DNA of 37,587 bases from Acidobacteriota bacterium (lineage in GTDB: Bacteria; Acidobacteriota; Polarisedimenticolia; Gp22-AA2), in NCBI GenBank assembly GCA_041482595.1, contig JBGPED010000003.1:1-37587 (forward strand), in the 5' to 3' direction. A program made the position numbers and the translations under genes. The notes below the pieces were generated by a model that did no database searches, was not told the DNA's origin, and worked only from the letters and a program-made list of their open reading frames with translations. Numbering within the stretch: position 1 is the stretch's first letter; the number at the start of each line of letters is the position of its first letter. Below are positions 1-37,587 of the stretch, piece after piece.

Positions 1-42
1 CGATCTCGGCCCAGGTGGGCCGGTGCGTATCGAGGCTCTCCA

Positions 43-1386
43 TCACCCGGGCTGGCGCTCCAGGTCCTCGAAGCGTGTGTACTCGCGGATGAACGCCATG
101 TCGAACTCGGCCGTTGGACCGTTCCTCTGCTTGGCGATGATCACCTTGGCGATGCCGCGGTTCTCCTCGGTCGGCTTGTACATCTCCTCGCGGTACAGGA
201 GGAGGACGACGTCGGCGTCCTGCTCGATGGCGCCCGATTCGCGCAGGTCCGAGAGCTGCGGCCTGCCCTTCTCGCCGCGCTGCTCGGGGGCGCGCGACAG
301 CTGCGAGACGGCGATGACCGGCACGTTCAGCTCCTTCGCCAGCTCCTTCAGGGAGCGGGAGATTTCCGCCATCTCCTGCTGCAGGTTCTCGAAGCGTCCC
401 CGGCTCCTGATGAGCTGCATGTAGTCGATGACGACCAGATCGAGCCCCTGCTCCATCTTCAGACGCCGGCTCTGGGCGCGCATCTCGAGGACGGAGATCC
501 CCGCCTTGTCGTCGATGAACGCGTGCGCCGCAGCCAGCTCGCCGAACGCCTTGGTGAGCTGCTTCCACTCCTCCTTCGTCAGGCGTCCGGTGCGCAGGCG
601 GTGGCTGTCGACCCGCGCCAGGCCGGTCAGCATCCGGAGAAAGAGCTGCTCGCGCGTCATCTCAAGGGAGAAGACGCCGACCCGCTTCCCATCGCGCAGG
701 CCGACGTGCTGCGCGATGTTCAGCGCGAACGAGGTCTTCCCCATGCCGGGACGCGCGGCGAGCACGATGAGATCGGCCGCCTGCAGGCCGGAGGTGTACT
801 CGTCGAGCAGCCGGTAGCCGGTGGCGAGACCGGTGATCAGCTCGCGCCTCTCGGCGAGCTCCTCGATCGCCTTCAGGCTCTGGTCGGCGATCGTCTTCAT
901 CGGGACGAAGCCCTCGCGCAGCCGGTCCTGCGCGATCTGGAAGATCATGCGCTCCGACTGGTCGAGGATGTCGTCGGGATCCTGGCTGGCCTCATAGGCG
1001 GTCGAGACGATCCGGCCGCCCGCCACGATGAGGTTGCGCAGGATCGCCTTCTCCTTGACGATCTTGGCGTAGTACTCGACGTTCGCCGAGCGCGGCACTC
1101 CGTCGAGAAGCGACGCGATGTAGGCCGGGCCGCCGACCGCCTCCAGGTCGCCGGCCCGCGACAGCTCCTCCTTGACCGTCACCGGATCGATGGCGGTCGT
1201 CTTCTCCGAGAGATCGGCCATCACCTTGAAGATCTTCCGGTGCGGCTCGCGGTAGAAATCCTCTTCCTTGAGGATCTCCTGGGCGCGGTTGATGGCGGTG
1301 TTTTCGATGAGGATGGCGCCGAGGACCGAGCGCTCGGCCTCGACGCTGCAGGGGACGTCTTTCTCGAGAGTGATGTCGCCGGGCAT
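43..1386 (-). CDS. dnaB: Replicative DNA helicase DnaB
   Basis: N-terminal PCSVEAERSVLGAIL, Walker A ARPGMGKT, FSLEM, VIDYMQL, SQLSR, DLRESGAIEQDAD, IAKQRNGP. True start is ATG 1386 (GGAG upstream); the longer ORF-track extension runs antisense through rnpB. Confidence 0.97.
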   Translation of the reverse strand: MPGDITLEKDVPCSVEAERSVLGAILIENTAINRAQEILKEEDFYREPHRKIFKVMADLSEKTTAIDPVTVKEELSRAGDLEAVGGPAYIASLLDGVPRSANVEYYAKIVKEKAILRNLIVAGGRIVSTAYEASQDPDDILDQSERMIFQIAQDRLREGFVPMKTIADQSLKAIEELAERRELITGLATGYRLLDEYTSGLQAADLIVLAARPGMGKTSFALNIAQHVGLRDGKRVGVFSLEMTREQLFLRMLTGLARVDSHRLRTGRLTKEEWKQLTKAFGELAAAHAFIDDKAGISVLEMRAQSRRLKMEQGLDLVVIDYMQLIRSRGRFENLQQEMAEISRSLKELAKELNVPVIAVSQLSRAPEQRGEKGRPQLSDLRESGAIEQDADVVLLLYREEMYKPTEENRGIAKVIIAKQRNGPTAEFDMAFIREYTRFEDLERQPG

Positions 1387-1412
1387 CCGGTCTCCGAATG
1401 GCGCGGGGCTGT

Positions 1413-1458
1413 ATCGTAGCACGCGTTGTTGCGCCGCGATCCGCGGCTTTGTTAAGAT
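1413..1458. promoter_or_regulatory. Divergent sigma70-like promoters for dnaB (-) and rnpB (+)
   Basis: + strand TTGCGC(1429-1434)-18nt-TAAGAT(1453-1458) with extended TG, about 6 nt before the rnpB 5' end. - strand TGc-TACGAT (1418..1413). Confidence 0.55.
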
Positions 1459-1464
1459 GACGCC

Positions 1465-1933
<469 letters not shown>

Positions 1934-1996
1934 ATCCTATGACTCGGACACACTGCGGCAGGCGCGCGTTCCGCCCGTCACAGGTGACATTCCGTC

Positions 1997-3199
1997 ATGC
2001 CCGCGTCTGACCCGCTGAGATCCCGGCTCGAGCGCGCGGTCGCCCGCCTGCGGCCTTCCGTGGAGGCGCTCAGCCGGTCGCTCCACCGTCGCGCCGAGCT
2101 GAGCCTGGAGGAATTCGAATCGTCCCGCCTGCTGGCGCGCTTCCTGGAGCGGGAGGGGTTCACGGTGCGGCGCGGAGTCGCCGGGCTGCCGACCGCGCTT
2201 CTGGCGCGCCGGACGCTGGGGCGCGGCGGGCCGCGGCTCGCCTTCCTCGCGGAATACGATGCGCTGCCGGGAATCGGGCACGCCTGCGGTCACAACCTCA
2301 TCGGGGCCGCCGCCGCGGGGGCCGGCGCCGCGCTGGCGCGTGCCCTCTCGGGGTCGCCGGGCGAGGTCCTCGTGGTCGGCACGCCCGCGGAAGAGACCAT
2401 CGGCGGCAAGGTGCTGATGACGGAGAGGGGAGTGTTCCGCGGCGTCGACTGCGCGCTCATGTTCCATCCGTCTACCGAGAACCGCGTCTACACCACCTCC
2501 CTCGCCTGCCATTCCCTCCAGGTGACGTTCCATGGACGCTCGGCGCACGCCGTCTCCTCGCCCGAGAAGGGGATCAACGCCCTCGACGCCCTCATCCGGC
2601 TGTTCATCGAGGTGCGCCGGCTGCGCCACCGTCTGCCGCGCGAGGTGCGCATGCCGGGTGTGATCATCGAGGGAGGGAAGCGGGCCAACATCGTTCCGGA
2701 CCGGGCCGTGGGCCGGTTCACGCTGCGGGCGCGGGATCTCTCCACCCTGGCCCGGGTGGAGGAGCGCTTCCGCGGCGCGGTGAGCGACGCCGCGCGGGTC
2801 ACGGGTGCCAGGTATTCGATCCGGTCGCTCGATCACCCGTACGCGGAAATGATCACCAACCGGGTGCTGGCCGACCTTTTCAAGAAGGAGCTGCGGCGTC
2901 TCGGCCGGAGGACGGTCGATGCGCCGCGCAAGAAGATGGGCTCGCTCGACATGGGAAACGTCAGCCAGGTCGTGCCCTCGATCCATCCCTACGTCGCCAT
3001 AGCACCGCGCTCGGTCCCCCTGCACTCGCGCGGTTTCGCGCGGCTCGCGGGCGGACCACGCGGCCGCTCCGGCCTCCGGGCGGCGATGCAGGCCCTTGCC
3101 ATGGTCGGCCTCGTGGTGATCTCGGATCACGACACGCTGCGGCGGGCCCGCCACGAGTTCCAGGTCTTCCGCCGGAGCGTCGCGCGGAGGAAGCGTTGA
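1997..3199 (+). CDS. M20 family metallopeptidase/amidohydrolase (Acy1L2/AbgB-like)
   Basis: EYDALPGIGHACGHN, GTPAEE, MFHP, FHGRSAHA..PEKGINALDA, MGSLDMGNVS..VPSIHP motifs. Confidence 0.9.
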   Translation: MPASDPLRSRLERAVARLRPSVEALSRSLHRRAELSLEEFESSRLLARFLEREGFTVRRGVAGLPTALLARRTLGRGGPRLAFLAEYDALPGIGHACGHNLIGAAAAGAGAALARALSGSPGEVLVVGTPAEETIGGKVLMTERGVFRGVDCALMFHPSTENRVYTTSLACHSLQVTFHGRSAHAVSSPEKGINALDALIRLFIEVRRLRHRLPREVRMPGVIIEGGKRANIVPDRAVGRFTLRARDLSTLARVEERFRGAVSDAARVTGARYSIRSLDHPYAEMITNRVLADLFKKELRRLGRRTVDAPRKKMGSLDMGNVSQVVPSIHPYVAIAPRSVPLHSRGFARLAGGPRGRSGLRAAMQALAMVGLVVISDHDTLRRARHEFQVFRRSVARRKR

Positions 3200-4107
3200 A
3201 GCCGCTCCTGCCGCCGCCCCTGGTGCCGGGCGACCGGATCGGGATCGCCGCTCCCGGAGGGCCGATCCGGCCGGAGGCGTTCGGACGCGGCGTGTCCTAC
3301 CTCGAGGCGCGCGGCTTCCGGCCGGTCTTCGGCAGGAACCTGCATCGGCGCAAGGCCTACCTCGCGGGCACCGATCGCGAACGGCTGGAGGATCTCGCGG
3401 CGCTCCTCGGCGACACGACGATCAAGGGCATCTGGTGCGCCCGCGGCGGATACGGCAGCGCGCGCATCATCGCGGGCCTGGATCTCGATCCCCTGCGACG
3501 ACACCCGAAGGCGCTGATCGGCTACAGCGACATCACGACTCTACACACGGCGGTCCTGAGAAAGGTGCGGCTGGCCAGCTGGCACGGACCGATGGTCTCC
3601 GAGCTGGGCGACCCCGCCCTGTACGACGAAGCGTTCCTCTGGAAGGCCCTGTCGGGGGACGGCGGTGACCTGTCCTGGCCGCTCCCGGCGTCGTCGATCC
3701 ACCGCGCCGGCAGCGGGGAAGGAACGCTCGTCGGTGGCTGCCTGGCGGTCCTGGTCGGTCTGGTGGGGACGCCTTACGAGCCGCCGATGGACGGCTCCGT
3801 CCTGTTCTGGGAGGAGGTCCACGAGGAGCCGTACCGGATCGATCGCATGCTCGGCCACCTCCGGCTATCGGGACGATTGAAGAACCTGCGCGGCATGGTG
3901 GTCGGCCGGCTGGTCGATTGCGCCGCCAAGGATCCGGAGAACGACATGCCGCTGCGCGACATCCTGGACACCCATCTCGAGGGGACCGACTTCCCGGTGG
4001 CCATCGACTTCCCGGCGGGTCACTGCGCCGGGAAGACCACCCTGCCCCTCGGCCGCACGGTCAGGCTCGACACCGCGTCGCTCCGTCTCGCCGTCAGTGG
4101 ACGGTGA
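3196..4107 (+). CDS. LD-carboxypeptidase (peptidase S66, LdcA/MccF family)
   Basis: YLAGTD..R, ARGGYGS, IGYSDIT (catalytic Ser), FWEEVHE, PAGH. TTG start overlaps the upstream TGA. Confidence 0.92.
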   Translation: MKPLLPPPLVPGDRIGIAAPGGPIRPEAFGRGVSYLEARGFRPVFGRNLHRRKAYLAGTDRERLEDLAALLGDTTIKGIWCARGGYGSARIIAGLDLDPLRRHPKALIGYSDITTLHTAVLRKVRLASWHGPMVSELGDPALYDEAFLWKALSGDGGDLSWPLPASSIHRAGSGEGTLVGGCLAVLVGLVGTPYEPPMDGSVLFWEEVHEEPYRIDRMLGHLRLSGRLKNLRGMVVGRLVDCAAKDPENDMPLRDILDTHLEGTDFPVAIDFPAGHCAGKTTLPLGRTVRLDTASLRLAVSGR

Positions 4108-5575
4108 AGAAGACGTCGCGGTCCAGCTCCTTCCCGCCAATCGTGTCGAGGAGCTTCATCTCCATCTTGAAATCCACCGGCAGCGGCTGGTTCGGCGCCA
4201 GGAGATCCTTCAGGTCGATCGAGTAGAGATCCACCTGGCCGGTGAGCTGGCGGACCACCGGCGGCCGGTAGCGCTTCCAGCCGGCGCCGTCCTTGAGGAA
4301 GAAAGTGACGGTCGATTCCAGGCTGGGGCGGCCAGAGGCGGGGTCGGTCGCGGGGTTGTACACCTGGTAATAGAAGGTCACCGCCTCGCTCTTCGTCAGG
4401 ACGGCGGCGGCGCGCGGCACGAGACGGAACGACCCCAGGACGTAGGGTCCCGCGTGCGCCTTCTCGTCGGGGTCCTGGCCGAGATCGAGGTGCTTGAATC
4501 CGGCGAGCAGCGCCACGCTGCTCATTTGCAAGTCTTTGCTGCGGAAGTCCGTGACGTCGATCGTTTTGACCAGCGTCCCCATCTGCCCGGGGACGACCTT
4601 GTCCTCGACCACGACGGCGAGCCTGTAGCTGCCCGGCATGAGGTTATGGCGCGCCTGGTAGATGAAGGAGGCCGGCGGCGACTCGCCGGGGGACGCCGGG
4701 ACGAAGGGGAGATCGCCGGTCAGGTTGATCGGCTTTCCTTCGCCCGCGGGCTCGATGCGGGCGAACGGATGCAGGGCGGCATCGCCGCTCCCGTGCGCCG
4801 TCTCGCGCGGCGCCTCGATCGTGATGACGGTCAGCGTCGTGCCGTCGGCGGCGGCGTACGAGTCGAGGGCGACCTGGAACGGCACGTCGGTCCGGCCGCC
4901 GCCCTTGGTGAGGAGATCCTGGAGTATCGGGATCTGTCGCTTGCTCTCGGGTGTCAGGTCCTCTTCCGGCTTGCGGGTCGGAGCCGTCGGAACGTCCGGC
5001 AGGACCTCCGCCGTCTGCGGCGCCGGGATCTTCCAGCCGATGCCGCGCGTCTCCGGGTGGGCGCTGACATACTCTTCGAGCTTCTTGCGGTCCAGGAGGA
5101 GCGGCGCCGCCGACCCGGTGGCGAACAGAAACTCGAGATGCGTCTGGATCCCGGTGACTTCGCTCGGGTCATAGGTCCAGATGTTGCGACCGCGGGTGTC
5201 CCTGTCCGCCTTGGTGGGCGACCCCAAAAGTAGATACGTGCGTCCCATGTCCGTGAGGCAGCCCGGATCGGTGATCGATTTGAAAGTCTTGTCCGCCTCC
5301 TCGACCTTCTTCCAGAAGATGGCCTGATACTCGTTCTCCGGCGTCCCGGGCGTGGGATCGCGCCTTTCCCAGAACGCCTTGACGAAGGCGGCGCGCTCCT
5401 CGCCGGTGCGCAGCTTCTTCCAGTCCTTCTCCTCGCCGTCCGTCATGATCCACTTCACGGGACCCTTGGCCCAGTCCTTTCCCGGGGTCTTGTAGTCGGG
5501 GGGCCCGGCGGCGAGCGTGAGGACGGCGGCGAGCAGCAGGAGAATGGTCTCGCAACGGCGGACGATCGTCATCAT
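4094..5575 (-). CDS. GWxTD domain-containing exported protein
   Basis: Signal peptide, then WIMT..E......L.T.EER..F...FWERRDPTPGTPENE...G(C)LTDMGR.Y..LG.P, the GWxTD domain pattern, followed by beta-rich C-terminal domains. Start could be 5578, 5575 or 5572. Confidence 0.85.
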   Translation of the reverse strand: MMTIVRRCETILLLLAAVLTLAAGPPDYKTPGKDWAKGPVKWIMTDGEEKDWKKLRTGEERAAFVKAFWERRDPTPGTPENEYQAIFWKKVEEADKTFKSITDPGCLTDMGRTYLLLGSPTKADRDTRGRNIWTYDPSEVTGIQTHLEFLFATGSAAPLLLDRKKLEEYVSAHPETRGIGWKIPAPQTAEVLPDVPTAPTRKPEEDLTPESKRQIPILQDLLTKGGGRTDVPFQVALDSYAAADGTTLTVITIEAPRETAHGSGDAALHPFARIEPAGEGKPINLTGDLPFVPASPGESPPASFIYQARHNLMPGSYRLAVVVEDKVVPGQMGTLVKTIDVTDFRSKDLQMSSVALLAGFKHLDLGQDPDEKAHAGPYVLGSFRLVPRAAAVLTKSEAVTFYYQVYNPATDPASGRPSLESTVTFFLKDGAGWKRYRPPVVRQLTGQVDLYSIDLKDLLAPNQPLPVDFKMEMKLLDTIGGKELDRDVFFTVH

Positions 5576-5617
5576 CACCTCATGAGTGTCTCGATCCTGC
5601 GTCCCGGGAGGCGCGCG

Positions 5618-5690
5618 ATTATACCGGCCGTCTTCGGGCCGGTCAAACGGTCCCGGCGGCCCGGGCCCCGGAGCGGAGGGGGGCTATAAT
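5618..5690. promoter_or_regulatory. Divergent sigma70-like promoters for the GWxTD gene (-) and truA (+)
   Basis: - strand TTGACC(5646..5641)-17nt-TATAAT(5623..5618). + strand TATAAT at 5685-5690. Confidence 0.7.
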
Positions 5691-5713
5691 GCGCCCGGTG
5701 CGGGTGCTCTGGC

Positions 5714-6460
5714 GTGCGTAATCTCAAGATCGTCGTGTCCTACGTCGGCACGCGCTTCGCCGGCTGGCAGGTTCAGCCGGGACGTCCGACAGTGCAGGGG
5801 ATCCTCGAGGAGCGCATCGGCCGGATGCTGCAGGAGCCCGTGCGAGTTGCCGGGGCGGGCCGCACGGACGCGGGGGTGCACGCCCGCGGCCAGGTGGGCA
5901 ACTTCGCGACCGGCGCGCGCATCCCGGTGGAGGGGCTGCGGCGCGGATTGAACGCGCGACTGCCCGCGGACATCGCCGTGATGCGCGTGGAGGAGGTGCC
6001 GGAGTCGTTCCACGCGCGGGCCGACGCGCGCGGCAAGGAGTACCTCTACCGGTTGTCGCGGGCGGAGGTCGTTTCGCCGTTCGACGGCCCCTTCGTCGCC
6101 CCGGTGCGGGGGCGTCTCGACGTCGAGGCGATGCGCAGGGCCGCCGCGCACCTCGTGGGGACGCACGACTTCACGTCGTTCTGTCCCGCGAATTCCGAGA
6201 TCGAGGACAAGGTCCGCACCCTGACGCTGTCGGAGGTCACGGAGAGCGGTCCGGAAGTGCATTACCGCGTCATCGGGAACGGATTCCTGCGTCACATGGT
6301 GCGCACCCTCGCCGGCACCCTGATCCTGGCCGGACGTGGACAGCTGGACGCAGGCGCCGTTCCGCTTATCCTGGAGGCCAGGGACCGGAGACGTGCGGGG
6401 CCGGTCGCCCCGGCGCGCGGGCTCTGCCTTGAACGGGTTCTCTACGAGGAGGAAACGTGA
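5714..6460 (+). CDS. truA: tRNA pseudouridine(38-40) synthase
   Basis: YVGTRFAGWQ.Q, AGRTDAGVHARGQV, FHAR..A..KEY.Y, GTHDFTSF, GNGFLRHMVR, APARGL.L. Confidence 0.97.
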   Translation: MRNLKIVVSYVGTRFAGWQVQPGRPTVQGILEERIGRMLQEPVRVAGAGRTDAGVHARGQVGNFATGARIPVEGLRRGLNARLPADIAVMRVEEVPESFHARADARGKEYLYRLSRAEVVSPFDGPFVAPVRGRLDVEAMRRAAAHLVGTHDFTSFCPANSEIEDKVRTLTLSEVTESGPEVHYRVIGNGFLRHMVRTLAGTLILAGRGQLDAGAVPLILEARDRRRAGPVAPARGLCLERVLYEEET

Positions 6461-7437
6461 GACTTCTGGTGACGGGGGGCGCCGGCTACATCGGCGCGGT
6501 CGTGGCGCGGCGGCTGCGCGAGGCGGGACACGCTCCGATCATCCTGGACGACTTGAGCGCGGGCCATCGGGAGGCGGCGGGGCCCGACCTGGTGGTGGGC
6601 GACTTCGGCGATCGACCCCTCCTTTCCGATCTCGTCGCGTCGAGAAAGATCGAGGCCGTCATCCACCTCGCCGCCTCGGCGCTCGTGGGCGAGTCGGTGG
6701 AGCACCCCGCCCGGTATTATCGCAACAACCTGGAGCGCTCCCTCGCCCTGCTGGACGTCCTGCGCGAGCGGGGTGTCGGGCGCTTCATCCTGTCCTCCAC
6801 CGCCGCCGTGTACGGGGAGCCGGTGGCGATCCCGATGGACGAGGATCACCCGACCCGCCCCACGAATCCCTACGGGGAGACCAAGCTGGCCCTCGAGACG
6901 GCCCTGCGCTGGTTCCACGCGGCCTACGGCTTCGCCTTCGTATCGCTGCGTTACTTCAACGCCGCCGGGGCGACTTCGGACGGCGTTCTCGGTGAGGTCC
7001 ACGATCCCGAGACACATCTCGTCCCCAACGTCCTGCGGGCGGCCGCGACCTCCGAGCCGGTGCCGGTGTTCGGCACCGATTACGCCACGCACGACGGGTC
7101 GGCGGTACGCGACTACGTTCACGTCGAGGACCTGGCGGAAGCCCACGTGCGCGCCCTGGAGCATCTCGAGTCCAAGGGCGGCGCGTCGGTGTTCAACCTG
7201 GGGAACGGCGCCGGCTTCTCGGTCCTCCAGGTTATCGAGGCGGCCCGCCGGGTCACCGGCAGGCCCGTGCCGATAAGGAAGGCCCCGCGCCGGCCCGGAG
7301 ACCCCGAGACCCTGGTTGCGTCATCCGGGCGGGCGCGGCGCGTGCTCGGCTGGGCGCCCCGGTACGCCGATCTCGAATCGATCCTGGAGACCGCCTGGCG
7401 GTTCGCGCGCGCACATCCCCGCGGGTACCGATCGTGA
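6457..7437 (+). CDS. galE: UDP-glucose 4-epimerase
   Basis: LVTGGAGYIG, VGESV, SSTAAVYG, PYGETK, LRYFNAAGA, RDYVHV.DLA.AH, RRPGDP. Confidence 0.95.
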   Translation: MRLLVTGGAGYIGAVVARRLREAGHAPIILDDLSAGHREAAGPDLVVGDFGDRPLLSDLVASRKIEAVIHLAASALVGESVEHPARYYRNNLERSLALLDVLRERGVGRFILSSTAAVYGEPVAIPMDEDHPTRPTNPYGETKLALETALRWFHAAYGFAFVSLRYFNAAGATSDGVLGEVHDPETHLVPNVLRAAATSEPVPVFGTDYATHDGSAVRDYVHVEDLAEAHVRALEHLESKGGASVFNLGNGAGFSVLQVIEAARRVTGRPVPIRKAPRRPGDPETLVASSGRARRVLGWAPRYADLESILETAWRFARAHPRGYRS

Positions 7438-7451
7438 GGGGCCGGCGTTCC

Positions 7452-7481
7452 TTGCTCCCTCCGTCGGGCGTGTGTTACGAT
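7452..7481 (+). promoter_or_regulatory. Putative sigma70 promoter for the uppS-cdsA-dxr-rseP operon
   Basis: TTGCTC(7452-7457)-18nt-TACGAT(7476-7481) with extended TG. Confidence 0.45.
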
Positions 7482-7517
7482 TCGAGCGCACTCCGCGTGG
7501 GAGCGACGACCCCCTCC

Positions 7518-8348
7518 ATGTCCCATCCGGCACGAGACTTGGAAGGATTGATCACGAAGGGATCGCCCGAGGAGCAACTCCTCGCGCAGATCGACTTCGC
7601 GCGTCTGCCGCGTCACATCGCCATCATCATGGACGGGAACGGGCGGTGGGCCCGGATGCGGAGCCTGCCGCGCGTCGCCGGCCACCGGGCCGGCATCGCG
7701 GCCGTGCGCGACGTCGTCGAGACCTCGGCGCGCCTGGGCTGTCAGGTGCTGACGCTGTACGCGTTCTCCATCGAGAACTGGAAAAGGCCGCGGCGCGAGA
7801 TCGACACGTTGATGGGTCTCCTGCGCGAATACCTGAAGAAGGAAATCGACACCCTGCAGAGCAACAACATCGCCTTCAACGTCATCGGCCGGATGGACGA
7901 GCTCAGCCCCACGATCCAGAAAGAGCTTCAGGAAGGGATGGTGTCGACGCGGGAGAACACGGGACTGCTGTTCAACATCGCCCTGTCCTACGGCGGGAGG
8001 GCCGAAATCGTGGACGCGGTCAACCGGATCCTGGCCGACCGCCGTCTGGCCGGCGCCTCGTCACCGCCGGTCGACGAGGCCACGTTCTCGCGCTATCTCT
8101 ATACCGCCGGCCAGCCCGACCCGGACCTCCTGATCCGCACCTCGGGAGAGCTGCGCATCAGCAACTTCCTGCTGTGGCAGATCGCCTACGCCGAGATCTG
8201 GGTGACCGAGACCCTGTGGCCCGACTTCCGCAAGAGAGAGCTCCTGCAGGCCATCGTGGACTACCAGAAGCGAGAGCGGCGCTACGGCCGGGTCGTCGGC
8301 GCCGAGCCAGAGGCGGTCAGCCTGTCGCCCGGCAAGGCCACCGTCTGA
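7518..8348 (+). CDS. uppS: Undecaprenyl diphosphate synthase (isoprenyl transferase)
   Basis: HIAIIMDGNGRWA, YAFSIENWKRP, LSYGGRAEI, PDLLIRTSGELRISNFLLWQIAY, RERRYG. ATG 7518 is preferred over 7434. Confidence 0.96.
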   Translation: MSHPARDLEGLITKGSPEEQLLAQIDFARLPRHIAIIMDGNGRWARMRSLPRVAGHRAGIAAVRDVVETSARLGCQVLTLYAFSIENWKRPRREIDTLMGLLREYLKKEIDTLQSNNIAFNVIGRMDELSPTIQKELQEGMVSTRENTGLLFNIALSYGGRAEIVDAVNRILADRRLAGASSPPVDEATFSRYLYTAGQPDPDLLIRTSGELRISNFLLWQIAYAEIWVTETLWPDFRKRELLQAIVDYQKRERRYGRVVGAEPEAVSLSPGKATV

Positions 8349-8381
8349 GCCGGCCCGAGTGAGAACCTCCCCGGATCTCCG

Positions 8382-9197
8382 ATGAAGCGCGTCCTCTCCG
8401 CGGCCGTCTTCCTTCCCTTGTTCTGGGTCATCGTGAAGTACCGCCCGGGGACGTACGAGATCCTGATCGCCGTGGCGGCGCTCCTGGCCCTGCGCGAGCT
8501 GTTCGGTCTCGCCTCGGCGAGCGGCCAGCGCTGCCATCGCTTCCTCGGGACGCTCGTGACCCTCCTGGTCATCGCATCGTTCGCCTTCACCGGGGTTGAT
8601 ATCCACTACGCCCTGGCCTTCGGGCTGATCGTTCTGCCCCTCGCCTCTCTCTGGCGCGGCGGGGACTGGGGGCCGGCGCTGGCCGATATCGGCACCACGT
8701 TTTTCATCGCCCTGTTCATCGGGGTGCTGTTCGGTTATCTCATCGATCTCAGGACCATCCATGATCTGCCGAAGGGCGACGAAACCGGCTCCGACCTGGT
8801 CCTCCTGCTGTTCTTCGTGGTGTGGAGCAGCGACACCGCCGCCTACTACGTCGGGACGACCTTCGGCAGCAGACCCCTGGCGCCCCGCGTCAGTCCGAAG
8901 AAGACGGTGGAAGGGGCGGTGGGCGGCGTGATCGGCGCGCTCCTCGCGGCCTTCGTGGCCAGCGTCTGGTTCTACACGCGTCTGAGTGTCGTCGACTGCA
9001 TCGTCCTGGGCCTGGCCCTCGGGACCATCGGTCTCCTGGGCGACCTCGTCGAGTCCATGCTCAAGCGGGGCGCGGGCATGAAGGACAGCGCCTCGCTTGT
9101 CCCCGGACACGGCGGGATCCTGGACCGGGTCGATTCCCTCCTGTACGCCGGTCCGGTCCTCTACTACTATTACGTCTTCGAGATGAGGGCACATTGA
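8382..9197 (+). CDS. cdsA: Phosphatidate cytidylyltransferase
   Basis: Polytopic membrane protein with SDTAAYYVG, SPKKTVEG, GDLVESMLKRGAGMKDS..VPGHGGILDRVDS. Confidence 0.96.
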   Translation: MKRVLSAAVFLPLFWVIVKYRPGTYEILIAVAALLALRELFGLASASGQRCHRFLGTLVTLLVIASFAFTGVDIHYALAFGLIVLPLASLWRGGDWGPALADIGTTFFIALFIGVLFGYLIDLRTIHDLPKGDETGSDLVLLLFFVVWSSDTAAYYVGTTFGSRPLAPRVSPKKTVEGAVGGVIGALLAAFVASVWFYTRLSVVDCIVLGLALGTIGLLGDLVESMLKRGAGMKDSASLVPGHGGILDRVDSLLYAGPVLYYYYVFEMRAH

Positions 9198-10375
9198 TGG
9201 CCGGGAACGCGCGCCGCGCGGTCGCCGTGCTGGGGTCGACCGGCTCGGTCGGGGTGCAGACGCTCGATCTGATTTCATGCTTTCCCGGGCGATTCGAGGT
9301 CGTGGCGCTCGCGGCCGGCAGGAACGCCGCGTTGCTGGCCCGGCAGATCGAGACGCACCGGCCGCGCCTCGCGGCGATCGCCGATGCAGGGAGCCGCGGG
9401 CCGATCGAGGAGGCGGCGCGGCGGGCGCGCTGCGAGATCCTGACGGGGCAGGAGGGCCTCCTTGCCGTCGCGGCGTTTCCGGCGGCCGACATCGTCGTGG
9501 CGGCCGTGGTGGGGGCCGCCGGCCTGCCGGCGACGCACGCGGCCCTCAAGGCCGGAAAGACGGTGGCGCTGGCCAACAAGGAGAGCCTGGTGATGGCCGG
9601 GGAGCTCCTGCAGGCCGTCGCCCGCGAAGCGGGTGCGCTGCTCCTCCCCGTGGACAGCGAGCACTCGGCGGTGCACCAGTGCCTGCGCGGCGCGCGCCGG
9701 GAGGACGTGGCGCGGGTGGTCCTGACCGCCTCGGGCGGTCCGTTCCGGACGACGCCGCTCGAGGACCTGCCGAGCGTGACACCCGAGCAGGCGCTGCGTC
9801 ATCCGGTGTGGGCCATGGGGAAGAAGATCAGCATCGACAGCGCCACGCTCATGAACAAGGGGCTCGAGGTGATCGAGGCGCGCTGGCTGTTCGACCTCGC
9901 AGCCGAAAGGGTGGGGGTGCTGCTGCACCCGCAGGGCCTCGTGCACTCGCTGGTCGAGATGGTGGACGGCTCCGTTCTCTGCCAGGTGGGTCTCCCCGAC
10001 ATGCGGGCGCCGATCCAGTACGCGCTCGGCTACCCCGAGCGCTTCCAGGGTCCCGTCAAGGCGCCCGACCTGGCGGAGCGTTCGCCGCTGGAGTTCTTTC
10101 CGGTCGACGCGCGGCGCTTCCCGAGTCTCGATCTCGCCTACCGCGCCCTGCGCGCCGGCGGGACGGCACCTGCCGTCCTGAACGCCGCCAACGAGGTCGC
10201 CGTCCAGGGCTTCCTGTCACGCCGTCTCGACTTCCCGGGCATCCCGCGGCTGGTCGGAGAGGTCCTGGAGCGTCACCGGCCGTCGCCCGTCACATCGCTT
10301 CAGACCGTTCTTCAAGCCGACGCCTGGGCGCGAGGCGTCGCCGAGGAAATCATGTCGCAGGGAGGTGCGTGTTGA
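9197..10375 (+). CDS. dxr: 1-deoxy-D-xylulose-5-phosphate reductoisomerase
   Basis: LGSTGSVG, LANKESLV, PVDSEHSA, LTASGGPF, HPVWAMGKKISIDSATLMNKGLE, NAANE. ATG shares one base with the cdsA stop. Confidence 0.97.
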   Translation: MAGNARRAVAVLGSTGSVGVQTLDLISCFPGRFEVVALAAGRNAALLARQIETHRPRLAAIADAGSRGPIEEAARRARCEILTGQEGLLAVAAFPAADIVVAAVVGAAGLPATHAALKAGKTVALANKESLVMAGELLQAVAREAGALLLPVDSEHSAVHQCLRGARREDVARVVLTASGGPFRTTPLEDLPSVTPEQALRHPVWAMGKKISIDSATLMNKGLEVIEARWLFDLAAERVGVLLHPQGLVHSLVEMVDGSVLCQVGLPDMRAPIQYALGYPERFQGPVKAPDLAERSPLEFFPVDARRFPSLDLAYRALRAGGTAPAVLNAANEVAVQGFLSRRLDFPGIPRLVGEVLERHRPSPVTSLQTVLQADAWARGVAEEIMSQGGAC

Positions 10376-11703
10376 GCTTCATCCTTGAGCACATCAGCTG
10401 GATCTGGCAGTTCGCCCTCCCGTTCGTGGTGGTCCTGGGCGTCGTGGTGCTGTTCCACGAGTTCGGGCATTACGTCGTCGCCAAGTGGCTCGGCGTCACT
10501 GTGGAGGTTTTTTCGGTCGGGTTCGGCCCGCGCTTCTTCGGGTGGACCCGCGGCGGCACCGACTACCGCGTCTCCTGGGTGCCGTTGGGCGGCTACGTGA
10601 AGCTGAAGGGGGAGACGCCCGACGAGAGCGGCGGCGCGCTCGATCCCGGCGATCTCATGTCCCGCTCGCGCTTTCAGCGCTTTCTCGTGTTCGTCATGGG
10701 CGCCGTGTTCAACCTGATCACGGCGTACGTCCTGATGGTGGCGATCCTCATCATGGGCATCCAGGAGCCGATCTATCCGTACCAGCCACCAGTGGTCGGC
10801 GACGTCGATCCCGACTCGCCCGCGGTCCAGGCCGGTATCCAGCCGGGCGACCGGATCCTCAGCTTCGGCGGGCAGCCCGTGGCGACCTGGAAGGACCTCG
10901 AGTGGGCCATCCTCCTGAGCCCGGGACAGACCAGGGAGGTCGTGCTCGATCGCTCGGGCCAGCGCCTGACGGTTCAGCTCCCGATCAAGGCCGACACGCG
11001 CAACAGCATCGGCATTCCCTCGATAGCACCCGCCACGGAGGTCCTCGTCAGCGAGCCCCAGCCCGGACGACCGGCCGAGAAGGCGGACCTGCGCAACGGC
11101 GACCGGATCGTCTCGATCGATGGCGTGCCGATGACGACCATCTCGAAGGTCATCAGGACCATCCAGGGATCCGCCGGCAAGCCGCTCGATTTCGTCATCG
11201 AGCGCGGCGGCGGGAGGATCGAGAAAGTCATCACCCCGGTGCGCGACGGGGACAAGGGCGTGATCGGGTTCCTGCCGACGGTCCCCACGACGACGCGGAC
11301 GTACGGCCTGTTCGACGCACTGGGCGGAGCGCTGCGCCGGAACCTCGACAACGCCTCGCTGATGTTCCTGACGCTCAAGAAGCTGTTCCTGGGGGAGCTG
11401 TCCCTGCGCTCGTTCTCGGGGCCGATCGGCCTCTATCTCGCGTCCGGGGTGTCCGCCCAGGAGGGGCTGACCCATTTCCTCGAATTCATCGCTTTTGTGA
11501 GCCTGCAGCTCGGTATCATCAACCTGTTCCCGATTCCTCCCCTGGACGGGGGACACGTGTTCACCCTCCTGATCGAGGGGACGATCCGCCGCGACCTTTC
11601 GGTCCAGCTCAAGGAGCGGGTCATGCAGGCCGGGCTCGTTCTCCTGCTCGTGTTCATGGCCACCGTCATCTACCTCGACATCAGCAAGCTGTTCCCGCGC
11701 TGA
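10372..11703 (+). CDS. rseP: RIP metalloprotease RseP (M50, two PDZ domains)
   Basis: HEFGH zinc motif, FSVGFGP, PLGGYVKL.G, two PDZ domains, NLFPIPPLDGG. TTG start (or GTG 10369) after GGAGG. Confidence 0.95.
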   Translation: MSFILEHISWIWQFALPFVVVLGVVVLFHEFGHYVVAKWLGVTVEVFSVGFGPRFFGWTRGGTDYRVSWVPLGGYVKLKGETPDESGGALDPGDLMSRSRFQRFLVFVMGAVFNLITAYVLMVAILIMGIQEPIYPYQPPVVGDVDPDSPAVQAGIQPGDRILSFGGQPVATWKDLEWAILLSPGQTREVVLDRSGQRLTVQLPIKADTRNSIGIPSIAPATEVLVSEPQPGRPAEKADLRNGDRIVSIDGVPMTTISKVIRTIQGSAGKPLDFVIERGGGRIEKVITPVRDGDKGVIGFLPTVPTTTRTYGLFDALGGALRRNLDNASLMFLTLKKLFLGELSLRSFSGPIGLYLASGVSAQEGLTHFLEFIAFVSLQLGIINLFPIPPLDGGHVFTLLIEGTIRRDLSVQLKERVMQAGLVLLLVFMATVIYLDISKLFPR

Positions 11704-11717
11704 GGGAGACGGACACC

Positions 11718-12812
11718 GTGCCCGCCGCGAAACGGGACCACACGATCCTCTTCACACCCGGCCCCACCGAGGTCTCGCCCGAGATTCTGCGCGAGATGGC
11801 CCGCCCGGTCATCGGTCACCGCGGCGCGGCGATGCAGGAGCTGATCCGCGATCTGCTCCCGCGCCTGCGGACGGTGTTCGGGACGCGCGCGCACGACGTC
11901 TTCCTGACCGCCTGCTCGGCGACCGGGCTGTGGGAGGCGGCCCTCAGGAACTGCGTGGCGCGCCGCGTTCTCGTGCCCGTGTGCGGGGCGTTCTCGGAGC
12001 GCTTCTACGAGGTCGCTCTGGCCTGCGGACTCGACGCCGACCCGCTGCACGTGGAGCCGGGCAGGGCGGTCCCGGCCCAGGCCGTCGCCGACGTGCTCGC
12101 CACCGGCCGCTACGACGCCCTGGCGCTGGTCCACAACGAGACCGCGACCGGTGTGGTCAATCCGCTGCCGGAAATCGCCGAGGCGGTGCGCCGCCAGGCG
12201 GATGTGCTTTTGCTGGTGGATGCCGTGTCATCGCTCGGTGGCATCCCGGTCGAGGTGGACAGGAACGGCATCGACGTCTGCCTGGCCTCGGTGCAGAAAT
12301 GCCTGGCGCTGCCACCGGGATTCTCGGTCTGCGCCGTGTCGCCCCGGGCGCTGGAGCGCTCGGCCCGGCGGGTGGGGAAGGGGTACTACTTCGATTTCCT
12401 GCGGCTGAAGAGCTGCTTCGACAAGGGCACGCCGATGGCCACGCCCTCGGTGAGCCACATGTTCGCCCTGCGGGCGCAGATGAAGCGCATCGAGGCGGAG
12501 GGCCTGGAAGCGCGCTACGCCCGCCACCGCGCCATGGCCGACACGACGCGCGCCTGGGCGGCCGCGCGCTTCGACCTGTTCGCCGAGGAGAAGGCGCGCT
12601 CCAACACGATCACCTGCGTGGCCAACACCCGGAGAATGGACGTGGCCCGGTTCGTCGGGGCCCTGGGCACGCGCGGCTTCGGCGTCAGCAACGGCTACGG
12701 GAAGCTCAAGGAACTGACCTTCCGCATCGGCCACATGGGGGATCACACCGTCGCGGGGATCGAGGAGCTCCTGGCCGCGATGGACGACGTCCTCAAGGAG
12801 ATCGCCGCGTGA
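11718..12812 (+). CDS. Class V PLP aminotransferase (alanine-glyoxylate/serine-pyruvate/phosphoserine aminotransferase-like)
   Basis: FTPGPTEV, VHNETATGV, VDAVSSLGG, SVQKCL..PPG (PLP Lys), FRIGHMG. Translationally coupled to serA. Confidence 0.9.
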   Translation: MPAAKRDHTILFTPGPTEVSPEILREMARPVIGHRGAAMQELIRDLLPRLRTVFGTRAHDVFLTACSATGLWEAALRNCVARRVLVPVCGAFSERFYEVALACGLDADPLHVEPGRAVPAQAVADVLATGRYDALALVHNETATGVVNPLPEIAEAVRRQADVLLLVDAVSSLGGIPVEVDRNGIDVCLASVQKCLALPPGFSVCAVSPRALERSARRVGKGYYFDFLRLKSCFDKGTPMATPSVSHMFALRAQMKRIEAEGLEARYARHRAMADTTRAWAAARFDLFAEEKARSNTITCVANTRRMDVARFVGALGTRGFGVSNGYGKLKELTFRIGHMGDHTVAGIEELLAAMDDVLKEIAA

Positions 12813-14386
12813 AAGTCCTGATTGCCGATAAAATCCTGCCGGTGTGCTCAGAGGTCCTGAAGCGGGCCGGGATCGAGGCCGATCATCGCCCCGGGATCTC
12901 CGGAAGCGATCTCCTTGCGGCGGTCGCCGATGTCGAGGGGATCGTGGTGCGCTCCGACACCCGCATCACCGAGGAGGTGATGCGCAGGGCGCCGAAGCTG
13001 CGCGTCGTCGGCCGGGCGGGCGCGGGGGTGGACAACATCGACGTCGCGGCCGCCACCAAGCGCGGCATCGTGGTGATGAACGCTCCCGGCGAGAACACCA
13101 TCTCGGCGGCCGAGCACACCCTGTCGCTCATGCTCGCCCTGGCGCGTCAGATCCCGCTGGCGGATCGCTCCATGAAGGCCGGACGCTGGGACCGCGGCCG
13201 GATCCTGGGGGTGGAGCTGTCCGGCAAGACCCTCGGTGTTCTCGGTCTCGGAAAGGTCGGACGCGAGGTGGCGGCCCGGGCCCGCGCCTTCGGCATGGAG
13301 GTGATCGGCTTCGACCCGGTCCTCACGGAGGAGGTGGCCGCGCGGCTCGGTGTGGCCCTGGTCCCGATCGAGACGGTCTACGAGCGCTCCGACTTCATCA
13401 CGCTGCACCTGCCGCTGACGGACGGGACGCGGCATCTCATCGGCAGGGACCAGCTCGCGCGCTGCCGGAAGGGCCTGCGCATCCTGAACGTGGCGCGCGG
13501 CGGGATCATCGACGAGACGGCGCTCTGCGAGGCCCTCCGCGACGGTCGCGTGGCGGGCGCCGCCCTCGACGTGTTCGAGAACGAGCCGCCCACCGGCAGC
13601 CCGCTGCTGTCGTTCGACTCGGTGATCCTGACGCCCCACCTGGGCGCGTCCACGCAGGAGGCGCAGGAGAAGGTCGCCGTGCGGATCGCCGAGCAGATCG
13701 CGGCCTACCTGAAGGACAATATCGTGATCAACGCAGTGAACATGGAAGGGATCGATCCCCGCCTGCTGCCGGCCCTGCAGCCTTACCGCGACCTCTGCGA
13801 ACGGCTCGGGAAACTCCTGTCGTCCCTGGCGCGCGGGCCGGTCAGCGAGGTGGCCCTGGAGTACTCGGGGAGCGTGCAGGACTATCCCATGCGCCCGCTG
13901 ACCGCCTCTTTCCTGAAGGGCTTCCTGCAGTCCAAGCTCTCCGACCCGGTCAACGTGGTCAACGCCCAGATCCTCGCGAGGGAAGCGGGGATCAGGGTCC
14001 TGGAGGCCCGGGCGGCCGAGCCGCAGGATTTCACGGCGCTGATCACCGCCAGTCTGCGCGGCCGCGACGGCGAGCGCTCGGCGGCGGGGGCGTTGTTCGG
14101 CAAGCGCGAGCCGCGGCTCGTCCGCCTCGACGAGTTCCACCTCGACGCCCTTCCCAAGGGCGACATGCTGATCGTCAGCAACGACGACCGTCCGGGCATG
14201 GTCGGGCGCATCGGCTCGGCCATCGGCGCCGCGTCCGTGAACATCGCCTATCTGTCCCTCGGCCGCGACCGCTCCGGCGGCCGCGCCATCGCGGTGTTCA
14301 ACCTCGACTCGTCCGTCCCCGACGACCTGTTGCGGGAGATCACGGCGATCGACGGCGTTCTCTGGGCCGAGCGCGTCACCCTCTAG
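12809..14386 (+). CDS. serA: D-3-phosphoglycerate dehydrogenase (type I, with ASB and ACT domains)
   Basis: GRAGAGVDNID, GVLGLGKVG, NVARGGIIDE, ALDVFENEP, TPHLGAST.EAQ, C-terminal ACT NDDRPGMVG. Confidence 0.96.
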   Translation: MKVLIADKILPVCSEVLKRAGIEADHRPGISGSDLLAAVADVEGIVVRSDTRITEEVMRRAPKLRVVGRAGAGVDNIDVAAATKRGIVVMNAPGENTISAAEHTLSLMLALARQIPLADRSMKAGRWDRGRILGVELSGKTLGVLGLGKVGREVAARARAFGMEVIGFDPVLTEEVAARLGVALVPIETVYERSDFITLHLPLTDGTRHLIGRDQLARCRKGLRILNVARGGIIDETALCEALRDGRVAGAALDVFENEPPTGSPLLSFDSVILTPHLGASTQEAQEKVAVRIAEQIAAYLKDNIVINAVNMEGIDPRLLPALQPYRDLCERLGKLLSSLARGPVSEVALEYSGSVQDYPMRPLTASFLKGFLQSKLSDPVNVVNAQILAREAGIRVLEARAAEPQDFTALITASLRGRDGERSAAGALFGKREPRLVRLDEFHLDALPKGDMLIVSNDDRPGMVGRIGSAIGAASVNIAYLSLGRDRSGGRAIAVFNLDSSVPDDLLREITAIDGVLWAERVTL

Positions 14387-17300
14387 AATTCGAATTGCAT
14401 GCCGATCTGGAAGCGGCGGCCGAAGCGGCGCTCGGCGTTGAGCGAGAGCGGGCCGGTGGCGGCGGGGTTTTGCAGATTCACCCTGACGTCACCGGGGGTC
14501 GGCTCGTAGGTGTAGACCCTGAGATCGTCCCGATTGAGAAGGTTGGAGACGTCCAGGAAAAGCGCGGCGGAAGTGCGCCCGATCACCAGGGACTTGCGGG
14601 CGTGGACGTTCACGTCGAGGGTGGCATCATTCCGGAGGCTGTTCCGGCGCACCGGGACGAACCGGCGGTAGTCCTTGCCGGAGTCGAACATGGTGTAGCC
14701 GAAGCGGGTGCGGAACTGCTGGTAGTCGATGTTATCGAAGGCGAAGAAGCGGGAAATAATAGAGTAGGGAAGACCGGAGGCCCACGTGATCGAGGTCCCC
14801 AGCTGCCAGTCGCGCGGCAGATAGGCCATCGCGTTGAGCTTGACGACGTGGCGCTGGTCGTACGACAGGTAGCCGTGCTCGAACTCGGTGGTGGAGGGAT
14901 CGTTCCCGAGGCGCGACTGGTAGTCCTCGGCGTCCCCCATGGCCCTGGAGTACGTGTACGAGGCCTGCATCTGCCAGCGTCGCGCCATGCGCCGCTTGAG
15001 CCCGACCTCGATTCCCCGGTAGCGGGCCTGGTTGAAGTTGCCGATCCTCAGGATCTGGTTGAAGTAGGGGTTGTTGATGTACAGGTCGGGCCGGCCGTCC
15101 GGAGTACGCCTCGACTCCTTGGCAATCTGCACGAGCGCGCCGCTCGCGGGATCGATGTCGTAGGAGATGAAAGTGGTGATGCTGCCGATGGCGTCGATGG
15201 GCTGGCCGGTCACGGGATCGCGCTTGAGGTAGTGGTTGACATCGATGTCCTGGAGCTGCTGCCGGTAGTGCCTGTCGACATAGGTCACCGACAGGGCCAC
15301 CTCGGGATTGATCTCCCTCTCGAACCCGAGCGTCAGCTCGTCGCTGAAGGGTGTCTGCAGGCCTCGATCGACCTGCACGGCCGACGGCGCTGAGCGCGCC
15401 ACGGCGCCGCCGAGGGACCTGTCGAACTCGACCTTGTTGCGCGCCGCCAGGTTGTCGAACAGGTAATACCGGGTAAGCCAGTCGGGTCCCTCCTCGCCCA
15501 CCACCGTACTCAGGAAGAGCTTGTCGAAGTAGCGCCCCCAGGTGGCGAACACCTTGGTCTTGCCGTTCGCCCAGGGATCCCACGAGATGGACAGGCGCGG
15601 CGCCAGGTTGTTGTTCGTGAGGGTCAGACGCTCCGGCGCCTCGACCGGTATGCCGGCCCGTTTCATGAGCTCGGGGTCGGTCCGGCCGTTCGAGAGGACC
15701 TCCGGGATCAGGAACGACAGGCCGGCCGATCCGAAGGTCACGTCGGCGTGGTGGCGGAAGAACAGCCTCGGCATGGCGCTGCGGATCGGGCCGACGATGT
15801 CGGCAGTCTCGGTGGTCGGGTTGGTCAACCCTCCGAAGATCGGGTCCGCGAGGACGCCGAAGCCGACGACCCCGTTGTTGTCGCCGACCACCGTGTCGCC
15901 GCTCGTCGCCTCCGTCCCGATCAGGGCGTTGAGCCGATCGAACCGGACCCGCTCCGGCGCCGGATCGAAGGACGAGTAACCGGACGAGTTCGTGATTTCT
16001 CTGTCGAAGCGCACGCCCAGGCCCAGGCTGAGGTTCGGCCGGGGCTTGTAATTGTCCTGGGCGTAAAGTCCGGCGGTCATTCCGGTGGCGCTGTTCTGGA
16101 ATGTCTGCTGCACCGGCATGAGGGCGCTCACCTCGATCGGGGCGGGGCATCCCCCGCCACCACCAAATCCGCCGCACCTCGGCCATCTGGAGCTGGACGG
16201 ATCAGGGTTGGCGAAGCCGCTGCCGGTGTTCGGGGGAACGAACTGCGACATGAGCTCGCGCGGAGTGATGTCCCGGTCGAAGCCCTCGCGCTCGACGGAG
16301 TAGCCGACCTTGAGATCGTGGCTCCCTTTGAAATCGGGCACGAACACGCTCAGGTCCTGTCGCAGCGTGACGCGCCTGCGGCTGTCGGTGAAGTCCTCGT
16401 AGTAGGGTCCGGTGATTCGGCCCGTGCCGGTATCAATCGTGTAGTCGCGATCCGAGATCTCGGGCCTGAGACGCCCATAGGGGTAGAGGCTCGTCGGACG
16501 AGGCGTGTCGTCCAGGAGATGGTTGTGGTTGCGATCCTCTCCGGGGTCGAGAACGCCGTTGCAGTTGATGTCCTCGCGGTTGCGTCCCTCGCAGTCCCTC
16601 GGGGCCGTGCGCCGTCCGTCCCCGTCGATGTCGACCCACACAAGACGGTCGTCGATCGGGACCCTCGGCTCCACGACGTCGAAATTTCCGTCGAGGTCGC
16701 GGTCCTCTCCCGGGTCACGCTCCGTGAGCTCGGGGAAGCCGTCGTGGTTCGCGTCATAGAACAGGACGCCGTTGCCGTTGATGTCGGGACCGATGTTGGG
16801 GGTCCGGGCCGGCCGCTCGTTGAAGTCCGACGCGGAGGTTTCCAGGGCCACCGCGGGGCTCAGGACGGAGGTCGACCGCAGCGTCAGGATCGTGCCGCCC
16901 GTCGCGTCGCTGAATCCGCTCTCCTCGCGGGTGAAACTGTTGAGGCCGCGATTGAGGTATTTCTGCGGATCGTAGTTGATCGACAGCGCCAGGCGGTGAC
17001 TCGCGCCCGCCTGCCAGGTGAGCTTCAGGAACTCGCGGAACTCGCGCGTCCCCGCGATGAACGCCGTGCTAAGAGCGTTCACCGGCTCTTCCTGCCGGAT
17101 GTACTCGTTCGCCAGGAAGAACCATGCCTTGTCCTTGACGATCGGCCCCTCCAGCGACAGGAACGGCAGGAAATCGTTGAAGGTCATGCTCCGCAGGCCG
17201 TTCTCCCCGACGCCCCCGTGCAGCCTCGGGTCGTCGATCCCGGCGCCGTCACCGTCAAGGACCGACCCCCGCCAGAAGAACTTGAACGTTCCCCTGAAAT

Positions 17301-18036
17301 TGTTCCCTCCGGACTTCGTGATGATGTTCGCGAACCCCCCCTGCGCCCGGCCGAACTCGGCCGTCGCCGCGGAAGTCTTCAGCTCGATCTCCTGGATCGA
17401 CTCGATGTTGAGCTGGGCCCCGATCTTGCCGGTCAGCGGGTCGGTGGTGCTGACGCCGTCGACCAGGGTGACGACGTCGGTGTCCCGCGCGCCGTGGATG
17501 TTCGGGTTGCCGTCGCCGTCGACGTCGCTCACTCCCGGGGCGAGGACCAGGACGTCCTGGTAGTTCCGTCCCAGGACCGGCAGCGCGTCGATGAGCTCCG
17601 AGCCGAACCGGGTCTCGGTCGTGGTGTCTTCCAGGCTCACTATCTGCGGTCTGGCGCGGACTTCGATCCGCTCGCGGAAGCCGGACCCGCGCTGCAGAGT
17701 GACCCGGAGGTGGGTGCTCCGCCCCGCCTGGATTTCGACATCGGAGAGGCCCACCGTGGCGAAGCCTGGAAAGCTGGCGCGCACGGAGTAGTCGCGGGCA
17801 ACTGGGAGGGAGGGGATCTGGAACGATCCGGAGGAGTCCGTGACGGCGGCGCGACCGCTGACCCCCTGGCTGGCGCTCGCCACGACGACCGACACGCCCC
17901 CCAGGGGGGCGCCCCCCTCGTCCAGCACGACGCCACGCAGGTCGCCGTTCGTCTGGGCCTGGATGATTCCGGGCAGACTCCAGCAGACGGCGACTGCAAG
18001 AAAGACCCGCGCGGCGACTCTTCTGAGACCCGTCAT
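14383..18036 (-). CDS. Oar-like TonB-dependent outer-membrane receptor with an N-terminal carboxypeptidase-regulatory-like domain
   Basis: Signal peptide, LRGVVLDEGGAPLGGV, plug LPVLGRNYQD...PGV...AEFGRAQGG..NIITKSG.N, barrel APRLSISWDP..GKTK, YDQRH, C-terminal MQFEF. Start ATG 18036 or GTG 18051. Confidence 0.9.
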   Translation of the reverse strand: MTGLRRVAARVFLAVAVCWSLPGIIQAQTNGDLRGVVLDEGGAPLGGVSVVVASASQGVSGRAAVTDSSGSFQIPSLPVARDYSVRASFPGFATVGLSDVEIQAGRSTHLRVTLQRGSGFRERIEVRARPQIVSLEDTTTETRFGSELIDALPVLGRNYQDVLVLAPGVSDVDGDGNPNIHGARDTDVVTLVDGVSTTDPLTGKIGAQLNIESIQEIELKTSAATAEFGRAQGGFANIITKSGGNNFRGTFKFFWRGSVLDGDGAGIDDPRLHGGVGENGLRSMTFNDFLPFLSLEGPIVKDKAWFFLANEYIRQEEPVNALSTAFIAGTREFREFLKLTWQAGASHRLALSINYDPQKYLNRGLNSFTREESGFSDATGGTILTLRSTSVLSPAVALETSASDFNERPARTPNIGPDINGNGVLFYDANHDGFPELTERDPGEDRDLDGNFDVVEPRVPIDDRLVWVDIDGDGRRTAPRDCEGRNREDINCNGVLDPGEDRNHNHLLDDTPRPTSLYPYGRLRPEISDRDYTIDTGTGRITGPYYEDFTDSRRRVTLRQDLSVFVPDFKGSHDLKVGYSVEREGFDRDITPRELMSQFVPPNTGSGFANPDPSSSRWPRCGGFGGGGGCPAPIEVSALMPVQQTFQNSATGMTAGLYAQDNYKPRPNLSLGLGVRFDREITNSSGYSSFDPAPERVRFDRLNALIGTEATSGDTVVGDNNGVVGFGVLADPIFGGLTNPTTETADIVGPIRSAMPRLFFRHHADVTFGSAGLSFLIPEVLSNGRTDPELMKRAGIPVEAPERLTLTNNNLAPRLSISWDPWANGKTKVFATWGRYFDKLFLSTVVGEEGPDWLTRYYLFDNLAARNKVEFDRSLGGAVARSAPSAVQVDRGLQTPFSDELTLGFEREINPEVALSVTYVDRHYRQQLQDIDVNHYLKRDPVTGQPIDAIGSITTFISYDIDPASGALVQIAKESRRTPDGRPDLYINNPYFNQILRIGNFNQARYRGIEVGLKRRMARRWQMQASYTYSRAMGDAEDYQSRLGNDPSTTEFEHGYLSYDQRHVVKLNAMAYLPRDWQLGTSITWASGLPYSIISRFFAFDNIDYQQFRTRFGYTMFDSGKDYRRFVPVRRNSLRNDATLDVNVHARKSLVIGRTSAALFLDVSNLLNRDDLRVYTYEPTPGDVRVNLQNPAATGPLSLNAERRFGRRFQIGMQFEF

Positions 18037-18387
18037 GGACGTGATCTGCACTCAGGCGGCGATGGTTCGCTGAATATACCAGCGGAGGCCGTCACGCGCC
18101 ACGAGAATCACCCCGCGATCCGGGTCCGGCGGTGGGTCGTTCTGTCCGGGGTGGAACACGGGCCGTTGACCCGCGGCCGCGGGAGGACGGGCACGGGACG
18201 ACGAACCGCGGCGGCGACGGCAGCGACACGCGGGGCGGACCGACCCGAAAGTCGCACCGGAGAGCGGATGCAGAGAGCCAGGGCGGGCGGGGAACGGCGG
18301 GGCGGGTGGCATGGCACGCGCCGTGCACCCGCATCCGCGCGTGACGGCAGATCGCGCGTGGAGCGGACTCATGAGCTTGGGGGAGAC

Positions 18388-18490
18388 ATGGGATGGATCA
18401 CAACAACCGATCGGCTCTCCATCCCGGAGATCCATCCCATTCCACGACGCGGGTGGGGGATCCGATGATCCCCCCTCCCCCAAGATTTTT
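18388..18490 (+). promoter_or_regulatory. Structured leader or terminator-like hairpins upstream of comEA
   Basis: 12-bp inverted repeat ATGGGATGGATC(18388-18399)/GATCCATCCCAT(18429-18440), second hairpin GGGGGATC-CGAT-GATCCCCC (18455-18474), and TTTTT at 18486-18490. Confidence 0.4.
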
Positions 18491-18510
18491 CCTTCACCCA
18501 AGGAGGTTCC

Positions 18511-18825
18511 ATGAGACGACAGAGTCTCCTGTTCATGGGAGTGGTCCTGGTCTTCGCGCTGGCGGTCCTGGCCCTCGTGCCCGGGACCGCCAGGGGAGCG
18601 ACCCCGCAGGCCGCGGCGCCCGGCGAGAAAGTGAACATCAACACCGCCGGCGTGGACGAGCTGGTGGCGCTCCCGGGGATCGGCAAGGCGTACGCGGAGA
18701 GAATCGTCGAATACCGCCAGAAGAACGGTCCCTTCAAGAAGGTCGAGGACATCCTGAACGTCCGCGGGATCGGCGAGAAGACCTTCGAGCGGATCCGGGA
18801 CAGGCTGACCATCGGCAAGAGCTGA
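18511..18825 (+). CDS. comEA: ComEA-family helix-hairpin-helix DNA-binding protein (exported)
   Basis: AAGGAGG SD, signal peptide, KVNINTA...EL..LPGIG...AERIVEYR..NGPFK..EDI..V.GIGEKT. Confidence 0.93.
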   Translation: MRRQSLLFMGVVLVFALAVLALVPGTARGATPQAAAPGEKVNINTAGVDELVALPGIGKAYAERIVEYRQKNGPFKKVEDILNVRGIGEKTFERIRDRLTIGKS

Positions 18826-19424
18826 GGGCCCCCCTGCGGGGCGAGGGCGGCTTCTCCCTGCCGGAAGCTGTCCTCGCCCTCTTCCTTCTCGGTCTTCTCG
18901 CCGCGGCCGCAACCCCGGCGCTGTTCGCCGCCCTGTCGCGCGGACGGGTGACGGCGGCGGCACGCGAGCTGGGGCAGGAGATGGCGCGCCTCCGTTCGGA
19001 GGCGATCGCCTCGCGGCGCGACGTGGCGATGCGCCTCACCTGGTCGGGAGGCCGCTACGCCTACGCGTTCTATGCCGACGGGGACGGCGACGGCGTCCGC
19101 TCGGACGACATCGCCTCGGGCCGCGATCCGCTCCTCGGCGCGGGCCGCGACCTCCCCTCGCGTTACGAGGGGATCGACTTCAGCCTGCCGGACGTGTCGA
19201 TCCCGGAGATCCCCCCCGGCCCCGGCATCCTGCTGCCCGGGTCCGACCCCGTGCGCTTCGGCCGCTCCGACATCATCACCTTCACGCCGCGCGGCACGTC
19301 CAGCAGCGGCACACTGTACGTCAGCGACGGCGGCGGCACCGTGGCCGCGGTCGTCCTGTACGGCGGCACGGGTCGCATCCGGATCTGGCGCTTCGACAGG
19401 GATCGCTGGCTCTGGAGTCGCTGA
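18822..19424 (+). CDS. GspH/FimT-like pseudopilin (class III signal peptide)
   Basis: G|FSLPEAVLALFLLGLLAAAATP, AARELGQEMARLRSEAI, ITFTPRGTSSSGTLYV, TGRIRI. Start is uncertain; CTG overlapping the comEA stop is the candidate. Confidence 0.8.
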   Translation: MRAPLRGEGGFSLPEAVLALFLLGLLAAAATPALFAALSRGRVTAAARELGQEMARLRSEAIASRRDVAMRLTWSGGRYAYAFYADGDGDGVRSDDIASGRDPLLGAGRDLPSRYEGIDFSLPDVSIPEIPPGPGILLPGSDPVRFGRSDIITFTPRGTSSSGTLYVSDGGGTVAAVVLYGGTGRIRIWRFDRDRWLWSR

Positions 19425-19432
19425 TTGCCGGA

Positions 19433-20101
19433 TCAGCGACCGCCGGAGATCGACGGGAGGAACGTCAGGAGGTCCGAGAAGCGGTGGAGCAGGCGATCGG
19501 GACGTGCCTCGAGAAGCGCGTCGCGCGTCGCCGATCCCGTGGGAACCGCGAATACCGCCACGCCGGCGCGCCGGCCGACCTCCACGTCCAGAGGCATGTC
19601 ACCGACGTACACGACCTCCTCGGGCGAGAGTCCGATGCGCATGATGATGATCTCGAGCATCTCAGGGTCGGGCTTCGGCCGCTCCACGTCGTTCGGTCCC
19701 AGGACCTCGGCGAACAGATGATCGAATTCGAGGGCCCTCATGATGTCGCGCGCGAAGTAGGACGGCTTGTTGCTGGCGATGGCCATCTGATAACCGCGAC
19801 CGTCCAGCGTCTCGAGGGTCTCCTTGACCTGGGGCAGGATGGTGGTCTTGCGCTCGCACAGACTGGCGTAGGACTGCCGGAACAGCTTCACCCCCTCCTC
19901 GACGCGCCCGGGGCCGATGGCCTCGGCGATCAGGTGCTCGAGACCGTGGCCGACCATGGGTCGGACGTCCTCCACCGTGAAGGCAGGGAGGGAGAACGAT
20001 GTCCGGACGTGATTCAGGCTCTCGGCGATCGCCTCATAGGAATCGATGAGCGTGCCGTCGAAGTCGAAGATTATGCCGCGAATCAACTGCCGGTTCCCCA
20101 A
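19433..20101 (-). CDS. HAD-superfamily hydrolase (phosphoglycolate phosphatase-like)
   Basis: FDFDGTLIDS, IASNK, KPDPEML, VYVGDMPLD motifs. Promoter TTGATC-18-TAGGAT lies immediately upstream. Confidence 0.92.
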   Translation of the reverse strand: MGNRQLIRGIIFDFDGTLIDSYEAIAESLNHVRTSFSLPAFTVEDVRPMVGHGLEHLIAEAIGPGRVEEGVKLFRQSYASLCERKTTILPQVKETLETLDGRGYQMAIASNKPSYFARDIMRALEFDHLFAEVLGPNDVERPKPDPEMLEIIIMRIGLSPEEVVYVGDMPLDVEVGRRAGVAVFAVPTGSATRDALLEARPDRLLHRFSDLLTFLPSISGGR

Positions 20102-20110
20102 GTGGCGCCC

Positions 20111-20203
20111 ATCCTAGCATCCCATCCGGCGCCGGATCAAGCCGAACATCGTCCCGGCAAATGAAGGTCTCTCAAAGACTTTCCGCGACTCGCATGCTAG
20201 AAT
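20111..20203. promoter_or_regulatory. Divergent promoters for the HAD gene (-) and the hem operon (+)
   Basis: - strand TTGATC(20140..20135)-18nt-TAGGAT(20116..20111) with TG extension. + strand TGc-TAGAAT (20198-20203). Confidence 0.55.
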
Positions 20204-20239
20204 CGCGACGTTGCGCCCGCCACCGTGCTCGGAGCCTCG

Positions 20240-21028
20240 ATGGACTGGAGTCTAGTCCTCCTTCGGATCGCCTTGGCGTTCTACTGCCTCGGGTTCATCA
20301 ATTCGTTTCTCCCGGTCCTGGGGCGCGTCAAGACCCAGCGCTTCACGCCCTGGCTCGCCGGCGCCGGCTGGGTCGCGCATACCCTGGCTCTCGTGGCGTT
20401 GGGAGCGGCGCTCAAGCGCTGTCCGCTCGGTACGGTCCCGGAGGTCCTGTCGGCCCTCGCCTGGTGCACCGTCCTGGTCTACCTCGTCGTGTTCTGGCGT
20501 TACCGGATCGAGGTCCTGCACGTCGTCATCCTGCCCCTGGTCCTGGTGGTGCTGTTCGTCTCGGACCTCCTGCCGCAGGACGTGATCCCCGTGACCGCGA
20601 CACTCAGGCCGTCGCTCCGGCGCTTCCACGTCACCGTGATCATCTTCGCCATGGCCGCGCTGTCGATCACCTTCGCCGCCAGCGTGGCGTACGTCCTCCT
20701 CGACCGGGCCCTCAAGAGCAAGCGCCCCGGGCGGTTTTTCGTCAAGCTGCCGTCGCTCGAAAGCTGCGACAACGTCGGCCAGATCTCGCTCCTCTGGGCC
20801 TTCCCTCTGATGACGCTGGGCATCATCACCGGCGCGATGTACAGCGCCAGCATCAGGCACACCTACTGGGCCTGGCAGCAGAAGGAGACGCTTGCCGTGC
20901 TCTCCTGGGTCATCCTGGCGATCGTGGTCGTGGCGCGCCTGGGATGGGGCTGGCGAGGGCGCAACGCCGCCCTTCTCACCATGTTGGCGTTCAGCGTCGT
21001 GCTGGTGCGCATCCTGGGGTTCTACTGA
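20240..21028 (+). CDS. Cytochrome c assembly family (CcsA/HemX-like) membrane protein
   Basis: About 8 TM helices, FHV, LPSLESCD, TLGIITGA, YWAWQQKE, WGWRGR. Located directly upstream of hemA. Confidence 0.85.
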   Translation: MDWSLVLLRIALAFYCLGFINSFLPVLGRVKTQRFTPWLAGAGWVAHTLALVALGAALKRCPLGTVPEVLSALAWCTVLVYLVVFWRYRIEVLHVVILPLVLVVLFVSDLLPQDVIPVTATLRPSLRRFHVTVIIFAMAALSITFAASVAYVLLDRALKSKRPGRFFVKLPSLESCDNVGQISLLWAFPLMTLGIITGAMYSASIRHTYWAWQQKETLAVLSWVILAIVVVARLGWGWRGRNAALLTMLAFSVVLVRILGFY

Positions 21029-21031
21029 GCC

Positions 21032-22378
21032 ATGCCCACCGTTTACGGCATGAACCACGCGAGCGCCCCTCTCCCGGTGCGCGAGAAAGTGGCGTTCCCG
21101 GAGCAGGAGCTGAAGGACGCCATGGCCCGTCTCAGGCAGGCGGACGGCGTGGAGGAGGCGTTCATCCTCTCCACCTGCAACCGCACCGAGATCATCGTCC
21201 ACATGCGACAGGACACGGCCCCCGGCGCGCTCGCGGGTTTCCTGGCGCGCGAGCGCCCGGTGAGCGGGGAGGAGCTGGAGAGGCACTGCTACCTCTACAC
21301 CGAGCGGGAGGCGGTGCGGCACGTGTTCCGGACGGCGGCCTCGCTCGACTCGATGGTGGTCGGGGAGGCGCAGATCCTCGGGCAGGTGAAGGAGGCGTAC
21401 GCCCTCGCGGGACAGGTCGGCTCGCTCGGACCGGTCCTCGACGCCTTGCTGCGGCGGGCGTTCACGGTCGCGAAGCGGGTGCGCACCGAGACCGGCATCG
21501 CCCGGCACCCGGTGTCGATCGCCTACGCCGCCGTCGGCCTGGCGCGCGATATCTTCGGCGACCTCGGCGAGCGCACCGCGATGATCGTCGGGGCGGGGAA
21601 GATGGCGCGCCTCGCCGCGCAGCACCTCGTCGGCAACGGCGTGCGATCGGTCTTGGTGGCGAACCGCTCCTACCAGCGCGCCGACGAGCTGGCGCGCGAG
21701 CTGGGCGGCCGGGCCGTGCCGTTCGACCGCCTGTTCGAGGAGATGGAGAACGCCGACATCGTGATCGCCTCCACCGCGGCGCCGCACCTGGTGATCCTCC
21801 GCGAGCACGCCCAGCAGCTGAGCCGCGCCCGGCGCGGGCGTCCGATCTTCTTCATCGACATCGCCGTCCCCCGCGACGTGGATCCGAAGGTCAACGAGGT
21901 GGACAATGTCTACCTGTACGACATCGACGATCTGCAGGGGGTCGTCCAGGCCGGCCTGGACGAGCGCCAGAAGGAGTTGAAAGTCGCCGAGTCGATCGTC
22001 GAGAGCGAGACCGAGACGTTCCTGTCGTGGATGAAGTCCCTGGAGGTGACCCCCACGATCGTCGAGCTGCGCCGGCGCCTGCACGAGATCGCGGACCAGG
22101 AGGTGGAGCGCTTCAGGAGCAAGCTGTCGGGCCTGACACCCGGTCAGGAGGAGGCGGTGCGGCAGATGGCGGCCTCCCTCGTCAACAAGCTCCTGCATCC
22201 CCCGACCCTGGCGCTGAAGCGCCTCGCCACGCAGAACGGCGCGGGGACGAGGGTCAAGCTGATCCGCGAGATCTTCGGGATCGACCGTCCGGCGGAGGCC
22301 CCGACGGAAGGCGGGACAAACGAAGAGGAGTCCCCTGACGGGACCACCCGGACCTCGTCCCGGGGAGACACCCGGTGA
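21032..22378 (+). CDS. hemA: Glutamyl-tRNA reductase
   Basis: GMNHASAPL..RE, LSTCNRTE, SLDSMVVGEAQILGQVK, GAGKM, DIAVPRDVD, NKLLH.P. Confidence 0.97.
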   Translation: MPTVYGMNHASAPLPVREKVAFPEQELKDAMARLRQADGVEEAFILSTCNRTEIIVHMRQDTAPGALAGFLARERPVSGEELERHCYLYTEREAVRHVFRTAASLDSMVVGEAQILGQVKEAYALAGQVGSLGPVLDALLRRAFTVAKRVRTETGIARHPVSIAYAAVGLARDIFGDLGERTAMIVGAGKMARLAAQHLVGNGVRSVLVANRSYQRADELARELGGRAVPFDRLFEEMENADIVIASTAAPHLVILREHAQQLSRARRGRPIFFIDIAVPRDVDPKVNEVDNVYLYDIDDLQGVVQAGLDERQKELKVAESIVESETETFLSWMKSLEVTPTIVELRRRLHEIADQEVERFRSKLSGLTPGQEEAVRQMAASLVNKLLHPPTLALKRLATQNGAGTRVKLIREIFGIDRPAEAPTEGGTNEEESPDGTTRTSSRGDTR

Positions 22379-22385
22379 CCCGCGC

Positions 22386-23315
22386 GTGAGGGCCATCGTC
22401 ATCGGCAGCCGGGGGAGCCGCCTGGCCCTGTGGCAGGCGGAGTGGCTGAGGAGGCTCCTGCAGGACGCCGGGTGCGACGCGCGCGTCGAGATCATCCACA
22501 CCTCCGGGGACCGCTTCCTGGATCGCTCGCTCGTGTCGATGGGCGGGAAGGGCGTCTTCGTCAAGGAGATCGAGGAGGCGTTGCTCGCGGGGACCGTCGA
22601 TGTCTCGGCGCACAGCCTCAAGGACCTGCCGACGTCACAGCCGGACGGTCTGACGATCGCCTGCCTGCCGGAGCGCGAGGACGCGCGCGACGTCCTCCTC
22701 GCGCCGGGCGCCCCGGGTCCCGCGGGGCTCAGGCCGGGCGCCGTCGTCGGCACGGGGAGCCCGAGACGCTCCTGCCAGATGCGGGCCCTCCGCCCCGACG
22801 TCACGATCAGGGACCTGCGCGGCAACGTCGACACCCGCCTCGCAAAGCTGCGGAAGGGGGATTACGACGCCATCCTGCTCGCCCGCGCAGGCCTTCGCCG
22901 CCTGGACATCGAAGTCGAGGGGACGGTGCTCGACTACGACCAGATGATCCCCGCGGTGGGGCAGGGGGCGATGGCGATCGAGATCCGCGCCGACGACCGC
23001 GAGCTGGCGGAGGTCCTGCGTCCCCACCACCACGCCCCGACGGCGATCGCCGTGGCCGCGGAGCGCGCCCTGCTGCGCGGGCTGGGGGGAGGCTGCCAGG
23101 CGCCCATCGCCGCGTTCGGGGAGGTCGCCGGGGAACGGCTTTCCCTGAGGGCTCTCGTCGCCGGCCCCGGCGGCGAGCCGCTCCTGAAGGAACGCCGCGA
23201 AGGGGATGCCCGGGACGCCGAGGCGATCGGGCTCGACGCGGCCCGGGTCCTCCTGGCGCGCGGTGCTTCGGCGCTGGTCCGGGGGACGTCCGCGCCCCTC
23301 CCCGACGGGCCGTGA
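22386..23315 (+). CDS. hemC: Hydroxymethylbilane synthase
   Basis: GSRGSRLALWQA, GKGVFVKEIE, HSLKD, GSPRR, LRGNVDTRL, PAVGQGA, GGGCQAP. Confidence 0.97.
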   Translation: MRAIVIGSRGSRLALWQAEWLRRLLQDAGCDARVEIIHTSGDRFLDRSLVSMGGKGVFVKEIEEALLAGTVDVSAHSLKDLPTSQPDGLTIACLPEREDARDVLLAPGAPGPAGLRPGAVVGTGSPRRSCQMRALRPDVTIRDLRGNVDTRLAKLRKGDYDAILLARAGLRRLDIEVEGTVLDYDQMIPAVGQGAMAIEIRADDRELAEVLRPHHHAPTAIAVAAERALLRGLGGGCQAPIAAFGEVAGERLSLRALVAGPGGEPLLKERREGDARDAEAIGLDAARVLLARGASALVRGTSAPLPDGP

Positions 23316-24871
23316 GGCGTCGCCGGCGTCGGCCGGGCACCGTCCACCTGGTCGGAGCCGGCCCGGGCGATCCGGGTCTGATCACGAGGCGCGGGCAGGA
23401 CCTTCTGTCCCGGGCCGACGTGGTCGTGGCCGACGCCCTCGCCGCCCCCGAACTCCTGGACATGGCACCGGCGGCAGCGGAACGGATCAAGGCCGGCAAG
23501 CGCGGCGGCAGGCAGAGCGTCCGCCAGGACACCGTCAACCGCCTGCTGATCGACCGGGCGCGGCGCGGCCTGCTCGTCGTGCGCCTCAAGGGGGGCGATC
23601 CGAGCCTGTTCGGGCGCGGCGGAGAAGAGGCCGAGGCCCTCCGGCGCGCCCGCATCCCCTTCACCGTCGTCCCCGGCGTTACGGCGGCCCTCGGCGCCGC
23701 AGCCTGGACCGGGATTCCGCTCACGCACAGGCGGCTCGCCTCGTCCGTGGTGCTCGCCACGGGCCATTCCGGCCCCGCCCGGCGCGCCGGGGCCCCCGAC
23801 TGGGAGGCCCTCACGCGCGCCGACACGCTGGTTCTCTACATGGGAGTGCGGCGGCTCCAGGGACTCGTCGGCCGGCTCGTGCGCGCCGGCATGAGCCCGG
23901 CGACACCGGTGGCGCTGGTCCGCTGCGCGACGCTTCCGGAGCAGGAAGTCGTCTCGGGCAGGCTCGGCGACATCGTGGCGCGCGCCCGCGCCGCCGGCGT
24001 GCGGCCGCCGGCCCTCCTGATCGCGGGGCGCGTCGTGCGCCTGCGTCGCAGTCTTGACTGGGTCTCCCGTTTGCCGCTCCACGGGCGCACGATCGTCGTG
24101 ACGCGCCCGCGCGACCAGGCGGGTCCGTTCGTGGAGGAGCTCCGCGAGCGGGGGGCGCGGGTCCTTCTGGCCCCGGCCATCGAGCTCCGGCCGCCGCGTT
24201 CCCTCGCACCGCTCGATCGGGCGATCCGGCGACTGACGTCGTACGACTCCATCATCTTCACGAGCGTGAACGGCGTGGCGCGCTTCTTCGCGCGTCTTCT
24301 GGAGACGAGGCGGGACATCCGCGATCTCAAAGGGATCGGTATCCTGGCGATCGGTCCGGCGACTGCGGCGGCGGTGGAGACGCGCGGCCTGAGGGTCGAG
24401 GCGGTCCCGGAGGACTACAGGGCCGAGGGAATCGTCGAACTGATGAAGAAGCGCCGCCTGCGGGGGGCACGGATCCTGGTGCCGCGGGCGGCGGTGGCGC
24501 GCGACCTCCTGATCACCGAGCTGCGGCGGTGGGGAGCGGTCGTCGACGTCGTCTCCGTGTATCGCACCGCCCCGTCGCGCGCCGGTGCGGCGGAGGTGCG
24601 CGCCGCGCTGCGGCGGGGCCGGCTGGACCTGATCACGTTCACCTCGTCCTCCACGGTGACCTCGTTCGCGCGCCTGTTCCGCGGCAGGACCGAAGCGCGG
24701 CTGATCCGCAAAATCCCAATCGCGGCGATCGGCCCGATCACCGCGGCCACGGCGCGCCGCGAACGGTTCCGCGTGGCGGTCGTTCCGCGCGTCTCCACCG
24801 TCCCCGACCTGACCCGGGCGGTGGTGCGGTACCTCAAAAATTCCCCTTCTGGAACTCCTCGAGCGTCGTGA
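23312..24871 (+). CDS. cobA: Uroporphyrinogen-III C-methyltransferase / uroporphyrinogen-III synthase fusion (CobA-HemD)
   Basis: N-half VHLVGAGPGDPGLIT, RLKGGDP..FGRGGEE, VPGVTAA. C-half PLHGRTIVVTRP, IFTSVNGV, IGPATA, FTSSSTV. Confidence 0.95.
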   Translation: MRRRRRRPGTVHLVGAGPGDPGLITRRGQDLLSRADVVVADALAAPELLDMAPAAAERIKAGKRGGRQSVRQDTVNRLLIDRARRGLLVVRLKGGDPSLFGRGGEEAEALRRARIPFTVVPGVTAALGAAAWTGIPLTHRRLASSVVLATGHSGPARRAGAPDWEALTRADTLVLYMGVRRLQGLVGRLVRAGMSPATPVALVRCATLPEQEVVSGRLGDIVARARAAGVRPPALLIAGRVVRLRRSLDWVSRLPLHGRTIVVTRPRDQAGPFVEELRERGARVLLAPAIELRPPRSLAPLDRAIRRLTSYDSIIFTSVNGVARFFARLLETRRDIRDLKGIGILAIGPATAAAVETRGLRVEAVPEDYRAEGIVELMKKRRLRGARILVPRAAVARDLLITELRRWGAVVDVVSVYRTAPSRAGAAEVRAALRRGRLDLITFTSSSTVTSFARLFRGRTEARLIRKIPIAAIGPITAATARRERFRVAVVPRVSTVPDLTRAVVRYLKNSPSGTPRAS

Positions 24872-27041
24872 TCCCCTGTCCGACCATGGACAGGCAGCCG
24901 GCGCGCAGCGGACTCATGCCGGCCCGGCGCGCCTCGCGCTCGATCTCGCCGGGCGATCCGCCGGCCGCGACGAGGGCCGCGATCTCCGGCGTCCCTTCCA
25001 GCACCTCCACGAGGGCCACCCGTCCGGCGTAGCCGGGGCTCAAGGGTCCGCACGTGTCGCAGCCGGCTCCCTGGGAGGCCTTGAGATCGAGAGCCTCGTC
25101 GGGGGTGAGCCCCATCATCTTGAGGACGCGGTCGGTGACCGGAGTGGACTTGCGGCAGGTCGCGCAGACCCGCCGCACCAGACGCTGGTTGACGATCAGC
25201 TTCAGCCGCGACGCCAGCGTGGCGGCATCAACCTGGTGCCAGAGGATTGCGGCCGGCGTCTGCGATGCCCGGCGGGCCTGGATTGCGGCGACGACCAGGC
25301 AGGACCCGGCGGTCTCGAGGGCGAGCTTCGCCATCCCGGGGCCTTGGATTTCCGGCAAGAACACCACCTCGCTCCCGGGGACGGCGGCGAGCGCGGCGCC
25401 GCACTTGGCTGCGTCGGGGGGGAACTCGACCTCATCCTGCCGGATCCCCGGGAGGGTGGCGAGCTGGGGCGAGTCGATCGACAGCGCGCGGCGGTGCTCG
25501 GAGGCGAGGTGCGCCATCAGCGAGTAACGCGTCGTCTCGAGACCGTTGTGGGGCGGGGAGCTCAGGACGACCAGTCCGTTCGGCAGCGCCAGGGCCTGCC
25601 TTATCCGCTCGAGGTCGAGGGCGCTCGGCCCCAGATCTCCGAGGGCCCGGAGGAAGTCGGAGCGCTCGATGATCTTCAAGAGAAAACTCGCACCCCCCGC
25701 CGAGTGGAAGCGGCGCACGACCACCTCGATCTTGCGGTCGCCCACCTTCACGGTCAGCCGGCCGGCCGCCGGCCGATCGCCGGACGGCAGCGCCGCGAGG
25801 GCGTTCAGGGCGCGCAGGAGACCCGCGGCGGTGGCCTGCGAGGAAAGCTTGGCCCGGAACAGGTTTCCGTCGATCCGGAAGAACAACGACACGGCCGTCC
25901 CACGGATCTCGAACTGCACGAGCGAAGTCCTCTTGGAGATCGCCTCGGCCAGGATCGCCTGCAGCACCTGCGCGTCGTCGCCGGCGGCCTGTGCGGGGGC
26001 GGCGCCCGGCGCGGGCGCGGCTCCGGCAGGGAAGGGCGGCGACGCGGATGGGACGTTGCCCGCCGGATCCAGCGCCAGGGGATCGACCGCCGGAGAGGGG
26101 GCCGCGTCCGCCTCGCCCCGTTCCGCGATCTCTTCGATCTCCTCTTCCACCGGCTTCGCCGCCTGGCGCGCCCCCGGCCTCCCCTTCGCGATCCGCGTGC
26201 CGCCTGGTGCGGCCGGTGCCGGCGCCGGGCGCCCGGCCCGAGGGGCAGGCGCCGCCGCATCCGGCGGGGGCGTCGGCCCCGGCGGCCGGCCGGCTCCCTT
26301 CCCCCCGGCGTCCACTTTCGGCGGAGCCTCGCCCGCCACGAGCGCCGCGTACTCCTCGGGGAAGAGATCGGCGAGGTGATCGAAGATGTCCTTCTCCGTG
26401 GCGTTCATCGGGATGACGCGGCAGTTCGTCAGGCTCTGCACCTGATCGATCGTCTCGACATCGGTGGGCCCCGCCATGGCGAGCGTCAGGATCGCCTTCT
26501 CTCCGATCTCCTCCCTGCTGATCGGCAGGATCTTCTTCCGGTAGCAGATCTCGACTGTGACCGCCTTCACGAGCGAGGCGTCCACCAGGCCTTTGGAGAG
26601 ATCGAGGGTCGTGCCCGGCGCCGGCGGCTGACGTTTGACGACGAGCTCGAGGTTGTCCCGCGACACAAAACCCAGGTCCAGGAGGGCCTCCTCGAGGGTC
26701 GCGCCGCGGTTCTGCTGCCAGCGCAGCGCCGACACGAGCTGATCGGTGCTCAGCAGGTTGGACCGGATGAGCGCTTCACCCGAAGACCCCGCCGCCTCCT
26801 TCAGGAGATCGCGCTCCTCCTGGAGCTCGCGGGGAGAATTCCTCCAGAAGGTTTCCTGGTATTCGGCGTCCGCCTGGCAGAAGCAATGGAAGCAGAAGGG
26901 ACAGAGCTTGGTGGCGCTCCGGGCGCTGCAGGCGCACCAGATGGCCGACACGGCGTCGAACTCGCCGAGGCAGGACCAGCACTGTGTCGGATACTCTCGC
27001 GGCACCACCTGCTCCGACGGGGAACCCTGAGGAGCCCCCAT
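24834..27041 (-). CDS. PilB/GspE-like secretion ATPase homolog with degenerate catalytic motifs, an N-terminal 8-Cys domain and an MshEN-like region
   Basis: FRIDG, IVNQRLVRRVCATC..GCDTC...GYAGRVALVEVL, ARRAGMSPLR...GITTLEE match the PilB/GspE fold. The Walker A position reads SPPHNGLETT. Confidence 0.85.
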   Translation of the reverse strand: MGAPQGSPSEQVVPREYPTQCWSCLGEFDAVSAIWCACSARSATKLCPFCFHCFCQADAEYQETFWRNSPRELQEERDLLKEAAGSSGEALIRSNLLSTDQLVSALRWQQNRGATLEEALLDLGFVSRDNLELVVKRQPPAPGTTLDLSKGLVDASLVKAVTVEICYRKKILPISREEIGEKAILTLAMAGPTDVETIDQVQSLTNCRVIPMNATEKDIFDHLADLFPEEYAALVAGEAPPKVDAGGKGAGRPPGPTPPPDAAAPAPRAGRPAPAPAAPGGTRIAKGRPGARQAAKPVEEEIEEIAERGEADAAPSPAVDPLALDPAGNVPSASPPFPAGAAPAPGAAPAQAAGDDAQVLQAILAEAISKRTSLVQFEIRGTAVSLFFRIDGNLFRAKLSSQATAAGLLRALNALAALPSGDRPAAGRLTVKVGDRKIEVVVRRFHSAGGASFLLKIIERSDFLRALGDLGPSALDLERIRQALALPNGLVVLSSPPHNGLETTRYSLMAHLASEHRRALSIDSPQLATLPGIRQDEVEFPPDAAKCGAALAAVPGSEVVFLPEIQGPGMAKLALETAGSCLVVAAIQARRASQTPAAILWHQVDAATLASRLKLIVNQRLVRRVCATCRKSTPVTDRVLKMMGLTPDEALDLKASQGAGCDTCGPLSPGYAGRVALVEVLEGTPEIAALVAAGGSPGEIEREARRAGMSPLRAGCLSMVGQGITTLEEFQKGNF

Positions 27042-27074
27042 GAGGGCACACGAGGGTCGAATCCCGGCCGGGCG

Positions 27075-27163
27075 AATATAGGGTCCGAGGTGCGTATTTG
27101 CAAGAAACGCAAGGACTTGGGAACAAACGTCTTCTTGACTGCCCCATGGCCCTATGCTACGGT
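27075..27163. promoter_or_regulatory. Divergent promoters for the pilB-like gene (-) and the gcv operon (+)
   Basis: - strand TTGCAA(27103..27098)-17nt-TATATT(27080..27075). + strand TTGACT(27135-27140)-17nt-TACGGT(27158-27163) with extended TG. Confidence 0.6.
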
Positions 27164-27187
27164 TACCGTTCTTCTTGAGGTGTCGTC

Positions 27188-28294
27188 ATGCCCCCCGCGG
27201 CCGGCCCCTTGAAAGCCACTCCGCTCGCCCGCCTGTTCCGCGAGATGGGTGCCCGCATGGTGGACTTCGCCGGCTGGGAGCTGCCGGTGCAGTTCTCGTC
27301 CGTCCTGGAGGAGCACCAGGCCGTGCGCACGGCCGCGGGTCTGTTCGACGTCTCCCACATGGGAGAGGTGGAGGTGCGCGGCCGCGCGGCCCTCGATCTG
27401 GTCCAGACGGTCACGTGCAATGACGCCGCGCGCCTGTCTCCCGGCCGGGCTCAGTACACCGTCCTCACGACGGACGCGGGAACGTTCGTCGACGACATCA
27501 TCGTCTACCGCCGGGGCGAGGACGATTTCCTGCTGGTCGTGAACGCCTCGAACACGGAGAAGGATTTCGCCTGGATCGCGTCGCACGCGCGCGGCCGCGT
27601 CGAGGTGACCAACGCCTCGGCGCGCTACGCCCAGCTGGCGCTCCAGGGTCCGCGGGCGCAATCAATTCTACAAGCCCAGGTGACGGTCCCCCTCGCCCCG
27701 ATCCGCCCCTTTCACTTCGTCGAGATCCCGCTGGCCGGAACGAACTGCCTCGTGGCGCGCACCGGCTACACCGGCGAGGACGGGTTCGAGGTCTACGGGC
27801 CGCCCGAGGCCGCGCCCGATCTCTTCCGCGCTCTCCTGCGCGCGGGCGCGCCGCACGGTCTTCTTCCCTGCGGGCTGGGGGCGCGCGACACTCTTCGCCT
27901 GGAGGCGCGCATGCTCCTTTACGGCAACGACATCGACGAGACCACGACCGTCCTCGAGGCGGGGCTCGACGCCGTCGTGAAGCTCGACAAGGGGCCATTC
28001 ATCGGTGCTGTGGCGCTGCGCCGCGAGAAAGAGAGAGGGCCGTCCCGCCGCCTGATGGGGTTCGAGATGATCGACCCGGGGATCCCCCGCCACGGCCACC
28101 CGATAAGGATCGAGGGCGTCAAGGCGGGCGCGGTGACCTCCGGGACTTTCGGTCCGACCGTGAAGAAGAGCATCGGCCTGGCGTACTTCCCCGCCCGCGC
28201 GGCCGGGGTGGGGACACGCTTCCACGTCGACATTCGCGGCCGCGATGCGCGGGCGGTCATCGTGCCCACGCCGTTCTACAGACGACCGCACTGA
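27188..28294 (+). CDS. gcvT: Glycine cleavage system aminomethyltransferase T
   Basis: [54 protein letters not shown]. Confidence 0.97.
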
Positions 28295-28305
28295 GGAGGC
28301 TCCTC

Positions 28306-28710
28306 TTGAGCAAAGGGAACGGCATCTATCCCGACGACCTGAAATACACGAAGGAGCACGAGTGGCTGGCCGTGAACGGCTCCGTCGGCACGGTCGGCAT
28401 CACGCACTACGCCCAGTCCGAGCTCGGTGACATCGTCTACGTCGAGCTGCCGGCGGCGGGGTCTCCGGTCGTCGCCGGGGAGGAGTTCGGCACGGTCGAA
28501 TCGGTCAAGGCGGTGTCGGAGATCTTCGCGCCCGTCTCGGGCGAGGTCCTGGAGGTCAACGCGTCGCTCGCCGCAGGCCCCGAGACGATCAACAAGGACC
28601 CGTACGGCGACGGGTGGCTCCTCAAGATCAAGCTGGCCGATGTGAAGGACCTCGATTCGCTGATGACGGCGGCGGAGTACCGCAAGTACATCGAGGAAGA
28701 AGCCAACTGA
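28306..28710 (+). CDS. gcvH: Glycine cleavage system H protein
   Basis: YTKEHEW, GITHYAQSELGDIVYVELP, VESVKAVSE (lipoyl Lys), INKDPYGDGW. Confidence 0.97.
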   Translation: MSKGNGIYPDDLKYTKEHEWLAVNGSVGTVGITHYAQSELGDIVYVELPAAGSPVVAGEEFGTVESVKAVSEIFAPVSGEVLEVNASLAAGPETINKDPYGDGWLLKIKLADVKDLDSLMTAAEYRKYIEEEAN

Positions 28711-28711
28711 G

Positions 28712-30073
28712 ATGGGGGACGGCCACCGTTATATCCCTGCCTCCGACGCGGACCGGGACTCGATGCTCCGGGAGATCGGCGCGCGGAGCATCGACGATCT
28801 CTTCGCCACGATTCCGCCCGCGCTCCGCCTGAAGGGGCCGCTGGCGCTCGCGGCGGCCCTGTCGGAGCAGGAGCTCCTCCTGGAAATGTCCCGGAGGGCG
28901 AGCGACACCCGTCAGCCCCATCCGGGCGCGCAATTCCTGGGAGGCGGGGCCTACCGGCACCACAGTCCCGCTCTCGTCGATCACCTGATCTCGCGGACCG
29001 AGTTCTACTCCTCCTACACGCCGTACCAGCCGGAGATCAGCCAGGGGACGCTGCAGGCGATCTTCGAGTTCCAGACGCTCGTCTGCCAGCTCACCGAGCT
29101 GGAGATCTCCAACGCCTCGATGTACGACGGGGCGTCGGCCCTGGCCGAGGCGATCCTGATGGCCGAGAGGATGACGCACCGCGGGCGCGTGGTCGCGTCC
29201 GACCGGCTGCACCCGGAGTATCTTCAGGTGTGCAGGACCTATCTCGCCAACCTCGACATCGATCTCGCGCTGTTCGGCTCGCGCCCGGACGGCAGCGCCG
29301 ACCCGCAGGCGGCGCGCCGGGCGTTGCGCGAAGGGAAGGCGGGCGCCGTGGTCGTGCAGCACCCGAACTTCTTCGGCTGCCTGGAGGAGATCGAGACATT
29401 CGCGGCGGCGGCGCACGAGGCCGGGGCCCACCTGATCGTCGCCGTCACCGAGCCGATCTCCCTGGGCCTCCTGAAGGGGCCCGGGGGGCAGGGGGCGGAC
29501 ATCGTCGTGGGGGAGGGACATTCGTTCGGCGTGCCGCTGTCGTACGGCGGCCCGTATCTCGGTTTCCTGGCGGCGCGGCGGGCCTTCCTGCGCAACATGC
29601 CCGGGCGGATCGTCGGGGAGACGCGCGACGTGGACGGACGGCGCGGCTACGTGCTGACACTGTCGACGCGCGAGCAGCACATCCGCCGCGAGAAGGCGAC
29701 CTCCAACATCTGCACCAACGAAGGGCTGTGCGCCCTGATCGCCTCGATCTTCATGGCGGTCACCGGGCGGGCGGGTTTGCGCGAGCTGGCTCTGCACAAT
29801 CACGCCAAGGCGGCCTATGCCCGCGGGACCATCGCCGCGGCACGGGGGTGCAGCGTGCCGTACGCCGCCCCCGTGTTCAACGAGTTCACCGTCCGCCTGC
29901 CGGTTCCCGCGGAGCAGGCGGTGCGTCAGCTCCTGGACCGCGGCCTGGTCCCCGGGATCCCCCTGTCGCGCTACTTCCCCGGGATGGAGCGCGACCTGCT
30001 GGTCTGCGTGACCGAGACCAACCCCCGCGCCGAGATCGACCGGCTGGCCGACGAGCTCGGGAGGCTGTCGTGA
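28712..30073 (+). CDS. gcvPA: Glycine dehydrogenase (decarboxylating) subunit 1
   Basis: [49 protein letters not shown]. Confidence 0.97.
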
Positions 30074-31551
30074 CGGACACGCGCAACCTGCGCGCGCCGG
30101 AAAAGCTCCTGTTCGAGCTGTCCAGACCGGGACGGCGCGGCTTCGCGCTGCCGCCCCTGGACGTCCCGTCCGGGGACAGCGCGGCGCTCGATCCGCGCTA
30201 CACGCGCGACGGGATCGAGGGTTTCCCCGAGCTGAGCGAGGTCGAGATCGTGCGGCACTACACCCGGCTGTCGCGCCTCAATTACGCGATCGATCTCGGA
30301 CTGTATCCCCTGGGCTCGTGCACCATGAAGTACAACCCTAAAGTCCACGAGACGGTGGCGCGCCTGGCCGGCTTCGCGGAGTCCCACCCGCAGCTTCCCG
30401 CGGCCGCCGCCCAGGGCTGCCTGCGCCTCATGCACGACCTGGAACGGGCGCTGTGCGCCATCTGCGGCATGGACCGGTTCACCCTGCAGCCCGCCGCCGG
30501 GGCGCAGGGAGAGCTGGCGGGAATCATGATGGCGCGGGCGTACCATCGCGAGCGTGGCAACCCGCGCCAGGTGGTCCTGATCCCGGATTCGGCGCACGGC
30601 ACGAACCCCGCGAGCGCGCACATCGCGGGCTACCGCGTCGAGCAGCTCCCTTCCAACGAGCGCGGCTGCGTGGACCTGGCCGCGCTCCGACGCCGCATGT
30701 CGGGGGACATCGCCCTTCTCATGCTGACCAATCCCAACACGCTGGGCGTCTTCGAAGGGGAGATCCAGGAGGTCGCCTCGGTGGTCCACGCCGGCGGCGC
30801 CCTCCTCTACATGGATGGCGCCAATCTCAACGCCTTCGTCGGCGTCGCGCGTCCCGGAGACATGGGGGTCGACCTGCACCATCTCAACCTCCACAAGACC
30901 TTCTCGACCCCGCACGGCGGGGGAGGGCCGGGGGCGGGGCCGGTCGGCGTGAAGCGTCATCTCGAGCCGTACCTGCCGGTGCCGACCGTCGAAAAGGAGG
31001 GGGAGACCTTCGTCCTGCGCCACGACCGGCCGAAGAGCATCGGCAAGGTCCGATCCTTCTTCGGCAACTTCGGGATGTTCGTGCGCGCCTTCGCGTACAT
31101 CCTGGCGCTGGGACCCGACGGGCTCAGACGCATGGCGGAGACCGCCGTTCTCAACGCCAACTATCTCCGCCGCAAGCTCGAGTCCACCTACCACCTGCCC
31201 TACGATGCGCCGTCCCTGCACGAGGTCGTGTTCTCCGATCGCAACCTGGAGGACACCGGCGTGCACACTCTCGACATCGCCAAGCGCCTCATGGACTACG
31301 GCTTCCACCCCCCGACGATCTATTTCCCGCTGATCGTCAAGGGTGCCTTGATGATCGAGCCGACCGAAAGCGAAAGCCGGGAGGAGCTCGACGCGTTCGT
31401 CGACGCGATGCATCGCATCAACGAAGAAGCGCGCTCGAATCCCGAGATCGTCCGCACGGCCCCCCATACGACGCCGGTGCGGAGGCTCGACGAAGTCGGC
31501 GCCGCCCGCAATCCCGTCATCCGCTGGATGCCGCCTCAAGAGCGGCGCTAG
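30070..31551 (+). CDS. gcvPB: Glycine dehydrogenase (decarboxylating) subunit 2
   Basis: [63 protein letters not shown] overlaps the gcvPA stop. Confidence 0.97.
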
Positions 31552-31617
31552 CAGGCGTCGGAATTCCCCTTGCGGAGCCGTGCCCCGCGGGGTAGTTCCG
31601 GGCGGCAGGCCTCCGCC

Positions 31618-31899
31618 TCAGTTCAGGAGGACTCCGGCGGGCAGGCACTTGATGACCATGTTCTGGAACAGACGCATCTGGCAGCCGAGGGCTTCGACCT
31701 CGTTGCCGGTCTTGCGGGAGACGTAGCGGAAGGCGCAGTTGCGGCAGTCGCCGTTCCAGCAGTACTTGCTGTAGGCCAGCTCGAGGTTCATGAACTGCAG
31801 GACGCGCAGGAGCGTGTTGTTCTCGGGCACCTCGTAGTTCGTGCCGTTGATGGTGACCGTGATCAGCTTTTCGTAGGCTTCGAGGACCGCAGATTCCAT
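31618..31899 (-). CDS. Stand-alone [2Fe-2S] ferredoxin-like protein (Fer2_4 type)
   Basis: ITVTING..YEVPEN.TLL, CWNGDCRNC...GC gives a Cx4Cx2C...C pattern. GGAG upstream of ATG 31899; promoter TTGCTC-17-TAAATT (31966..31938). Confidence 0.85.
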   Translation of the reverse strand: MESAVLEAYEKLITVTINGTNYEVPENNTLLRVLQFMNLELAYSKYCWNGDCRNCAFRYVSRKTGNEVEALGCQMRLFQNMVIKCLPAGVLLN

Positions 31900-32011
31900 G
31901 ACGCGCGCCGTCTCCGTTGTCCGCAGTGGCCGCTGAAAATTTAGGGCTGCCGGGGCGCGGGAGCAAGGGAACGGACGCACGGGAGAGGGGAGCGGCGGCC
32001 CCGAGCGGCGT

Positions 32012-32608
32012 TCAGGAGAGCGCGGGAGGGGCGGGAAGCAGGCCGTGCAGGCGGAGATGCGGGTACAGGCGCTCGAGAGGCAGACCGATGACGTTCGTGT
32101 AACTGCCGGCGATCGACTCGATGAACAGCGCGCCGATGCCCTGCAGGGCGTAGGCCCCCGCCTTGTCCATGCCCTCGCCCGTGTCCGCGTACCAGTCGAT
32201 CTCCCGGTCCGAAAGCGGGGCGAAAGTGACGCGCGACACCGCCCGCTCGCAGGTGATCGTCTCCTCCGGCAGCGTGCGCAGCGCCATCGCCGTCGTCACT
32301 TCGTGCACGCGCCCGGAGAGCCGCCGGAGCATCTGCCGGGCCTCCGCGCGGTCGCGCGGCTTGCCCAGGACCGCGCCCGCCACCGCCACCACCGTGTCCG
32401 CCCCGATCGCCAGGGCGGGGAAGGACACCGCGGGCAGGGCCAGGACCTTGGCGCGCGCCAGACGCTCCGCCAGGTCGCCCGGGGCCTCGTCCGGAAAAGG
32501 CGTCTCGTCCACGTCGGACGGCCGCACCGTGAACTCGAGGCCGGCGTGGCGCAGGAGATCGGCCCTTCGGGGCGAAGCGGAGACCAGGAGGATCGATCGG
32601 GACGGCAT
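32012..32608 (-). CDS. maf: Maf family nucleoside triphosphate pyrophosphatase (YhdE type)
   Basis: SASPRR, DVDE, LARAK, GADTVV, LGKP, LSGRVHEV, DKAGAYALQG, NVIGLP. Confidence 0.95.
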   Translation of the reverse strand: MPSRSILLVSASPRRADLLRHAGLEFTVRPSDVDETPFPDEAPGDLAERLARAKVLALPAVSFPALAIGADTVVAVAGAVLGKPRDRAEARQMLRRLSGRVHEVTTAMALRTLPEETITCERAVSRVTFAPLSDREIDWYADTGEGMDKAGAYALQGIGALFIESIAGSYTNVIGLPLERLYPHLRLHGLLPAPPALS

Positions 32609-32621
32609 CGGGACGGCCGTC

Positions 32622-32894
32622 TCAGAGCCGGCGGAAGAAAATGACCAGCGCGGCGAGGGCCGCGAGGGCGCCGAGCACGGTCAGACGCAGCACGACACCC
32701 GCCGTCAGGGTCACCACGCGGAACTCGAGCTCCAGGGGCGTGGTCGTGCCGACGGTGATCCCCGCCGACATGAACCGCCCGGCGGCCGAGTCGGGGAACG
32801 CCTTCCCCAGGAGGTCGCCCAGGGCCGTGCCGGCCATCGCGGCCAGCAGGACGATGACCACCAGGTGCCAGAACTGCAGGCCGGAGCGCGGCAT
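32622..32894 (-). CDS. DUF4321-like small membrane protein
   Basis: Two hydrophobic helices around GTTTPLELEFRVVTLTAG, directly upstream of maf. Family recognised from pattern and synteny only. Confidence 0.7.
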   Translation of the reverse strand: MPRSGLQFWHLVVIVLLAAMAGTALGDLLGKAFPDSAAGRFMSAGITVGTTTPLELEFRVVTLTAGVVLRLTVLGALAALAALVIFFRRL

Positions 32895-33188
32895 TCAGAA
32901 CCCCACGTGCTTGGCGGCGTCGTCCACGCCGGCGATCTCGCCGAAGCTCTTCTCGTACTGCTCGATGTTCTGGGTCAGGGCCCGGCAGAGCTGCTTGGCG
33001 TGGAGCGGTGTCGTCAGGATGCGGGTGAGAATCTTGACCTCCGGCCTCCCCGGCACGATGCGTCCGAGATCGAGGATGAACTCGGAGCGGTTGTGCACGA
33101 TGCTGCCGAAATTCACATAGACGCCCTCGGCCACGGCGTCGTCGATCCGGACGCGCAGCTGAATCTCCTGCGGTGGCTGGTTCTCCAT
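32895..33188 (-). CDS. DUF3467-like protein
   Basis: AEGVYVNFGSIVHNRSEFILDL...RILTTPLHAKQL..AL..NI..YEK.FGEI. AGGAGG SD upstream of ATG 33188. Confidence 0.85.
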   Translation of the reverse strand: MENQPPQEIQLRVRIDDAVAEGVYVNFGSIVHNRSEFILDLGRIVPGRPEVKILTRILTTPLHAKQLCRALTQNIEQYEKSFGEIAGVDDAAKHVGF

Positions 33189-33279
33189 CGGGCGGTTCCT
33201 CCTGGACGGGTGGAGAGCCCGGAACATCCGGGCCGGCATCCACTCTAGCGGATCGATGCCGGGGCGCGCAACGCGGTGT

Positions 33280-33308
33280 TTGACCGGCCCCGGGGTCGAC
33301 CCTATAAT
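33280..33308 (+). promoter_or_regulatory. Near-consensus sigma70 promoter for the selenoprotein-cytochrome gene
   Basis: TTGACC(33280-33285)-17nt-TATAAT(33303-33308). A divergent TTGCGC-18-TAGAGT faces DUF3467. Confidence 0.75.
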
Positions 33309-33359
33309 TCCCGGACCCTGCGGCGCATGTGTTCCGGCCGTTTGGACGGGGATGCCTTG

Positions 33360-34850
33360 ATGCGCTCGAGCCGCTCTGCCGCCTTGTTGCTGGTCGTCGT
33401 CGGGACGATCGCCGCTCCGACGGCCGCTCCCCCGGAACAGTCGATCCCGGCGCCGTCGCCGCCGGCCGCCCTGCCTCCACCTCTCCCGGCCGGCCCCGCG
33501 CCCGATCTGGATCTCCTGTTCACCGCCGAGGTGGCCGGTTACGTCGAACCCTGCGGCTGACCGCACAACCCTCGAGGAGGGCTGGCCCGGCGGGCCGGTT
33601 ACCGCAACGTCTTCAACACGAACTACCCGGCCACGCCGATCCTGTGGGCCGACACGGGCGACTTCACCGGCGATCCCACCGAACAGGGGAAGATGCAGAC
33701 CGACGCGCTGATCGAGGGGATGAACGCCCTCGGGTACAAGGTCGCCAACCTGTCGCAGCGGGAGCTGTCGCACGGCTACGACTTGTTCCTCGATCGCCGG
33801 AAGAAGGCGCGGTTCGAATTCATTTCCGCCAACGTCGTGTGGCAGGACACCGGGGAGCCGGTCGCGTCCCCGACGACCGTCGTCCGCGTGCCCCTGCGCG
33901 ACGGCGCCAGGGTGAAGGACGTGCGCATCGGATTCATCGGCCTGACCCGCAACGACCCCGCATTTCAGAAAGAGGGACCCGCGGGCCGGCGCATCGTCAC
34001 GGTGGACGCCCTCGCGGCCGCGGAGAAGCACGTGCCGGCGCTCAAGCAGAAGGCCGACATCGTCGTGGCGCTCGTTGCCCTCGGCCTCGAGCAGGCGCGG
34101 CAGCTGCCGAAGAGGGTGAAGGACATCGATCTCGTCGTCGGCGCCGATTCCACTCCCGGAAGGACCGGGATGATCACGCGCACCGATGATTTCCCCGAGG
34201 ACACGCAGTTCGGCCGCACACGACTGCTCTTCGCCGGAGACCAGGGCAAGGTCCTGGGCGAGGTGCGTCTCTTCTTCGACGCGAAGAGGACGGTCGCCTC
34301 GACGCAGCGGGCCATCATCCAGCTGACCCGTGAATGGCCCGACGATCCGAAGGTCGCCGAGGTCATGGAGCGGGTCAAGGTGGGCATCAACGAGTACAAC
34401 AAGCAGAAGACGCTGGCGGAGAGCCCCTTCGCGGCCCCGGCCGCCACCCCGGCGCCGCAGGAGGCGGCCTTCACCGGCTCCGATCGCTGCGCCACGTGCC
34501 ACGAGAAGGCCTTCGCCGTGTGGGCGAAGAGCGGCCACGCGCGCGCCTTCGAGACGCTGGTGCGCGCGAAGCAGGACTTCAACCCGAAATGCCTCCCCTG
34601 TCACACCATCGGTTACAACCAGAAGGGCGGCTACGTGAACCCCCAGGCGACACCGCTCTTCGAGAACGTGGGCTGCGAAGCCTGCCACGGCCCTTCGAGC
34701 CGGCACCCCGAGCCGATGCAGTCGGGCTACGGCAAGGTTGACGTCTCCTTCTGCGTCACCTGCCACACCCGGGAGAACTCCCCCGACTACGTGCCGGCCG
34801 AGTACATCCCCAAGGTCATCCACTGGGACGAGCCCAAGACCGGCCACTGA
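33360..34850 (+). CDS. Predicted exported selenoprotein: UshA/5'-nucleotidase-like domain with a C-G-U motif fused to a tetraheme cytochrome c (c554-like); in-frame TGA at 33558-33560
   Basis: ORFs ending at 33560 and starting at 33693 share a frame, with only one TGA between them: ..LFTAEVAGYVEPCG*PHNPRGGLARRA..ILWADTGDF... Signal peptide at the N-terminus and four CxxCH motifs at the C-terminus. Confidence 0.85.
33552..33606 (+). promoter_or_regulatory. Candidate bacterial SECIS element
   Basis: Hairpin GGCTGGCCC-GGC-GGGCCGGTT (33580-33600) with a loop G 29 nt after the TGA. Alternative lower stem TGCGG.TGACC/GGTTA.CCGCA. Confidence 0.55.
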
Positions 34851-34872
34851 CCCGACACGGGATCCCCGTTCC

Positions 34873-34901
34873 TTGACCTCCCCCGGCGCGGCGTATACCT
34901 T
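34873..34901 (+). promoter_or_regulatory. Putative sigma70 promoter for ruvX-mltG (leaderless)
   Basis: TTGACC(34873-34878)-17nt-TACCTT(34896-34901), with the ATG 6 nt downstream. Confidence 0.55.
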
Positions 34902-34907
34902 ACGGCC

Positions 34908-35381
34908 ATGAGCGACTCCACGGCCGGAAAGGCGGGAAGGGGCGGCGGCGCGGGGCGCACGCTGGGCCTCGATTACGGGGACCGGAGGATCGGCATCGCC
35001 CTCAGCGACGAACTGGGTCTCACGGCCCGGCCTCTCATGACCCTGGCGCGCACCACCTGGCCCGCGGATCTGGAGCGGCTCAGAGCCCTCGTCCGCGATC
35101 ACGACGTGCGCCGCATCGTGGTCGGAATGCCCCTGGACATGGACGGCCGACGAGGAGGACGCGCCCGGCTGACCGGGACGATCATCGAAAAGATCCGCGG
35201 CGCCACCTCCCTGCCGGTCATCGAGTGGGACGAGCGGCTCACCACGGTTCAGGCCGAGAGAATCCTCATTTCGGGCGATGTGAGCCGGGCCCGCCGCCGC
35301 AAGGTGATCGACCAGGTCGCGGCGGTCATTCTCCTGCAGGCGTGGCTGGACGCGCAGCATGTGGGGGGGACGCCGGAATGA
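34908..35381 (+). CDS. ruvX: Holliday junction resolvase-like / pre-16S rRNA nuclease RuvX (YqgF)
   Basis: LGLDYGDRRIGIALSD, IVVGMP..MDG, WDERLTT, IDQVAAVILLQAWLD. Confidence 0.96.
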   Translation: MSDSTAGKAGRGGGAGRTLGLDYGDRRIGIALSDELGLTARPLMTLARTTWPADLERLRALVRDHDVRRIVVGMPLDMDGRRGGRARLTGTIIEKIRGATSLPVIEWDERLTTVQAERILISGDVSRARRRKVIDQVAAVILLQAWLDAQHVGGTPE

Positions 35382-36460
35382 AGCGCTGGCCCGCGTGGCT
35401 CCGCGATCACTGGTTCCTGGGCATGACCGGGATCGTCCTGCTGGTCCTGCTCCTCACCGTCTCGGCCCACATCTTCCTGTGGGCGTCGATCCCCTACCGG
35501 GGGTACGGTGCTTCGTACGCCATGTTCGAGATCCCCGAAGGCACCGGCGCGGCGCGCGCCATCGAGATCTTCGAGGAGCACGGGGTCATCCAGAGATCGC
35601 CCCTCGCGCTCGCCTACCTGCGCCTGACGGGACGGACCCACGGCCTGAAGGCGGGAGAGTACTCGTTCACGCGCCCGATGACGCCCGGAGAGGTGTTCGA
35701 CAAGATGATCTCCGGAGACGTGTTCTATCACCGCGTGACCATTCCCGAGGGGGTCCGCTCCGACGAGGTGTTCGCGCAGTTCGTGCGGGCGGGATTCGGC
35801 ACCGAGGACGAGTACCGCCTGGTGTTCCGGGACACGTCTCCGATCGCCGATCTCGACGCGGAGGCGACCGACCTCGAGGGATACCTGTTCCCGGACACCT
35901 ACAGCCTGCAGAAGGGAACCACGCCGAAAGCGATCGTCGCCATGATGGTGGCGCGCTTTCGCGAGGTGTTCCAGCCCTCCTGGGTCGCGCGGGTGACGGA
36001 GCGGGGCCTGACGGTCCGGGAGGCCACGGCTCTCGCCTCGATGGTGGAGTGGGAGACGGCGCAGGCCGACGAGAACGCCCTCGTGGCTTCGGTCTTCTAC
36101 AACCGGCTGCGTCTCGGGATGCGACTGCAGTGCGATCCGACCGTGATCTACGCGCTCGCCATGCGGAACGCCTTCGACGGGAACATCCGGAAGGAGGATC
36201 TGAGGATCGATTCGCGCTACAACACCTACCGCTACTCCGGCCTGCCGCCCGGTCCGATCGGCAATCCCGGGGCGGCCGCCCTGCAGGCGGCCGTCGCGCC
36301 GGCCGACACGAGCTTCCTCTACTTCGTCTCCATGAACACCGGCCGGCACTTCTTCTCGAAGACCCTCAACGAGCACAACCGCGCGGTGTGGCAGTACCAG
36401 GTCCGGCCGTTCAGGCTGCGGAAGGCGTCGCGCTCGGTCTCGGGAGTCCGTGGAAATTGA
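35378..36460 (+). CDS. mltG: Endolytic transglycosylase MltG
   Basis: N-terminal TM, LKAGEY, TIPEG, LEGYLFPDTY, LASMVEWE, LQCDPTVIY, YNTY...GLPPGPIGNPG, LYFVS. Confidence 0.96.
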   Translation: MKRWPAWLRDHWFLGMTGIVLLVLLLTVSAHIFLWASIPYRGYGASYAMFEIPEGTGAARAIEIFEEHGVIQRSPLALAYLRLTGRTHGLKAGEYSFTRPMTPGEVFDKMISGDVFYHRVTIPEGVRSDEVFAQFVRAGFGTEDEYRLVFRDTSPIADLDAEATDLEGYLFPDTYSLQKGTTPKAIVAMMVARFREVFQPSWVARVTERGLTVREATALASMVEWETAQADENALVASVFYNRLRLGMRLQCDPTVIYALAMRNAFDGNIRKEDLRIDSRYNTYRYSGLPPGPIGNPGAAALQAAVAPADTSFLYFVSMNTGRHFFSKTLNEHNRAVWQYQVRPFRLRKASRSVSGVRGN

Positions 36461-36629
36461 TCTGCCGGCGCCGTTCCTGGTCCGTGACTCTCTCGGAGAT
36501 GACGCCGCGGATGTCGATCTCGCCCCTCCGGTGGCACTCGAAGTGGAAGCGGCAGAAGCCGAGACGGTAAGCCGGCTCGGAGCAGCGCGCCACCCCGCCC
36601 CAGCTCGTCGTGAATCGGCACCTCTCCAT
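36411..36629 (-). CDS. Small Cys/His-rich hypothetical protein (putative zinc finger)
   Basis: Strong SD GGAGGT upstream of ATG 36629; C-x11-C-x9-C-x2-H; promoter TTGACC(36678..36673)-18-GATACT. Confidence 0.65.
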   Translation of the reverse strand: MERCRFTTSWGGVARCSEPAYRLGFCRFHFECHRRGEIDIRGVISERVTDQERRRQINFHGLPRPSATPSAA

Positions 36630-36707
36630 TCGTTCACCTCCGTCCCGCAGTATCCCGGACGCCGTGCCTTACGGTCAAGCGGGCGCGCCTTCGCGGACAA
36701 GTCGTCG

Positions 36708-36736
36708 TTGACGCGCGCCGGGCGGGGACATACGAT
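36708..36736 (+). promoter_or_regulatory. Putative sigma70 promoter for the 36746 gene
   Basis: TTGACG(36708-36713)-17nt-TACGAT(36731-36736). Confidence 0.65.
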
Positions 36737-36745
36737 CCGCGCGCC

Positions 36746-37459
36746 ATGGGAGGGATCGACCGGCTGGAGGTCATCGCCGCGATCGTCTCGATCGCGGGGC
36801 TCGTCCTGTGTGCCCGCGGATCGTTTCGGCTCGCCCGGGCGGTACGCGCGCGCTTCACCTACGGGGCTCCCTATCGCAGCGGCATGATCCAGGATCGGCT
36901 CCTCGGGCTTCTCCTCGAGATCGTGGTGCTCCTCTTCGGGGTCGTCCTGGGGTTCCTGGCCCTCGGGCAGGCCGATTTCCAGCCGAGCGGATCGACCGTG
37001 AGGGTCGGCCAGATCGAAGCGCGGCGATCCGGCTGGGCGAAGGTTTCGGTCCGCCTCGTCCCGGACCCTCTCTACCCTTCGAGCCGGGTGATGGAACAGG
37101 AGATCGCCGGGGCGCGCTGGGCAGTGGTGGGCGACTTCATCACCTGGGACCGTGGCGTGAAGTGGCTCGGGTTCCGGGACGGCCACCGCGTGCGCTATTT
37201 GATCGGGGCGAGCGACACGACCGGCATGACGCGCGCCGACCACGTCGAGCGCGCGCTCCTCGATCCGCTCCCCCGCGCGGCCGCGCGCCTGTTCTCCGTC
37301 GCGCGATTCATTCCGTTCCTCGAGATCCGAAGCGAGTCCTCCTCCTGGTTCCCCGTGGCCGATCGGCAGGTGATGGTGTTGTACGCCATCGGACCGGGCT
37401 ACCTCGCCGAGGTCGCCTCGGAATCCGGAAAGCCCTCCTCCGCCCCCGCTCGGCCCTGA
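36746..37459 (+). CDS. Hypothetical membrane protein (two N-terminal TM helices plus a soluble beta-rich domain)
   Basis: Hydrophobic segments VIAAIVSIAGLVLCA and LLGLLLEIVVLLFGVVLGFLALG, GC-rich third codon positions, promoter directly upstream. Confidence 0.75.
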   Translation: MGGIDRLEVIAAIVSIAGLVLCARGSFRLARAVRARFTYGAPYRSGMIQDRLLGLLLEIVVLLFGVVLGFLALGQADFQPSGSTVRVGQIEARRSGWAKVSVRLVPDPLYPSSRVMEQEIAGARWAVVGDFITWDRGVKWLGFRDGHRVRYLIGASDTTGMTRADHVERALLDPLPRAAARLFSVARFIPFLEIRSESSSWFPVADRQVMVLYAIGPGYLAEVASESGKPSSAPARP

Positions 37460-37587
37460 GCCGCAAAGAACTCCCTGCTTCGAGTGGCGTGGGGCCCCCC
37501 CTCCGGGGGGGGGTGGGGGGTTAACAAGCACCGCCCCCACGCAATCCCCCCGCCCCGCCGGCAAGACCCCCCCCCCCGGGGGGGGCC

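Follow-up and report, generated by a model that had tools for sequence, protein, structure and literature searches.

The window, a 37,587-nucleotide stretch of DNA, contains on its + strand a gene (33360-34850) whose frame is interrupted by one TGA at codon 67. This TGA is almost certainly a selenocysteine (Sec) codon, and the product would thus be a genuine Sec protein. We consider it likely that this product is a single exported or membrane-tethered periplasmic selenoprotein with a P-C-G-U motif, in which a Cys/Sec redox centre is coupled to hemes.

As read directly from the sequence, the frame runs from an ATG at 33360 to a terminal TGA stop at 34848-34850. The TGA at 33558-33560 is the sole internal stop of its 496 codons, exactly as the earlier note on this DNA had described, and translation with this codon read as U gives a 496-residue product. 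The product begins with MRSSRSAALLLVVVGTIAAPTAAPPEQ..., which is followed by a Pro-rich stretch and then by LFTAEVAGYVEPCG-U-PHNPRGGLARRA...ILWADTGDF; the residues around codon 67 are E63-P64-C65-G66-U67-P68. The features of the locus are as follows.

33280..33308, + strand: putative sigma-70-like promoter, TTGACC (33280-33285), 17-nt spacer, TATAAT (33303-33308), by consensus match only
33348..33352, + strand: possible Shine-Dalgarno sequence GGGGA, 7 nt before the ATG, inferred from sequence reading
33360..34850, + strand: full CDS, UshA-like tetraheme selenoprotein, 496 aa, Sec at codon 67
33360..33431, + strand: predicted signal peptide or N-terminal membrane anchor, approximately residues 1-24, with two Arg and then a 13-residue hydrophobic run
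33432..33506, + strand: Pro-rich linker, approximately residues 25-49
33507..34424, + strand: 5'-nucleotidase/UshA-like N-terminal domain (metallophosphatase fold) and linker helix, without metal ligands, approximately residues 50-355, by similarity to CpdB (5eqv), CD73 and UshA and to NF041198 profile positions 20-271
33552..33563, + strand: C65-G66-U67-P68 motif, with the Sec codon TGA at 33558-33560
33693..33695, + strand: internal ATG (Met112), giving a 385-aa ORF if the TGA is a stop
34455..34847, + strand: cytochrome c554-like tetraheme domain, approximately residues 366-496 (PF13435, E 9.4e-17; c554 1bvb, E 1.7e-12)
34488-34502, 34590-34604, 34674-34688 and 34752-34766, + strand: the CxxCH motifs CATCH, CLPCH, CEACH and CVTCH

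The signal-like N-terminus and the Pro-rich linker, both proposed earlier to lie upstream of the TGA, were borne out on reading the sequence. Orthologues L034 and L039 and the Cys forms P0119-P0121 have a similar type of N-terminus in the alignment. The cleavage site of the signal-like N-terminus (33360..33431) is ambiguous, as judged by reading the sequence. When read-through is disregarded, the longest ATG-started ORF is 33693-34850, which starts at Met112, encodes 385 aa and has no signal sequence, in agreement with what had been said of the downstream ORF. The proposed TTGACC-17-TATAAT promoter is likewise present, with 11 of the 12 consensus positions matched (1 site, compared with 0.1 expected from shuffles). 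A search for a terminator-like site between the selenoprotein gene and ruvX-mltG found none. Among 24 runs, no RNA run was listed as containing the sequence.

Tetraheme domain and proposed redox centre

The four CxxCH motifs start exactly where they had been placed before and are invariant in 106 sequences. The domain that carries them matched PF13435 with 62.2 bits against a gathering threshold of 20.8. It resembles cytochrome c554 of Nitrosomonas (PDB 1bvb, 1ft5), with which it aligns (E 1.7e-12) over CxxCH motifs one to three, the His that follows the first of them and the GxxxKGGY stretch; the likeness extends to the total of four hemes and to the PF13435 match. However, cytochrome c554 carries electrons as a free protein of 211 residues and has no Sec, whereas the present module is one domain within a larger protein. 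The homology to CD73 extends through the linker helix to about residue 350, the c554-like domain comes next, and it starts at the place where the 5'-nucleotidase C-domain would start. The alignments show a c554-like module in place of the C-terminal, substrate-binding domain of the 5'-nucleotidases. Four cytochrome c assembly-family matches were found in the genome. Orthologues L056 and L057, which share the syntenic position, contain the CGU domain and no CxxCH, indicating that the heme chain is not obligatory.

We propose that SelB and Sec-tRNA(Sec) would read UGA-67 at the hairpin described below. Once the protein has been exported and its hemes attached, Cys65 and Sec67, in what was once the phosphatase active-site loop, would form a redox centre (selenenylsulfide/selenol) that exchanges electrons with the hemes; as in c554, one heme of the chain may be five-coordinate. 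On balance, we lean towards this Cys/Sec-heme coupling. The substrate would probably be a small anionic S/Se compound (polysulfide, selenite) or a thiol/disulfide, any single named substrate being a tentative suggestion at most.

In the available part of a preprint (bioRxiv 10.1101/2025.11.18.688581), MccSep is described as a pentaheme selenoprotein that reduces polysulfide and selenite via Sec and a His/Cys-ligated heme, which makes these reactions the obvious first assay for the present family. MccSep/ExtKL (GSU2937-2936; PDB 9wt8) is, like our protein, periplasmic and combines Sec with c-type hemes, and it provides an example of Sec-heme chemistry acting on polysulfide and selenite. Nevertheless, it belongs to a different family. 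Our protein scored 18.9 bits against NF040886 (cut-off 250), and its match to PDB 9wt8 (E 0.0089) covered about 40 residues and the heme motif only. Moreover, MccSep has five hemes, no nucleotidase-like domain and a Sec outside a CxU motif.

Alternatively, the Cys-x-Sec may be a ligand rather than a redox-cycling pair, serving either as the sixth ligand of a heme (His/Cys or His/Sec; cf. TsdA, SoxAX and MccSep) or as a thiophilic metal or metalloid binder that replaces the dimetal site. The available part of the MccSep preprint describes a Cys-ligated heme beside the Sec (bioRxiv 10.1101/2025.11.18.688581). In our alignments, only three extra His are conserved for the four CxxCH motifs (H393 in 100%, H449 in 97% and H488 in 95%), no Met is conserved, and the loss of the metallophosphatase ligands and the gain of Cys/Sec fall in the same loop region. 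However, the heme without a distal His is five-coordinate in c554, and by homology the same may simply be true here. In addition, the CGU motif is retained in orthologues that consist of the N-domain only and have no heme domain. A ligand role is thus unlikely in our judgement, and the redox-cycling Cys/Sec pair is the preferred reading. In its most extended form, the redox-pair reading would define a second, independently evolved heme-dependent selenoenzyme class, in which a metallophosphatase fold without its metals docks a Cys-x-Sec loop, at the old active site, on the five-coordinate heme of a c554-type module that stands in for the nucleotide-binding domain. Such an enzyme would be a reductase of polysulfide, selenite or elemental sulfur, or would work in reverse and supply the respiratory chain with electrons from sulfide or thiols, as a core periplasmic function of the acidobacterial class. 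This extended proposal is speculative, and we regard it as rather improbable.

N-domain without the metallophosphatase metal site

By alignment, the N-domain is a homologue of the 5'-nucleotidase metallophosphatase domain, whose metal-binding and catalytic residues it lacks. Profile matches to the N-domains of CpdB, CD73 and UshA reached E values of 5e-23 to 4e-11, and the homology to the 5'-nucleotidase/UshA/CD73/CpdB group includes the linker helix as well as the N-domain. Since this homology is significant, a working UshA/CpdB-like nucleotidase or phosphoesterase merely with a cytochrome tail had to be considered. However, this protein has other residues in place of the Asn, of the catalytic His and of two His ligands: the G-N-H-E-F of CpdB and CD73 was aligned to S132-Q133-R134-E135-L136, L-G-H-S to L-V-A-L, and G-G-H-S-N to G-A-D-S-T, the two His thus becoming Ala and Asp. 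The D-x-H of motif I was absent in 17 of 17 aligned sequences. D98, D101 and R134 are each less than 80% conserved in the 106 sequences, and no remaining acidic position reaches 80%. The dimetal and catalytic motifs DxH, GD, GNHE, GH and GGHxH are therefore not retained, the G of GD alone being invariant. Furthermore, the Pfam search gave neither a Metallophos match nor a match to the 5'-nucleotidase C-domain (PF02872). An active phosphoesterase is very unlikely on these grounds, and a metal-free domain with the Cys/Sec pair is favoured. The most conserved feature of the N-domain is Cys65-x-Sec/Cys67; C67 occurs in all 106 aligned full-length sequences and C65 in 103 of them.

The thiosulfohydrolase SoxB, which has a dimanganese site, shares the same fold, whereas our protein does not conserve the metal-ligand residues of the family. 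The relationship is distant (TIGR04486, E 2.4e-10, 39.3 bits against a cut-off of 550; PDB 4uwq, E 0.0086).

Selenocysteine codon, candidate hairpin and Sec machinery

A Sec codon was expected to be matched by TGA or Cys at the same column of homologues, and this was what we found. TGA occupies the column in 28 distinct orthologous sequences (27 besides the gene itself) and TGC or TGT in 12 related loci, and Cys is the residue of distant homologues; a set of 99 representative homologues with this column covered has Cys in 98 and Trp in one (P0241). The 28 TGA-column sequences extend down to 34% protein identity, with conservation on both sides of the TGA. The frame upstream of the TGA varies mainly at third codon positions and is thus under coding constraint.

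The TGA might instead be a nonsense mutation or the boundary of two genes, leaving a pseudogene, or else a 66-codon ORF with an independent cytochrome gene behind it. Gene callers do split the locus in this way, and 117 of the 120 homologues listed are truncated. However, the TGA column is common to 28 distinct sequences with conserved flanking protein, the downstream piece would have four heme-attachment motifs but no export signal, and the genome has Sec machinery. We therefore hold this explanation to be extremely improbable. The last explanation, an assembly or sequencing error or a TGA read as Trp or Gly (genetic code 4 or 25), has the Trp of P0241 in its favour and is next to negligible, since contigs from four runs of four studies (one of which may be the source sample) cover 33558-33560 with TGA and no other letter, the terminal stop of the selenoprotein gene is itself TGA, selA and selB are open under table 11, and so are the other genes in the window, whose G+C content is 69%. 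The suspicion of a read error at 33558, raised in the earlier note as a possible objection, was thus dispelled.

The Sec reading also called for selA, selB, selC and selD, and all were found in the same genome, which is approximately 80% complete. Profile searches gave 552.8 bits for selA and 331.6 bits for selB. The selD gene (367.4 bits) itself contains Sec, with one TGA read as GGUAAK, and a tRNA-SeC with the anticodon TCA was present. The idea that the Cys forms are a consequence of lost Sec machinery was rejected, because selB was above the cut-off in 16 of 16 genomes tested, including the Cys-form genomes.

Two hairpins lie downstream of the UGA.

33570..33580, + strand: hairpin 1, 4 bp, loop GAG, -2.4 kcal/mol
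33581..33599, + strand: hairpin 2, candidate SECIS, 8-bp stem, apical loop GGC at 33589-33591, -13.4 kcal/mol

The bSECIS rules, as given in the Fig. 2 legend of PMC13188914, are an apical loop of 3-9 nt on an upper stem of 4-16 bp, a G among the first two loop positions, often with G or U next, a UGA-to-apical-loop distance of 16-37 nt, and a minimum free energy of -7.5 kcal/mol or lower. Hairpin 2 conforms to these rules, with a 3-nt loop on an 8-bp stem, loops of GGC, GGA, GTA or GTC across the 28 sequences, a distance of 28 nt (33561-33588) and -13.4 kcal/mol (33581-33599); a 3' hairpin of the kind invoked earlier for Sec insertion is therefore available. Hairpin 1 lies only 13 nt after the UGA and is thus too close for the spacing rule; its helix is 91.1% paired in the 28 sequences, with 12 two-sided changes at pair 30:36.

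The G+C-rich G(G/U)N-triloop hairpin, 28 nt after the UGA, is better preserved when the column has TGA than when it has Cys. The pairing of hairpin 2 was 96.4% in the 28 TGA sequences compared with 71.9% in the 12 Cys sequences. The proportion of paired cells was 94.6% in the TGA set and 68.1% in the Cys set, and since the Cys forms still pair at 68%, much of the pairing is due to the conserved peptide P-x-G-G-L-A-R-R-A-G. The covariation score of the TGA set was reached by 0 of 500 shuffles, although some of these sequences had been used to derive the structure, which biases the comparison in its favour. At pair 42:54 (alignment columns; 33584:33596), the 28 TGA sequences have GC 21 times, CG 4 times, GU twice and UG once. 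Hairpin 2 alone gave a z score of -2.11; larger folds around the UGA (45-101 nt) did not exceed shuffled sequences in stability (z -0.93, -1.0 and -0.29). Synonymous-codon variation in the 10-codon window from codon 76 was 0.54, the fourth lowest value, against a mean of 0.90; this dip over the hairpin lends modest support. An Rfam search of the window gave no match at the locus, the only match being RNase P RNA; we know of no bacterial SECIS family in Rfam.

Family, locus and annotation

The protein matched NF041198, 'UshA-like (seleno)protein' (UshA_like_PCGU), with E 4.2e-81 and, when scored with Cys in place of Sec, 273.1 bits, 1.9 bits under the curated cut-off of 275. A class relative scored 275.1 bits. 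A score just under the cut-off places the acidobacterial clade at the edge of the model. The 519-position profile was matched at 20-271 (111.6 bits) and 345-516 (152.8 bits). The protein has in common with this family the P-C-G-U motif with its TGA-encoded Sec, the UshA-like N-domain and the C-terminal heme-binding region (profile 345-516). Since the profile already spans the heme domain, the protein is a member of a catalogued family, for which 616 clusters (50% identity) matched at E 1e-30 or better. UshA-like CxU selenoproteins had thus been reported before, as the earlier note stated, in NF041198, heme-binding C-terminus included, and in reviews. Two selenoproteome reviews (PMC13188914, PMC9312934) name the family 'UshA-like protein, CxU', and the GOS survey (PMC2398784) has it under 'COG0737, UshA-like'; in the relevant parts of these three papers, it appears in table rows and one sentence that mention neither function nor hemes. 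The match to NF049981, 'UshA-like (seleno)protein family 2', was weak and limited to profile positions 1-91, around the motif; its 49.1 bits are far below the cut-off of 140. That family is listed with CxxU, not CxU, in the relevant part of PMC13188914. Our literature search found no paper joining selenocysteine, multiheme and nucleotidase, and PMC1976440 and PMC1794560 do not mention UshA, COG0737, nucleotidase or cytochrome. The new points are the lost phosphoesterase ligands, the placement of the c554-like module, and the conserved locus together with the truncated homologues.

The selenoprotein gene occupies a conserved place in its acidobacterial class. Its upstream neighbours, on the opposite strand, are gcvT, gcvPA, gcvPB, Maf and DUF4321, and RuvX and YceG/MltG lie downstream; within the class, RuvX/YceG adjoins the gene in 15 of 19 loci, gcvT in 17 of 19 and gcvP in 12 of 19. 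These are housekeeping genes, and the class neighbourhood offered no functional clue, no conserved redox partner and no substrate-related gene. Among 36 diverse metagenome loci (those of 80 with enough flank), no neighbour family occurred in more than 5 loci. For this large family in a conserved place of the class, the tests are nevertheless narrowed, away from a phosphoesterase and towards the invariant Cys-x-Sec/Cys and the c554-like heme chain. A search of 21 relatives found DsbB in none and VKOR in 13, among them the genome of the window itself; the idea that this protein might replace DsbB is not needed but may still be right.

The expectation that standard annotation would truncate the gene held. 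The 117 homologues without an N-terminus, among the 120 public ones listed, are pieces of 282-443 aa, filed without an export signal; those with a name are called 'multiheme c-type cytochrome', 'cytochrome c554' or 'hypothetical'. The correct gene call is 33360-34850 with Sec at codon 67, and most public homologues need the same correction; the top ones, P0002-P0004, are 385 aa long.

The reading frame and its in-frame TGA

Direct reading of 33360-34850 gave the same frame, the same codon-67 TGA and the same four CxxCH positions as the earlier note had reported, and the promoter it had proposed upstream was located near consensus.

Features of the selenoprotein gene
33280-33308, + strand: near-consensus promoter TTGACC-17-TATAAT (consensus match)
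33360-34850, + strand: full reading frame, ATG at 33360, terminal TGA at 34848
33558-33560, + strand: internal TGA, codon 67, motif E-P-C-G-[TGA]-P (read from sequence)
34488, 34590, 34674 and 34752, + strand: starts of the CxxCH motifs (read from sequence)

The codon-67 TGA is the sole internal stop of the frame before the TGA at 34848. The G+C content of the window is 69%, and no terminator-like site was found between the selenoprotein stop and ruvX (34908). The N-terminus has two Arg, then a 13-residue hydrophobic run and a Pro-rich stretch. Since Pro directly follows the possible signal cleavage sites, the N-terminus is as likely to be a membrane anchor that stays uncleaved, with the Pro-rich stretch as a tether, as a cleaved signal.

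The read-through protein was compared with related loci by tblastn. All the orthologues showed a stop at column 67, within the motif (E/D)-x-C-G-*-(P/K/Q/H), and the protein sequence was conserved on both flanks. The alignment held 28 distinct TGA-bearing sequences including the window's own, with identity down to approximately 34%, and TGC or TGT occupied the column in 12 more distant loci. Among the 99 representative proteins covering this column, which the earlier note had proposed to check, 98 carried Cys and one carried Trp. Column 67 was Sec or Cys in 106 of 106 aligned sequences, and Cys65 was present in 103 of them. Exactly one TGA lay inside the N-domain match in at least 45 of 61 same-class genomes, as counted from 150 matches listed of 404 (43 of 59 once two unpublished genomes, G023 and G045, are set aside). 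As for the sequencing error that the earlier note had considered, contigs from four public runs, each of a different study and one of them possibly the window's source sample, list no other letter at 33558-33560.

The selA, selB, selC and selD genes were all found in the window's genome (308 contigs, approximately 80% complete): selA at 552.8 bits, selB at 331.6 bits, a tRNA-SeC with the anticodon TCA, and a selD that is itself a selenoprotein gene, with its own TGA at the GGUAAK site (locus L009:1531-1533, contig C25). With TGA in the orthologues, Cys in the distant homologues and the Sec machinery present, the interpretation in the earlier note is supported, its call of a hidden selenoprotein was correct, and TGA-67 is the predicted selenocysteine codon. 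Downstream of the selD UGA, a hairpin with a GGU loop was seen by eye at approximately 17 nt; the computed minimum-energy fold differs.

A reading of the TGA as Trp or Gly was excluded, since TGA also serves as the stop of this gene and, under table 11, the other genes have open frames. P0241 (341 aa, …CGWPSNPAGG…) alone among the representatives has Trp in place of Sec or Cys, and this Trp may be a TGA so rendered by a gene caller under another code.

The candidate SECIS hairpin

Two adjacent hairpins were predicted 3' of the UGA (RNAalifold, 18 sequences).

Predicted hairpins
33570-33580, + strand: hairpin 1, 4 bp, loop GAG
33581-33599, + strand: hairpin 2, SECIS candidate, 8-bp stem, 3-nt loop GGC

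The earlier note had expected a 3' hairpin, and hairpin 2 fits the bacterial SECIS model in the Fig. 2 legend of PMC13188914 on all four of its constraints; it has G at the first loop positions, a UGA-to-loop distance of 28 nt and an energy of -13.4 kcal/mol. Hairpin 1, only 13 nt from the UGA, lies nearer to it than the bacterial SECIS model allows. Across the 28 TGA-bearing sequences the loop of hairpin 2 was GGC, GGA, GTA or GTC, namely G(G/U)N. Paired cells amounted to 94.6% over both hairpins and 96.4% in helix 2, as scored on a structure that some of these sequences had themselves been used to derive. The pair at alignment columns 42:54 (33584:33596) was unbroken in four forms (GC 21, CG 4, GU 2, UG 1), and the pair at columns 30:36 showed a two-sided change in 12 of the 28. 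The covariation score of the TGA set was reached by none of 500 shuffles, in a test where related sequences can outscore shuffles without any structure. In 12 Cys-form sequences the same columns were 68.1% paired (helix 2, 71.9%), because much of the hairpin complementarity already follows from the coding of the conserved peptide P-x-G-G-L-A-R-R-A-G. Longer folds around the UGA had no unusual stability, and synonymous variation dropped modestly over the hairpin. Hairpin 2 is a likely SECIS element, a candidate and not a proven one.

Family membership and domain anatomy

The protein matched NCBIfam NF041198, 'UshA-like (seleno)protein' (UshA_like_PCGU, 519 profile positions), at E 4.2e-81 and 273.1 bits, which is 1.9 bits under the curated cut-off of 275. 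Since profile positions 20-271 match the N-domain and 345-516 match the heme domain, the cytochrome fusion is already part of the curated family. UshA-like CxU selenoproteins, which the earlier note had mentioned, are indeed catalogued: a 2026 review table lists 'UshA-like protein, NF041198, CxU' (PMC13188914), a 2022 review table includes the family (PMC9312934), and the 2008 GOS survey gives 'COG0737, UshA-like, CxU' (76 Sec and 92 Cys sequences; PMC2398784). The available passages of these three papers do not mention a function or the hemes of the family. With the family and its fusion already catalogued, the window's gene therefore adds another member to a known family. With 616 clusters (50% identity) matched at E 1e-30 or better, this is a large family. 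Among named records, the nearest are MAGs that carry the label Candidatus Polarisedimenticolia or Acidobacteriota, plus one filed as Ca. Binatia. Most public homologues are truncated, in keeping with the earlier note's claim of missed or truncated annotation: of 120 homologues listed, 3 are full length and the other 117 extend over no more than 83% of the query. The evidence for this truncation and the corrected gene model are additions of the present analysis.

Pfam recognises the cytochrome part alone (PF13435). Searches against solved structures showed homology between the N-domain and the metallophosphatase domain of CpdB, CD73 and UshA (E 5e-23 to 4e-11 with a profile, E 6.5e-14 with the single sequence), and the CD73 homology extends through the interdomain linker helix to approximately residue 350. 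The nucleotidase G-N-H-E-F was aligned to S132-Q133-R134-E135-L136, the L-G-H-S histidine to Ala240, and the G-G-H-S-N histidine to Asp263, in a segment deleted in most orthologues; D-x-H at motif I was found in 0 of 17 aligned sequences. In these alignments the phosphatase enzyme machinery of the N-domain is replaced. At the site expected for the 5'-nucleotidase C-domain lies a c554-like module instead (E 1.7e-12 against PDB 1bvb, in an alignment of the first three heme motifs), which has taken the place of that domain. Both replacements are also added here. The four CxxCH motifs are all invariant, H393, H449 and H488 are the only further conserved His, and no conserved Met was found in the aligned homologues. 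One heme of c554 is five-coordinate; by alignment, its counterpart would be the CLPCH heme. In 106 sequences, C65, C67, G73, G74 and G100 of the N-domain were conserved at 96% or more, and R77 and R78 at 84-86%.

Proposed mechanism, variants and gene neighbourhood

At the level of sequence, the N-domain is shown to be a metal-less phosphatase fold with Cys-x-Sec/Cys as its one invariant functional feature, and the gene to combine an export-type N-terminus, four heme-attachment motifs and a Sec-UGA with machinery and a fitting hairpin. Export and heme attachment would precede the function of Cys65/Sec67. The pair would sit in the loop after the first strand, at the place of the DxH metal motif of true nucleotidases and at the interdomain cleft, where it may alternate between selenol/thiol and selenenylsulfide and trade electrons with the heme chain in either direction. 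Given the conserved Arg residues, the substrate may be anionic. The available part of a preprint describes MccSep, a pentaheme selenoprotein recently shown to reduce polysulfide and selenite, with Sec beside a His/Cys-ligated heme (bioRxiv 10.1101/2025.11.18.688581). MccSep is unrelated to the window's protein and serves as a precedent for a protein that joins Sec to hemes.

The main rival explanation is that the Cys or the Sec is a heme or metal ligand. A purely heme-ligand role is opposed by two heme-less orthologues, L056 (genome G052) and L057 (G056), TGA-bearing UshA-like CGU selenoproteins of 340-360 residues with no CxxCH, located at the same syntenic place beside ruvX; from these, the Sec domain occurs without the heme chain too. 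Four CxxCH were present in 16 of the 18 loci examined in the class Polarisedimenticolia. The Sec codon was TGA in 14 loci and TGC or TGT in 4. The four Cys forms all come from a single family, f9 (G040, G047, G055 and G059; loci L058-L061), and each of these genomes has selB, which indicates a lineage-specific Sec/Cys exchange without machinery loss.

In addition, the window's genome has a longer Cys-type paralogue on contig C263 (L022; match at 1480-2280 of that locus), whose motif is N-C-G-C, and relatives have it too (L033, L035-L037, L042, L046 and L047). These open frames of approximately 760-1080 residues have the same N-domain plus c554-like modules. The L033 paralogue has one in-frame stop within the matched range. 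Of 9 long homologues scanned, 3 (P0152, P0169 and P0188) had a DUF1573 Ig-like domain fused N-terminal to the module, and a DUF1573 Ig-like protein was encoded just upstream in 5 of 36 diverse metagenome loci (L086, L120, L124, L127 and L147). P0154 (1207 aa) has a borderline DsbA-like thioredoxin match (25.8 bits, cut-off 25.6) ahead of its CGC-tetraheme module, a weak hint at thiol-disulfide chemistry.

The neighbours of the gene are housekeeping genes: gcvT, gcvPA and gcvPB lie upstream on its own strand, Maf and a DUF4321 protein upstream on the other, and RuvX and YceG/MltG downstream. The RuvX/YceG cluster adjoins the gene in 15 of 19 class loci and the gcvT cluster in 17. This conserved position, a further addition of the analysis, points to a probable long vertical residence and gives no clue to the substrate. 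No neighbour family recurred in more than 5 of the 36 metagenome loci. In five of these (L083, L099, L123, L132 and L135), the Cys-form gene has a cystathionine beta-synthase-like gene (PALP+CBS) and a PLP enzyme of Cys/Met metabolism as neighbours, which may reflect a lineage-specific link to the metabolism of sulfur amino acids or H2S, or mere synteny.

Since four c-type cytochrome assembly-family matches were found, the window's genome can make c-type cytochromes. A heme-related cluster lies at 20201-23315 (+), and an RNA gene was matched near the window's start.

Other features of the window
20201-21028, + strand: CcsA-like cytochrome c assembly protein (family match)
21029-22378, + strand: glutamyl-tRNA reductase HemA (family match)
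22263-23315, + strand: porphobilinogen deaminase HemC (family match)
1470-1932, + strand: bacterial RNase P RNA class A (249.5 bits, full length)

The RNase P RNA and the beginning of a long minus-strand ORF (43-1914) overlap.
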